A stretch of 64,000 nt of DNA, from contig OZ251232.1 of NCBI GenBank assembly GCA_965240325.2, forward strand, positions 186,001 to 250,000. Direction: 5' to 3'. This document shows positions 1 to 64,000 of this stretch, piece after piece (within the stretch, counting starts at the first letter, position 1; every line of letters begins with the position of its first letter). Origin of the DNA: Rebecca billardiae RCC1528. Its lineage: Eukaryota > Protista > Haptophyta. The translations under genes and the position numbers were made by a program. Under the pieces are notes generated by a model. It saw nothing but the letters and a program-made list of their open reading frames with translations, searched no databases and was not told where the DNA came from.

Positions 1-224
1 AGTCCTCTCACGATGTCCGCGCCGGCGTTGGATTTGGCGCGCGCGGCCCATGCGCTCCGCGCCATGACGCAACTCTTTTTCGGCCGAGCGTCCCCAGTGG
101 GAGCTGCGAGGGCGCCCGGTAGTGAGCGAAGCGAGTTTCTTTTCTCTGCGAGGCGATTTTCTTTTTCTTTTCTTTTCTTTTCTTTTCCCGGGCACTACAA
201 GGGGCGGACCTACGGCCCGCCATA
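1..224 (-). mobile_element. 5' end of asymmetric-IR element family 2 (Ulp1-carrying family), truncated by window start
   Basis: Reverse complement of the 5' ends at 32437 and 35752 (TATGGCGGGCCGTAGGTCCGCCCCTTGTAGTGCCCGGGAAAAG followed by an A-rich tract). Confidence 0.85.
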
Positions 225-556
225 TAGTTCCTCAGCGGCGGGCGCAGCATTCGCGTGAATAAGCGAGTGCCATGGCGGAGAGTACCAGCCAGCCCCGTGC
301 CCTGGTCCGCACTCTCTGCGGGCACGCCCGCAGGATGGCCAGACTACGCCACGCGAGGATGTAATACCGCGCCGTCTCGGGTGAATTCTGTGCGCACGGG
401 CACACGCTTGCCGCCGAGAGCGACGGTGCCGACTGTAGCGTGGCAGCAGCGTCCGCGACCACGCAGCCATGCGCGATGTATGCGCCGGGGCTGTCCGAGA
501 AGCGGCCGTCGCTGCGCCACGCCCTCGCCGGGCAGCCACCCGCCGGCTGCCACCCC

Positions 557-1616
557 TCAGTCCGCAGCCGAGAGCTGGCGCAGCGCGGCCTCGAGCTCGT
601 CCAGCTGTGCACGCAGCGCGCCCGCCTCCGCCTCCAGCGTCGCCTTCTGCTCGCGCGCCGCGTCCATGTCCGCCTCGCTCAGGCCCATCACCGCCATCCG
701 CGCCTTGGGCGTGCGAAGCAGCATCGCCTTGACGGAGAGCTCGTTCGTCACGCTGTCCAGCCGCGCCTGCGTCTCGCTCAGCTGCGCGTTGGCGTCCGCC
801 GCGCTCGTGGGCGGTTTGAGCGATGCCTCGGCGCCCTCGGACGCGCCCGGCTGGGAGCCGGACTTGCGCGCACCAGACGGCGGCGGGCGCAGGGGGAAGT
901 CGGTGCGCCTGGGCGGGAGCGGCGTGGACGCCGGCGGCGGCGGCGCCCCGCCACTCCCGCCGTGCCTCGGCCCGTCCAGCGGCACCGACGCCGCCGGCAG
1001 CGGCCGAGGGTCGACGGGCAGACCGTACGGCGCGGGCACGGCGTGGGCGACGGGCACGCCGCCCGCGCCCGAGGGGTGCGAGGCGATGGGCGCCGTGCGC
1101 TTGGCGGCCGCCGCGTCTGCGTCCGCCGCGCTCGGCTCGGGCGGCGCCGTGCCCTGCAGCAGCGCGTGGAGGGCGGGCGCCTTGCTGCGCACACAGCGGG
1201 CAGCGCGCAGCGCACGGCGCGCGCACGCGCATGCGTTTGGGGCGGGGGCATGAGCAGTGCGCGCGCGCGTGCGTGCGTGCGTGTGCGCGTGTGCGCGCGC
1301 GCGCACCCCGCGCCCGCGTCCCCTCGCGCACGCCCCGCGCCCCGCACGCCACCCCGCCCGCGCACCGTCCGAGTATGCGCACGCGCAGGCTGCCGTCCGC
1401 CGTCACGCCCAGCAGCGCGTGCGGCTCCTTGGCGTACTCTCCAAACGCACACGCCACCACCGCGCACTCGGGAGAGGAGCTGTGCGAGCCGGCGGGCGGG
1501 GCGGGGGCGCTGGGCTTGCCGAGCATCTCGACGTCGCCGCGCGAGGCGAGCCCGCCGACGCCCGCGCCGCTGTTGCGCCGCTTCGTGCCCGGCGGCGTCG
1601 CCGGGCCCTCGGCCGA

Positions 1617-1669
<53 letters not shown>

Positions 1670-2804
1670 CGGCGCCGTCCGCCTGCGCCGAGCGATCCTC
1701 CGCGTCCAGCAGCGTCACGTAGCCGTCGGTGCGGCCGACGGCGAAGGCGTGCGCCCAGGTGTGCTGCGCCGAGCCCAGCGCGTCCGTCCCGCCCACGCGC
1801 ACCGCGCCGCACGCGCTCGCCGCCGCGCCCAGCTCCGCCGTCGCGCGCCTCTGCCCCGTGAGCTCGAAGCAGGACGCGAGCGCTGACGCCTCGGTGCGCC
1901 CGTCCGTGAGCAGCAAGATGCGCGCGCCGGAGATGGCGAGGGCGCGCGGGGCGAGCGAGCCGCCGATCACCGCGGCGAGCGTGCCCCCGCGCGCCACGCA
2001 CAGCGAGCCGTCGGCGCACGCCGCCGCAACGATCGGCTCGCCGCCCTCCGCCACGCGCGCGGCGGTGGCGTGGTCGGCCACAGCCGCCACGTGCGTCGGC
2101 GGCGCGGGCAGCGCGATCGCGTGCCGGCACGGCGCGCAGACGCGCTCGGTGGGCGCGCCGCCGGGCAGGTCCGCGCTGAGCTGGCGCACCAGGTCCAGCT
2201 CGATCGTCGCGAGGAAGCCGTCGCGCGTGCCCAGCACCACGGCGAACGAGCCATCCGAGAGCGCGCCGAGGGCGGCGCACACGACGGCGCACACCGAGTC
2301 GAGTAGTGAGCGCAGCGCGCCGAGCTGGTCGGCGGCGCCCTCCAGGTCGAGCGCGGCGAGCTGGCGGCCGGTGGCGGAGAGCTGCGCGCCGTCGTCCGCC
2401 GAGAGCTGCTCGAAGAGGAAGTGCACGACGTCCGACGGCGCGCCGCGCTGCTGCAGGGACCGGTTGACCACCTCGCGCTCTGCGCCGTCCGGCAGGTACG
2501 GCACGTCGACGTGGGCGATGAAGGCGAGGCCGGCGTCGGCGAGCGACGGGTAGGTCTCGGCGATCGAGAGCGACGCGCCGTGCGCCAGGATCACCGTCGT
2601 GCGCGCGCGCTCCGCCACCGCGAGCACGCACGACGGCAGCCACGGCAGCTCGAGCGAGCTCACGACCGAGCCATCGCGCGAGGCGATCAGCAGCTGCTTC
2701 TCGGCGTCGACGGCGAAGAAGGTGCCGCCCGCGAGCGCGGTGAGCGCCTGCCGCGTGTGAAGCCGCGCCGACGGGTCGTCGAGCGCGGCGAGCCAGCCGC
2801 TCAT
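557..2804 (-). CDS. Divergent BBS1-like beta-propeller protein; exons 2804-1366 and 1184-557, intron 1365-1185
   Basis: N-terminus MSGWLAALDDPSARLHT resembles BBS1 WLDAHYDPMANIHT. VVLGTRDG, AAACADG and VVACAFGEYAKEPHALLGVTADGSLRVRILGR match the BBS1 motif [32 protein letters not shown] (recalled alignment). A GTGCGC...GCGCAG intron joins ORF 210..2936 to ORF 557..1306 in frame. Confidence 0.7.
1617..1668. repeat. (GCC)n trinucleotide run encoding poly-Gly inside the BBS1-like gene
   Basis: Uninterrupted gccgccgcc tract, about 16-17 units. Confidence 0.9.
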
Positions 2805-3061
2805 CGTCCGGCGCCCACTCTCGGCGCACCCTCCTCCGCGCTTCCCGCTGAGCGAAACGAGTGGGCGACTTCGCTGAGTTCGCGCGGTTGTTGGCGCGTT
2901 GCCGCACAGGTGCTGCTGACCACGCGGGATGCACACCTACCACACCGGAAGTTATTGACAGTGGCAGCAAAACACCCGGACGGCCTCACGGGCGACGGGC
3001 GTGACGGGCGCGCATCTCCCGGCGGGTGTGGCGCGCGCGCGCGCGTGGCCGGCCAGGGCGC

Positions 3062-4351
3062 ATGCTCTCCTCGCCGTGCTCGCTGCTCGACGCGTGGGGC
3101 ATCCTGGTGCAAGGGCTGCTCGGCGTGGGCGCGCTCTCGACGCTCGCGTACAAACGGCAGCTCGAGCAGCCGTGCCGGCCGCGGCTGACGTGGCTGCTCG
3201 ACGCGAGCAAGCAGGCGCTCTCGTCTGCGTCCGGGCACTTCCAGAACGTCGCGCTGTCCGAGCTGGTGTTCGTCCGGCTGCACGTCGCGGCCACCTCGCC
3301 GTGCGTCTGGTACCTCGTCAACCTCGTGCTCGACACCACGCTCGGCACGGCGCTCGCGTTCTACGCGCTGCGCACGGCCGAGGCGCTGCTCAGCGCGGGC
3401 GCGCGGCTCGCGCCCCGGCCCGCTTGTGCGCGCACGCTGCTCGAGGCGGCGGAGACGGGGCAGTACGGCGCTCCGCCGCAGATCTCGCGCTGGGCCGCGC
3501 AGCTCTTCGTCTGGCTGCTCGTCACCACGTGCGTGAAGGCGGTGGTCGCCGCCATCATCCTCGTGGCGGCCATGCCGCTGCACAGCGCGGGGCTGTACAC
3601 GCTGCGCCCGCTGCAGCCGTACCCACGCGCGCAGGTGGTGCTGGTGGTGCTCGTCGTGCCGCTACTGCTCAACGTGATGCAGATGTGGATTCAGGACAAC
3701 TTCCTGCAGCAGCGCGCGCACCCGACGCGCGGAGCACCCGACGGCCTCATCCAAGCGGTCGCGCACGTGCACGAGCGCTGCACGGCGTGCGCGGCCACGT
3801 GCGGCCGGGGCGGAGGCTGCTCGCGCGGCACATACGCGAAGTGCACAGCGCGCGCGCGCGCGTCGAGCACGGGCGAGCTCGTCGGCCTGATGCTCGGCTC
3901 GCAGCTGCCCGTCCTCGCGGACGACGACGCCGACGACGACGATGATGAGCCGCTGCGCCCGCTGGACGAGCGCGATGAGCCGGACGACGGCGGCGGGGAC
4001 GCGCACGCACACGCGGAGGCCGAGTCCACGCGCGAGCGCGTAGAGCCGCGCGCGTCGGGGACGGCTGCAAGCGGGGCGGCGCGGCGGGCTGTTGCGGTCG
4101 GCGGGGTCGGCGGGGTCGGCGGGAGGGGCGCTGGCCTGCACGTGCAGCCGGCTGGCGCCGTGAAGGCGTGCGGCGCGGCGGACGGCGCTCCCGCGCCTAG
4201 CCCAGTTGCGCTGCCCGTCTCGCCGAGGCCATGCGGCCTCACTGCCCTCGGCAACGGGCACAGCCGCCAGGGGACGCCGCTCAGCGGGGCGGCGAGCGTG
4301 GGGGCGTCGCCGGGGGGGAATCTGAGCGCAGCATCACCACCGCCTGCATAG
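3062..4351 (+). CDS. STIMATE/TMEM110 (YPL162C-like) multi-pass membrane protein
   Basis: Motifs CxLLxxxGxxVQ, KRxxExPxRPxxxWxLDxSKQ, PCVWYLVNLVLDTTLG, GQYGxPP and QMWIQDNFL, with several hydrophobic segments and an acidic low-complexity tail. Confidence 0.85.
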   Translation: MLSSPCSLLDAWGILVQGLLGVGALSTLAYKRQLEQPCRPRLTWLLDASKQALSSASGHFQNVALSELVFVRLHVAATSPCVWYLVNLVLDTTLGTALAFYALRTAEALLSAGARLAPRPACARTLLEAAETGQYGAPPQISRWAAQLFVWLLVTTCVKAVVAAIILVAAMPLHSAGLYTLRPLQPYPRAQVVLVVLVVPLLLNVMQMWIQDNFLQQRAHPTRGAPDGLIQAVAHVHERCTACAATCGRGGGCSRGTYAKCTARARASSTGELVGLMLGSQLPVLADDDADDDDDEPLRPLDERDEPDDGGGDAHAHAEAESTRERVEPRASGTAASGAARRAVAVGGVGGVGGRGAGLHVQPAGAVKACGAADGAPAPSPVALPVSPRPCGLTALGNGHSRQGTPLSGAASVGASPGGNLSAASPPPA

Positions 4352-5056
4352 AGTGAACTGGAACGGCTCCCGGGCTCCGTGCAACTGCAAGACTCATGGC
4401 CCGCGGTGCAGGGCGGAGCGCGTAGCGTGGAGCCCCGCCGGGGGCCCTCACTACGTTGTCAAAAAGATCTTTTGATCAAAGAAAAGGGGACGGGGGACGA
4501 TTTTGAGGGCTGTTGGAGGGCGCATGACGGCGCGCGCGCATGATGATCGGCGCTGGTCGGTGCGCGCGCATGATGATCGTCACGCGATGATCGGCGCGCG
4601 CGCATGACCATGCGCGCGCGTGACGAATTCGCCGCAACGGCTCGCGCGAGAGGCACAAGGCGATTGACGATGAACGCGACCACGTTCGAGCGCTCGAGCG
4701 AAGCAGGAGGTGATGAGTGAGGAAGATGGCACAGGAATGGGAGAGGAACGCGTGGCGCGTGGCGGGAAGGGCCAGGCACGCTCGGCGTGAGGAAAGGAAC
4801 GCGCGTAGAAACGGAACGGAACGGAAAGCAGCGGTTCGAGCGATAGACAGGAGGTGATTGACGATGATGAGCGCGTCCGCGCTCGAGCGACGCAGAAGGT
4901 GACGAGCGAGGAAGACCAAGGCCAGGTGAAAGCGCCGCAGGTGGCCAGCGGGCCACGTCGCTTTTCGCGCCCGAAAACGCCCAGCAGCGCGCGCGCCCCG
5001 CTGCAGTGGCAGCCGACCGGCGAGAGCTGCATCCGCCAGAGCCGCCACGCGGCGCA

Positions 5057-5400
5057 GGTATCAACGCCGGCCCGCCGACAACGTCGTCCCCGACACCCCG
5101 GCCACAGACACCACGTACACCCATGTAAGCGCGCCGAAAGGTGCGCGCGAGGATGGCGCACTCGGCACCCGAATGATGATGATGGTTATTGCGCGGAGCA
5201 CGAATGATGATCGGCGCGCGCGGGTATCAACGCCAGCCCGCCGACGACGTCGTCCCCCACGCCCCGGCCACAGACACCACGTACGCCCATGTAAGCGCGC
5301 CGAAAGGTGTGTGCGATGATGGCACGCTCGGCACCCGGATGATGATGCGATGGTTACGCTGAGCACGAAGTGATGATCGGCGCGCGCACATGATGATGAT
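5057..5400. repeat. ~165-bp tandem duplication (2 copies)
   Basis: ggtatcaacgcc...ccacagacaccacgtac.cccatgtaagcgcgccgaaaggtg...gagcacgaa occurs near 5057 and again near 5223. Confidence 0.85.
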
Positions 5401-5481
5401 CGGCGCGCGCGCATGAGAAGACAGGTGCGAGTGACGCGCGGAGAATAAGATGCGCGCGGAGACGATAGGCGCGGAGGGCAT

Positions 5482-5920
5482 AGGCGCAAGTAACGCGCGG
5501 AGGAGATAGGCGCAAGTAACGCGCGGAGAAGATAGGCGCAAGTAACGCGCGGAGAAGATATAGTAGGCGCAAGTAACGCGCGGAGACAGGCGCAAGTAAC
5601 GCGCGGAGAAGATAGGCGCAAGTAAACGCGCGGAGAAGATATAGTAGGCGCAAGTAACGCGCGGAGACAGGCGCAAGTAACGCGCGGAGAAGTAGATAGT
5701 ATAGGCGCAAGTAACGCGCGGAGGAGGTATAGGCGCAAGTAACGCGCGGAGACAGGCGCAAGTAACGCGTGGGGAAGTAGATATAGTAGGCGCAAGTAAC
5801 GCGCGGAGAAGTAGATAGGCGCAAGTGACGCGCGGAGACAGGCGCAAGTAACGCGCGGAGAAGTAGATAGTAGGCGCAAGTAACGCGCGGAGATGAGATA
5901 GGCGCAAGTGACGCGCGGAG
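5482..5920. repeat. Minisatellite: 16 copies of AGGCGCAAGT(A/G)ACGCGCGGAG with short variable purine-rich linkers
   Basis: Counted directly; linkers are about 2-14 nt (ac, aagat, aagatatagt, aagtagatagtat). Confidence 0.95.
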
Positions 5921-5974
5921 AAGATAGGGTGCGCACACGATGATCGGCGCATGATGATCGGCGCGCGCGCGAGG

Positions 5975-6052
5975 GATAGACAGATAGACAGATAGACAGA
6001 TAGACAGATAGACAGATAGACAGATAGATAGACAGATAGATAGACAGATAGA
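5975..6052. repeat. (GATA/GACA)n compound microsatellite
   Basis: gatagacagatagaca... tract. Confidence 0.95.
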
Positions 6053-6371
6053 CGCGCGAGTGAGCGACGGCGAGCTGTAGAGAAGGGTGAGTCGTGCGGC
6101 GGCGAGTGGCGGCGGCGTGCTTGCAGCGCGGCAGCGGCGTGCGGCGAGCGCGAACACGCGGAGCGCGCGCGGCTCCGCTGTTGCGCCCCGAGGGGCCCGC
6201 GCCGAAGAAGCGCGCTCGCTCGAGCGGGGGGCAGATCGAAGGTGATGAAGCGCGCGGTTCCGCTCAAGCGAAGTAGAAGGTGATGAGCGACGAGTGTGCC
6301 CGACGGACGACAGCGCAACGACACCTCACGCGCCGCCCCGCCGGCCGCCCAACAGATGGCCGAGAACGGGA

Positions 6372-7186
6372 CGCCGAAGTAGCATGTGTGCGCTCACTGC
6401 CCGCGCCGCCGACATGCGCTCCAGCTCGGACGAAGGGCAGAAGGTGTTGTTGAGCGCGCCCCCGCGAGCACGCAGCAGCTGGTGAGGAGCGTGTTGTTGA
6501 GCGCACCCCCTCGAGCGCGCAGCAGCTGGTGAGGAGCGTGGAGCGTGCCCGACACACGCCCGCTGGCGCCGCCCCGCCGTGCGCCCAGCCGCCGGACGCT
6601 GCCGATGGACGCAGAAGCAGCATGGATGCGCACGAGTCTCGTCCAGCGCCAAAATGCGCTCGCGCGCGAGCGAGGTAGACAGTGCCGAGCGCGCCCACGC
6701 TCGAGCGAAGCAGGTGGAGATGAGCGAGGAGCGCGCCCGACGGACGGCAGCGCACCGGCACCTCACTTACCACCCCGACGTTCCGAAGCAGCATGTGTGC
6801 GCTCACTGCCCGCGCCGCCGACATGCGCTCCAGCTCGGACGAAGGGCAGAAGGTGTTGTTGAGCGCGCCCCCGCGAGCGCGCAGCAGCTGGTGAGGAGCG
6901 TGTTGTTGAGCGCGCCCCCGCGAGCGCGCAGCAGCTGGTGAGGAGCGTGGAGCGTGCCCGACACACGCCCGCTGGCGCCGCCCCGCCGTGCGCCCAGCCG
7001 CCGGACGCTGCCGATGGACGCAGAAGCAGCATGGATGCGCACGAGTCTCGTCCAGCGCCAAAATGCGCTCGCGCGCGAGCGAGGCAGACAGCGCCGAGCG
7101 CGCCCACGCTCGAGCGAAGCAGGTGGAGATGAGCGAGGAGCGCGCCCGACGGACGGCAGCGCACCGGCACCTCACTTACCACCCCG
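6372..7186. repeat. 409-bp tandem repeat, 2 near-identical copies with degenerate flanking copies
   Basis: gcatgtgtgcgctcactgcccgcgccgccgacatg recurs at 6382 and 6791 (period 409); this also explains the duplicated ORFs in the track. Confidence 0.9.
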
Positions 7187-8160
7187 ATGTGCGCCCCCCG
7201 ATGTGCGCCCGGCCACCGGACGCCTCAGAAGGACACCCAGCACAAGCGTGGTCGCGCACGAGCGGATGAGAGAAGCAGAAGGCGCTGAGCGTTCCCCTCG
7301 AGTAAAGCAGTGGGCCATGAGGAGGAGGGAGCACGACGGACGGCAGTGCCCAGCACCTCGCGCTCCGCCTCGCAGTGCGCACGACCGTCGGATGCCGCCG
7401 CAGAAGGACGCCGAAGCAGCATCGTGAGAGTTCGAGCGTGATGCACGCGCACCACGCCAGGGGGGGACAACGAGGAACGGGGAGCGAAGGAGGCGGAGGA
7501 GCGCCGCTGGCTGTCCGTGAGTGTGCCGGCGCCGCCGCGGCCTGCCGCCCGGGGGCCCCGGGCCCGGGCGGGGCCGCTGTGCTCAGGCGTCGGCCGGGGC
7601 AGGGTGCGCCGGGGGGCAGTCGCGGCGGAAGCGGTCGGCTGCACGACGTGGGCTGCCCTGACCGGCCCCGAAGGTGCGCCTGTCACGCCGAGGGTCGGCC
7701 CGCCTGCAGGTACGCTCACTTTCCGCTTGGTACCCGCGCCGCAAAGGCGAGCTGCTTCCGACTCACATCTCGTCACCGTCCGGTCACTCCGGCGATGCCG
7801 CTGCGAGCGCCGAACCCGCGTCCGGCCAGGTATACGCCCACCTAGCGGGGAGGGGCACGGACGGCGGCGGAGCAGCGACGCGGCAGTCATAACGCGATAA
7901 CCACCGCGGACTGCCAAACCCACCACTCCCGTCGCGTCGGCCATCGCCCCGAGTTTTCGACTTTTTGAGGGGGGGTATGCTGTCCATCACAGCTTAAAAG
8001 GCCGCGCCCGCTGCAATTATTCTTGTATCTACTATGGACGGACGTGGGATCAGATACCCCGGGGGTGAAACAAGTGAGTATTCCTACCCCTCTTGTATGC
8101 TGAAGTACGAGTTTGCCGAGCGACGTTTGATTGTTTTGGGTCGAAAACAGCTATGAGGCC

Positions 8161-8415
8161 AGATTCTTTTGAATAGTGCTTGTTCAAATACGTTACCCGC
8201 CTGCCTCGATGGATGAACCGCCTCGTCATATTAAAAGAGATTCTTTTCAATAGCGCCTGTCCAACCAAGTTACCCGTCTGCCTCGATGGATGAACCTCCT
8301 AGTCGGTCATAATGAAGGGATTGTTTTGAATAGCGCTGAATAAACCAAGTTACCCGCCTGCCTCGATGGATGAACCTCCTTTGCCATAATATGAAAGAAA
8401 AACGGGTTACCCGCC
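8161..8415. repeat. ~78-81-bp AT-richer tandem repeat, about 3.3 copies
   Basis: GTTACCCGYCTGCCTCGATGGATGAACC at about 8192, 8269 and 8349; the intervening segments are also homologous (gattcttttgaatag). Confidence 0.9.
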
Positions 8416-9752
8416 CGCCAGCGTCTCGCGACGAGGACGGGTGCCCAAGCGGCAAGCGCGCACATCATGATCATCGCCGTCACGGCGGGCCCATCTTCGG
8501 CCGGCTCGAGCTGATGCACATCACGACGCTCAAGCAGGCGCTGTCCGTACCGACGTTGGCGCGCCTCCAGCGGATGGTCGACAAAGCACCCGTGGGCGAA
8601 GGAGGACCACAATCATGGCCGAGTCATCGGAGACGTCGCTGACCTCGCGGCTTCAAACAATCAAACATCAACCGCTCAGCCGGTTGCCACCGCGGCCGAG
8701 CGGTGCGCGCTCGCCACCGCGGCCGGCGCTGTGCACGGGCGTGCTGAGCCCGGGCCGCGTGAGCTCGCCCACCTCGCCCGGCGCGTACGCCGACGCCGCC
8801 ACCGCGGCTCGGCGGCCGGACTCATCTCGGCCCGCAGCGCTTGCGTCCCCCCGCGGCGGCGCGCGCCGCCGTCGCCGCCGCGCAGGCCGTGCACTCGGTG
8901 GATGAGGAGACGGCCCTGCTGCGCGCGGAGCGCTGCGCGCCGCGCGCTGCTCCTGCTGCGGCGCGCAGTAGTCCGCTCGTCCGCCCCGCGGGCTCGCCAC
9001 GGAGCCGACGAGCGCGATGACGACAATCGAATGAGCACGAGTGCGCACGGAGGCGCTGGGCGCCGAGCTGGCGAAGCGCAGCGCCGAGCTCGACGCGCTG
9101 CGCGACGCGGCGACGGACGCGCTGGGCGCGCGCGGCGCCCTCGTCGCGACGCCCCGTGCAGCAGCTCGAGCAGCCAGCTGTGGAGTAGACGGCCGTCGAC
9201 TCGAGGGCGCCACCGCGCCGGGTGAGTGAGCACGCACGGGCTCCGCCTCGGTCGGAGGCTGGCTGGCCGCCGCCGTGGCTTCGAGGCCGACGCGGCGGAG
9301 GAGGCGGCGGGCGAGCACGGTGGCGCGGTGGAGCAGGCGCGCACGCGCGGCGGCAGGCGCGACCCGCCGCTCGCCTCGTTCCACCCCGAGCTCCGCTCGG
9401 TCTCGCCTCTCGGTGCGCGGCTGCGCAGCGCCGTCGGAGCGCAGGCTGGGGCCGCTGGGGGTGGGGCCAGCAGAGTGGTGCGCGCTCTCGCTCTGCCGGC
9501 ACGAGGCGCGCCGGCTGAGCGACCAGCGGCCCGTCGTCGAGCGCGTGGCGCAGCGCGAGCACCTCAAGGCAGGCTCGCCCTGCGCGCGCGCGCCGCTGCC
9601 CCGGCCGCCGTCCGTACTTCTTCGCGCGGGCCCGCGGCGACAGTCCTCATCGGCCCGCCATGTTGACCAGACTGAGACAGCAGCCGACGGAGGGTGCACC
9701 GCGGGCCCCTAACTACGTTGGTTCTACGGAAGGACCGCGGAACGCGGTCATA

Positions 9753-9784
9753 TATTATATATGCATGTATGTATATATATATAC

Positions 9785-9816
<32 letters not shown>

Positions 9817-9817
9817 T
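9753..9817. repeat. (TA)n(CA)n microsatellite abutting the 3' end of family-1 copy 1
   Basis: Direct inspection. Confidence 0.9.
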
Positions 9818-10335
9818 TTATATGGAAGCTACGCGCCTAATCCGCGACCGCTCACTCTCAATAATCAACGGTCGGTGCCGGTGGCGGCGTCGGAAGTGGC
9901 TAATTCTCAATATTCAGCAAGTAGTTCAATAATAAGCTTCGTCACGGCAGGCTATTGGCATTCGTCAGTCAGTAACGGTCTGCGACTCGGTCTGACGGTC
10001 ACCGGCGGGACACGCCGCCAGTGATCACACGCCGTCAGTACTGAAAGGCCCACATTCGGCACTCGCACTCGGCCTCGGGACGCACGGTCCGGACTCCGGG
10101 GCAGTCCGCGAGACGGGCGGCCCGGCCGCACGGCGGCAGCCGTGACGTTCGTGAGCCGCGAGCCCGATTGCTATACGATTTCTCACTCAGTCTCAGTAGT
10201 CACGACTACGAGAGCATAAGCTTTCAATATTAATACTGGTCCGAGGCGGCATGATTAATCATGCCATGAGTGAGTCCGGATGTGCCCCGAGCCGTCAGCT
10301 TCTGCTTTCGGCCAACGGCAACACCAACAGCCTCA

Positions 10336-11244
10336 GGCCTGTTTTATTTCTACCAGATTCCATTTACCATGTCACGGCGACAAACCGTTGCTCGCCAGTG
10401 GGAATCGGTGTCACGCCCCGTTGGGTGTACCTCTCACCGCCGATGGCGGCCCCCACGTGCGCGAGGAACGCGATTCCTGCACTCCTCGGTGACCGGTGAG
10501 TGCAGGAATCCAGTTGCGGCTCTCGTCCGCCTCGTCATTGTCGCACACGAGGTACACCCAACACCATGGGTCGGATCCTAGAACTCTCCGCGCGCTCGCG
10601 CCCGCGCGGCGAGGCACTGGCAGGCTTGTTCTCATCATCTTGTCCAAGACTGCAGCCTGCTAGATGCGCGAGGACGCGTGTGCACGCCTTTCCGCGCGTC
10701 ATGGGTGCGCGTGGCACGCACCTTGTCGTCATCTACGCCGAGGAGGCTTAAGCAACCGGCCCACCAACCTGCCGTGACCACGTTCAAATGCAGGCGGCAA
10801 GCTGCATGCGAGCGCACGCAACGGAAACATCTCACGCTCGACAAGGAAGTGGTGGCGGACCGAGTAGAGCTGGAATCATTTGCAGTCCATCTGTTGTTCA
10901 ACGATCCTGGTTCACCAGCTGACACGGGCGCGACGCAGCCAAGGCAGAGTGCTTGCAGCTTGCAGCGCGCCCGCAACTACTCGGCGGTCTGCCGCCGCGG
11001 CGCGGCGATCCGGTCACACTGCCGTGTGCTGCGAGTGACCTCTGTGTCATGGCGAAGCAAGCAGCATGTCTTGGCAACACCTTTCGCTACAGCTCAGCGC
11101 CCAATTACGACCATGCGCCAACGACGTGCCATCACTACTCCGCAATCGCGCCGGCACCCACCACCAGCGGGCAAGCCGCAAGCCGCCATTTTACCGCGTT
11201 TTGGCGAATGTCGCCGTTGGGCTCTCGTAGAAATAAAACAGGCC
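10336..11244. mobile_element. MITE-like element (~0.9 kb) with 18-bp TIRs, PIF/Harbinger(Tourist)-like ends
   Basis: GGCCTGTTTTATTTCTAC (10336-10353) and its perfect reverse complement (11227-11244); CTCA flanks both ends as a putative TSD; no credible internal ORF. Confidence 0.65.
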
Positions 11245-11557
11245 CTCAGGCCAGCAACGGCCACGGGCAACTGCTTTGTGACCAGTGCCAGGCAGTGCGG
11301 GCCGCCTAGCCGTCGTGCGCGATTGGGCGCTATGTGCAGCGACCTCAGCAAAGGCGCCATCGTCAGCGCCATCGTGGCACAAAACGGTTCAGCTTTGTAA
11401 GCTACCAGGCGGAGATCGCCCAAATCAACCGCCAGATTGAAGGCGGTTTGCGGTCGTTATTAGTCAGCACCGTGCCGTTTCACGCGGGCGGATCTCGCGT
11501 CATCAGCAGCCGGCCCCCCCACTGCTGGACCCAGAGCGCCGCCAAGCCCTGCCAAGC

Positions 11558-12442
11558 ATGCCCACCGCCGAGGAGCGCCGCGCCGAGAAGGAGCGCCAGG
11601 AAGCTGAGATTCGCAAGAAGAATGCGATGATGCAGAAAACGCTCAAGCACACGGGCTCGCGCTCGGACATGGGCCTGTCGCCCGAGGTGGAGCAGGCGCG
11701 CAAGATGGTCGCCGAGCAGTCCAACCGCGAGAAGGAGATGCGCGAGGCGCAGCTGCGCATGCAGAACAAGGAGATGCAGGAGCGGGTGAAGAGCTCGACG
11801 GGGCGCGACGAGAAGGCGCTTGATCCCGAGGTCGAGCGCCAGCGCTCGCTCAACGCCAAGCAGGCCGAGCGGCAGAAGTCGGCGACCAAGGAGGACTTGG
11901 CCAAGCACGCGGCGGCGCTCGCCGAGCGCGTCGCGTCGACTGGGATCCGCTCGGATGTGGCGCTCACGCCCGAGGTGGAGGAGGCGCGGAGGAAGGCCGC
12001 CGAGGAGCGCGCGCGGCAGAAGGCCGCGCAGGAGGCCGAGATGCGCAAACGGAACAAAGACTTCTCCGAGAAGCTTGCGTCCACGCCCGCAAAGGATGCA
12101 AAGTCGTTGCCGCCTGAGACCGAGGCGGCGCGGCAGAGGGCGGCGGAGGACGCGCTGAGGCAGAAGGAGGAGCGCGAGGCGCGGCTGCGCGAGCAGAACA
12201 AGGAGCTGTACACCAAGGTCAAGTCGACCACCGGCCGCGACGAGAAGGGCCTTACGCCGGACGTGGAGGAGGCGCGTGCCAAGGCGGCCGCGGACCGCAA
12301 GCGCGAGGAGGAGGAGAGGAAGCGCGCGCTGGCCGAGCACAAGGCGACGCTTGAGGAGAAGGTGAAGAACACGCCGATGCGCACCGAGGTCAAGCTCGCC
12401 GACGAGACCGAGGAGCGACGCAAGCGCCTCGGCCTCGCCTGA
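11558..12442 (+). CDS. 294-aa charged helical protein with six 48-aa repeats, unknown function
   Basis: Strong host codon bias (AAG/GAG, GC3); repeat core [LI]RxxNxx[MLF]xx[KR][VL]x[ST][ST]xxRxxxxLxP[ED][VT]E. Confidence 0.85.
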   Translation: MPTAEERRAEKERQEAEIRKKNAMMQKTLKHTGSRSDMGLSPEVEQARKMVAEQSNREKEMREAQLRMQNKEMQERVKSSTGRDEKALDPEVERQRSLNAKQAERQKSATKEDLAKHAAALAERVASTGIRSDVALTPEVEEARRKAAEERARQKAAQEAEMRKRNKDFSEKLASTPAKDAKSLPPETEAARQRAAEDALRQKEEREARLREQNKELYTKVKSTTGRDEKGLTPDVEEARAKAAADRKREEEERKRALAEHKATLEEKVKNTPMRTEVKLADETEERRKRLGLA

Positions 12443-12987
12443 CACATCGCGCACGCGTGCCCAGCTCTGGGCCTCGGCCGCGGCGGCGGCAGCAGCCGGG
12501 TGACGCCGCCGCCAGTAGTAGCTTATTGTGTCGCCGCCCCGGCCGTCGTCAACGCCCGGCGGAGCCGGAGACGGCCGCATCGGCATCACCCTTCGGAAAC
12601 CACACGCAGCTGTCAGCGCTAACAGCAGTCTTGCCAGGCGCAAGGCTGGGCCCGCCCAGCGCGGCAGGCCGCAGGCGGCGCGTCGCCGCACCACGGACCG
12701 CCACCGCTCACGGCTCAGACGCAGTTGCGCGCGGCCGCGGGCTAGCGGGCTGCGCCGGGGGCACTGGTGACTGGGGCCCGTCCCGACGGCGGGAGCGCCG
12801 CTATGGCATCCTGCATGAGGCTGATGACGTATTGATGACGGAGTCTGATCCGGCCGCCGACTCTGACGGATGCGTAGAGAGCGTCATACTGCTTCTATAT
12901 ATAATATATATATAGCTCTATATATTAATTATGTAATGAGACATATATTATTATTATATAATGATATAAGCTGATATATATGATTAT

Positions 12988-13029
12988 TATATATTATAAC
13001 TAGTATATATATACTAGTTATAATATATA
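12988..13029. repeat. 42-bp perfect AT-rich palindrome within an AT island
   Basis: TATATATTATAACTAGTATATATATACTAGTTATAATATATA equals its own reverse complement. Confidence 0.85.
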
Positions 13030-13166
13030 TACTATGTCATCGTAGTCAGTGATTGCGTCATCGGCGCGCAGAATAAGACGAGGCCATCCCTGACTTCAGA
13101 CTTGATAGTATCATTTAAATGATAGTTGATGGTCTTGGCGACCCGACGGCAGCGAACCGCCGAACG

Positions 13167-14555
13167 TCACATTGTATGTGTGTCGTCGTCGTGACCGGAC
13201 CTGCCATAAGCCATCACCGGCGGTGGCCGTTGTAGGCGGTGAGCTTCGCCATCGGGCTCGGCATCGCCATCGTACTCAGAACGCCTCGTCGACATCGGCA
13301 TCGAACTGCTACCGCTGCGGCGCGGGGCGGCAGTCAGCACACTACGAGTACGACGGCGGCGAGGCGGACGGCGAGGCGGGCGCCTACTGCTTGATGAGGC
13401 GGGCACGTGTGTCAAATGATTCCTGCCCACGGCCGCCTGCGCCGAGCGGGACTCGGCCCCCTCGACTGCCGCACCCGCCGGCCCCAGCTCGGCGCGCAGC
13501 GCGGCCACTTTTGCCCGGTAGCAGTCCAGGCCCGCGCCCCCGGGCCTGCTCCGCGCGCGCTCAGCCTGCTCGATCTGGGCGCTCAGCCGGTCCTCGAGCG
13601 CGTGGGCGTAAAGCTCGAGGTCGACGCGCACGAGCGAGGCGGCGGCGGCGCGCGCCGTCGCGCTCAGGTCGGCCAGCGAGTGCTTTGGCAGGCCGTGCGT
13701 CACGCGCGTGAGCTTGGGCGCGCTGCGCGCCGCCTTGTGCGTCGGCGCACACTCGCAGTGCGCCGGCAGTGCGCCCAGCGCGTGCGCGGCGAACAGGCAG
13801 ACGCTCTGAGGGTACAGCTCCGTCACGCCGACGAACGCAAAGCGGGCGAGGCCCGCCTTCGCGCGGGTGAGGTCACCGGGCACGTCCGAGCGGCGCACGT
13901 GCCACGCGCTCACGTTCGTCGAGACGTAGCGCGACTGCACATCAATAGGAATGTACCCGTGCGGACCGAGCCCGCTGTCCAGCCGCCGGGCCGAGGGCGG
14001 AGCCGCCAGCTGGCGCGCAAGGTCTGCGGCCCACGTGCCGAAGCCGAGGTGCGCGGGGGCGCACGGCGGCCTGTGCGGCGAGCGTGACGCCCCGCGCGCC
14101 GCGTGCGGGTAGCACTTGGACATGATGAACTGCGAGTACGCCAGCCCGATTGGGTTTCGGAGCAGCACAATAAGCTGCGCGCCGTGCGCCTTGCGCAGCG
14201 AGACGGTGCGTGGGTCGAGCACGGCCTTCTCCTGGCTGCCGCGCAGCGTTGAGCCGACGGGCATGGCATGGGGCGAGTCCTTCATGAACGACACCCCCGC
14301 CGCCTTGGGGATGTGCACGAAGAGGTAGTGGCGCGAGGGCGCGCTCACGCGTGGCACCTTGCCATGCCACACGATGTGGTCGGTGCGCGACAGCCGGCGC
14401 CTCGCCGCCCTGCGCCCGGTGGGCGCAGGGGTGGGTGGGGCCCACAGGCTCAGCTCTGACCCGCGCGCCGAGATGTTGCGCACTGTGCCTGTGCATGGTT
14501 GGACCAAACACACCAAGAGCAACAAGGCCGCCGAGCGTGCGGCGGCGGCGGCCAT
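13167..14555 (-). CDS. Secreted/Golgi sulfotransferase-like protein (3' end uncertain)
   Basis: Signal peptide; 5'-PAPS loop YLFVHIPKAAGVSF; 3'-PB motif LLRNPIGLAYSQF; FAFVGVTE and DLELY. Confidence 0.75.
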   Translation of the reverse strand: MAAAAARSAALLLLVCLVQPCTGTVRNISARGSELSLWAPPTPAPTGRRAARRRLSRTDHIVWHGKVPRVSAPSRHYLFVHIPKAAGVSFMKDSPHAMPVGSTLRGSQEKAVLDPRTVSLRKAHGAQLIVLLRNPIGLAYSQFIMSKCYPHAARGASRSPHRPPCAPAHLGFGTWAADLARQLAAPPSARRLDSGLGPHGYIPIDVQSRYVSTNVSAWHVRRSDVPGDLTRAKAGLARFAFVGVTELYPQSVCLFAAHALGALPAHCECAPTHKAARSAPKLTRVTHGLPKHSLADLSATARAAAASLVRVDLELYAHALEDRLSAQIEQAERARSRPGGAGLDCYRAKVAALRAELGPAGAAVEGAESRSAQAAVGRNHLTHVPASSSSRRPPRRPPRRRRTRSVLTAAPRRSGSSSMPMSTRRSEYDGDAEPDGEAHRLQRPPPVMAYGRSGHDDDTHTM

Positions 14556-14831
14556 CGTTCATGCATCATCTCTGCATCGCGACCAAACAACGACGCCGAG
14601 AAAAAAATCATGGAAAATGAACAATGCGCTTGGACCCGGACAGCCCTGCCACCGGCCCACCTGCCGCCGCCGGCCCAACGCTGCGCCCGCCTGCCCGCCT
14701 CTGACCAATGACGTGGCTCGTGGCGAAAGATGAGTGGCGACTGGCGAGTTTTGATGAACAGAAAAGGATGCCGGCCCCTGGGAGCCATCATCATCACCTG
14801 CGCGTGCGTTCACAGGCCTCGTCAAGGAGCC

Positions 14832-16088
14832 ATGTCGGCCGCGCGACGGCGCGGCGGCGCACGCCGCGGCGAGCAGCCCCGCGCGAAGCGGCCGGAGACG
14901 CAGCGGCCGTGGTGGTCGCGCGTGCTCCTCGCGCTGGTCGCGCTGCTCGTCGCGCGATACGTCCTCCGCGCCTTCAGCTCGAGCGCGGGGCGTGGCGGTG
15001 ATGCATACAGCGGCTCGATCGTGCGCGTGGATGGCGAGCTCGCGCTCGTGCTCGCGCTGCCGACGCTCGAGGAGCCGGAGCACGTCTCGCTCCTCGCGGG
15101 GGGGACGCGGGTGATTCGCTCGTCCAAGCGGCTCGCGCTCGCCGACCCGCTCTTCGAGCTCGTCCGCACGCACCGCTCGCTCTCGCGACACGAGGTGTGC
15201 CACACGTTTGCGCTCGCGCTGCTCGCGCGCGCGTGCGCGAGCGGCGACGTGACGCGCCCGCTCGCGCGGCTCGAGATGGACGACGACGCGGACGAGATGT
15301 ACCGCCGCCTCTTCGCCGCGCCGCCGCCGCGCGCCGGCTCCGAGTACCTCGTCGACCTCAACCTGGCCGGTGTCGGCCACCAGCTGATCATGCATGTGCT
15401 GCACACCTCGGTCGGCGTGCGCGCGCGCCTGCTGCAGGCGCACGTCGTGGCGGACGACGCGCCGGAGCCGTCGGGCTTCAGCGCGCTGGACTGGCTCAGC
15501 GGCGGCCGCTTCGCCAAGGCGATCGGCCCGGGCTGCCGCTGGCTCGACGCCGACGCGCTCAAAGCGTACGCGCGGCGGCTCGTCCGTCTGCGCTCGCTCG
15601 TGCTGCGGCTGGCCGAGTCCGACCTGCTCGACTGCGCGCGCGCCGCGGGCAAGATGAGCCGCTCGGCGCAGCGGCGCTGGGCGGCGGAGAAAGTGGAGAC
15701 GCTGGGGGACAGCACGCTCATCATGCAGCCCGTCTGGAGCACCCTCGACGAGTACGCGCGCATCGTGCGCGCGGAGGGCCTCCCGGTGCACGTGAACATC
15801 TACGCGCTCAACGGCCGGCGCGACGTGCAGCCCGAGCAGCTGCTCGACTTCCCGCTCGAGCAGGCGCGGCCCATCATGCGGCTGTACCGCGAGCTGTTCG
15901 GCGCGGACGCGATGCCGCACGCGTTCCTCCGCGCGGTCGAGTGGTACGGCGAGCCGGGCGCGTGGGAGGCGTCGGTGCACGCCCTCAAGCCGGAGCTTAG
16001 CAGCCGCGCGCTGCACAAGCTGCCGCCGCGCGAGCAGCAGTCGCAGCAGCAGCAGCCCCCGCGAGCGAGGCCGAGCGACGGCAGCTGA
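14832..16088 (+). CDS. Hypothetical type II membrane protein
   Basis: Basic N-terminus, then TM helix WWSRVLLALVALLVARYVL and a globular region with host-like codon usage; family not recognised. Confidence 0.7.
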   Translation: MSAARRRGGARRGEQPRAKRPETQRPWWSRVLLALVALLVARYVLRAFSSSAGRGGDAYSGSIVRVDGELALVLALPTLEEPEHVSLLAGGTRVIRSSKRLALADPLFELVRTHRSLSRHEVCHTFALALLARACASGDVTRPLARLEMDDDADEMYRRLFAAPPPRAGSEYLVDLNLAGVGHQLIMHVLHTSVGVRARLLQAHVVADDAPEPSGFSALDWLSGGRFAKAIGPGCRWLDADALKAYARRLVRLRSLVLRLAESDLLDCARAAGKMSRSAQRRWAAEKVETLGDSTLIMQPVWSTLDEYARIVRAEGLPVHVNIYALNGRRDVQPEQLLDFPLEQARPIMRLYRELFGADAMPHAFLRAVEWYGEPGAWEASVHALKPELSSRALHKLPPREQQSQQQQPPRARPSDGS

Positions 16089-16457
16089 TTGCTGAAATGT
16101 GGATCATCGATGACAGGATGATTGTCAGCAGCGCGCGGAGCAGTCCGCGCCTCGATCATGCTGTGCCAGTGACTGCCAGCGGCAGTCCGAGTCGTGTCCG
16201 CACGGAGCCTACGAGTACTCTCTACGACGGTGTCCGCGGTCACTGGTGACGGTGCCTGATAATAATCACGACTGATATCGGTCAGCTGATGTATGCTGAT
16301 GAGACTATGCGATGACGTACTCAGTTCACGGCGACGCGCGATCAGGGCCAGAGGGCCCAGCCTGGTTCCAACGTTCGCTGAAAATGCTCAATGGCCGCGA
16401 ATCTGACGCGTCGGCGCGCCGAATCGGCGTAGCCGCATATATATATTGCGCGGAGTG

Positions 16458-17168
16458 TCACCTGAGCCGACGATCTCCGTTTGCGGCGGCGACTGCCCTG
16501 ATCACGATGGGGACGACCACGTACCCGACGATGCACAGAACAACCAAAGCAAGGAGCAGGCGCAGCTTGACGTTGCGCATCCACATCGTCCGCTTCAGGT
16601 CGACCGCCTGCCGCTGGAACGTCTGCGCCTCATTCCGCAGCGCGTCCGTCTTGTCCTCGAGCACCTCAAGGTTCTCGTGCGTCGCGAGGATCTGACTGAT
16701 GTTCTCGTGCATGATGTTCTGGACCTCCTCGACCTGGTGGATGACGCCAACCGCCTTGTCCACGCGGGTGACGTCGTCATAGTGCGTGCAGAGCTCGAGC
16801 ATCGTCCGCTTCGCGCGTGCTGTCAGCCCGTTCTCAGCGGCAGTCTCGAGCGTGTCGCCAAACTGGTCTTCAAAGCGCGTCTTGAGCTCCTCGAGGAAGC
16901 GGAAGGCAGTGCGCTGCGGGTAGTCGGGTGCGGTGATGACAATGTAGATCGCCCGCGCATCCGTCACGTAGTGCAGTGTACCCACCTCCTTGTCTGTGAT
17001 CGTGAGCCGCGGGTGCTCGGCCACTTTCGACGATCGAAGCACCTTGTCAACGACTGCGTGGAAGTGCGCTGGCATGCCGCCCTGGTTGCAGTGGACGTAG
17101 TTTGCCACGACCACCTTGTCAGACAGCCGCCCCACGGCGCAGTGCCTGACATTCGTCAGCAGGCTCAT
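16458..17168 (-). CDS. Longin R-SNARE, VAMP7/VAMP71-72 family
   Basis: Longin domain (YPQRTAFRFLEEL), synaptobrevin coil (VEEVQNIMHENISQIL...LEVLEDKTDALRNEAQTFQRQAVDLKRTMW) and C-terminal TM helix. Confidence 0.9.
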   Translation of the reverse strand: MSLLTNVRHCAVGRLSDKVVVANYVHCNQGGMPAHFHAVVDKVLRSSKVAEHPRLTITDKEVGTLHYVTDARAIYIVITAPDYPQRTAFRFLEELKTRFEDQFGDTLETAAENGLTARAKRTMLELCTHYDDVTRVDKAVGVIHQVEEVQNIMHENISQILATHENLEVLEDKTDALRNEAQTFQRQAVDLKRTMWMRNVKLRLLLALVVLCIVGYVVVPIVIRAVAAANGDRRLR

Positions 17169-17294
17169 CCCCGTCGGCCGCCCTGCGGCGGCGGATGGAG
17201 TGCCCGCACTGGCAAAGGCTTTTGGATGTGAGTGGTGGACTCCAGACCTTTCGGTTTGGGGGCTGGAACCAGTAATTCTGCCAGTGGGCACTGG

Positions 17295-19302
17295 GGGGGC
17301 TGGCCAGGGTAGGGCTGGAGGCTTCGGCCGCCAGTCTGATCACCCGGAGCCCGTTATAAAGGGGAATTTAAATAACTGGGCAGTCCTTGGCGGATTTGAG
17401 AAGGCGTGATTCGAATAGTGAATACAGTGACGGTATGTTTGACTCGCGTGAAGCCGGCATAGGTGGGTGCGGCCGCCCGGCGAAGCCGCACGAAGCCGGT
17501 GAAGCGGGCGCGCGGTGGCCACGGTCGCGGCGATCCGCGCAGTCTAGCGGGTGGCGAGGCGACAGTGGGCGCGTCCCAGTCGGTCGCCGACGTGCCGCGC
17601 CCTGCCGACCAGCCGCCTTGACGCGATGGCCCGCCGACCCCCGGCGTCCGCCTGGGCCACGTGCACGCGGCGATTTGAATGAGGCGCGCGCTGCCGGCTG
17701 GCAAGGAATTCGACGAGGGCGAGGACGAGGGTGATGAGGAATGGATGGCCGTAGACACTGTGAGCGCTGGCCTCTCTGCTGACTCCACAGCGCCGCACGC
17801 GCACACGTGCAAGCACCCGTCTGGTGCGCCTCTGCATGGCAGAAGGCGGATCGTCTGTGGTGAAGTGATCCGGAGATCCCTGGCGTTGAGTCGCCCCCTT
17901 CGGCGGAGGCAAGTTGGCGAGGAGTGTGTGCCGACCCGTGCTTCGCCGCGGACCCATCCGCGTGTGGCCCCGCGACGTGCGGTCTCGCTGCGCCCCCGCC
18001 CAGCATTGCTTGGTGCAGGGCTACCTGGCCGCACACTCGTCAGCAACAGGCTGACGCGGCGACCTGCGGCTCCAAATGGCAGCAGCGGCGGGGTGCTGGT
18101 GGAAGAGCGCCATGCCTTACATAGCCACGGTGTGCGGTCGGCAGGTGCCATCGCCAGTGACCGCCGAGCGGCGACGGCTGAGCTGAGCTGCATGGCGACT
18201 GCGGAGCCCGCCGAGCGTCGAGCCGCGCTCCGCGCCCGGTCGCCCGAATCGGCTGAGGGCAATCGCGTGGACGGAGTCGGCAGCCTCAGGCCTGCTCGGT
18301 TGGTCCGCTCACCCCGCTGCCGCCAGCAAGGAGACTATGCGCTTAGGCTACCGCACATGAGACAGTATACGTATGATCGTCGCCGTGCGGTGAATCTCTG
18401 GCTGCCCGCGCGCGCGGCGGTCCGCATGCACGGTGGGTGGGCTGATCTGTGATCTGGGCTGATCTGTGATCATCAAGGTCACAGCTTCCGCCCGCCGATG
18501 TTGCTCAATGGCGGCTGACCGTGGGGGTGACTGTGGAGCTGGGGGTGGGAGGTGGGGCATGACGCTCTCCTACTCTTGCCGCAAGGTCCCTCGCGGTCGT
18601 CCCGCGCAGCGATTCCCGCACTCGCCCCTCGCCGTCATCACGCGCCCTCAGCGGCACCCCGCTGCGCGGCGGCGCGCCCAACCCAGCCGGGCGGGGCACG
18701 CGCTCGCGTTTGCTCCCACCTCGCCCTCGAGACGAGCGCGGGCGGCGGGGCTCCTCCTCCTCCTCCTCTTCCTCCTCCTCTTGCGCGCGCCAGCGCCGGC
18801 GGGGCGGCTCCTCCTCCTCCTCCTCCTCCTCCTCATCCTCGCCGGCGCCGCGGCCGCCGGCAGCGGCGGCGCCGCTGGCGCCGCCGCTGGAGAGGGGCCG
18901 CCGAGGGCCAAGAGGGGCGGGAGGGGCGGCAAGGAGCGCGGCCTGGAATGACCTGCGCGAGCACGGGTGTCGCCGTCGCCGATGGCGACGGCTGTCGCCG
19001 GCTGTCGCCGATGGCGACGGCGCCGGCGCGAATGGCAGCACGGACGGTCGCGGGCGCGTCGTCCATGCTGGCTTCAGCGCGGCTTCAGCCCGCTTCAGCG
19101 GGCTTCAGCGGGCGTGAAGCCGCGCTGAAGCCGCACTGCGCGTCGCTTCAACATTGTGCTGTATTGTTGCCCCAAACCGTATCTGGCTTCACCCTCTACT
19201 AGTAGTATAGAACGTATACATTTTTTAAAATTCCCCTTTATAACGGGCTCCGGGTGATCAGACTGGCGGCCGAAGCCTCCAGCCCTACCCTGGCCAGCCC
19301 CC
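17295..19302. mobile_element. Non-autonomous DNA transposon (~2 kb) with 75-bp perfect TIRs (MULE/foldback-like)
   Basis: 17295-17369 (GGGGGCTGGCCAGGGTAGGG...GGGGAATTT) is the reverse complement of 19228-19302; the interior has only low-complexity fragments; no clear TSD. Confidence 0.8.
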
Positions 19303-19464
19303 AACCAACCACCACTTACAGTACAGTTTATTTGTTTTAACGTGCGTAAGGCTCACGGTGGCAGTACAGTACCCCCATCAAGTCCATCACGGCAAGCTAG
19401 CAGCGAGCGATGGTGGGATGGCGGCCGTCAGCATGGTCGCCGCCGTCGCAATGATTGCGACGCA

Positions 19465-20409
19465 ATGCCCGTCGCAATGACCGCCGCCGCCGTCGCAATG
19501 GTGGCGACCATGCTGATTGCTTCCGCTATCGACGGTGCCCACCGGCACGGCGTCGGCACCCCTGCACAAAAGGATGGCTTTGCACGCGCGCGCGATCTGC
19601 TCGCGTCTATCGAGTGCACTCAGGCCATCGGAGCGATGCTCAACAACACGCCGTGGACGAACGGCACGGCAGGGCGCGCGATGACGACGATCCTGCACGC
19701 TCCGAATCTGCGCCTGGTGTACGTGCGGAACCCGAAGGCAGCGTCGAGCTCGGTGGTCCAAGTGCTGCGCCACCTGGATCCTGACGCAAACCAGCGCAGG
19801 GAGCGATGGGTAGATTACGCATGGAGGAAGCAGTGGAGGGCAAGAGCGCCACCGAAGGCCACCTTCTACTTCACATTTGTGCGCGAGCCGATCGCTTCCT
19901 TCCTCAGCGCCTATCGCGAGGTGAGCTTGCGATGGCTCAAGCTTCGCACGAATCGACCGACCGTGACGCGCGGGCCGGGCGCGTCCGAGGCCTATGGGCT
20001 GGACTGCGCGCGCTCGCCCACACAACGGCTGGCTGCGTTCGTGCGCGATGTTGTGAGCTTCAACGACCTTGGCTACCAGGCCTACCACGCGTGGCCGCAG
20101 ACGGTCAAGATCTTCGTGCGCGCGCCGGCCGGGCGTCCGACACTCGACTTTGTCGGCAGGGTCGAGCACTTTGCCGACGACTTGCTCGAGCTGCTCGCGA
20201 GCGTCGGCGTCACGAACGCCACACGCGCTGAGCTGGACGAGATCCGGCAGAACGCAGACAAGGCCCACAAGAGCAGGTGCACAGCCGCCGACCGCGAGGC
20301 GACGGAGCATGTCGACTCGCGCACGCGCGCGGCGATCGCGGCGTATGTGCACGCGGACTGCGTGTGCTTGGCGCCGTCGTACGGTGGCTGCAGAGCGGAC
20401 ATGGGCTGA
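19465..20409 (+). CDS. Sulfotransferase family 2 (carbohydrate sulfotransferase-like)
   Basis: N-terminal hydrophobic anchor; LVYVRNPKAASSSV; FTFVREPIASFLSAY; LDFVGRVEHFADDL. Confidence 0.85.
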   Translation: MPVAMTAAAVAMVATMLIASAIDGAHRHGVGTPAQKDGFARARDLLASIECTQAIGAMLNNTPWTNGTAGRAMTTILHAPNLRLVYVRNPKAASSSVVQVLRHLDPDANQRRERWVDYAWRKQWRARAPPKATFYFTFVREPIASFLSAYREVSLRWLKLRTNRPTVTRGPGASEAYGLDCARSPTQRLAAFVRDVVSFNDLGYQAYHAWPQTVKIFVRAPAGRPTLDFVGRVEHFADDLLELLASVGVTNATRAELDEIRQNADKAHKSRCTAADREATEHVDSRTRAAIAAYVHADCVCLAPSYGGCRADMG

Positions 20410-20960
20410 GCCGCGCGACGCCAACGGAGCCTGCGTGGTACGTTGTCGTACTATGAAGTACCATGTCGCGATTGTGTTGACTCCTCCGCGGTCTACATAA
20501 TGGCTCGTACCGGTGGCCGCTGTGAGAGAGTGTCGGACGCGGTCCGGGCCGCCCGGCCCCGCGTCGGGCCGCCGTTGGTCTGCGCCGACTAACTCTCTGA
20601 GTCTGAGTGCAGCCCAGTGCCAGCGGCCCCTGAACGAGCGGTCATCAATCGGGTAGCAAGAATTGGCACGCTCCGCCTGATGACCGAGGACTGATCTAAT
20701 CTCGCGCAAGACAGGGCCGTCGTCCACGATCGGGCCGCGCGGCATCGTTCCTGCGTCTCGTGTCCGTACTCAACCCGCCATGTGCGTCGTCAATTGCAAT
20801 GATTGTCGAAGACGGCTGATTTGTGATTTCAGACTGCCACTGGCGGCAATAAGAAATCACGAGAGGGAAAAGCGCCGAAGAGGCTCGTTGCTCTCAGAGC
20901 AAATTGGCCGGCGGACACGCTGTGCGAGCTTGGTGCGAGGCGGAGCGCCATCGCTCCAAG

Positions 20961-23066
20961 ATGCATCCCGCACCGCGGCGGCCGTGCCTGCTGCTGTGCG
21001 CCGCGGTGGCGTGCTGCGCGATGCGCACCGCGCCACTGCCGGCAGCGTCGGGTGCGCGGAGCGCCCGCTCGCCTGCACGAGCCGCCGTGGCGCGCACCAG
21101 CGTCCGCCTCACCGCGCCGACGCAGACGTCAGGCGGCAGCAGCGGCGGCGCTAACGCCGCGAGCAGCGAGCGTGCACGAGAGGGGAGCACAGCGGGCGCG
21201 TACAAGCTGGGCATCATGCTGCTCGGCCAGGGCGCGCCCGAGTCCAGCGTCGACCTGGAGTCCTACCTGCAGAACATCTTCGAGGACCCGGAGGTGGTGA
21301 CGGTGCCCGACAGCCTGCCGTGGGCCAAGCGGCCGCTCGCGTGGGCGATCGCACGGCAGTCGGCGCGCGGGCTGAAGAAGACGACCGAAGGCCTCCTCGA
21401 CGCCGTCTCCGTCTCGGAGTCCGCCCAGCTCCAGATCGTGCGCGACCAGGCCTCCGCGCTCGAGGCGGCGCTCAGGCGACGCGAGGTGAGCGCGCAGACG
21501 TTTGTGGCGATGCGCTACTGGACGCCGTACATCGCAGACGCGGTCGAGGAGATCAAAGCGGCGGGCGTGACGCACCTGCTCATCCTGCCGCTCTTCCCGC
21601 AGTTCTCGCTCGCGACCAGTGGCTCCAGCCTGCGCGTCCTCGAGGACACGCTCGACAGCGACGTCGGCTTCTCCGCGATCAAGAACGTGGTGATCCCGTC
21701 GTGGTACAAGCAGCCTGCATACGTGAACGCGGTCGCGCAGGGCGTGGTGAGGGCGGTCGAGCGGCTGGGCGGCGGCGGCGGCGAGGGCGAGGGGCAGGGT
21801 GCGCCGGCGGGCGAGCAGGCCGCCAGCTCGCCGCGGCCGCGGCGCGGCCCGTTCGCGCGCCTCTTCGGGCGCGGCGGCGGCAGCGGCGGGTCGCGGCAGG
21901 CGCAGCGCGCGGGCCCTCGGCTGCCCACGCTGCGCAAGCCGGCGGCGAGTGCTCCGCCCACCATCCTCTTCTCCTGCGTCTCGCTGCCCGAGAAGTACGT
22001 CACCGACCTGGGCGACCCGTACATCGAGCAGATCGAGCTGACCGTCAGCCTGGTGATGGCGCGCGTGCAGGAGCTCAGCGGCAGTGCGCTGCCGCACAGC
22101 ATCGCCTACCAGGGTGCGCGCCCGTTGCGCGCGCGGCGCGCGGCTCGCGCGCGCGCGGAGGCCGCGGGGCGCGCGCGGCGGCCGCCGGGGGGTGCCCGGC
22201 CTGCTCCGCGCGCGCGCGCGTTGTCAGCCGCTCAGCGCCGTGCGCGCGCGCGCGGCGGCGGCGGCGGCGTGCGCCCGCAGGCCAGCTCGCCGAGCCGTCC
22301 GTGCCCAACCGCATCCGCTGGGTCGGCCCCAACGTCGAGGACGAGATCACGAGGCTGGGCGGTGCGGGCGTGCGCGCGCTGGTGGTGGTGCCGCTCTCCT
22401 TCCTCTTCGAGCAGAGGGGCACGCTGTACATGCAGGTGGGCGCCCGGCGCGGCGCGCGGCGCGCGGCCTCGCGGGGCGCCACGCCCGCGCCGCGCGCTCT
22501 GCACACCCCGCGCCCACCCGCCCCCCTTCCCCCTGCCTCCCCCGCTGTGCGTGCTTGCACCCTGCTCTTGCACCCTGCTCTTGCACCCTGCTCTTGCACC
22601 CTGCTTGCAGGACAAGGTGTACCGCGAGCTGGCCGCCCAGAACGGCATCAGCGAGTACGAGCGAGCGCCCACGCTCGGCGCGGACGCGGAGCTGATCGAG
22701 GCGCTCGCGGGCGCGGTCGAGGGCGCGCTGCCCTCGCTGCTCGAGACCAAGAACCCGCTGGAGAACGCGGTGGACATGGGGATCCCGATGCACCTCACGA
22801 TCGTGAACGACCTGCTACAGATCCAGCAGAAGGGGGAGGGCATGCGGCTGGTGCCGCAGGAGCAGCCGTGGGGCATCAAGGACCCCGGGCAGGCCGAGCT
22901 GGTCAACGGGCGCGTCGCGATGGCGGCCCTGGTCGTGATGGTCTCGCAGGGGCTGATCGTCGACTCCTTCTTCCCCAACCTCTGGCGGGAACTGCTCGAG
23001 GGCACGCTCGCATTCCTCTCCGCGCTCACGGCGGGCGGTGGGGACGGCCCTGGCGCGGGCGTGTAG
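20961..23066 (+). CDS. Plastid ferrochelatase-like protein (FC2/HemH type) with C-terminal CAB helix and substituted catalytic residues; exons 20961-22113, 22281-22435, 22611-23066
   Basis: Bipartite leader; AMRYWTPY, LPLFPQFSLATSGSS, IPSWY, GDPY, AYQ; CAB motif AELVNGRVAM. Two GT-AG introns give a continuous frame. Confidence 0.88.
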   Translation: MHPAPRRPCLLLCAAVACCAMRTAPLPAASGARSARSPARAAVARTSVRLTAPTQTSGGSSGGANAASSERAREGSTAGAYKLGIMLLGQGAPESSVDLESYLQNIFEDPEVVTVPDSLPWAKRPLAWAIARQSARGLKKTTEGLLDAVSVSESAQLQIVRDQASALEAALRRREVSAQTFVAMRYWTPYIADAVEEIKAAGVTHLLILPLFPQFSLATSGSSLRVLEDTLDSDVGFSAIKNVVIPSWYKQPAYVNAVAQGVVRAVERLGGGGGEGEGQGAPAGEQAASSPRPRRGPFARLFGRGGGSGGSRQAQRAGPRLPTLRKPAASAPPTILFSCVSLPEKYVTDLGDPYIEQIELTVSLVMARVQELSGSALPHSIAYQGARPLRARRAARARAEAAGRARRPPGGARPAPRARALSAAQRRARARGGGGGVRPQASSPSRPCPTASAGSAPTSRTRSRGWAVRACARWWWCRSPSSSSRGARCTCRWAPGAARGARPRGAPRPRRALCTPRAHPPPFPLPPPLCVLAPCSCTLLLHPALAPCLQDKVYRELAAQNGISEYERAPTLGADAELIEALAGAVEGALPSLLETKNPLENAVDMGIPMHLTIVNDLLQIQQKGEGMRLVPQEQPWGIKDPGQAELVNGRVAMAALVVMVSQGLIVDSFFPNLWRELLEGTLAFLSALTAGGGDGPGAGV

Positions 23067-23737
23067 CCGCGCGCGCGGCGCGACACGCGTGGGCCGATCT
23101 ATCATGGCGGCGATGGCTGGCGGACCATAGGGGCTCGGCTCGCGCTCGGCCGAACCGCATCAGGCTCGGCGTGGGCAGAATGCCAGTAGAAGGCGCCGCG
23201 GCCGTGCGCGGCCGCGGTGGCACACGTCACCGCGTGACGTGACCACTGGCCAGTCACTGGGCACCAGATCAGCAGCACGGCGTCGGCATATACTGGGTCA
23301 CACGTATAGTATAGCTAGTGAAAGCTACCAGCAAGTATTATACGACTGTCACTTATTAGTGAATTTAATAAGACTTATTTATATTACCAGCAGCACTGAC
23401 GACGCACGCTGGATGACGACACTCAGAGTCGTAGCAGTAGTACTATATATATATATACTGATGACGATGCCGCGCCACTACTCGTCTCGACACTCGTCTC
23501 AATATAATGCATGTCAGCGCATATATGTCGTCGTGACGAGGTCCCGCCCAGGCGCCCAATCACTGCCGCGTGCGACCCGCCATCATCAGACATTGATCAG
23601 TGACGGACTCAGAGACAGCGACTCGGCGACTCGCCGGCCGCATTCGACAGCAGACAAGCCCGCGCGGCGGAGTACACGCAGCGCGCAACGCGCGGGCATG
23701 GCCGCCCGCTCGCGCACCGCCCTCCGCCCTCCCGCGC

Positions 23738-26700
23738 TCAGATCTGCGCGATGGCTGCCCGGATCGCCGAGTCGATCTCGCCGTCGCCACCCGTGTACGC
23801 GGGCTGCTGCCTGCGGCCGCGGTCGGCGTTCACCGCGTCCGCCATCAGCGCCTCCTTCGCCGCGTCGGCCTCGCGGAAGATGGCGCTGACCTCGTGCGGC
23901 GCGAGCGACTGCGTGACGTTCTTGTTCATGCTCAGCTCGAGCACAAAGTCGCGCACCTGCGTGTGTGCGCGCGGCGCGCGCGCGCGCTCAGCCGTGCGGC
24001 CGGGGCGGCGAGCCGAGGGCTCGCGCGCGCGGCTGCGCGCACCTTCTCGCGCTCGTCGTCGGGGAGGTATTCCCTGTCGGGGAGCTCGAACTCGAAGGGG
24101 ATCTCCGTGTCCGCAAAGTCCGAGTTGTCCAGCCCCGTGTGGCTGTCCCCCTCCTCGATCGCCTCGGTGATGTCGAGGTAGCTGCGCACGCGGCGCGCAT
24201 CGGCGCGGCGCGGATGGGCGGATGCGCGCGGCGCGCGTGAGCGCTCGGGCGCGCGCGCGCGGCGCGGCGGTGGCGGCGGCGCGTCGCGCGGCATCGGCGC
24301 GCACCGGTTGAGGAAGACGAACGCGAAGTCGAGCTTGTTCGCCCCCTTCGCCGCCATCCCCGCCTCGTAGAACGCCTTGTCCGCGGGCATGTCAGCGACG
24401 TACTTGAGCGCGCACACGGCCAGCTTGGCCGCGGAGAGCTTCAGCCCGCGCTGGTTGGCGATGGCCTTGGCGGCGAGGATGGTGGAGACCCACATCACGC
24501 GCTCGAACTCGTCCACCACCGCCGGCGCCTCGCCCGCCGTCTTGAGCGCGCCGATCACCTTGACGAGCATCGAGCGCAGCTCCTTGAGCTCGGCGCGCGC
24601 GTCCGCCTGCGCCGCGCTCTGCGGCTGCTCGGCGAGCAGCTGCGTGTACAGCCTGCGGTACAGCGCGACGTGCGAGGGCTTGGAGACGTCGGTGCCGTAC
24701 TGGCCGAAGATCTTGGCCGCGCCGACGAAGTCGCCCGCGTTGATCAGCACCGAGCCGTGCAGCGTCGCGTACTTGAGCAGCATCGCCGGCCCCTGCGACT
24801 GCGCGACCTCGAGCGCCTTGCGCCAGTCCCCGCGCTGCGCGTACACGTCGATGCCCTCGGACGCGTTGCCCGACATCACGAGCTCGTCGCCGTCCTGCGC
24901 GCCGCGGAGGAACTCGACGTGGCGGCTCTGCACCATCTGCGCGTACTGCGGCGCCTGCGAGCGCGTCAGCGCCTTCGCCTGCTCCCACAGCCCCCCGGCC
25001 ATGTACACCTCGAGCGCCTCCGCGTAGTTGTCGATGCCTTCGTACAGCTCTGCGGCCTGCGCGTGCCGCCCGATCTCGATCAGCCGCTTGGCGACGGTGG
25101 CGACGACCTCGGAGATGCGGTCGGAGACGTGGTTCATCGCGATCTTCACCGCGTTCTCCCACACCTCCTCCAGGTAGTCGTGCGAGCTCGAGTGCGCGCT
25201 GCTCACCTTGAGGTACGCGTCGATGGCGCGCGAGAAATCGCGGCCCTCCTCGAGCGCGCGCGCGGCGGCGACGAGCGACTCGGCGCCGCCGCCGCCGCCG
25301 CCGCCGCGGCCGCCGTCGGCGGCGGCGCCGGCGGCGGGCGCGGGGACGCTCACGCCGTTCTGGAAGTTGGTGTACTCCGTGTTGATCTCGCCCAGCTTGT
25401 GCGGCAGGAACTCCTTCGTCAGCCGGATCGCGTCCTGCCAGCGCCCCGCCTCCTTGAAGGCCTTGACCGCCGCCTCGGGCTTCTTGGCGCGCACGTACAG
25501 CGCCTCGGCGCGCGTGAAGTCGCCGCGCTCGATGGCGAGCTTGGCCTGCGCGACGAGGATGTCGCCGACGGAGGACGGGTCGTTCGCCTCCGCCACGCGC
25601 ATCGCCGCCTGCCAGTCCTGCTGGTGGATGTACATGTCGATCGCCTCCTTGGGCTTGTCCGCCTTGACAAACTCCGCCTCCGCCTCGGCAAACCGCCCCT
25701 CGTCCTCGAGGAACATGGCGTACTTGAGGTGCACCTCGGGCAGCTTCTCCTTCTTCGAGGCGCGCGCGAGCGAGAACGCGTGGTCGAACGCGCCCGACTC
25801 CGTCGCGTAGTCGATCGCCTGCTCGATCAGCCCGAACTTGGTGAGCAGCTTGGCGCCCGCCTCGCCGCCGAGCGAGACCGCCCACGCGTACGCGACCTGC
25901 TTCGACGCGGCCAGCCCGCCGTGCTCCTTCGCCACGCGGATCGCGTCGTCCCACAGGTCGTTCGCGCGGTACATGTTGATCGCCGACTTCCAGTCCGACG
26001 CGTGCACGTAGTGCTTCTCCGCCTGCGCCGAGCGCGCGCGCGCGTTCGCGCACACGTGGCGCGTGGGCGCGCAGGGCGAGCGCGCAAGGGACGGCGCGCG
26101 CGCGCGCGCGCGCGCGCGCCGCGCGCCCCACCGCGCCCCGCCCCGCCGCGCCCCGCCCCGCCGCGCCCCGCCCGCCCGCGCCCGCCCCCTCCGCGCGCGC
26201 ACCTGCTTGAAGTTGCCCTCCGTCTCGAGCTGCTGCGCGAGGTGCAGGTGCGTCTCGCCGAGCAGCTCCTTCCTGAACGCGGAGACGAGCCGGATCATGT
26301 CGTCGTACTTGTGCGCCTTCTTGTACATGTTGATCGCCAGGTCGGGCTCCTGCACGTAGAGGTAGAGCTTCTCGGCCTCCTTGTGCTTCCCGCCCGCCTC
26401 GAGCTCGTGCGCCGCCTTCATGTACAGCATCGCCACCTCCGACTGCTGCATGTGCTCGCTCGCCACCTTGCTCGCGCGCTCGAGCCGGCCGGCGGTGAGG
26501 TGCATCTTGACGGCGTCGTGCGGCGCGTGCCCGCGCAGGTAGTACGTCTCGGCCTCCTCGTACGCGTGCGTGGTCTCGTAGTGCTTGGCGATGCGCGCGT
26601 AGTACGGCGCCGCCTGCGCGTCCTCGAGCGTCGTCACCACCTGCACCGCCTTCGCCCACTGCCGCGAGGAGATGGCCGCCTCGACCGCCTTCACGTATGC

Positions 26701-29700
26701 GCCCGCCTCCACGTAGTGGTTGACCGCCGCGTCCGTCTGCTTGCTGCCCACCAGGTAGTCGCCCCACGCCTGCTCGAGCTCGACGACGCCGCGGCCCTGG
26801 TACACGCGGCGGCACAGCTCCACCGCGGCCGAGAAGATGTTCCCCTTCTTGTAGCAGTCGAGCGCGCGCTCGTGCTCGCCCAGCCGCTCGTAGAAGCCGC
26901 CCGCCTTCTCGAACATGCCCGACTGGAAGAGCGCCTGCGCGGTCGTCTCGAGCACCTGCTTCGAGACCTCGCCCTGCTCGGCGAGCTGGAGCACGAGGCG
27001 GGCGGCCTTGGCGGGCAGCTTGCCCGAGATGTACAGGTTGATCGCGCCCGCGTAGTCGTGCTCGCGCTCCTTGTGCTGCGCGGCCACCTCCTCCTGGTGC
27101 GTGTCGAGCAGCCAGTTGTAGTAGTTCTCCTTGAGCTGCGCGACCGCCGGGTGGTGGTTCGCCTCGCCCACGGCGATCGACTCGTCGTACTTGTGCAGCT
27201 CGTTCCACATCTGCGCCCGCGCGCCCGCGCGCAGGCCGCCGCCGCGGGGAGGGGAGGCGCGCGGCGCGTCGAGCGGCGGCGGCGGCGCGGCGCTCGGCGA
27301 GGGCGCGCGCCGCGCGCACCTCCATCGCCTCCTCGACCTGGCCGTGCTGCAGCAGCAGCAGCTCGGCCTTCTTGAACTGCTTGTTCAGCACGGCGAGCTT
27401 CGCCTGCACGCGGAAGTGCGTGAGCGCCACCTGCCCCGTCTCCGCCTCGATCTCCGCCATCATGTTGACAATCTTGTGCAGGTAGCGCGCCTTGGCCGCG
27501 TCGCCGACCGCCGCGTAGCACCGCTCGGCGACCTGCAGCTCCTCGGCGGCGAGCGCGGCCTCGGAGAGCTGGCCCCACATCGCCTGCGTCTCGGGCGTCA
27601 TCTCGAGCCGCTCCAGCGTCTCCGCCGCGATCTCGAGCTCGCCCGAGTCGAGCGCCGCGCCGAAGGCGATCAGCGCCTCGTCGAGCGCGTACGACACGGT
27701 GTTGATGCCCTCGTCCACGATCACCTCCGTCTTGCCGTCGGCGCGCTCGATCTCCTCGACGTCGCCCTTGATCGGCACGACGGTGACCTTGTCGGGCGAG
27801 TTGATGTGGTACCACACGCACAGCGAGCCGCGGTTCTGCGCCACCACCACGTCCGCGTTCGGCACCCAGTTGACGTACGACGCGTACGAGAGCAGCGTGC
27901 TGCGCGACTGCCGCTCGATGTCGTACAGGTGCAGCTGCCGCCGCTTGTCGCGGAAGAGGAGCTTGGTGGCGTTGAGCGAGAGGTCGAGCCAGTCGATGCG
28001 CGCGTCGTGCGAGATCGTCGCCGCGCTGATCCCCGAGTCGAGGTCGAGCACGCGGATCGTCTGCAGGTCGATCAGGTAGGCGATCTTCTTGATCTCCTCG
28101 CCGTGCGCCTCCACGCCCTGCGCGGCCGCCTGCGCGACCGCGCCGCGGTGCAGCGGCATCGTCTTGATCTTGACCGAGAGCTGGTGCGGGTTCATGTGGT
28201 CCGTGCGGCACGAGCCGAGCACCTCGTTCCGCCCGTACTCCACCAGCGTGAGCTCGCCCAGGTTGCACACGACGCACACGCGCTCGTTGTCGAAGTGGAA
28301 CTTCTCCTGGCCGGACGACTGCCACGGCACCTCGGAGAGCTTGCACGTGTCGAGGTCGCCCATCAGCAGCGTCTCGGGCGTGTGCGCGATCAGGAAGCGG
28401 TCCTCGTAGATGTTGATCTTCGTCACCTCGTACCCGAAGTGCGACTTGAGCACGATGCGCGCACCGGTCGAGAGCCGCTTCACGATCACGGTCGAGATGG
28501 ACACGTACGTGAACTCAAACTTGCCGCGGTAGCGGTAGCGGTGGATGCACGCGTCGTACAGCTCGACGCCGCCGCAGAGCGAGCCGACGCACAGCCGCGA
28601 GCCGTCCGCCTTCCACCCGAGCGCCGTCACCGTGTACATGTTGTCCACCTGCTTGACGGACACCTGCTCCCACGCGGACGCGCGCGCGTTGTGGCTGAAC
28701 GTGTAGAAGCGGTTGAACGAGCCGACGACGACGGCCTCCCCCGACGGGTTGAACGCCGCGACGGTGAACTCCTTCTCCGCCTCGTCCGTCGAGTAGTCGA
28801 AGTGCTGCGCGCGCCGGTGCGGGCCACGGCACGCGCGCGCGGCGGGCGCGCATGCGCGGGCGTGCGCGCTCGGTCAGCGACTCGGCCCGCGCGGCACCGC
28901 ACATGCCGCCGCAGCGCCCGCGCCCGCGCGCGCGCCGGGCCCACGCACACGCAGGCACGCGCGGGCACGCGCGCGCGCGCGCGCCCGGGAGAGCGAGGGG
29001 CGGGCGCGTGGCGGGCGCGCGGCCGCTCGCACCTGCAGCACCACGCCCTCCGTGTCGTAGAAGACGACCTTCAGGTCGTTGCCCGCGCAGCAGATGGCCT
29101 CGCCCCACGCGAGGGCGTACGGCACAGAGGTGTGCTGGCACACCAGCGAGTGCATCGCGCCGCGCCCGTTCTCGTCGAAGATGAAGCGGTAGACCGTGCC
29201 GTCCAGGTGGCCCGACAGCACGCCGTTGCCGTCCATCTTCGCGCAGCAGCTCACGACGTACGAGTCGGTGGCGTAGAGCGTGAGCGGCTTGTTCGAGCGG
29301 AGCTGGCCGATCTTCACCTTGCCCTCCGCCAGGCCGAACACCACCTCGTGCGGGTGCTCGCTCGGCCAGCACATGCACGTGATCGACGACTGCTGGTGGA
29401 ATTTGTTGCAGATCGACTTCTTGTCGCCCCACTCGAGGCCGAGCTTGTAGACGAAGACGATGTTGTCCGACTGCGCGACGGCGAGCTTGGCAGAGTCGGG
29501 CGACCACGCCATCCCGCGCACCATGTAGTTCTTCGCCCCCTTCGCATCCGCTGGCTTTGTCGAGAACTTGTCGCGCCGCTCGCCGTTCTCGTCAAACAGG
29601 TGCACGACGCGGTCGGTCGTCACCACGGCGATGCGCCGGTTATTGGGCGACCAGCAGATCGACGTGACCTTGGCGATCCCATCCTGCGGCGGGTGGATCG

Positions 29701-29722
29701 TCTTCAGGTGTCGCAGCTGCAT
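23738..29722 (-). CDS. IFT172: Intraflagellar transport protein 172; exons 29722-29033, 28804-27320, 27210-26203, 26022-24305, 24181-24043, 23956-23738
   Basis: MQLRHLKTI...RRDKFSTKPAD; WGDKKSICNKF; WD40 then TPR-like repeats; PADKAFYEAG...AFVFLNRYLDI. Five GT-AG introns splice in frame. Confidence 0.97.
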
Positions 29723-30270
29723 GCCACCCCGCCACGCCTGAGCCGGGCTGTGTCGTCCGCGAGGGCTGCCTGCTGACAACCGCCACCAAGCCGCAGCCGG
29801 AGCGGACTAGCGGAGCGGCCCTTGAATGAGCGATGGCGGGCGGGCGCGGCTGGCGCGTTGGACTTTTTTTCTTATTTTCCGCACCAAAATCGCCTGCGGG
29901 ACGGAACGTCAACGTCTGTTTGACTTTTGAGTTTGAAGCTGCGTGACCGTACTTGTAGCCGTGACCTGTTGCCGAGTCATGTCACTCACGGCGGCAGCGT
30001 GGCACGGCTGACTCTGGGTCACACTGATGATGCAGCGGGCTTAGAACAGGGCTGGCCAGGTCACTTCTGGCGGCACTGGCTGTTGGACCGCGTCGCCGCC
30101 GCCGGGCTCCGAATCGGAGTCCGGCCGCGCGGGTCACGCGGGACGGGGCACGGGCGGCGCTCGGTGCCGTGCCTGCGGCTCGGCAGCCCGCTCGGTGCCC
30201 GGCCGGTCTTGCCGGTGTGCGGGTCGCGGGAGGCAGGGCGGGGGGGGATCCCATCGGTGCAGGCGAATCT

Positions 30271-30705
30271 CTAGGCTCGCCTTGCCCCCCTTTTGCTGGC
30301 CGCTGCGATGAGCCAGCCCGCTGCCCTCTGCTCGGGCGGTGAGAGCAGATGCCGCATGGTCGGGTTCTCCGAGGCATGCACGAGCCAATCCGCATCAGCG
30401 GATCGGGACTCGTGCGAGGTGAGGTATCCGCGCTCGGCGCAGAAGATGAGTTGAGCCGCTGTGTCATTGGCAGGGCTCGTGCCCGTGGTCGAAGGCCTGC
30501 GCAGCGCCTTTGCCATGACGGCGTCCACATCGGCTTCGTGCAGCTTGCGCGTGTGCTCGTCGTAGCACGTGGAGCATGCATACTTCGCCGCGAAGAAGCC
30601 CGCCTTCTCGATGTGCGCGCAGCTCCGGCACACGCCGGCCTGGCAGTCATCGCAGCGGAAGCTCGAGCTCATGCCACAATGGCACCGCTGATGGGCGCGG
30701 GTCAT
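30271..30705 (-). CDS. Small Cys/His-rich putative zinc-binding protein (may be a fragment)
   Basis: CHC...CDDC...CRSC...CSTC pattern with host-like codons; family unassigned. Confidence 0.35.
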   Translation of the reverse strand: MTRAHQRCHCGMSSSFRCDDCQAGVCRSCAHIEKAGFFAAKYACSTCYDEHTRKLHEADVDAVMAKALRRPSTTGTSPANDTAAQLIFCAERGYLTSHESRSADADWLVHASENPTMRHLLSPPEQRAAGWLIAAASKRGARRA

Positions 30706-32436
30706 CGCGCCGCGCCGGCGACAACGTCTAGGTCGGTCTTCGCGAGCTGACCGAAAATTGCCGACGCCGACGACGGCGGCGGCCGCTGGTTTGTGACGCG
30801 AGCTCGGCTCTCGGCCATGTTGGACAACCAGAAGAACTTTCGCCGACGAAACGCTCCTGAGAATACAACGGAGATCCTATTGACAGCACTGCGAGATCTC
30901 GATTCGCTTTTTCGCGAGCAAGCTTTGCTGCGGTTCTGCCGTCGTGCCTTCGGGAGGAATCAAAGTCAAACTACTAACTAGGGCACACGGGGACGACTAC
31001 TCATCACCGCCGGATCACCCGCCAGGGCCCAGCGGCTGAGACGGCCGTCTGACATCCGGACCTGCACCCTCGCCCTCGCTCGGGGCACAGCAGGTCCATG
31101 CGAGCCGCGCAGCGCAGGTGGATCGCGCTCCAGCAGCTCAAGGCCGCGCTCAAGCCATTCGATCGCGGTTCAGGCTATGCTCTGCCACCAGCGCCGACTT
31201 CGTGTCGACGATCGGGCACTGCCGACGACGAATCAGGAGACCTGCGCCGTCCTACCTGTGTCGTTAAATCATAGAATGAGTCCGATCGGCACGACTCACG
31301 TGATCACTGACACTATGGTACGTCTGTGAGTCACGAGCCCACGACGCGGTGCCCGCGAAAATGGATGGCTCCGCCGAGGTCACGGGTGTGCTGAAGACCA
31401 CTCAGGACTGCACCGGCACCGGCTGAAGTGCGCTCGTGCATGCGCACAGCGCCCGCACGTTGGGGACGTTCAGCTTCGGCTCCTACCGGGAAGGAGGCAT
31501 ATTTATCCGGGACCGCGGGACCGGGGACGGCAGAGCCAGAGTGCTGCATCGTGTACACTGCAACTGGAAACGCCCGAATCGCATGTAGTCGGTCGTTCCA
31601 TGCGCACAGCGCCGCTCTGAACCGGCCTGTCGCAATGGTCATAACGCTCGCTCTACTGACCGTGATGCAGCGTATACCTTGTAGCTAGACGGCGTCGGGC
31701 CCGATCAGTCACAGTGCGTCATGCGGGTACCACGCTGCCACTGGTACTGCAATCCACGAGACTCCATCGGCGGCCGTACGGCACGCGCACCGAGCCAGCG
31801 GAGCCACCGACCACCTCCGTGTCGAATGCGTCAGAATGCCCGGCGAGTCCACACGCGACTCACACATGTTGCCACCATACAGATGGCGGCCGTCGGGCAC
31901 TCCATCTCCACTCGTCAAGTGCGACGCGCTGCGCGGCTCGCATTGTTGGTTGGGACCTGATGCTCGCGCAGGCCGAGCCTGGTGCGACGCTCGACTTGGC
32001 GGCGGCGCGGCGCGCGCGTATCGCACCGCTGCGCCTCACAGCTGAATCACAGGATGGGTTAGCGGGGGTTGGGTCACACGCGGCGGCGATCAGCCGTCGG
32101 AACGGATGCCGGCGTAGCGTTGCGCGTTGGGCAGCTGGGCGGAGGGCGCGCGCGCTGCTATGGGTGCGCGACTGGGATCCCGGCGGTCCGTTGCGACTGC
32201 CGCCACCCCCGGCTCTGGCGGCGCGCCCCACGTGCCTTCACACGCGGCACGGTCTGCGGCGCGACGCGATGCGCGGCATTGCAAAAGTGAGCGCTCATTG
32301 CTCATACAATATGCGGGTACTGTCGCCTGCCTGAGCTGTGTGCGTCTCTTATTCTTAGTAAACTGCATCAAGTACGCGGTGGCCCATGATCAACGAAGGT
32401 TCAAGTTTAGTCATCACACAGCAGCTACCCCTATTA

Positions 32437-33983
32437 TATGGCGGGCCGTAGGTCCGCCCCTTGTAGTGCCCGGGAAAAAGATAAGAAAAAGAAAAAGGAA
32501 AAAGAAAATCGCCTCGCAGAGAAAAGAAAATCGTCGCCGCTTCGCTCACTACCGGGCGCCCTCGCAGCTCCCACTGGGGACGCTCGGCTGAAAACCATCT
32601 TGGCCATGGCGCGGAGCGCATGGGCGGCGCGCGCCGAATCCAACGCCGGCGCGGACATCGCGCGAGGATTCCCGAGACGTGTTTTCGCCCGATTCGCGAT
32701 TGCTGCCCTCGTCGTCTCGCGTGCAGGTCGAACGGGGGCTGAATCGACGCGTTTGGAGCGGTACGCTCGGCGCGTCGACACGATCGTGCGACCTGGGGCG
32801 ATCCTCGCCCGACGTGCACGTCGAAAGCTCGCACCGGCCATAGCATCATGCGCTGCGCACGATGGCCGCCTCGCGCGATCCACCGTCGCGCGTCGGGCTC
32901 GGTGCGGAAACGCATTCATCACGAGGCGTCTCGCGGGCGGGAAGCGCCATCGCACGCGACGCAAGCTTTGGCGCGGCCTTCTGAACTCGATCGCCGGAAT
33001 CCACACACCGGACTGTCGCGTGCCCCGGTTGGCAAGGTCGGGCGCATGCAAATCCGTTTGCTACGATCGGTGGTTTTCCAGAGCGAGCGATCATCTTTCA
33101 CGCTCGCGAGCTCGCGACCAAAGATCGCTCGGCGCCTGAGGGCCCACGTCCAGCCTGCATGGCGTCGACGGTGGCCAGTGCGACGGAGGCGCAGCGCGAA
33201 GCGGCGTACGAGGCGCACCGCACGCACCTGCCGGTTCTGCCGCCGTGGCCGGAATCGCGTCTTCGCGAGTCGGCGACTGAGGCGACAGCGCGCTATAACC
33301 GATCTCGCGCGTGCAAGATCGCCGCACCATCCTTGTCCATGGCACGGTCGCTGCGGGACGAGGCCAACGTCGTGAAGCCAGTGGCGCATGCGCTGCGCTT
33401 CCTGTGCCTGCTCGAACAGCGCGTGCCCACCCTCGATCGCGAGTGGCACACGCTCTCGCACTGCGCGCGCGCGCACCACCGAGAGCTCCTGATACCGCCG
33501 AACGTGCGAGTGCCGGACCTGTCGCGCGGAGCGGCGAGCGCCGACGAGCGCTTGGACCTGGACGCGCTGTTGCGCAGCGTGGTGGCCGTGCACGACGCCG
33601 ACGCGACCTTCGCCGAGCCCATCGTGCCGGCGGAGCGGACATTGGCATCCTCGCGACACACGATCTCAGCTGGCAGCACGAGGAGATGCTCACAATCTCC
33701 TCTGGCGGATTCGTCGGCGGCGAGGCGCTCGACTACGTCATCGCGGTCGAGATGCGGCACATGCAGCGCGTACGCACACTGTCGGTGAGCTCGCACCAGA
33801 GTCATCTGTCGCGTTATTATTCGTCAGTGAGTCAGGTAGCTCACCATCATCTACGTGTGTCGCATTGTTATTCGTCATCCTGCCCGTCAAACCGCTAAAT
33901 AAAAGACGCGAACCCGCTGGGGAAATATTGCGACAGCACTGGCACGGCCCGCCGACCCCCCCCCGCCCGCCAGGGCAGAGTTT
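32437..33983 (+). mobile_element. Asymmetric-IR element family 2, internally deleted copy
   Basis: Colinear with 35752-37878 but lacks about 37141-37665. 5' GGCGGGCCGT (32440-32449) is inverted subterminally at 33944-33953; ends ...GCCCGCCAGGGCAGAGTTT. Confidence 0.85.
33159..33788 (+). pseudogene. Frameshifted, truncated copy of the family-2 Ulp1-like ORF
   Basis: Near-identical to 36496-37140; the frame shifts near 33630 and the protease core is deleted. Confidence 0.75.
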
Positions 33984-34290
33984 ATATATATACGCAATTT
34001 TGAAGGTGTCGAATAATAATGGGACGCCGCTGCTACACCCGCGCGCTCTTTTCTACGACTCATATGAATTAAGAAGGCGGCTTGTTCACTACAGATTGAT
34101 TGATTGTACTACTGGTGGAACGAGCACTTGTGGGCCGCGCCCGGAACTCCGGCTGCGCAAAGCTTCTAGAGTTCTGTATCAAGGTCCACCAAAAAGGGCA
34201 GTGGAGGGTGGGCGACAAGGCGCCCCCTGTGCCAGCTGCCCCCTTCGCAAAAAGCTCAACCCCCGCTCTCCGCGCGGGTCTTGGGCCGTG

Positions 34291-35418
34291 ATGTCCGAGC
34301 GCGCGACGAAGGCGATGTGCTGCTCGGCTGATCGCGGCGTCCTCGACGCGTGCAACGACTCGACCTCCTCCCCTGGCCGCAAGCGTCGGCTCTCGGGCAG
34401 CTGCGGCTCGCCGGCTGCCGAGCAGTTTGACGTGGGCGCTGTCACGCAGAGCCTCGTGCACGAGCTGCGGCAGGAGAACCCGTCGCTGCCGGGCGCGTGC
34501 ATCGTCAACGACGATCTCGCGCGCGCGTTCGTCGAGCGCTACGCGCGCATGGTCTCCGAGCTCGGCGTCGAGCGCGCGCAGCCGCGCGTCGTCTTTCACG
34601 GCACGGCGCGCTCCAACTTCCGAGCGATCATCGCGGGCAACCTGAGGGTGCCCGACGGCGATAAGGTGATGAGCGTGAGCGGGCGGAGCACGTACGGCCT
34701 CGGAATATACGTCTCCACCTCCTTCGACCTCGCGCTCATGTACGGGCGCAAGCACGCGGCCGGGCACGGCCGCTCGGAGCTCCCGACCGACGCCAGCGGC
34801 GGCCCGCCGGTCGTGTTCGTCTGCCTCTCGCTCCCCGGGCGGCAGCACGTGTCGGCGCCGCCCGCCGACACGGCGTGCCGTGAGGTGCGCCCCGGCTTCG
34901 ACTCGCACGTCTCCGCCGACCGCGGAGGCCAGATCTCCGTCTACTTCGACTCGTCGCAGCTGCTGCCGTGCTTCCTCTCGGAGAGGGGCACGCTCGTGTG
35001 CGCGCAGGAGGCGGCGGTGCGCGCGGTCAACGTGCTGCACAAGGCGACGCATCACATGCAGGGCGGCCAGTGTAGCAGCGCCGCCGCGGGCGACGTCGAC
35101 TCGACCACCACGGCGGACGGCGTCGCGCAGGTGCTCGCGGACACGGGCGAGACGGGCGAGCCGTCGGCCGCGGCGCGCATCGCGCGCGCCGCCGAGCCCG
35201 ACACTAAGAGCGTGCAGCGCTTTGGCGGCGGCGGGCGCGGCCCGGCGACGACGCGAACGCGAGGCGGCGGGATCGCCGCCAGCGCGCCCGACGCCGACGA
35301 CGCGTCCGCGCCCCCGCCGCCCCAGCCGAGCGCGGCGCCGAACCCGCCCCGCCCGCCGTCGATGATGTTTGCGACCGCGGATTGGGACGGCGTCGCCAAG
35401 CGCGTGCGGTACAGCTGA
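34291..35418 (+). CDS. PARP-catalytic-like (ART) domain protein, probably mono-ART or inactive
   Basis: VFHGT, YGLGIYVS...ALMY, VFVC, PGFDSH, VYFDSSQLLPCF. The H and Y of the H-Y-E triad are present; no Glu at the expected third position (GGQISVY). Confidence 0.75.
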   Translation: MSERATKAMCCSADRGVLDACNDSTSSPGRKRRLSGSCGSPAAEQFDVGAVTQSLVHELRQENPSLPGACIVNDDLARAFVERYARMVSELGVERAQPRVVFHGTARSNFRAIIAGNLRVPDGDKVMSVSGRSTYGLGIYVSTSFDLALMYGRKHAAGHGRSELPTDASGGPPVVFVCLSLPGRQHVSAPPADTACREVRPGFDSHVSADRGGQISVYFDSSQLLPCFLSERGTLVCAQEAAVRAVNVLHKATHHMQGGQCSSAAAGDVDSTTTADGVAQVLADTGETGEPSAAARIARAAEPDTKSVQRFGGGGRGPATTRTRGGGIAASAPDADDASAPPPPQPSAAPNPPRPPSMMFATADWDGVAKRVRYS

Positions 35419-35751
35419 ACGGCGCTCGGCTGCTCCGCGCTGGCTTTGGTGGGCGTTGCTTGCTGCCGCCCGGTGCACGGGCCTGCTCGCTCGTGGCCGG
35501 TGCGACGGCTGCCTCGCCCACCGTGGCCGCCATTAGACGGGGTGACTGTTCCACCGGCTGTGGGCTGTGGCCCATGGCTCGGAGTGCTCCGCGCACTTTC
35601 ACGCAGTGTCGTACCGGCACGGGTTGGCGGCGACGGCGGCGATCCGCACATGTCGATGCCGCGTCAGGCGGTATCAGGCGTGTCACGTCGCCGTGATCGG
35701 CCGCTGCTTGGCCATCATGCGGTCCGTGGTCCGACACGGCCGTGGATAGAG

Positions 35752-37878
35752 TATGGCGGGCCGTAGGTCCGCCCCTTGTAGTGCCCGGGAAAAAGATAAG
35801 AAAAAGAAAAGAAAAAAGAAAATCGCCTCACAGAGAAAAGAAAATCGCCTCGCTCACTGCCAGGTCGCTTCGCTCACTACCGGGCGCCCTCGCAGCTCCC
35901 ACTGGGGACGCTCGGCCGAAAACCATCTGCGGCCTGGCGCGGAGCGCGTGGGCGGCGCGCGCCAAATCCAACGCCAGCGCGGACATCGTGAGAGGACTCC
36001 CGAGACGTGTTTTCGCCCGATTCGCGATTGCTGCCCTCGTCGTCTCGCGTGCAGGTCGAACGGGGGCTAAATCGACGCGTTGGAGCGGTACGCTCGGCGC
36101 GTCGACACGATCGTGCGACCTGGGGCGATCCTCGCCCGACGTGCACGTCGAGCGCTCGCACGGGCCATAGCATCATGCGCTGCGCAAGACAACCACCTCG
36201 CACGATCCACCGTCGCGCGTCGGGCTCGGTGCGGAAACGCATTCATCACGAGGCGTCTCGCGGGCGGGAAGCGCCATCGCACGCGACGCAAGCTTTGGCG
36301 CGGCCTTCTGAACACCATAACCGGAATGCACACACCGGACTGTCGTCGCGTGACCCGGTTGGCAAGGTCGGGCGCATGCAAATCCGTTTGCTACGGTCGG
36401 TGGTGTTCCAGAGCGAGCGATCATCTTTCATCTTTCACGCTCGCGAGCTCGCGGCCAAGGATCGCTTGGCGCTCGAGGACCCACGTCCGGCCTGCATGGC
36501 GTCGACGGTGGCCAATGCGACGGAGGGGCAGCGCGAAGCGGCGTACGACGCGCACCGCACGCACCTGCCGGGTCTGCCGCCGTGGCAGGAACCGCGTCTT
36601 CGCGAGTCGGCGACTGAGGCGACAGCGCGCTATCACCGATCCCAGGGGCGCATTCGCGACGAGCTGAAACGTCGCGCGTGCAAGATCGCCGCACCATCCT
36701 TGCCCATGGCACGGGCGCTGCGGGACGAGGCCGACGTCGTGAAGCCAGTGGCACATGCGCTGCGCTTCGTGTGCCTGCTCGAGCAGCGCGTGCCCACCGT
36801 CGATCGCGAGTGGCACACGCTCTCGCACTGCGCGCGCGTACACCGCCAACAGCTCCTGATACCGCCGCACGTGCGAGTGCCGGACCTGTCGCGCGGAGCG
36901 GCGAGCGCCGACGAGCGCTTGGACCTGGACGCGCTGTTGCGCAGCGTGGCGGCCGTGCACGACGCCGACGCGACCTTCGCCGAGCCCATCGTGCCCGGAG
37001 CGGACATTGGCATCCTGGCGACACACGATCTCAGCTGGCGACACGAGGAGATGCTCACGATCTCCTCTGGCGGATTCGTCGGCGGCGAGGCGCTCGACTA
37101 CGTCATCGCGGTCGAGATGCGGCACATGCGGCGCGTACGCGAGCTCGCGCGAAGCCACGGGCTGCCCGTCCCGCCCCGCGTGCTGCACGTTCCCTCGTGG
37201 GTGTGGACCTTGCTCATGGGCGCGGGCGTGTACGCGTGGGAGAAGGTGGCCGACATCTTTGCGCTCTTCGACCTGAACGAGTACGACGTGCTCTCCTTCA
37301 TCATCAACCAGGACGGCAACCACTGGGCGCAGGGGGTCGTCGACTTGCGGCGCGAGATCATCGAGTACCGCGAGCCCCTGGGCGGAGGCGACATGATCGG
37401 CTTCGTTTCGAACGTGCAGCTGCTGCTCGCCGACGCGCAAGAGACAGAGAGACAGAAATCGGTAGGATGCACTGAACATCACACTCCGGCCGCCACAACT
37501 TGAACTGTTTTCGTGTTTAGCTCCAAGGACAAACCGTCACCGTCAGGCGCACACGGGCACGCCGCCGTCGCACGCCAATCAGTTGGCAGTGCGTGCGCGC
37601 AGTCGCCAAGGCTCGGCACGATGACGAGTAGCATCACAGTGGGTGCAGGAATACACGCGCAATCACACTGTCGCTGAGCTCGCACCAGAGTCATCTGTCG
37701 CGTTATTATTCGTCAGTGAGTCGGGTAGCTCACAATCATCTCGGTATGATGTCGCATTGTTATTCGTAGTCATCCTGCCCGTCAAACCGCTATAAATAAA
37801 AGGCGCGAACCCGCTGGGGAAATATTGCGACAGCACTGGCACGGCCCGCCGACCCCCCCGCCCGCCAGGGCTGAGTTT
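35752..37878 (+). mobile_element. Asymmetric-IR element family 2, longer copy carrying a Ulp1-like ORF
   Basis: Same 5' and 3' termini as 32437-33983 and same 5' end as 1-224. Confidence 0.85.
36496..37503 (+). CDS. Ulp1/SENP-like (peptidase C48) protein, C-terminally incomplete, transposon-borne
   Basis: GGFVGGEALDYVI resembles the WLNDEVIN region; VLSFIINQDGNHWAQGVVDLRREIIEYREPL resembles the C48 P[IV]xxxxHW...[IV]D...YDS[LM] motif. No QxNxxDCG catalytic Cys motif is seen. Confidence 0.6.
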   Translation: MASTVANATEGQREAAYDAHRTHLPGLPPWQEPRLRESATEATARYHRSQGRIRDELKRRACKIAAPSLPMARALRDEADVVKPVAHALRFVCLLEQRVPTVDREWHTLSHCARVHRQQLLIPPHVRVPDLSRGAASADERLDLDALLRSVAAVHDADATFAEPIVPGADIGILATHDLSWRHEEMLTISSGGFVGGEALDYVIAVEMRHMRRVRELARSHGLPVPPRVLHVPSWVWTLLMGAGVYAWEKVADIFALFDLNEYDVLSFIINQDGNHWAQGVVDLRREIIEYREPLGGGDMIGFVSNVQLLLADAQETERQKSVGCTEHHTPAATT

Positions 37879-38067
37879 TAGAGATTGCGGTGCTGAGTCG
37901 GCGTCATCGATTAGTGAAAACAAATAATGCGCCGCCAATCGTGAAGCCACCCGGACCGGTGCACCCTGGTGAGCAGCCGGGGCGGGAAGGGTCGAAGGGA
38001 CGGTCCCAGGCCGGCACGCGGGGCGATGGCGGCGCCGGCGTGATCGAGCAGCACCAAGGCAAAAGGG

Positions 38068-41000
38068 ATGCACCGATCGTCCCTCGACCGGCTGAGCCGC
38101 GACGGCGGCGGCGGCGGCGGCGCGGGCGACGGCAAGGTGGAGTTCCTCGACCAGCACAGCGCCCCCGGCCAGGTCCTGCTGCACGTCGTCGCGCGCGGCA
38201 ACGCGGTGATCGCCGAGCTCTTCAGGCTCGCCGAGCACATCCCGCCCGTCTTCGCGTCGCCCGCGTCCGCGGGCGGGCGGTACGCCGAGGTGCTGCCCGA
38301 CTTCCGGTACCTGCGCTCGCCCGAGGCGCACGAGCGGCGCATCGAGTCGCCCGAGCTGCTCGAGCTCGACGCGGACGTGTGGGAGGTGCACGGCACGATC
38401 CTCGAGCGCTTCTACCGGCTGTTCGAGTCCGTGTACGCGTACCTGCGCGACGTGTCGCAGTTCGTCGCGGAGCTCGAGGCGGGCGCGTACCTGCAGCACA
38501 GCGCGGAGACGGTGCTGCAGGACCACGACGGCAAGCAGCTCCTCTGCGAGGCCTTCTACCTGTTCGGCGCCGTGCTGCTGCTGCTCGACCAGCGCATCGA
38601 CGGCGCCGCGCGCGAGCGCATGGTCGTGTCCTTCTACCGGCACCGCGGCGCGTCGACGATCCAGAACGTGGACGACGTGGTGACGCTGACGCGCGCGACC
38701 GGCTTCTCCCCCGCCGCGCTCGACAAGAGCGGCGCGCCCAAGCGCCCCGCGGGCTACCCCGAGGACTTCTTCGCGCGGATGCTCTCGCGGTTTGGCACGC
38801 CGCTCGGCCCGATCGAGCTGGCGGTCACGCGGCTGCGCTCCGACGACGTGTACGGCCACACGGCGGAGTACCCGCTGCCGGCGCACCGCTCGACGGCGCT
38901 CTCGACGCAGGCGCGCATGCTCTACGTGATCCTCTACTTCGTCCCGCGCCTGCTGCACGACGAGCCCGCGTCGATGCGCGAGATCGTCGACCGCCACTTC
39001 AGCGACAACTGGGTGAGCACGCTCTACATGGGCATCACCGTCGACCTGGCGGTGGCGTGGGAGCCGTACCGCGCGGCGCGCGCGGCGCTGGCGAACACGC
39101 TGGCGATGTCGAACGTGCGCGCGCAGCAGGCCGCGCAGCTCGGCGCGATGCGCGCGTGCGCCGCCCAGCTCGCGCACTACCTCACCGAGGGCGCGCTGAG
39201 TGAGGAGGTGGCGCTCGATTCTTCGCAGAAGATTCTCGGCCTCGTGCGCCAGTGCAACGTCAGCCTGCGCTGGCTGGTGCTGCACCAGTGCACGCGGCCG
39301 AGGAAGCTGCGCGAGGCGGTGCTCGCGGGCGGGCTCGAGCCCGACGACGTCCTCGCCTTCCTCATGGACACCGCGCAGCTCGAGTTCGCCGTGAAGAGCC
39401 GGTACGAGGCGCTGCTCTCCGGCCGCACCGAGCGGTTCGGCGCCTCGCGCGCCCGGTGCGTGCGCTCGCTCGACGCGCTCGCTGTCTGCTTCGCGAGCGC
39501 GGAGAGCGCGGCGGCGGCCGGCGCGGCGGAGGGCGCGAGCGCGGCGCGCTCCGACGGCAACCTCTCCGGCTGGTTCCACACGCTCGCCCGCGCGGTCGAC
39601 GAGCTCGACGTGGGCGCGCGCGCGCTGTCCGCGCGCCGGCTGCAGGCCCTCTCTCGCGCGCTCGAGGAGGTGGAGGCGTACGAGCAGCTCGCAGAGTCGC
39701 TGCAGCTGCTGCGCGCGCTGGGCGAGGCGCGGCGCGAGCTCGCGGCGATGCTGCGCGTGGTCAACGCGGACGACGGCGTGCTCGTCACGCTCGCGCTCGT
39801 CAGCGACATGTCGTACGCCTTCGACGTGCGCGCGCGCGCGCGCGCCTCTCCCGCGCCCCCAGCGCGCCGGCGCGCGTGCCCGCCCGCGCGCGCGCGCGCG
39901 CTCGGCGGCGCGCGCTCGCGGCAAGGCGCAGCGTGCGCTGCGCGCTGCGATGGGGTCGGTCTCGGGCGGGTGTTCGGGTCTGTCGACACGTGTCGCCGTG
40001 CCACGCGCTCGCGCCGGCTGCCCGCCCCGTGCCGTCCCGCCCCTCGCCCTCACGCTCCCGCCCCGCCCTGCGTCCGTGCTCTGCCTCCGCGCGCCCGCGC
40101 CCGCGCCGCCCGTCGCCGCCCGCCCGCGTGCCGCGCGCGCCGCGCTGGCCGGCGGCACGCCGGCGCCGGCGTGGGCCGAGCGCAGGCGATCGCGAAGTAC
40201 ATCCCGCTGATGCACGCGCGCATGCGCAGCGACCCGTTCTGCGTGCTCAAGCTGCGCGCCACCTTCCTCAAGCTCGTGAGCGTCGTCGAGCTCCCGGCCG
40301 TGCGCATCACGCAGGCGGAGTCGGACGACCTCGTGTCCGTCTCGCAGTTCTACTCGACGCAGCTCGTGCGCTTCGTCAGGCGCGTGCTGCAGGTGATCCC
40401 CGAGTCGGTGCTGGCGGTGCTGGCGGAGGTGGTGGCGCTGCGCACCAGCCGGCTCAAGGAGCTCCCGCTGCGCCTGCCCTGGGCCGAGCTGCGCGAGTGG
40501 GAGCAGCCGGACGTGCGGTACGCGCTCGCGCGCGCCACGCACCGCATCGCCGTGCTGGCCGAGGGCGTGCTCTCGATGCAGACCACGCTGCTCGGCATCG
40601 CGCAGCTCGACCCGGCGGCCATGCTGACGGCGGGGCTGCGGCGCGAGCTGGTCGGCGCGGTGGCGCGCGCGCTGCACGAGGGGCTCTGCTTCGGCAAGGA
40701 GCTGCACCGCACGCTGCGCGCGGGCGAGCTCGAGGGCGCGCTCGAGGCGCTGAGCGCCAAGCTGAGCGGCTTCCGCTCCGCCCTCGAGTACGTGGCCGAC
40801 TACGTGCGCGTGCTGCCCGTGCGGCTGTGGGCGCACGACTTCGCGCGCGTGATCGGGCACGCGGTGGAGCGGGAGGCGAGCGCGTACCTGCCGCGCGCGC
40901 GCGCGCTCGAGCGCCCCTCGCGCTACCAGACCGACGACGTGCCTATCCCGACCTTCCCGCCGCCGCCCTCTGACGACTCGGACGCGCTCACGTTTGTCGG

Positions 41001-42299
41001 GCGCGCGGCGCACGCGCTGCTCGTGCTCAGCGACGCGCGCCGCTCGACGTACGTGGCCGCGCGCTCGGCGTGGGTCGAGCCGGGCGGCGGCGGCGCCGCG
41101 CTGATCGACCTGCGCACGTGGCACTGCCTCGCGCGCGCCCTCGGCCGCGTCGGCCTCGTCGGCATCGCTCACGTCCTCTCCCTCCGTGTCGTCGCCACGC
41201 TGCGCGCGCTCGTCGCGGACGCGCGCGCCGTCCTCGCCGAGCGCGACGGCGCCAACCTGCTGCGCTCGCTCGCGCACGCGCTGCAGCCGCTGGACGGCAC
41301 GCGCGAGGGCGTGCCGAAGCAGCTGGCCGACGCGGCGGCGCGGCTGGCCAAGCTCTGGCCCAAGCTCGTCGACGCCTTGCAGCGCATCGGCTGCGCGCAG
41401 CTGCTGCTCGTACAGATCGGGCGCGAGGTGAGCGCGCGCGCCCCGCACGCCGCGCACGCCGCGCGCACCGCGCGCGCCGCGCATGCCGTGCATGCCGCGC
41501 GCACCGCGCGCACCGCACCGCCGCGGGCCCGAGCACGCCGCGTCTCGTGCCACGCGCGCGTCGACGCGCGCCGCCGCGCGGCGTGCACCCGCGCCAACCA
41601 CCGCCCGCCCGCCCGGCCCGCCCGCGCGCGCGCCGTCCGCGCGGACACCCACCCGCGCTCTGCCCGCAGCTGAGCCACCGCGCGCAGCTCGAGTCGAGCA
41701 CGCTCGCGAGCGCGGTCGGCCGGCTCGACGCCGCGGCGCTCGCGGACGCGCGCGCGTTCGCCGAGGACCCGCCCTCGCACGCCGACCCGTGCGCGCACCC
41801 GACGCTGCTGCGCGAGCTGCGCGAGTACAGCCGCGCGATGGGCGCGCTCGAGCCTTTTGCCACGCTCTACGCCGCGAGCGGCGCGCTGCCCGAGCTGCCG
41901 CTGCTCGCGACCCTGTGCGTGCTGCACGCCGCGCCGCGGCTGCAGTACGACCGCGGGCTCGGCGAGCTCACGGCGCGCGCGCGCGCCGAGATGATTGACG
42001 GCCCGGCGCTGGCCGCGGGGGTCGCCACGCTCGTCCACCAGTTCCACGCCGCGCACGCGCGCGCGCTCGCCGCGCACCTCGGCCAGTACGTGCGCGCCGC
42101 GGTGCTGTGCGCGCCCGCGCGCGAGCTGAAGCCCGGCGCCGAGCTGCCGGCAGACGTGGCGCACACGGTGCTGCTGCTCGAGGTCATCGCGCGGCACGTG
42201 CAGCTCACCGACGCCGAGCTGTGCGCGTGCGTGCCGCCGTACGTCCTTGGCTGCGCGCGCGCCTCCGCCGAGGCGGCCGCGGCCGCGGCAGGTCGCTGA
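38068..42299 (+). CDS. WASHC5: WASH complex subunit strumpellin; exons 38068-39825, 40186-41427, 41670-42299
   Basis: GQVLLHVVARGNAVIAELFRLAEHIP; RLRSDDVY...YPLPAHRSTALSTQARMLYVILYF; MREIVDRHFSDNW; KLRATFLKL; SVSQFYS...VRRVLQVIP; IDG...GVATLVHQFH...GQYVR. Confidence 0.95.
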
Positions 42300-42374
42300 C
42301 GGAACGCGGAGCAAGCTCGGCCAAAGCAGGTCATCATCAACTACGTACTACTACTGCTGATGCGCGCGCTGTCC

Positions 42375-42472
42375 ATCTCTCTCTCGCTCTCTCGCTCTCT
42401 CTCCCCCCCCTCCTCTCTGCTCGACTCTACGACTGCTCTCTAGAGTCTCAGAGCTCTCTCTCTCTCTCTCTC
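42375..42472. repeat. (CT)n microsatellite tracts
   Basis: Direct inspection. Confidence 0.85.
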
Positions 42473-42609
42473 TGTCGATCGTCAGTGTAGTGCGCACGCG
42501 TGTATATATATATAGCCCGCGTATACTGACACTGTATAGCCTGTAGGCCGAGACACCCGCGCCTGCTCCATCGGCAGGGAGTCCGCGTGCGCCGACCCGC
42601 ACGCATGCG

Positions 42610-43389
42610 CTAGCCGCCAAATACTTTCGTGTAGCCACCCTCTGCAGCCGTTGGCAGGCCGCGCGCTCGGCAATTCTGTGCAAAGTCCGAATCAACCCTA
42701 GCACGAGAAAGGGTTGCTCCAGCAAAATCGGCGCCCTCCCATGACACGCCAGGAGTCGGTTGGCCGTCGTGATTGCGGTTGACGAGAAGCGTAGCGGACG
42801 ACAGGTCTGCGCCAGTGAAGCACGCCTTGGCCAGGGTCGTTCGTATGAAGAAGGTGCCGCGACACTGCGCGTTGGTGAGATTCGCACCAGAGAGATCGGC
42901 TTCGGAGAGATCCGCGCAGTCCAGCACGGCACCCCGCAGATCAGCAGCCACCAAGTTACAGCCTGCCATGCCCAGCCGGTTCAGGTCCACGCCGGCGAGG
43001 CGGGCTCCACGCAAGTTTGCGTTACACTTGTTTGCGAGAAGCATCACCACTTGGGAGCGTGTCAGGTCTGGTACCTGCAACGCAGGGGCGGGTTCCGCCG
43101 TCGTCACGCCGTAGTAGTCGAGCTCGGCATGGAGCGCTTGCCGGGCTCCAGCTGATTCGGGCTGGATCAAAGTGCCACTTCGCAGGAGGTTCAAGATGGT
43201 GGCAAAGTGCGTGCCGTCGCGGTCGATGAAGATGTAGCCGTCCTCGTCGCGATCAAGGTTGTGCGAGCCGGAGAGCATGCGCGAGAAGTACGTGTCCGGA
43301 TACTTTGTGAGAGTATCCCACGACGTCTCAAAGCGCGCACCGCCAACGTTGAGGCGCACGCGGGAGCCATGGTCTGGAGTGTTGCTCAT
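42610..43389 (-). CDS. BTB/POZ (KCTD-type) plus pentapeptide-repeat protein (KCTD9/FIP2-like)
   Basis: VRLNVGGARFETSWDTL...FIDRDGTHFATILNLLRSG...ELDYY, then A(D/N)Lxx pentapeptide repeats. Confidence 0.92.
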   Translation of the reverse strand: MSNTPDHGSRVRLNVGGARFETSWDTLTKYPDTYFSRMLSGSHNLDRDEDGYIFIDRDGTHFATILNLLRSGTLIQPESAGARQALHAELDYYGVTTAEPAPALQVPDLTRSQVVMLLANKCNANLRGARLAGVDLNRLGMAGCNLVAADLRGAVLDCADLSEADLSGANLTNAQCRGTFFIRTTLAKACFTGADLSSATLLVNRNHDGQPTPGVSWEGADFAGATLSRARVDSDFAQNCRARGLPTAAEGGYTKVFGG

Positions 43390-43546
43390 GGGGATCTTGC
43401 GGCTGCCGGCCGGGCGCGAGACGGCGAGATGTCCAACGGGTGCCTTTGCTCTGTCCAGCCACGACAGGGCCGGCTTGTGCGGAGAGCACTGGTTCCGGGA
43501 GCGGCGGAGCCTCAAGAACTGCCTTGTCCGGTTTGCGGCGGGCTCC

Positions 43547-44716
43547 ATGAGGCATGGCGGCCGCCTCGCGTTCGCGCTCCTCGCCGTCGCTCGCGCGGCT
43601 CTGGCGGCGGCGGCGACCGTGGCCCTGCCGGAGGAGGTAGCCCCCCTGCGCCGCCTGGTCGTATCGCGCGTCGGCGAGCAGGGCGAGCGCGGCCCGCTCA
43701 TCATCGGCGTGGGCGATGGCGGCGAGTGCTTTGTGCGGATGCTCGAGAACTGGCTGTGCCACCTGCGCCGGCTCGCCATCCGCGAGTACGCCTTCTTCGC
43801 GCTGGACGAGCGCGTGCACGCGCTGATGCGCGCGCGCGACGAGCCCGTCGTCCGCCTCCGCCAGCTCGTCGCCAGCCGGCTCGAGCGCATCGGCAGCTAC
43901 GGCTCGCAGGGGTACGGGCCGGCGACCTTTGCCAAGGTGCGCGCGGCGCTCGCCGTGCTCGAGCTCGGCTTCGAGGTGCTCGTGGTCGACATCGACGTGG
44001 CGCTGCAGGCCGACCCGCGGCCGTACCTCGCGCGCCACGCCGCCTCCGCCCGCGCGGACATGCTCTTCCAGCTCAACTTCCCCAACCCCGACCTGAACAC
44101 GGGCTTCTACTGGGCGCGGCCGAGCGGCGGCACGCTGGCGCTCATGCGCGCGTGGTGCGCGGCTGGCGAGGGCAAGGAGCGCGTGATCGACCAGAACGCG
44201 CTGAACGAGTACCTTGCGTCGCACTGCGGCGCGCCCGACGTCTCGCCGGGCAAGAACAAGCGCGGCAACACCTCGCACGTCGTGCGCGTGCGCGGCTGCG
44301 GAGGGTACGCGGTGAGAGTCGAGTCGATCCCGATCGGGCTGGTGCGCACCGCGCAGGTGGCCTCGCGCACGCTGCCCGTCGACGCGCCCGTGCTCGCGTG
44401 GCACGCGAACTTCGTGATGGGCGGGCAGCGGAAGCAGTACTTCCTGATGAGCGCGCCCGAGATCAAGCACGGCTGGTGCGCGCCCAACCGCACGCTCTGC
44501 CCGGCGCCGTGGGACAAGCCGCACCTCGCGATCACCGCGTCAGGCAAGCGCGCGCCCGGCGCGCCGCCGTACGTGCCGCCGGGGAGCGCGGCGGCGCGGG
44601 CGAGGGCGGTGGCGAAGGCGGCGGCGAAGGCGAGGGCGAAGGCGGTTGCGAGAGGGGCAGCGGGCACGGCGCGCGGCCCTCGCGCGGTGCGCCGGCTCCG
44701 AGCTCCGGCACCGTGA
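43547..44716 (+). CDS. Nucleotide-diphospho-sugar transferase (GT77-like)
   Basis: Signal anchor; MLENW; K...LELGFEVLVVDIDV (DxD); LNTGFYWARP; DQNALN; HAN...K. Confidence 0.85.
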   Translation: MRHGGRLAFALLAVARAALAAAATVALPEEVAPLRRLVVSRVGEQGERGPLIIGVGDGGECFVRMLENWLCHLRRLAIREYAFFALDERVHALMRARDEPVVRLRQLVASRLERIGSYGSQGYGPATFAKVRAALAVLELGFEVLVVDIDVALQADPRPYLARHAASARADMLFQLNFPNPDLNTGFYWARPSGGTLALMRAWCAAGEGKERVIDQNALNEYLASHCGAPDVSPGKNKRGNTSHVVRVRGCGGYAVRVESIPIGLVRTAQVASRTLPVDAPVLAWHANFVMGGQRKQYFLMSAPEIKHGWCAPNRTLCPAPWDKPHLAITASGKRAPGAPPYVPPGSAAARARAVAKAAAKARAKAVARGAAGTARGPRAVRRLRAPAP

Positions 44717-44921
44717 CGGCTCGTCAAGGATGTGCGCCTCTTAGTCTTATTAGATCAGATGCCGTGATTACGACCGCGTGTCGTATTCGCACTTGTAAAG
44801 TACCTGTTGAGCGGCGTCGTTACGCGCGCTCGTAATATCGCAGCCTCACAGTCGGCGGCCAACAGCAGCACGGCCACCACCAAGGCCGAGGCTCGGCCGC
44901 CGCTGCCAGCTCGCGTGAGCG

Positions 44922-47008
44922 ATGGCCCCGGCGTTTGACGAGCTGCGCGCGTCGGTGAACCACTCGTTCCTCTCGATCATCGACCGGCTCGAGTCGCACG
45001 AGTCGGAGATCAGCCGGCTCAACCGCGTCGTCTTCGACCTGCGCCTCAAGGGCGTGCAGCGCGCCGTCGCGCTCTGGCGCAAGACCGACCTGGCCCGCGC
45101 GTTTGTGGGCTGGCTCGGCGTGCTGCGCGCGCGCCAGGCGCGCGAGGAGCGGCTGCCGCTCGACGTGCTCCGCGAGTGGCGCGGCGTGGTCGTCCGCGCG
45201 CGCGCGCGCGAGCACCACGCCCTCCGCGCGCTCGCGCGCATGCAGAACCGGCTGTCCGCGCGCTGCCTGAGCGCGTGGCAGTACGTGGCGCGCGAGCGCG
45301 CGGACGCGCGGCGCACGCTGGGCGCGCGCGTGCGGCGGGTGCGCCGCGCGCGCGCGGCGGCGGTGCTCGACGCGTGGCGATTCGTCCTGACCGGCGCGCG
45401 CGCGCGCCGAGCCGCCGTGCGCGAGCTCGCGCGCGGCGCGTGCGCTCGGCTGCTCGACTCGGACGCCGCGCTGAGCGCGCGCACGCTCAACAGCCTGCGC
45501 GCGTTCGGCAGCGCGGCGCGCGCGCGGCGCGAGGGGTTCCGCAGGCAGGCGATGGGCTGGCGCCACGCCGCCGAGCGCGGCACGCTCCTGCGCTGGCGCG
45601 CCCGCGCGTCCGAGCGCGCGCGCCTCCTCGCGGGCGGCGCGCGCGCGGCGCGGCTCTGGCTGCAGAGCGTCGGCAGCCGCGTGCTGAGGGCGTGGCGCGC
45701 GGGGGTGGCGGAGGCGCGGCGCGAGCGCGAGCAGGCGAGCGTGGCGCGGCTCGACGAGAGGCTCGGCGCGCTGCAGCGGGAGCACGCGTCGACGCGCGCA
45801 CTCGCCGACGCGGCCTCGGCGCGCGCCGCCCAGCTGGCAGAGGCGGTCGCGACGTTGAGCGCTGCCGGCGGCGGCGGCGGCGGCGGCGAGGGTGGCAGCG
45901 GCCGCGGCGGCGGCGGCGGCGGCGGCGGCGGCAGGGGGAGCAGCGCCGCGAGCGGCGGCGCCGCCCACGCCGCCGACCCCGCGCCCTCCGACGCGCTCGG
46001 CGCCCTCCGCGCCGAGCTGGGCACGGTGCGCGCCGAGCTGTCCGCTCTGATCAAGTCTGGCGCGCTGCGCGGCGGCGGCGGCGGCTTGGGGGCGCTCTCG
46101 CCGAGCGGGCGGCGCGAGCGGCCGATGCCGAGCACGGCGACGGCGGTGGAGAGCGCGCAGGCGGCGAGCGCACAGGCCGCGGCGGCGCATGCCGCGGCGA
46201 GCACCGCCAGCGCCGCCCTCGCCGAGCTCGCGCGGCGCGTTGACTCCGTCTCGCAGATGGCCGCTGACTCGTCCGCGCGCGCCGCGCGCGCAGAGGTGGC
46301 GTTCGAGAGCGCGTTCGGCGCGCGGCTGGAGGCGGCGACGGCGGAGGCGGCCGAGGCGGCGTCCGCCGCGGCGGCGAAGGCGGCCTCGTCCCTCCGCGCC
46401 GAGGTCAAGTCGGAGGTGCGCCGCGTGCGCGCCGCCATCCGCGCGCTGATGGAAGCGGGACCGTCGGCGGGCGCGACGCGCTGCCTGCTGTGTGGTGACG
46501 AGGCGTTGGTCGAGCCGCGCCGGCGCTCGCCGCCGCGCAAGTCGCCGTCGCCGCCGCGGCCCATCTCGCCTCGCGCCGTCTCGCCGCGCGCCGCGCTGCG
46601 CACGGCCGCGCGCGCGCGCGGCGTGCGCTCCGGCGCGCACGCCGACGCGCGCGCCTCGGCGGGCGCGCGCGGCCGCTCGCCGCCGCCCGGCGCGGCTGGC
46701 GGCGTGAGCCTTGCGAGCGAAGACGAGATTGCGATCTGGGCGGTGCTCGAGCCGGAGGAGGGGGGCACGATCGTGGGCATCGACAAGCGCATCTACCGGG
46801 GGCGCGCGGAGAGCGAGCTCGGCGCGGCCGAGCCGGGCGGTGCCGACGAGCCCGGCGGGCCGCGCGGGCCGCCGCCCGCGGGCGGTACGCGCGCAGAGGC
46901 CGCGGGCGGGACGCGCGCTGAGGCGTGGTACGAGCACGCGGTGCACGCGCTTGGCGCGCGCGACGGTGCCGGCGAGCCGGAGGCGAGCGCGAGCACGGCC
47001 GACGGCGT

Positions 47009-47039
<31 letters not shown>

Positions 47040-47714
47040 CGCGTCGCCGTCGAGCCGATCCTCGGCGCGCGCGCGTGCGGCACCCAGCGCGCGGCGCACG
47101 CAACGGCCGCGCCCGCCGCCCCGCCGCCGTCCGCGCCCGCGCTCGGCCGCGGCGGCACGGAGGCGCAGCGTCTGCAGCGCGAGCACGCGCGCGCGATGGA
47201 GCGCATGCGCGCGCCGCACGCCGCGGGGACGGGCCCGGGCCGGCCGCGGCCGAGCTCGGCGGGCCGGGCGACGGCGACGGCCGCTCGGCCGAGGCTCCCC
47301 CTCGCCGCGCACACCCTCGGCTCCAGACCGAGCAGCGCGCGCGGCGCAGCGCGCGAGCCGATCGGCGGCGGCGCGCCGAGCGGAAGCATCACTGCGCGGG
47401 CGCGCCCCACTCCCGCCGGCGTCCCCGCCGGCGCCGCCGGGGCCGCGGCGGGCAGTCGTACCGCCGACGGGGCGGCAGTCGCCGACGCCCACGGCGGCGT
47501 CGCCAGCCGAGCGGACGCCCCCTCCGCCAGGCCCTCCTCGCCCACGGCGGCGGTGCTGGCCGTCTCGATCCCGTCGCCGCGACCGGAGCGGCCACCCGCT
47601 GCGCCCACCGGGGCCGACGCCACCGCCGGGGCGGCACAAGGGCAGCCGCCGCCTGTCGCAGCCAGCGGCAGCGGCAGTTGCAGTGGCGCCGCTGCGGACG
47701 AAGCAGTCGCCTGA
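44922..47714 (+). CDS. Sfi1-like W-repeat/coiled-coil protein (gene model after ~46750 uncertain)
   Basis: Regularly spaced Trp motifs (RAFVGW, LREW, CLSAW, VLDAW, AMGW, LLRW, LRAW) followed by a coiled coil and a low-complexity tail. Confidence 0.55.
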
Positions 47715-48825
47715 GTCCGGGGGGCACTCTGCACCGCTGAGTCGGCGTCGCAGTGCTGCGGGCTGTGCCGGCTGCGGGTCTGCGCACCGTGGCGGGCCTG
47801 GCGCGGTGGGCAGTCACGGGAACGTCACGGGGGCGCGGCGCCCGCCGCCCGGCGGCGGCGGTGGCATGCGGGGCTGCGCTGCGGAGGCGTGATGGCTCTA
47901 CTGGCATCGTCACTATACGAGCAGTACGATACCGCGTATACGACGATCGTCTAATCGGAGCCCGCCGCGCCCGCGCATCAATCACTTGCGCAGCGCAGCA
48001 GCACGGACGAAAAGTACTGCCGTGACGGATATACCGGTCACGAGCGTGCGCGCCAATCACCAGTGGCAACATGCTGCTCAGTCGCGCCGACACCGGCGGG
48101 CTCTATCTACTGCTACTACTACTACTCATCAGATTATTCGCGATATCATCGCGTCTATCTGTAATCTGATATTCCTTTGGAGTTTGGGCGGCGGGCTCGG
48201 ACGAGCCGCAGCGCGTCGTTGTAGTATCTGCTGCGTATCACTACTATATATATATATAGTGATATAGTAGCTGATGCTAGCATCAGGGACGCGGGCCGCA
48301 GCTGACAGATGACATATGAATTATGATGACGAGTCGTTCTGCTACTTATTATATCATCATTATCAGCTGCTGTCGCCCGTGTCCGTGTCACCTCAAAGAT
48401 GTGCGGGTGCCTTTTCCGGCCACGTTCCACGAGATTTTCTTAAAACTGCACTAGCAACCGACGGCCAATCAACGCCCGGCCTGCACCAGGGGCGGTGGAG
48501 GGCATGAATAGGTTTTTGAGCAACCGCCGAGCCTGGTTGAGTCGCTCCGTTCCGGCTGAGCGCCGGTCGAACGGCCCCTCGCGGTTTGTCGAAGTCATGG
48601 ACGGAGCGGGGAGCTCCCGCCGGCCACCGCGCCGGAGCTCGTCACCGCCGCCACGCGGGGAGGACGATTGCGGAATGTCGGCGTCATCTGGCGCGGCATC
48701 AATATCGGAATCGGAGACCATGTCGTCGTGCAGTGGCTGCAGAAGAACGGCAGGCCTTCGGAGCGCGCCGGGCTCGCGCAGGTGCGCCGCGTCGTCAAGA
48801 AGTCGTCGCGGGGTCAGTGACCCTC

Positions 48826-50228
48826 ATGGTAAAGTGGTTCTACTTCGTGGAGGACTTGCCTGGCAAGACGCGCACCGCAGACTACCACCCTGCGGAGGTC
48901 TACGAGCACGTCGGCAACTGGAAGGAGGAGGAGATCGAGGTCGAGACGGTGCATGGCAAGGTGATGGTGTGGAAGAACCTTGCGGAGTTCATCGCGCGCG
49001 GGGGCGCACTGGACTTCTTCGTGAATGCATGGACCGCGTTCAAGCGCCCGAGGTGCGCCGCCCCGCCCGCGATCCCTCCCTGCGCGCGCATACCCGCGGC
49101 GCGCCAACACCGCGTGTCGTCGTCCGCCCCGTCGTCTGTGATGCCAGGCAGGGCGAGTCCGAGCCGCAGCCGTTCAAGGCCAAGCGCAACGTGCTGCATG
49201 TGGCGAACATGAATCTGACCGAGCCACCCGAGGAGGTCATCGCGCAGCTCCCGACCGCCCGCATGCCATTCGAGTTCGGTGTCGGCCTGAAGGCCTGGAA
49301 GCAGCCGGACGGCGGCATCGTGCTGCCGACGACGACAGGGGCTGCGGAGGACGGGCAGCAGCGCGGCTACCCGCTGCGGCCGTGCTTGCTCGGGGAGGCG
49401 GACGAGCACGTGCTCGATCTCGGTACGATCGGATCCCGCTGCGCGCGCGCCGTGCCCGCTCCCCCCCGCCGCCCGTGTTGACGCGCGTCCTGCGCGCGTG
49501 CCCGCGCGCGCCGCGCAGGGCGCGATGAGATTGGCATCGCCGCGGACGCCGATCTGGTTGCGGCGTGCGTCGAGTCCGAGCGCCGTGTCGCGGGCTGCCT
49601 CGCCAGCAGTAAGGTGTATCGCCACGTCACCATCGTCGCCATCGAGCACGGCGCGAAGCTGTACCGCCCGCCGGCGGAGGCTGTGCACAACCTCGTCGCG
49701 CGGTACCGTGAGTTCCTGTGGCGGGAGCCGATGCACATTCGCGTCCGCCAGCAGCAGCAGGCGGCGATCTTCGATCGGCTGCTCACGCGCGTCGTCGCGC
49801 ACTGCCGAGGCTTGCACGCAGCCGAGCGCGCATCGGTCCAGGTCGATGCCACCGCGTACGATGCTGCCGTCATCGACCTCTTCGCCGAGGACCGCCTGGG
49901 CCGCTGGCTGCGCGGCCGGTACGAGCTCGAGCTCGCATCTCACGCGAGCTTGCCGCTCGCCCCCGGCTGGCCCTTCTTCTCGATCGCTCCGCTGAACGGC
50001 AACGCGTCGGACAACTACGCCGAGATCTTCTCTCCCGCCACGACGCTCGCCGAGAGCCCGCACCAGCTCGTCCTGTTCACCGACTTCCAGTCGGTCATCG
50101 GCCTGCGCTTCACCTGGCGTAAGTGGAAGGATGTCACAGCGACCGGCGGGACAATCATCGGCGGCTCGCCGCCGCCGACCGCGGGCTACCATCCGAATAG
50201 TGGGCGGGGATGTACGTACGGCTGGTAG
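48826..50228 (+). CDS. Hypothetical protein; exons 48826-49052, 49148-49422, 49519-50228
   Basis: Three segments with host-like codon usage are joined in frame by two GT-AG introns; family not recognised. Confidence 0.7.
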
Positions 50229-51988
50229 GCATGACGTAGTCAGTCACGGCTCAGCACTCCAGTCGCACTATCCCGCATTGGCGCCATATTCGTTCGTGAT
50301 ACTCGTCAGTCTTATTCGTCGGATGAGGCCCGCGCTCGCGGGCCGCGCGGCGGCGCGGGCCGCGCGGGCTGCGCGGGCCCGACGCGTGCCACCGCCACCG
50401 GCCACTGTGGCAGCGCGCGGCGGCGCGGGCCGGATACGGTCGTGCCAGGCTCCGGTTCGGGCGGGCGGCCGGCTTAGACCCCCCTGCAAGCCCGGCGACG
50501 CCACTGCGGGTCACGCTCAGGGACGGCGGCAGAGCCGGCCCACTGACTGGTCTCGCCGCCCGCGGGTGCGCAACCGTGACCGTCAGTTCCGCGCGGGCAC
50601 CAGAACTGCGGAGCACGGCCGCGGCGGCGCGGCCGAGTCGCTGTTACTGGCTGCTCGCGATTGGGATGCAGCAGCTCTACCAGCGACCAGCCACTTGAAG
50701 CATGTACACACTCACCAAGCCTTGCCGCGCGGCAGTCACGTTTGCCCGCCACGCGTGGCCCGTGGCCGTGCCCGTGGGGCGACCGGCTCAGGCAGCGCAG
50801 CGGGGCGGCTCGCGCTCCCTGACTGTCGTTGCGAGCTAGCACTTCTGTGGTCTCCCTGCTTCCTCTCGAGACCTTGCCCGCTCCTTCAGACGTGCTCGCG
50901 CAGCACCCGTGTCGCGAAAGCTCTCGGGCTCGCGCTTGGATGGCGCATCGCATTCGTGTCGGCTGCCCGCGTGCAGTACAGCCCACGCGAGGCGCAGCCA
51001 CGGCCCCTTGTCGAGAGGCTCAGATACCCCTGGGATGGCCCAACGACCCCGCTGCCGCCGCGGCCACGGCGGGCGCGCGCCAACGCTCGCCTCCCCGAGT
51101 CGCCGCCCCGGCAGCCGGGGCGCGGCGGCCCCGGGCCGCCCGCAACCAGACCGGGCTCAGAACGCGTATTACCGGTTTGGCGGCCGTAGGTAGAGGGCCC
51201 ACCCCTTGCCCTCGCGAGTCCAGGATTTGATGCAAGACCGCCAGACCAAGGGCCGTGGCCAGACGAGAGGATAGGGATTTCGTGCAAGACGGCGCCTAGT
51301 CGTGAGGAGCCTTGATTGAAGAAAAAGTTTAGTCAGTCGACTGACTAAACTCATCTCCCCTACAAATGTTCAGGAGATCAAGGCTAGAAGCGTCCAGAAA
51401 CGGCACCCGCACATCTTTGAGGTGCATTAGACGCTGAAGCACGGCGGGCTGCACTCTACGGGGCGCAGCGCACCGCCGCACCGGCACTCCGCAGCAGCGC
51501 AGCATCCGTGGCAGCACTTCGTCGCGTCTTCATCGTCGTCTGACGTACCGCGTGACCCGTGCGGCTCCAATCTGATTCTGAGTCCGTCGGACGGTCGGTC
51601 GGACGGCCGGGACCCGCCGGCGTCACGGTGGCATCATGCAGCATAACGGCGCGGTTTCCGGGTCCGTGAGCACACATCGGATATATCATCGTCGATCGTA
51701 GTCACGTCAGCGCGCGCGTCCCCGGGCCCACTACCCAGGACTCCCTGGAGGCGCGCGCGTGCCACCCGACCGTCCCGACCGCGGCAACCCGCCGGGGCCC
51801 TCGGCTCAGCCTCGCGTCAGACCGGTCGAGCCGCGAGCAGGCGTCGCCTCCGGGAGTAGTCGTCGAGTCGCGGCTTCTTTGCGCGCACTGCGGGCACGCG
51901 CAGCCTTGCCGCGTGCGCGCCGTGCTGCACGCCACTCCGCACGGCCGGCATCGGCCCGACTGCAAGGCTGCCCAGGCGCGCTGGCCGC

Positions 51989-52732
51989 TCACATGTCCTC
52001 AGGCAGGCGCATGCCGTCCGGCAGGCCAGCATACCCGTCCACAGGCGCTCGCAGCACGCGCATGCTGGTGACGACGTGGCAGACGAGGAGCCAGCAGTAG
52101 GTGAGCTCGATGCGCACGAGCGCGTTGCCCACCTCGACAAAGTACTCCTGGTCCGCGTGCACCGGCACGTTGGGCTTCCCCCACTTGGGCGCGTCGCCCG
52201 CAAATGCGAAGCCGTCGGCCGCCTTGCCGTGCAGCAGGAAGCTGAAGCGGTCGTGCACCATCGCCTCGAACTGGGCGAGGTCGAGGACGCCGCCGGTGGG
52301 GTTGCCATTGATCACGCGCGCAGTCGACCAGTCCATCCGCCGGTCGAGGGGCGCGTTCGCCATCCCCTTCCCGGCGATCTCCGGGGGCAGCGCGGTGAAC
52401 GAAAACGCGGACTTCAGGTCGCCCTCGCGCAACGAGTGCAGCACAAACTCGACGACAGTGCGCGGGGCGATCTCGGCGTGCGGACCGCGGCTTCGCATCC
52501 GATCGAAATTGTCGAGCCCGCGTCGCCGCGCCTCGCCCATGAAGGACTCGAACGAGAAGTCGACCGCCGCGGTCTCGTTTTCCGCGGGAGGATCGCATGC
52601 ACGAATGCGTGCGCGCGGGCCCGTGGCGCAGCTGCGTGCGCCGAGCATCGCTGAGCGCGTGGGGAGCGGGTGCAGGCTGGCCGGTGCGCGCACCGCTGCC
52701 GCCACCGCCACCGTGATCGCCAGGCTCCACAT
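51989..52732 (-). CDS. Predicted plastid-targeted protein, DUF4864/NTF2-like
   Basis: Signal plus transit-like leader; PHAEIAPRTVVEFVLHSLREGDLKSAFSF resembles the algal PxxVVxxQLxAL...AFxF family. Confidence 0.6.
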   Translation of the reverse strand: MWSLAITVAVAAAVRAPASLHPLPTRSAMLGARSCATGPRARIRACDPPAENETAAVDFSFESFMGEARRRGLDNFDRMRSRGPHAEIAPRTVVEFVLHSLREGDLKSAFSFTALPPEIAGKGMANAPLDRRMDWSTARVINGNPTGGVLDLAQFEAMVHDRFSFLLHGKAADGFAFAGDAPKWGKPNVPVHADQEYFVEVGNALVRIELTYCWLLVCHVVTSMRVLRAPVDGYAGLPDGMRLPEDM

Positions 52733-52968
52733 CTCGCGCTCGTGCCCCTTGCCGCCGCGGAGCGGCACGCTCGCTCCGCTAGGCTGCCTGCCGCCTGGCC
52801 TGCCGCCGCCCGCTCCCGCCGGCGCGGGCGGCCAACAGACTGTGCGGATTCGTCGCGATTGTCCTGCGCGCTTTTTTTTGTCGCCCGCAGCTTCGTCAGA
52901 ATATTCATTCATTCGGTCACGGCGGTGCTCATCGACACTCCTCTGGACGGCGCTCGGCCTCCATCACC

Positions 52969-53649
52969 ATGCGCGGCGTCACGCAGACATGCCTGGCCTT
53001 CTTGGCGCTGGTGGGCGGCGCTGCAGGGCTCGGCGGTGTGCAGCATGCGCGTGTCTCAACCGTCGCTCGCCGAACGCCCCCGATCGCCCGCGCGACGCCG
53101 GCGATGCTCTTCGACCGTTCGCGCCGCTCTGCCGGGATTGATGACCGCAAGGTCACCATTCAGAAGCCGCTCGGCCTCGTGCTGCAAACGGGCCAGGGCG
53201 GCTCGGTGTACATCGACGAGATCGTCGACGGGAGTAACGCCGCCGAGCTCGCGCAGCAGGGCCTCATCAACAAGGGCGATGTCGTCGTGATGTGCAGCGC
53301 GACGTTTGGCGACTCCATGTGGTCCACCCGCGGCGTCGGGCGCGACCGTGTCGTGCGAGCGATCAACGTGCGTGCCGGCGCGGTGTCGCTCGTGCTGGAG
53401 ACACCCGATAAGTACAGCAAGTCCTCGAAGGCGGCACAGGCGGAGGCGGAGCGCGTGAGGCAGGTGAGGCGCCGCGTTGCCCGGACACGCGTGCATGTGC
53501 GCGCGTCCGTGCCGCGTACCACACGGCTCACGCGTCGCGCGTGCTGCGCACTGCCCGCACAGGCGCGGGCGGAGCAGGTGCAGAAGCTGCAGGATGAAAT
53601 CATCTCGGAAGAGCAGGGGAAGAAGAAGGGACCTTTCGGGCTCTGGTGA
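52969..53649 (+). CDS. Predicted plastid PDZ-domain protein (MET1/ZKT-type PDZ); intron 53464-53562
   Basis: Bipartite leader; KPLGLVL...VYIDEIVDGSNA...GDVV...SATFGDSMW...VSLVLE. Confidence 0.8.
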   Translation: MRGVTQTCLAFLALVGGAAGLGGVQHARVSTVARRTPPIARATPAMLFDRSRRSAGIDDRKVTIQKPLGLVLQTGQGGSVYIDEIVDGSNAAELAQQGLINKGDVVVMCSATFGDSMWSTRGVGRDRVVRAINVRAGAVSLVLETPDKYSKSSKAAQAEAERVRQVRRRVARTRVHVRASVPRTTRLTRRACCALPAQARAEQVQKLQDEIISEEQGKKKGPFGLW

Positions 53650-54750
53650 TTACCCGCAGGCAGTAACGCAGGCCTTGGCATTGCCGCGTGCTTACGGCGT
53701 GCTGCTACGGCGGTTCTGAACCGCAGAGTCACGCGTGCTTACACATGCTGCTCGCGGCGCGAGGTTGGAGCGTGCTGCCGGACGGTTCGAAGCCACAGCG
53801 AGGCTCCCTGGATAGGCCGCCTCGGAGTCAGTCGTGAGCGTCGTGCGGCAGCCAGTGGGCATCACGCAGACGGATCGAACCGACGGCGTGATGCCACCAG
53901 TCCCGACTCTCCCGCCCGTCCCGGTCCCGTTCAGACCCGGACCTGGGAGTGTCGGATCATGCTGATTCACTTGCTGATTCACTTGGAGCACTGTGACTGA
54001 GTCTGACACTCAGTGACACTCACTGATCAGTGATCACTCACTGACAATCTATCGTCAGCTCACTACTCTCGATGACTGCGCCGCGGCCCGTGCGCGGCAT
54101 GAGTGGCGGCGGCATCCGGTCTGTCAATTCGTCAGGCCCGCGCCCGCGCCCGCGGTCCGGGCGGCGGCGACTGCGCGGCCGCCAAAGTGCATGAGCTGGC
54201 GGCGGTGAGTTACCGCCGAATACCGACAGGCGTGAGGCCGCGGATCCATATATATAGCATTATGACCGCGTTCCGCGGTCCTTCCGTAGAACCAACGCAG
54301 TTAGGGGCCCGCGGTGCACCCTCCGTCGGCTGCTCGGCTGCTCAATGTCGTATGAAGATTTATAATGGGCCAGGCCCAGTGGCAGTGGCAGTACTTCTGC
54401 GAGAGACGCGTCGCAAGAGTTGGCAGTCCAGTGAGTCCAGCTTGCCCGCCGCGTGCGCCGCGGCCGCGATCTCGTCGCCGTCCATGTCCTCGAACAGTAG
54501 GGGGTCCATCTGATTAAATCGAGTTTTGATTTCTTTTCTTTTCCTTTTCAGAACTTGTTCGGCGTGTTTTCGCGATCGGCAGATTCCAAATCCGCGCTCG
54601 GCTCGGCCCGGCGCGGGAGCGGAGCTCTGAACGGGGTCGGCAAGGCTGATGGCCCTCGTCGACGGCCGTCCGCTCGCCATTGGGCGCGCCCACATCGGCG
54701 CAGGCGCCTCGCCGAGCGACTCGGTGGACACGGACACGTAGCCACGGTTC

Positions 54751-56114
54751 GTGTGGACCGGGCTCTCGCTGGGAGTCGCTGGCCAAACGACGCTCGTGCT
54801 TCATCATTTGAATCTGCGTGCTCGACGTGTGCTGCTCGCGACCAAGGAGCGCGTCCTAGGAGCACGTGCAGGAGAGCAATACGGAGACGAACATGCGCAA
54901 TATGGTGGGATGGGCATCGACAACGACTGGACACTGTCTCCTTCCCCACCCGTCGCTGCCATCTCGCCCTCGGACGTGCCCGCGACGCCTCTGCCGCAAG
55001 GGCCAGCTGCCGCCGACCAACTTGCGGACCGCTGTGCCGGGCATGACGAGGTCCAGGGCGCGGCAGATGATGATGCACGCGTGCCCATGGGTGTGTGCGA
55101 CCCGCCCGAGGTCCCTGCCGGCACCGCCGAGGGGCTCGCCTCCTCCGCGGACGGCCTCGACTGTGAGCAACCGTGCAGGCCCGAGCTACGGCCTGACGTC
55201 AACGTCAGCGCGCAGCAGCTCGAGGAGACGGCGGTGGCGGCGCGCGCCATCCACGTGCTACAGCCCTCGACCAGCTGGCGCGTGGCCGGCACTCGCCCGC
55301 GGTACGCATCGGTGCTCGACTTCATGCTCCTTGACCTCCTCCGCACGCTCGTGGTCTCGTGGAGCTCATGCTTGAGAACTCGAAGAAGCACAAGCCGTTG
55401 GTCAGAGTGTTCACCCCTGCGTGCGCCCAGACCGCGCGCGACGGTCGGACGAAGAAGCCCAAGGCGCTCACGCTCGTCTGCGTGGATGCGCTCGGCATCT
55501 CGTTGCGCCACGACTCGCCGCGGCTCGAGGTGATCGGCATCTGGCTGATGACCGTGCACAGGTGGTGGAAGGGCAAGCACGAGGACATGGAGCGCATCCT
55601 GAGCCGGAAGCAGGGCGCGTCGGCGGCGGAGAGGAAGGCGGAGCTGGATGTCGACGACACGTCGCTGGGCGCCGGCGACGACAGCTGCCCCTTCCGCGAC
55701 CTCTACTCGCCCCCCGACGCCAGCGCGCCGCGCGCGTCCGCAGCAGGCCGCGTGCAGGTGCAGCTGCACGAGCAGCGCGTGACTCCTGCTGAGCACGCGA
55801 TCATCTTGGAGCAGCAGGTGCGCCTGACGGAGCAGCAGGTGGAGCTGAACTCGTCGCGCAAGGCGATCGCGCGCGCCGTCGCCGACGCTGCGCGCGCCAG
55901 CTTGCGCGCCAACGCAACCGAGCGGGGGCACAGATCGAGCTGCGGCCGAGCGGGCTGCCATGGCTGCCGACTGCGCCGAGTTCGAGCGCGAGAGGAGAGC
56001 GGCGGAGCTCGAGGGCGAGCGCGCGGCGAAGCGCGCGCAGTCCGCCGCAGTACTGGTGGACCGGTGACGCCCTCGCGTGGGCTAGGGTACGACGAACGGC
56101 GACGACGCCGGTGA
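54751..56114 (+). pseudogene. Frameshifted coding-like cargo inside family-1 copy 2
   Basis: ORFs 54751..55533 and 55359..56114 look coding in succession with a shift near 55355; family unassigned. Confidence 0.4.

Positions 56115-64000: not shown

What the first reader, a model, noticed from the sequence alone, without database searches (positions are those of the whole stretch)
11558..12442. Protein of six gap-free 48-aa repeats with a 3-repeat super-period: candidate microtubule-lattice ruler
Seen: from residue 15 the protein divides into units of exactly 48 aa with no indels, starting EAEIRKKNAMM, EAQLRMQNKEM, KEDLAKHAAAL, EAEMRKRNKDF, EARLREQNKEL and KRALAEHKATL (the last is 40 aa). Each unit is a long charged helix broken by a S/T-x-x-R-x-x-x-x-L-x-P-E linker. 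Units 2 and 5 share VKS[ST]TGRDEK.L.P.VE, and 1/4 and 3/6 also resemble each other, giving a 144-aa super-repeat. Inference: about 36 helical residues (~5.4 nm) plus about 12 extended residues could span roughly one 8-nm tubulin dimer, so six units would span ~48 nm and the super-repeat ~24 nm, which are established axonemal periodicities. Candidate axonemal, flagellar-root or haptonemal microtubule-binding protein.
Basis: partly seen in the sequence, partly recalled or inferred. Interest (0 to 1): 0.7.

Follow-up and report, generated by a model that had tools for sequence, protein, structure and literature searches.

The report
Conserved 48-residue helix-loop repeat protein
This haptophyte gene encodes six copies of a 48-residue helix-plus-loop unit that belongs to an undescribed repeat family shared by many algal lineages, and its strictly kept helix length suggests binding to a periodic partner such as a microtubule, which nothing here demonstrates.

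Summary
Window 11558-12442(+) is an intact, probably single-exon ORF of 294 aa (GC3 0.93). From residue 15 it has six gap-free 48-aa units. Identity is 0.38 at lag 48 and 0.44 at lag 144, both z about 15.

The window protein has no Pfam match, no PDB sequence match and no paralogue in its own genome. An exhaustive HMMER search found 49 relatives carrying the same unit. Named sources are Cymbomonas, two Chlamydomonas species, Chlorokybus, Chromera, the dinoflagellate Polykrikos and a pennate-diatom MAG.

Across the family the period is 48 (78 of 141 spacings), 49 or 50. Nearly all length changes fall in the loop, so the 38-residue helix keeps its length. The conserved residues (N8, L26, R34 and others) line one mixed basic and hydrophobic helix face.

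Unit number ranges from 2 to 14, so a fixed 48-nm or 24-nm ruler is not supported. Some relatives have an N-terminal EF-hand pair.

Fifteen of 50 members weakly match Pfam Hmw_CFAP97, a family seen in solved axoneme structures, and one exceeds the curated cut-off. Profile-profile tests are not significant (P 0.11-0.23).

Microtubule binding is plausible but untested, and I could get no expression data. Interest is moderate.

The parts
11558..12442 (+). Complete coding sequence, 294 aa plus stop, apparently one exon
   Evidence: ORF list and translation. GC3 is 0.93. The N-terminus M-P-T-A-E-E-R and the C-terminal R-R-K-x-L-G-L are shared with Chlamydomonas orthologues P0005 and P0028. No further exon was found downstream.
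11558..11599 (+). N-terminal 14 residues, the start of the first helix, conserved in the orthologous subgroup
   Evidence: Comparison with P0005, P0028 and P0029. AF2 places a helix at residues 4-32.
11600..11743 (+). Unit 1 (residues 15-62)
   Evidence: Own-genome profile hit at 72.8 bits.
11744..11887 (+). Unit 2 (residues 63-110)
11888..12031 (+). Unit 3 (residues 111-158). It lacks the conserved Asn, as does unit 6.
12032..12175 (+). Unit 4 (residues 159-206), counterpart of unit 1
12176..12319 (+). Unit 5 (residues 207-254), counterpart of unit 2 (50% identical)
12320..12439 (+). Unit 6 (residues 255-294, 40 aa), ending in the family's terminal R-R-K-R-L-G-L motif

Best explanation
Shown here: this is a real, complete gene for a member of an unnamed repeat family that is conserved across distant algal and protist lineages. 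Each unit is one alpha-helix of about 38 residues, whose length is invariant across the family, followed by a conserved loop of 10-17 residues (G-R/K-D-x-K-x-L-S/T/D-P-E-V-E). The loop ends in a helix N-cap. The conserved helix positions form one stripe of mixed hydrophobic and basic residues: V30, R34, L37, R41, K45, L4, N8, L11, L15 in unit numbering.

Inferred, not shown: the protein most likely lies along a periodic acidic polymer, and the microtubule lattice is the best candidate. Each helix would contact the surface through its conserved stripe, and the loop would take up the slack to the next site. A 38-residue helix spans about 5.7 nm, and a 10-residue loop can add up to about 3.5 nm, so one unit could cover one 8.2-nm tubulin dimer.

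It is not a fixed-length 48-nm ruler, because unit number varies widely among relatives. The stated confidence refers to the lattice-binding mechanism. That the gene is real and the family exists is near certain.
For: Gene and repeat.

Family: 49 relatives at E<1e-3 among 1.84 billion cluster representatives, the best at 1e-43, all carrying the same unit.

Period: 48 in 78 spacings, 49 in 17 and 50 in 21, out of 141. Insertions fall after unit positions 17-19 and 25, with almost none inside the helix.

Column statistics over 178 distinct units: R34 97%, L26 93%, N8 85%. My arithmetic on that table puts the conserved helix positions within one 100-degree arc, with mean entropy 1.9 bits against 2.6 bits for the other helix positions.

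The protein is basic (pI 9.5) although 21% of its residues are acidic.

AF2 predicts isolated long helices and no compact fold, with pTM 0.20 without and 0.32 with an alignment.

Hmw_CFAP97 (PF13879) is by far the most frequent Pfam match among family members, apart from the EF-hand families of the fused N-termini: 15 of 50 at E<=1, one at 27.4 bits over the 25.6-bit cut-off. The matches span profile positions 15-99, so two Asn-containing helices 48 residues apart align with the two such helices of CFAP97. CFAP97-family chains are present in solved doublet-microtubule structures 8snb, 8otz, 9e2g, 9e78 and 9v10. CFAP97D1 is described as an outer-surface doublet protein that sits with EFCAB3 and TSSK6 (PMC13066092, PMC13406575).

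Eight of 50 relatives carry an N-terminal EF-hand pair.
Against: The window protein itself has no Pfam hit even at E<=10.

Profile-profile comparisons with CFAP97 alignments are not significant: P 0.036 for a 13-column match (hhalign probability 1.4%), and P 0.11-0.23. The family's unit HMM does not detect this genome's own CFAP97 genes. A two-unit family profile finds ApoA-I and KMP-11 in the PDB rather than CFAP97 chains.

A Chlamydomonas orthologue matches no chain in the PDB at a meaningful E-value; the only hit is a designed coiled-coil protein at E 0.93. It is therefore not a modelled axoneme component.

The family is present in a pennate-diatom MAG. No named hit comes from an animal, a ciliate or a kinetoplastid.

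A conserved helix length can also arise from helix-helix packing within the protein.
Confidence: 0.3

Rival explanations
1. It is a self-supporting helical repeat scaffold or spacer. The 38-residue helices would either pack antiparallel on one another, as hairpins or three-helix bundles like spectrin or apolipoprotein, or behave as stiff charged single alpha-helices joined by hinges. The conserved length would then reflect internal geometry rather than an external lattice.
For: The 3-unit super-period of 144 aa would suit a three-helix module. Hydrophobic positions cluster near both ends of each helix, where they could form a small core across the loop. A two-unit profile weakly matches ApoA-I (E 0.012), and P0001 weakly matches Pfam Apolipoprotein (E 0.0038, 17 bits against a 90-bit cut-off). 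The composition, rich in E, R, K and A, is typical of single alpha-helix segments.
Against: AF2 predicts no helix packing, with or without an alignment (pTM 0.20 and 0.32). Only about 15% of residues are non-alanine hydrophobics. An Arg conserved at 97% and a Lys at 67% sit on the same face as the hydrophobic positions, which is unusual for a buried core. There is no 11- or 22-residue periodicity. The three-unit pattern is specific to this lineage: relatives show runs of 2, 3, 4, 5, 6 and more units.
Confidence: 0.3
2. It is specifically an axonemal, flagellar-root or haptonemal CFAP97-type outer-surface protein.
For: PF13879 hits in 15 of 50 relatives, collinear with both Asn helices. CFAP97 family members sit on doublet microtubules in solved structures. 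The genome keeps 6-7 true CFAP97 genes, so it builds flagella. Two relatives, P0030 and P0055, have N-terminal PG-rich motifs whose only Pfam hit is SHIPPO-rpt, at E 0.3-0.7 and below the cut-off.
Against: The homology is not statistically supported. No orthologue is found in solved Chlamydomonas axoneme models. The family is present in a pennate-diatom MAG. No named hit comes from animals, ciliates or kinetoplastids, all of which have axonemes. The N-terminal half of the CFAP97 domain (H-x-x-R-L ... P-x-I/V-D ... Y-x-H-L) has no counterpart here (one search compared).
Confidence: 0.12
3. It is an array of docking sites for a small partner protein, for example an EF-hand protein, one per unit, in the manner of Sfi1 with centrin.
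For: Eight of 50 relatives fuse an EF-hand pair to the repeats. Each unit has a short basic amphipathic segment, L4-N8-L11-R14-L15.
Against: None of the centrin-binding or IQ motifs known to me is present (inspection; the motifs are from my knowledge). The window protein has no EF-hand. A conserved stripe that runs the whole 38-residue helix is longer than a typical EF-hand target.
Confidence: 0.1
4. It is a hydrophilic stress or LEA-like protein, or a disordered charged protein without a specific partner.
For: Highly charged, low-hydrophobicity composition. No known domain. Some sources are stress-tolerant algae: the Antarctic Chlamydomonas sp. UWO241 and the subaerial Chlorokybus (their ecology is from my knowledge).
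Against: Position-specific conservation of 85-97% at N8, L26 and R34, and an invariant helix length between lineages as distant as chlorophytes and haptophytes, are not expected of a purely bulk-property protein. There is no LEA Pfam hit and no 11-mer period.
Confidence: 0.1

Closest known systems
Hemingway/CFAP97 domain (Pfam PF13879; CFAP97, CFAP97D1/D2)
   Same: Both have two helices carrying the motif [LI]-x-x-E-N-x-x-L-x-x-[KR]-[LM], about 44-48 residues apart and separated by a loop. Fifteen of 50 family members hit the Pfam model at E<=1, and one exceeds the curated cut-off. A greedy profile alignment is collinear through both motifs. CFAP97 proteins are microtubule-bound in solved axonemes.
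   Different: The window protein does not hit the model. Profile-profile P values are 0.11-0.23. The N-terminal half of the CFAP97 domain is absent. CFAP97 has one such pair of helices, not a long array. The loop motifs differ: S-L-N ... R-R-R-E-L in CFAP97 against G-R-D-x-K-x-L-S-P-E-V-E here.
Long-helix microtubule binders (stathmin-like domain, MAP7 microtubule-binding helix)
   Same: The idea that a charged alpha-helix of some 40-55 residues can lie along a protofilament and span one tubulin dimer (my knowledge of those structures). The protein is basic overall.
   Different: There is no sequence similarity. No Stathmin or MAP7 Pfam family appears for the window protein or among the top families of its relatives. 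In this protein the helices are interrupted every 48 residues by a conserved loop.
Apolipoprotein A-I / KMP-11 type proline-punctuated helical repeats
   Same: Tandem helices broken at regular proline-containing turns. These are the top, though marginal, PDB hits of a two-unit profile, at E 0.012 and 0.06.
   Different: The period is 48, not 11 or 22. Hydrophobic content is far lower. The Pfam Apolipoprotein score is 17 bits against a 90-bit cut-off, and in one relative only. The KMP11 model finds nothing in this genome.
Filament rulers built of tandem helical modules (nebulin, tropomyosin, CCDC39/40)
   Same: A conserved module length with a variable module sequence, the logic of one module per lattice subunit (my knowledge).
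   Different: There is no homology. Total length is not conserved here (2 to at least 14 units), so the protein would at most be a lattice-register binder, not a length-setting ruler.

Membership tests
Unnamed 48-residue helix-loop repeat family (defined here) | Tandem units with a period of 48-50 residues, where the helix part is free of gaps | tested here: met
   The window protein has five spacings of exactly 48. The family mode is 48.
Unnamed 48-residue helix-loop repeat family (defined here) | Signature residues L4, N8, L11, L15, G-R/K-D-x-K-x-L26, S/T/D27-P-E-V-E, R34 | tested here: met
   These residues are present in units 1, 2, 4 and 5. Units 3 and 6 lack N8, and unit 6 lacks the Pro. 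Significant matches to relatives range from E 1e-43 to 1e-3.
Hmw_CFAP97 (PF13879) | Score at or above the Pfam gathering threshold (25.6 bits) | tested here: not met
   The window protein has no hit at E<=10. One relative, P0002, scores 27.4 bits. Fourteen others are below the threshold.
Hmw_CFAP97 (PF13879) | Significant profile-profile similarity to CFAP97 domain alignments | tested here: inconclusive
   hhalign P is 0.11-0.23, against 0.5-0.9 for reversed controls. The motifs align collinearly. The CFAP97 alignment was small (6-16 sequences), so the test has low power. The unit HMM finds nothing in this genome's own CFAP97 genes.
Hmw_CFAP97 (PF13879) | N-terminal segment H-x-x-R-L ... P-x-[IV]-D ... 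Y-x-H-L ahead of the first Asn helix | tested here: not met
   The segment is seen in this genome's CFAP97 genes and is absent from the window protein.
Modelled axonemal proteins (microtubule inner proteins and outer-surface MAPs of solved doublets and central pair) | Sequence match to a chain in a solved axoneme structure | tested here: not met
   No PDB hit for the window protein. The Chlamydomonas orthologue P0005 has no meaningful hit; its only hit is a designed coiled-coil protein at E 0.93. The unit profile and the two-unit profile match no axonemal chain. Structural hits to filamentous axonemal chains have Z<=7.1 with rmsd of about 100 A, which is noise by the tool's own note.
Stathmin | Match to the Stathmin Pfam model or to a solved stathmin chain | tested here: not met
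   Searches list none.
LEA / apolipoprotein-type amphipathic repeats | An 11- or 22-residue periodicity and a family model match | tested here: not met
   Apart from a marginal 0.168 at lag 193, no lag other than multiples of 48 exceeds 0.16 identity. The window protein has no Pfam hit. ApoA-I appears only at E 0.012 with a two-unit profile.
Microtubule-associated protein (functional class) | Binding to tubulin or microtubules, or cytoskeletal localisation | not testable with these tools
   This needs co-sedimentation, imaging or multimer modelling.

The most novel reading that the evidence does not exclude
The 48-residue unit is an iterated form of the Asn-helix module of CFAP97/Hemingway. 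It would constitute a previously unrecognised microtubule outer-surface binding repeat that reads the 8-nm tubulin-dimer register, one unit per dimer. Algal lineages would have expanded it into arrays of 2 to 14 or more units and, in some paralogues, coupled it to an EF-hand pair to make lattice binding Ca2+-sensitive. In a haptophyte that could bear on Ca2+-triggered microtubule rearrangements such as haptonema coiling.
Probability: 0.15. Interest if true: 0.75.

Novelty: new variant of a known kind. Interest (0 to 1): 0.45.

Why it matters
Pfam has no model for this unit, and my limited paper searches found no description of it. Even so, its helix length and three residues are kept from chlorophytes and a streptophyte alga to haptophytes, diatoms, dinoflagellates and a chromerid.

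The spacer sequence varies while the spacer length does not, which points to a geometric constraint. If that constraint is the tubulin lattice, the unit would be a new and easily testable microtubule-binding module. It could also explain how the small CFAP97 proteins sit on doublets. If the constraint is internal helix packing, the unit is a new helical repeat fold.

Either way, the family alignment built here (about 180 units) is enough to define a new domain model.

Tried and rejected
- Word-indexed protein search of the window protein: no hit among 8000 candidates, probably swamped by low-complexity words.
- ESM Atlas search by features: no usable hit.
- Foldseek against the PDB, VIA-align wide and Atlas search by shape: only generic long-helix noise.
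- Own-genome searches with the protein and with the unit profile: no paralogue.
- Search for a downstream exon resembling the C-terminal tail of the Chlamydomonas orthologues: none found, and the gene ends at the conserved L-G-L.
- Word search with Chlamydomonas sp. UWO241 P0005, to find a named C. reinhardtii orthologue: it found only itself.
- KMP-11 lead: the Pfam KMP11 model finds nothing in this genome.
- N-terminus of P0030 against the PDB, to test a link to PG-rich ciliary proteins: no hit.
- JGI metagenome scan for close relatives: none found. The alignments were too variable for the pattern scan.
- Pfam scan of seven neighbouring ORFs: no families, so no contextual clue.
- Paper searches for a 48-residue repeat family and for the geometry of CFAP97 on the doublet: nothing usable beyond CFAP97D1 being an outer-surface doublet protein that sits with EFCAB3 and TSSK6. 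The Cell 2023 sperm-tail paper is not held.
- Spurious ORF: rejected, because GC3 is 0.93 and there are 49 homologues.
Full report
**1. The observation**

Window 11558-12442 on the + strand is an ATG-to-TGA ORF of 294 codons.

Residue identity is 0.38 at lag 48, 0.34 at lag 96, 0.44 at lag 144 and 0.32 at lag 192. Apart from a marginal 0.168 at lag 193, no other lag exceeds 0.16. In 2000 shuffles the mean is 0.097 with s.d. about 0.02, so z is about 15 for both lag 48 and lag 144.

The linker motif and the string shared by units 2 and 5 are as described, with small departures in units 4-6. The three-unit super-period is real but modest. Of the 15 ways to pair the six units, (1,4)(2,5)(3,6) scores highest, at 0.44 against 0.41 for the next. 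Units 3 and 6 are the only ones that replace the conserved Asn.

The frame is coding: GC at codon positions 1, 2 and 3 is 0.69, 0.44 and 0.93. The two long antisense ORFs are the usual by-product of that bias. At the DNA level the copies are about 54% identical and Tandem Repeats Finder does not report them, so the array is old.

**2. Gene limits**

The frame is open for 39 codons upstream of the ATG. However, the N-terminus M-P-T-A-E-E-R-R-A-E-K matches the start of the homologous region in the Chlamydomonas sp. UWO241 protein and in the C. euryale protein. The C-terminal R-R-K-R-L-G-L matches their R-R-K-N-L-G-L and R-R-R-A-N-L-G-L.

The green-algal proteins continue with a 40-75-residue tail. 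I found no such exon within 1.5 kb downstream. I therefore take the ORF as complete.

**3. Structure**

AlphaFold2 predicts helices 4-32, 42-80, 90-127, 138-175, 186-224 and 234-271, plus a short last one, separated by loops of about 10 residues. pTM is 0.20 without an alignment and 0.32 with a 35-row family alignment. The secondary structure is confident, but no compact fold is predicted.

Structure searches returned only generic long-helix matches. VIA-align gave Z<=7.1 with rmsd of about 100 A, and Atlas gave TM<=0.31. I give these no weight, although many of the rows are filamentous axonemal proteins. That reflects a shape class, not kinship.

**4. Known families**

The window protein has no Pfam match at E<=10 and no PDB sequence match at E<=10. 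The word-indexed protein search found nothing, and the genome holds no paralogue, whether searched with the protein or with the unit profile.

**5. Relatives**

The exhaustive HMMER search found 49 cluster representatives at E<=1e-3, eight of them at E<=1e-10, with the best at 1e-43. All carry the same unit.

Named sources are:
- Cymbomonas tetramitiformis
- Chlamydomonas sp. UWO241
- C. euryale
- Chlorokybus atmophyticus
- Chromera velia
- Polykrikos kofoidii
- a Bacillariaceae MAG
- MMETSP transcripts

The rest are environmental assemblies. No named hit is from an animal, fungus, land plant, ciliate or kinetoplastid. No relative is closer than 50% identity, and a JGI metagenome scan found no close relative.

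**6. The period is conserved**

I built a unit HMM from the window's units, iterated it over the hits, and measured the distance between successive units. Of 141 spacings, 78 are 48, 17 are 49 and 21 are 50. The tandem range is 46-55, and larger values mark a skipped or degenerate unit.

Inserted residues fall after unit positions 17-19 (132 residues) and 25 (15 residues). Only 14 fall inside the helix, and only five match positions are ever deleted. So the 38-residue helix has the same length from chlorophytes to diatoms, and only the loop varies.

Unit number is not conserved. It is 2 in C. euryale, 3 in UWO241, 6 in the window protein, 10 in the diatom MAG and at least 14 in Cymbomonas. That removes the basis for reading six units as 48 nm and three units as 24 nm.

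**7. What is conserved within the unit**

Over 178 distinct units, the best-kept columns are:
- R34 (97%), L26 (93%), N8 (85%)
- L/I/M4 (98% hydrophobic), position 15 (89% hydrophobic), position 11 (82% hydrophobic)
- G20, R/K21, D22 and K24 in the loop
- S/T/D27, E29 and E31 at the helix start
- K45

S/T/D followed by Pro and Glu is a standard helix N-cap, and the Gly is a standard C-cap (my knowledge). Part of the loop's conservation is therefore structural.

At 100 degrees per residue, helix positions 30, 34, 37, 41, 45, 4, 8, 11 and 15 all fall within one 100-degree arc. Their mean column entropy is 1.9 bits, against 2.6 bits for the other helix positions (my arithmetic). So one face of the whole helix is conserved. 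It mixes hydrophobic residues near both ends with Arg, Lys and Asn in between.

The protein has pI 9.5.

A nearly invariant Arg on the same face as the hydrophobic residues fits an interface with an acidic partner better than a buried core. This is an inference.

**8. The CFAP97 question**

Among the 50 family members, the most frequent Pfam match, apart from the EF-hand families, is Hmw_CFAP97. It is hit by 15 members at E<=1, with a best E of 6e-6 and 27.4 bits in P0002, over the 25.6-bit cut-off. No other coiled-coil-like family is hit by more than three members.

The matches cover profile positions 15-99 in stretches of 72-89 residues. Two Asn-containing helices 48 residues apart are thus laid on the two such helices of the CFAP97 domain.

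This genome has 6-7 genuine CFAP97 genes elsewhere. In the shortest of them the two Asn residues are 44 residues apart (my count).

A profile of those genes finds CFAP97-family chains in solved doublet microtubule structures 8snb, 8otz, 9e2g, 9e78 and 9v10. CFAP97D1 is described as an outer-surface doublet protein that sits with the EF-hand protein EFCAB3 and the kinase TSSK6 (PMC13066092, PMC13406575).

The results against homology are:
- hhalign of one-, two- and three-unit family profiles against CFAP97 alignments of 6 and 16 sequences and a six-sequence short-linker subset gives P 0.11-0.23, except for one 13-column match at P 0.036 (hhalign probability 1.4%). Reversed controls give 0.5-0.9.
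- A haptophyte CFAP97 HMM scores real family sequences only about 2 bits above their shuffles.
- The family's unit HMM does not detect the genome's CFAP97 genes.
- A two-unit profile retrieves ApoA-I (E 0.012) and KMP-11 (E 0.06) from the PDB rather than CFAP97 chains.
- The N-terminal half of the CFAP97 domain has no counterpart in the window protein.

My reading is that the two share a motif at a shared spacing, and may be distantly homologous, but this is not demonstrated. The window protein cannot be filed as a CFAP97 family member.

**9. Other clues**

Eight of 50 relatives have an N-terminal EF-hand pair, with E down to 5e-15. The window protein has none.

Two relatives, P0030 and P0055, have PG-rich N-termini whose only Pfam hit is SHIPPO-rpt, at E 0.3-0.7 and below the cut-off. 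That region has no PDB match.

The Chlamydomonas sp. UWO241 orthologue has no meaningful PDB match; its only hit is a designed coiled-coil protein at E 0.93. The orthologous group is therefore not among the modelled proteins of the Chlamydomonas axoneme structures.

The family is present in a pennate-diatom MAG. Together with the lack of named hits from animals, ciliates and kinetoplastids, this argues against a core axonemal role. It does not argue against binding to cytoplasmic or other microtubules.

**10. Mechanism**

Shown: the gene is real, the family exists, the helix length is invariant, one helix face is conserved, and no compact fold is predicted.

Inferred: the protein lies on a periodic, acidic surface, one unit per repeat of that surface. 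A 38-residue helix is about 5.7 nm long, and a 10-residue loop adds up to about 3.5 nm. That brackets the 8.2-nm tubulin dimer, and the variable loop would act as slack. I put this at about 0.3.

The main rival, also at about 0.3, is that the length constraint is internal, through hairpin or bundle packing or a chain of stiff single helices. Smaller shares go to an array of docking sites for an EF-hand partner and to a hydrophilic stress protein.

The specifically axonemal or haptonemal reading is about 0.12.

**11. Novelty and score**

I found no Pfam model and no paper for this unit. The searches were limited.

It is a new repeat family of a familiar general kind: charged helical tandem repeats, possibly cytoskeletal. 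Its function is unknown, so interest is moderate at 0.45. It would rise to about 0.75 if the unit proved to be an 8-nm-register microtubule module related to CFAP97.

Noticed in passing
window 12890-13050: A sharp AT-rich island of 12-17% GC in a genome of about 68% GC, partly TA-rich low-complexity sequence with a 33-bp tandem unit. It lies between the 3' ends of two convergent ORFs, 11558-12442(+) and 13167-14555(-). It may be a shared terminator or intergenic element.
   Followed up: partly
G000 loci L002-L008 (contigs C33, C20, C21, C12, C10): The genome holds 6-7 Hmw_CFAP97 domain matches, six of them above the Pfam cut-off. One lies in a 1307-codon open frame (L003), and several have loops of 40 or more residues between the two Asn helices. 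That seems a large family for a unicellular alga.
   Followed up: partly
P0001 (Cymbomonas tetramitiformis KAK3271649.1), residues 1-600: At least 14 units of the same 48-residue repeat, most of them nearly identical to one another, which implies recent array expansion or homogenisation. They are followed by about 700 residues of unrelated low-complexity sequence.
   Followed up: no
P0006, P0009, P0010, P0047 (diatom-like relatives), C-termini: Besides the repeats, these share a separate C-terminal helix (K-R-[LI]-x-V-A ... Q-x-[HQ]-N-x-x-L-x-x-R-L). In P0006 this helix is the part that matches PF13879, at E 0.006.
   Followed up: no
P0030, P0038, P0041, P0049: A variant of the unit whose loop reads A-A-T-D-N-D-[IV]-T-D-D instead of G-R-D-x-K-x-L-S-P-E, with a period of 48-49. 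It occurs behind EF-hand pairs or PG-rich N-termini.
   Followed up: no
window 11480-12694 (-) and 11503-12447 (-): Two antisense ORFs of 404 and 314 codons overlap the gene. Their translations are Leu/Arg/Ala/Ser low-complexity sequence, and they are most simply by-products of the sense strand's GC3 of 0.93.
   Followed up: yes
window 13167-14555 (-) and other neighbouring ORFs: Seven flanking ORFs of 238-461 aa have no Pfam family at E<=0.001. In this GC-rich genome, many may not be genes.
   Followed up: partly

What the first reader, a model, noticed from the sequence alone, without database searches (positions are those of the whole stretch)
20961..23066. Intact 'dead' ferrochelatase retaining a chlorophyll-binding CAB helix: candidate tetrapyrrole sensor/scaffold
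Seen: the gene is complete, with a bipartite plastid leader, two clean introns and no stops, and the structural ferrochelatase motifs are conserved. The active-site motifs are specifically replaced: FSAHG(V/L)P reads FSCVSLP (codon GTC at 21978-21980), SEHIETLEEID reads FEQRGTLYMQD (22409 onward), NLGGPE reads GQGAPE, GGSP is absent and AYQSR reads AYQGQ. The C-terminal CAB motif ExxNGRxAM (AELVNGRVAM, ~22893-22922) is intact. Established: the His of SAH and the Glu of ETL are invariant catalytic residues of protoporphyrin ferrochelatases, and the CAB helix of cyanobacterial/plant FC2 binds pigment and mediates dimerisation. Inference: this is a maintained pseudoenzyme paralogue. It could heterodimerise with active ferrochelatase or bind porphyrin/chlorophyll to steer the heme-chlorophyll branch point, a regulatory module I do not know to be described.
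Basis: partly seen in the sequence, partly recalled or inferred. Interest (0 to 1): 0.8.

Follow-up and report, generated by a model that had tools for sequence, protein, structure and literature searches.

The report
Conserved inactive ferrochelatase copy in haptophytes
This alga keeps an intact, membrane-anchored copy of the haem-making enzyme ferrochelatase that has lost its catalytic residues, and the same kind of copy is conserved across haptophyte algae including Emiliania huxleyi, so it most likely does a non-enzymatic job that I found no paper describing.

Summary
Window 20961-23066 (+) is a three-exon, 587-aa gene with the ferrochelatase (FC) fold and a C-terminal chlorophyll-binding (CAB) helix. 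The catalytic His263 (human numbering) is Val. The pi-helix His341, Glu343 and Glu347 are Gln, Gly and Met. Propionate ligands Arg115 and Tyr123 and the GGxSP loop are also gone.

It is not a lone oddity. Orthologues with the same substitutions occur in Diacronema lutheri and a third pavlovophyte. A sister group (His to Gln, Glu343 to Ala/Gly) occurs in prymnesiophytes, including E. huxleyi, where it is transcribed. A careful tree puts all of these in one clade (99/96), sister to the canonical haptophyte FCs (94/87). The duplication therefore predates the split of the two haptophyte classes.

The core is under purifying selection, while the presequence and a low-complexity insert are not. I read it as a maintained pseudoenzyme, probably a thylakoid-anchored scaffold or regulator acting through its CAB helix. 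Classical porphyrin binding is doubtful for this pavlovophyte form.

Not shown: expression in this organism, a canonical FC in this same genome, and any binding or interaction. One environmental lineage fuses the family to a Rieske domain. I found no paper on the clade. The scan's earlier notes returned nothing on it.

The parts
20961..23066 (+). Whole FC-like gene, start codon to TAG; 587-aa product
   Evidence: It is the only FC-like copy in the window.
20961..21197 (+). Presequence, residues 1-79: signal-peptide-like hydrophobic stretch (residues 9-27) followed by an Ala/Ser/Arg/Thr-rich, transit-peptide-like stretch
   Evidence: Hydropathy and composition. Fast-evolving: NG86 omega 0.85. 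Plastid targeting is inferred, not predicted by a tool.
21198..21788 (+). Ferrochelatase N-lobe, residues 80-276. Includes GQGAPE (21225-21242, in place of NLGGPE) and the degenerate GGxSP region (21387-21425)
   Evidence: Pfam PF00762. Alignments to human FECH. Column table: Arg115 to Ser, Tyr123 to Thr, GGxSP to VSESA.
21789..21956 (+). Low-complexity Gly/Ala/Arg/Pro insert, residues 277-332, in the loop before the His motif
   Evidence: Variable in length and sequence among the three pavlovophyte copies. Omega about 1.5. Low pLDDT in the Diacronema model. Could hide an unrecognised intron; unresolved.
21963..21992 (+). ILFSCVSLPE, the counterpart of xxFSAHGxPx. Val340 (GTC, 21978-21980) replaces catalytic His263
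22114..22280 (+). Intron 1 (167 nt, GT-AG), splitting codon Gly385 of AYQGQ
   Evidence: Absent at this site in Diacronema and in L001.
22400..22435 (+). Degenerate pi-helix FLFEQRGTLYMQ(D): His341 to Gln, Glu343 to Gly, Glu347 to Met; Phe337 kept
22436..22610 (+). Intron 2 (175 nt, GT-AG), ending in a perfect 4 x 13-nt tandem repeat at 22554-22605
22848..22874 (+). LVPQEQPWG linker motif. Shared by all members of the His-less clade and absent from canonical FCs
   Evidence: clade-specific shared residues 516-520; sequences
22893..22970 (+). CAB (chlorophyll-binding) helix AELVNGRVAMAALVVMVSQGLIVDSF. Glu, Asn and Arg of the ExxNGRxAM motif are intact
   Evidence: Most hydrophobic 19-mer of the protein. 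Weak Pfam Chloroa_b-bind. Same motif in canonical haptophyte FCs. Modelled as a helix in the orthologue.

Best explanation
The gene encodes a plastid-directed member of a haptophyte-specific clade of ferrochelatase-derived pseudoenzymes. The clade arose when the CAB-bearing plastid ferrochelatase duplicated before Pavlovophyceae and Prymnesiophyceae split.

Shown:
- The ferrochelatase fold and the CAB helix are kept.
- The catalytic His is replaced in every member: Val in pavlovophytes, Gln in prymnesiophytes.
- The pi-helix Glu is replaced in both groups (one long-branch Met-type relative of unknown taxon, P0062, keeps it).
- This pavlovophyte branch additionally lost His341, Glu347, Arg115, Tyr123 and the GGxSP loop.
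- The core evolves under purifying selection.

Inferred:
- It cannot insert iron by the known mechanism.
- It survives because it does a non-catalytic job at the thylakoid membrane.
- The most likely mechanism is that its CAB helix pairs with the near-identical helix of the active ferrochelatase or of one-helix LHC-like proteins. The globular ex-enzyme domain would then scaffold or regulate tetrapyrrole-pathway complexes, by analogy with the non-catalytic role of plant FC2 in the POR-FLU-GluTR complex.

Porphyrin binding in the old pocket is plausible for the Gln-type relatives and doubtful for this protein.
For: - Gene model and motifs.
- Mapping to human His263, His341 and Glu343.
- Orthologues with identical substitutions in Diacronema lutheri (P0001) and a third pavlovophyte (L001; P0002 and P0161).
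- Gln-type clade including E. huxleyi P0236 and MMETSP transcripts.
- Careful IQ-TREE tree: His-less clade 99/96; window + Diacronema + Gln-type 96/86; sister to canonical haptophyte FCs 94/87.
- The AU test rejects a pavlovophyte-only origin, p 0.0094.
- The canonical paralogue, with SAHGLP, SEHIETLEEID and a CAB helix, is present in Pavlovales sp. CCMP2436, Prymnesium, Calcidiscus and Scyphosphaera.
- NG86 omega is 0.39-0.42 in the core against 0.85 (presequence) and 1.5 (insert). With codon frequencies modelled, dS is saturated and core omega is far below 1.
- The three pavlovophyte genomes have introns at different places yet all keep the frame.
- AlphaFold2 model of the orthologue: core pLDDT above 90. 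Foldseek best hits are human, yeast and bacterial ferrochelatases, TM by target 0.77-0.88.
- All His263 variants studied are inactive, and E343K is inactive yet binds protoporphyrin (PMC9133952).
- FC2 has a scaffold role through its CAB anchor (bioRxiv 10.1101/2022.10.12.511875).
Against: - No RNA run could be listed for this locus, so expression in this organism is not shown.
- A canonical FC in this same genome was not found or searched for. Only this 64-kb window is available, and it has one copy.
- No binding, interaction or localisation data exist.
- dS is saturated and GC3 is 0.94, so the omega values are rough.
- Losses are only marginally enriched in named active-site residues (p about 0.05).
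- The Gln-type relatives keep 41 of 47 near-invariant FC columns, and one lineage fuses them to a Rieske domain. That fits a changed catalytic activity at least as well as a purely structural role.
Confidence: 0.6

Rival explanations
1. It is still an enzyme, with a changed reaction: another metal or tetrapyrrole substrate, dechelation, or a redox step served by a partner. A different residue would act as the base.
For: The pocket is strongly conserved in the Gln-type relatives: 41 of 47 invariant columns, with Arg115, Ser130, His341 and Phe337 kept. An in-frame fusion of the Gln-type to a Rieske [2Fe-2S] domain occurs in an environmental haptophyte lineage, in a 70-member cluster. A Gln-bearing 'ferrochelatase' is the copy reported for the colourless green alga Polytomella parva.
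Against: All tested His263 variants are inactive (PMC9133952). The window protein has lost not only His263 but also His341, Glu343, Glu347, Arg115, Tyr123 and the GGxSP loop, leaving little of any known chelatase chemistry. The long stem branch of 1.26 suggests released pocket constraint in pavlovophytes.
Confidence: 0.15
2. It is a decaying duplicate, a young pseudogene in all but name, with no function in this organism.
For: No transcript evidence for the pavlovophyte form. The branch is very long and motif loss is extensive. Weerth et al. treated His-less FC copies as dysfunctional duplicates (PMC8529089).
Against: The 587-codon frame is open with valid splice sites. The same substitutions and the same CAB and linker motifs are kept in three pavlovophyte genomes whose introns have moved. 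The core is constrained relative to the presequence and the insert within the same gene. The clade predates the split of the two haptophyte classes.
Confidence: 0.07
3. It is mainly a pigment-binding, LHC-like photoprotective protein. Only the CAB helix matters and the ex-enzyme domain is a passive stromal appendage.
For: The ExxNGRxAM motif is intact in a hydrophobic helix. The CAB domain of cyanobacterial FC binds chlorophyll and carotenoid (Pazdernik et al. 2019, cited in PMC8529089).
Against: The N- and C-lobes of the FC domain are as conserved as the CAB segment: 68-70% against 67% identity, with omega 0.39-0.40 against 0.41-0.42. A passive appendage would not be held like that.
Confidence: 0.1

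Closest known systems
Ferrochelatase II / cyanobacterial-type plastid ferrochelatase with a C-terminal CAB (LHC-motif) helix, such as Synechocystis HemH, Arabidopsis FC2 and canonical haptophyte FCs
   Same: Same fold (TM 0.77-0.88 to solved FCs), same domain order, same linker plus ExxNGRxAM helix. It nests inside the plastid/cyanobacterial FC clade as sister to the canonical haptophyte FCs.
   Different: Catalytic His263, His341, Glu343, Glu347, Arg115, Tyr123 and the GGxSP loop are replaced. It has clade-specific YQG and LVPQE motifs, a long low-complexity insert and a very long branch.
Nematode ferrochelatase-like protein (C. elegans pseudoferrochelatase; Nagayasu et al. 2013 as cited in PMC9133952)
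   Same: A ferrochelatase homologue that lacks the catalytic His and is regarded as non-functional as an enzyme.
   Different: Independent origin: animal lineage against plastid lineage. It has no CAB helix and no plastid targeting. Orthology was not tested here and is not expected.
His-less 'dysfunctional duplicate' ferrochelatases set aside in the survey of Weerth et al. 2021 (PMC8529089)
   Same: Second FC copies lacking the catalytic His in organisms that also have an active FC.
   Different: Those were excluded from that survey without analysis. No haptophyte name appears in its text or its held supplements. Here the copies form an old, conserved, CAB-bearing clade.
Non-catalytic scaffold role of plant FC2 in the POR-FLU-GluTR complex (bioRxiv 10.1101/2022.10.12.511875)
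   Same: A thylakoid-anchored FC protein acts through protein contacts on the chlorophyll branch. This is the functional model proposed here.
   Different: Plant FC2 is also an active enzyme. No interaction data exist for the haptophyte protein.

Membership tests
Protoporphyrin ferrochelatase (HemH, Pfam PF00762) as an active enzyme | Class II chelatase two-lobe fold / PF00762 match | tested here: met
   Pfam 1.9e-44 on exon 1, with further matches on exons 2 and 3. The orthologue model matches FC structures, TM by target 0.77-0.88.
Protoporphyrin ferrochelatase (HemH, Pfam PF00762) as an active enzyme | Invariant catalytic His (human His263) | tested here: not met
   Val340 (GTC, 21978-21980) aligns with His263. 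His is present in all 113 canonical sequences compared.
Protoporphyrin ferrochelatase (HemH, Pfam PF00762) as an active enzyme | Pi-helix hydrogen-bond network His341 / Glu343 (and Glu347) | tested here: not met
   Gln429, Gly431 and Met435.
Protoporphyrin ferrochelatase (HemH, Pfam PF00762) as an active enzyme | Propionate ligands Arg115, Tyr123 and Ser130 in the GGxSP loop | tested here: not met
   Arg to Ser134, Tyr to Thr142, GGxSP to VSESA. A Ser may persist, but the alignment of this loop is uncertain by a few residues.
Protoporphyrin ferrochelatase (HemH, Pfam PF00762) as an active enzyme | Fe2+ insertion into protoporphyrin IX | not testable with these tools
   Needs hemH complementation or an in vitro assay.
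Ferrochelatase II subgroup of the extended LHC superfamily | C-terminal chlorophyll-binding motif ExxNGRxAM within a hydrophobic helix | tested here: met
   AELVNGRVAMAALVVMVSQGLIV is the most hydrophobic segment. Pfam Chloroa_b-bind is only weak, 19.4 bits against a 22.3 cut-off.
Ferrochelatase II subgroup of the extended LHC superfamily | Descent from the cyanobacterial/plastid FC lineage | tested here: met
   It lies inside the plastid/cyanobacterial clade, sister to canonical haptophyte FCs, 94/87.
Ferrochelatase II subgroup of the extended LHC superfamily | Plastid targeting | tested here: inconclusive
   Hydrophobic N-terminus followed by a hydroxylated/basic stretch. No predictor or localisation data.
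Haptophyte His-less FC-like clade (defined in this report) | Placement in the clade, plus the shared YQG, Tyr102 and LVPQE motifs | tested here: met
   Clade support 99/96. AU test against a separate pavlovophyte origin, p 0.0094. Shared motifs.
Nematode ferrochelatase-like (FECL) pseudoenzymes | Common descent with the nematode His-less copy | not tested
   No nematode sequence was included. The plastid-lineage placement makes independent origin the expectation.

The most novel reading that the evidence does not exclude
Haptophytes, from pavlovophytes to bloom-forming prymnesiophytes such as E. huxleyi, carry an old, dedicated, thylakoid-anchored ex-ferrochelatase. It acts as a regulatory or sensing subunit at the haem/chlorophyll branch point. 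Alternatively, in its Gln-type and Rieske-fused forms, it has acquired new tetrapyrrole chemistry. Either way it would be a pathway component with no described counterpart in plants, diatoms or cyanobacteria.
Probability: 0.3. Interest if true: 0.8.

Novelty: new variant of a known kind. Interest (0 to 1): 0.6.

Why it matters
How flux is divided between haem and chlorophyll is a central, incompletely solved control problem in phototrophs, and almost all of the knowledge comes from plants and cyanobacteria. Haptophytes are major marine primary producers.

A conserved second FC2-type protein that cannot make haem yet keeps the membrane anchor gives a concrete, testable candidate for lineage-specific control of that branch point.

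It also matters for annotation. These proteins are labelled 'ferrochelatase' in public records (E. huxleyi, Diacronema, UniRef). Pathway reconstructions and metatranscriptome counts of 'hemH' in haptophyte-rich waters therefore mix an enzyme with a non-enzyme.

Tried and rejected
- RNA evidence: the look-up of sequencing runs listed no RNA run, so read laying could not be used. The splice sites rest on comparison only.
- Earlier scan notes held nothing on ferrochelatase or tetrapyrroles in this genome.
- A canonical FC in Diacronema or in E. huxleyi was not recovered from the lists I could read. Co-occurrence of both paralogues in one genome is therefore inferred from the tree, not shown.
- YN00 dN/dS failed because synonymous sites are saturated. 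ML values are unstable (dS 4-43) and are used only qualitatively.
- Atlas look-alikes gave only generic ferrochelatase clusters.
- Synteny: the SIR2 gene next to the orthologue in L001 has only a partial match 8 kb away in the window. The neighbours here, a sulfotransferase and an IFT172-like gene, are unrelated.
- I considered that the low-complexity insert starts at the GTGAGG at about 21748 as an intron. I rejected that donor because the residues after it (VRAVERL) are conserved with Diacronema. An intron deeper in the insert is not excluded.
- I considered that Polytomella's Gln-bearing FC belongs to the clade. The careful tree places it with green algae, so it is an independent case.
- The spliced window protein has no reference, so the orthologue P0001 was folded instead of it.
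Full report
**Observation.**
The region is a very GC-rich (69%) eukaryotic gene. A model with exons 20961-22113, 22281-22435 and 22611-23066 and two GT-AG introns gives 1764 nt in frame and a 587-aa product. Exon 2 is in the homologous frame only after splicing. The 720-aa mechanical ORF reads it in the wrong frame. Both junctions are confirmed by comparison. The Diacronema lutheri orthologue and a third pavlovophyte contig code straight across them, and have introns elsewhere: after residues 196 and 394 in Diacronema, and after SLPEK in L001.

Pfam finds Ferrochelatase on all three exons (1.9e-44 on exon 1). It finds a sub-threshold Chloroa_b-bind match on exon 3.

- ILFSCVSLPE, with Val340 = GTC at 21978-21980
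- FLFEQRGTLYMQD
- GQGAPE
- AYQGQ
- no GGSP
- AELVNGRVAM at 22893-22922

HMMER alignments to human ferrochelatase put Val340 on His263 and Gln-Arg-Gly on His341-Ile342-Glu343.

**How degenerate is it?**
I aligned 113 canonical ferrochelatases (bacteria, cyanobacteria, plants, algae) and found 47 near-invariant columns. The window protein keeps 32 of them. The 15 lost include:
- Arg115, Tyr123 and the two Gly and the Pro of GGxSP, all in the porphyrin-propionate site
- Ala262 and His263
- Ser303
- His341, Glu343 and Glu347

Arg164, Trp310, Phe337, the QFSxxTxGSS strand and GDPY are kept. Losses are over-represented among the residues that the ferrochelatase review names as active-site residues, but only marginally (5 of 8 against 10 of 39, one-sided Fisher p 0.056).

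The review states that every His263 variant studied is inactive, and that E343K is inactive while co-purifying with protoporphyrin (PMC9133952). Loss of chelatase activity is therefore a well-grounded inference, though not a measurement.

**Relatives.**
A word-index search with exon 1 found a 617-aa protein of Diacronema lutheri (KFE25_011250, 70% identity in the conserved parts) and a Logan contig from a third pavlovophyte. Both have the same changes: AAVSLPE or SAVSLPE, FLFEQRGTLY or FLYEQRGTLY, and AELINGRLAMAA.

Searching with the C-terminal half found a second group at 42-44% identity. It carries SAQGLP (His to Gln), FEHM(A/G)TLNEMD (Glu343 to Ala/Gly, His341 kept), GAPE, YQG and the CAB motif.

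A profile search of 1.84 billion representatives returned 9054 ferrochelatases. Among the best 150 hits, 21 had something other than His at the His263 column, with Gln in 15; a few of the 21 are frame-broken or misaligned fragments.

A profile word search gave names. The Gln-type includes 'putative ferrochelatase [Emiliania huxleyi CCMP1516]', and an almost identical MMETSP transcript exists, so it is transcribed. A Chrysotila/Pleurochrysis fragment also belongs.

The same search found canonical haptophyte ferrochelatases in Scyphosphaera, Calcidiscus, Prymnesium parvum and Pavlovales sp. CCMP2436. These have SAHGLP, SEHIETLEEID and the same AE(L/V)INGR(I/L)AMAA helix.

**Phylogeny.**
A careful IQ-TREE analysis used 63 sequences, 457 columns and LG+C20+F+G4. 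It gives:
- the His-less sequences (window, Diacronema, Gln-type and one long-branch Met-type of unknown taxon) as one clade, 99/96
- window + Diacronema as sister to the Gln-type, 96/86
- the canonical haptophyte FCs as a clade, 90/57
- the two clades together, 94/87, inside the plastid/cyanobacterial FC group

Forcing the two pavlovophyte His-less proteins to join the canonical pavlovophyte FC costs 31.8 log-likelihood units (AU p 0.0094). Two caveats apply: the group was named after the tree was seen, and the pavlovophyte stem is long (1.26).

Clade-specific shared residues support one origin: Tyr102, Lys123, Gly385 in YQG, and LVPQE just before the CAB helix.

The duplication therefore predates the split of Pavlovophyceae and Prymnesiophyceae, and both copies were kept in both classes.

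A Gln-bearing 'ferrochelatase' of the colourless green alga Polytomella parva groups with green algae and is an independent case.

**Selection.**
Against Diacronema, NG86 omega is 0.39 (N-lobe), 0.40 (C-lobe) and 0.41-0.42 (linker + CAB). It is 0.85 for the presequence and 1.5 for the low-complexity insert of the same gene. GC3 is 0.94. With codon frequencies modelled, dS saturates and core omega falls far below 1. The numbers are rough, but the contrast within the gene is clear.

Three genomes with different intron positions all keep the frame. This rules out a recent dead duplicate.

**Structure.**
AlphaFold2 on the Diacronema orthologue, with a 46-sequence alignment, gives pLDDT above 90 for 267 residues of the two lobes. 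Confidence is low for the presequence and the insert. The CAB segment is modelled as a long helix. Foldseek's best PDB matches are human, yeast and bacterial ferrochelatases (E 1e-22 to 1e-15, TM by target 0.77-0.88). The window's own spliced protein has no reference, so it was not folded.

**Mechanism.**
Shown: an intact, conserved, FC-fold protein with a CAB helix and without the catalytic apparatus.

Inferred:
1. It is imported into the plastid. The N-terminus has a hydrophobic stretch and then an Ala/Ser/Arg-rich stretch.
2. It is anchored in the thylakoid by the CAB helix.
3. It works through protein contacts. The CAB helix is nearly identical to that of the active paralogue, so it could pair with that helix or with one-helix LHC-like proteins. 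The cyanobacterial FC CAB domain is reported to bind chlorophyll and carotenoid (Pazdernik et al. 2019, cited in PMC8529089).

Plant FC2 already has a non-catalytic role stabilising POR and the FLU-GluTR complex (bioRxiv 10.1101/2022.10.12.511875). That is the closest functional model.

It fits this pavlovophyte form less well, because the propionate site is gone.

**A pointer to function from elsewhere.**
In an abundant environmental haptophyte lineage the Gln-type is fused in one open reading frame to an N-terminal Rieske [2Fe-2S] domain (CPH...CSFH; Pfam Rieske 3.3e-11). This is seen on several metagenomic contigs, with the C-terminal half and the CAB helix in the next exon. That keeps a changed, redox-linked activity for the family on the table.

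**Known or new.**
Dead ferrochelatases as such are known. The literature has a nematode pseudoferrochelatase (PMC9133952), and 14 His-less sequences, 11 of them second copies, that a survey discarded as dysfunctional (PMC8529089). That survey does not name haptophytes in its text or its held supplements.

Papers on algal tetrapyrrole pathway evolution, on diatom haem enzymes and on the extended LHC superfamily do not mention this clade. Five other full-text searches found nothing.

I therefore rate it a new variant of a known kind: a conserved CAB-bearing pseudo-ferrochelatase clade of haptophytes, currently annotated as plain 'ferrochelatase'.

**Limits.**
- No transcript evidence for this locus.
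- No canonical FC shown in this same genome. The window holds one copy only.
- No biochemical data.
- The extent of coding sequence in the 277-332 insert is unresolved.
- The taxon is inferred as a pavlovophyte from the nearest relatives. GC content differs from Diacronema, CCMP2436 and the Logan contig.

Noticed in passing
L003:6001-8103 and L004:1246-3351 (JGI metagenome contigs): In an environmental haptophyte lineage the Gln-type FC-like gene is fused in one ORF to an N-terminal Rieske [2Fe-2S] domain (CPH...CSFH; Pfam Rieske 3.3e-11). The C-terminal half and the CAB helix lie in the next exon. The cluster has 70 member sequences. Engelken et al. 2010 list a separate 'Rieske-like CAB protein' family.
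   Followed up: partly
P0086 / P0220 (Polytomella parva QKY14909.1, off-window): The protein annotated as ferrochelatase in this colourless green alga has Gln for the catalytic His, ENVNT for EHIET and no CAB motif. It groups with green-algal FCs, so it is an independent loss. Whether Polytomella has another FC was not checked.
   Followed up: partly
P0062 (Logan contig, off-window): A long-branch relative of the His-less clade has Met at the His263 position but keeps His341 and Glu343 and the CAB motif. Its taxon is unknown.
   Followed up: no
window 22554-22605: A perfect four-copy 13-nt tandem repeat (CTTGCACCCTGCT) fills the 3' end of intron 2, ending five bases before the acceptor AG.
   Followed up: no
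window 22114-22280 and 22436-22610; L002:10589-10771 and 11366-11578; L001:2341-2640: The three pavlovophyte copies of this gene share no intron position, which points to rapid intron turnover in this group.
   Followed up: partly
window 19342-20409 (+) and 23932-28663 (-): The flanking genes are a Sulfotransfer_2-family ORF upstream and an IFT172/IFT140-like TPR/beta-propeller gene downstream on the other strand. The gap between the gene ends (23100-23700) drops to 57-59% GC.
   Followed up: partly
window 12691-12861 (+): A short stretch is 79% identical at protein level to the SIR2-family gene that lies head-to-head with the FC-like gene in the third pavlovophyte (L001:101-1228). This may be a remnant of shared gene order.
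   Followed up: no
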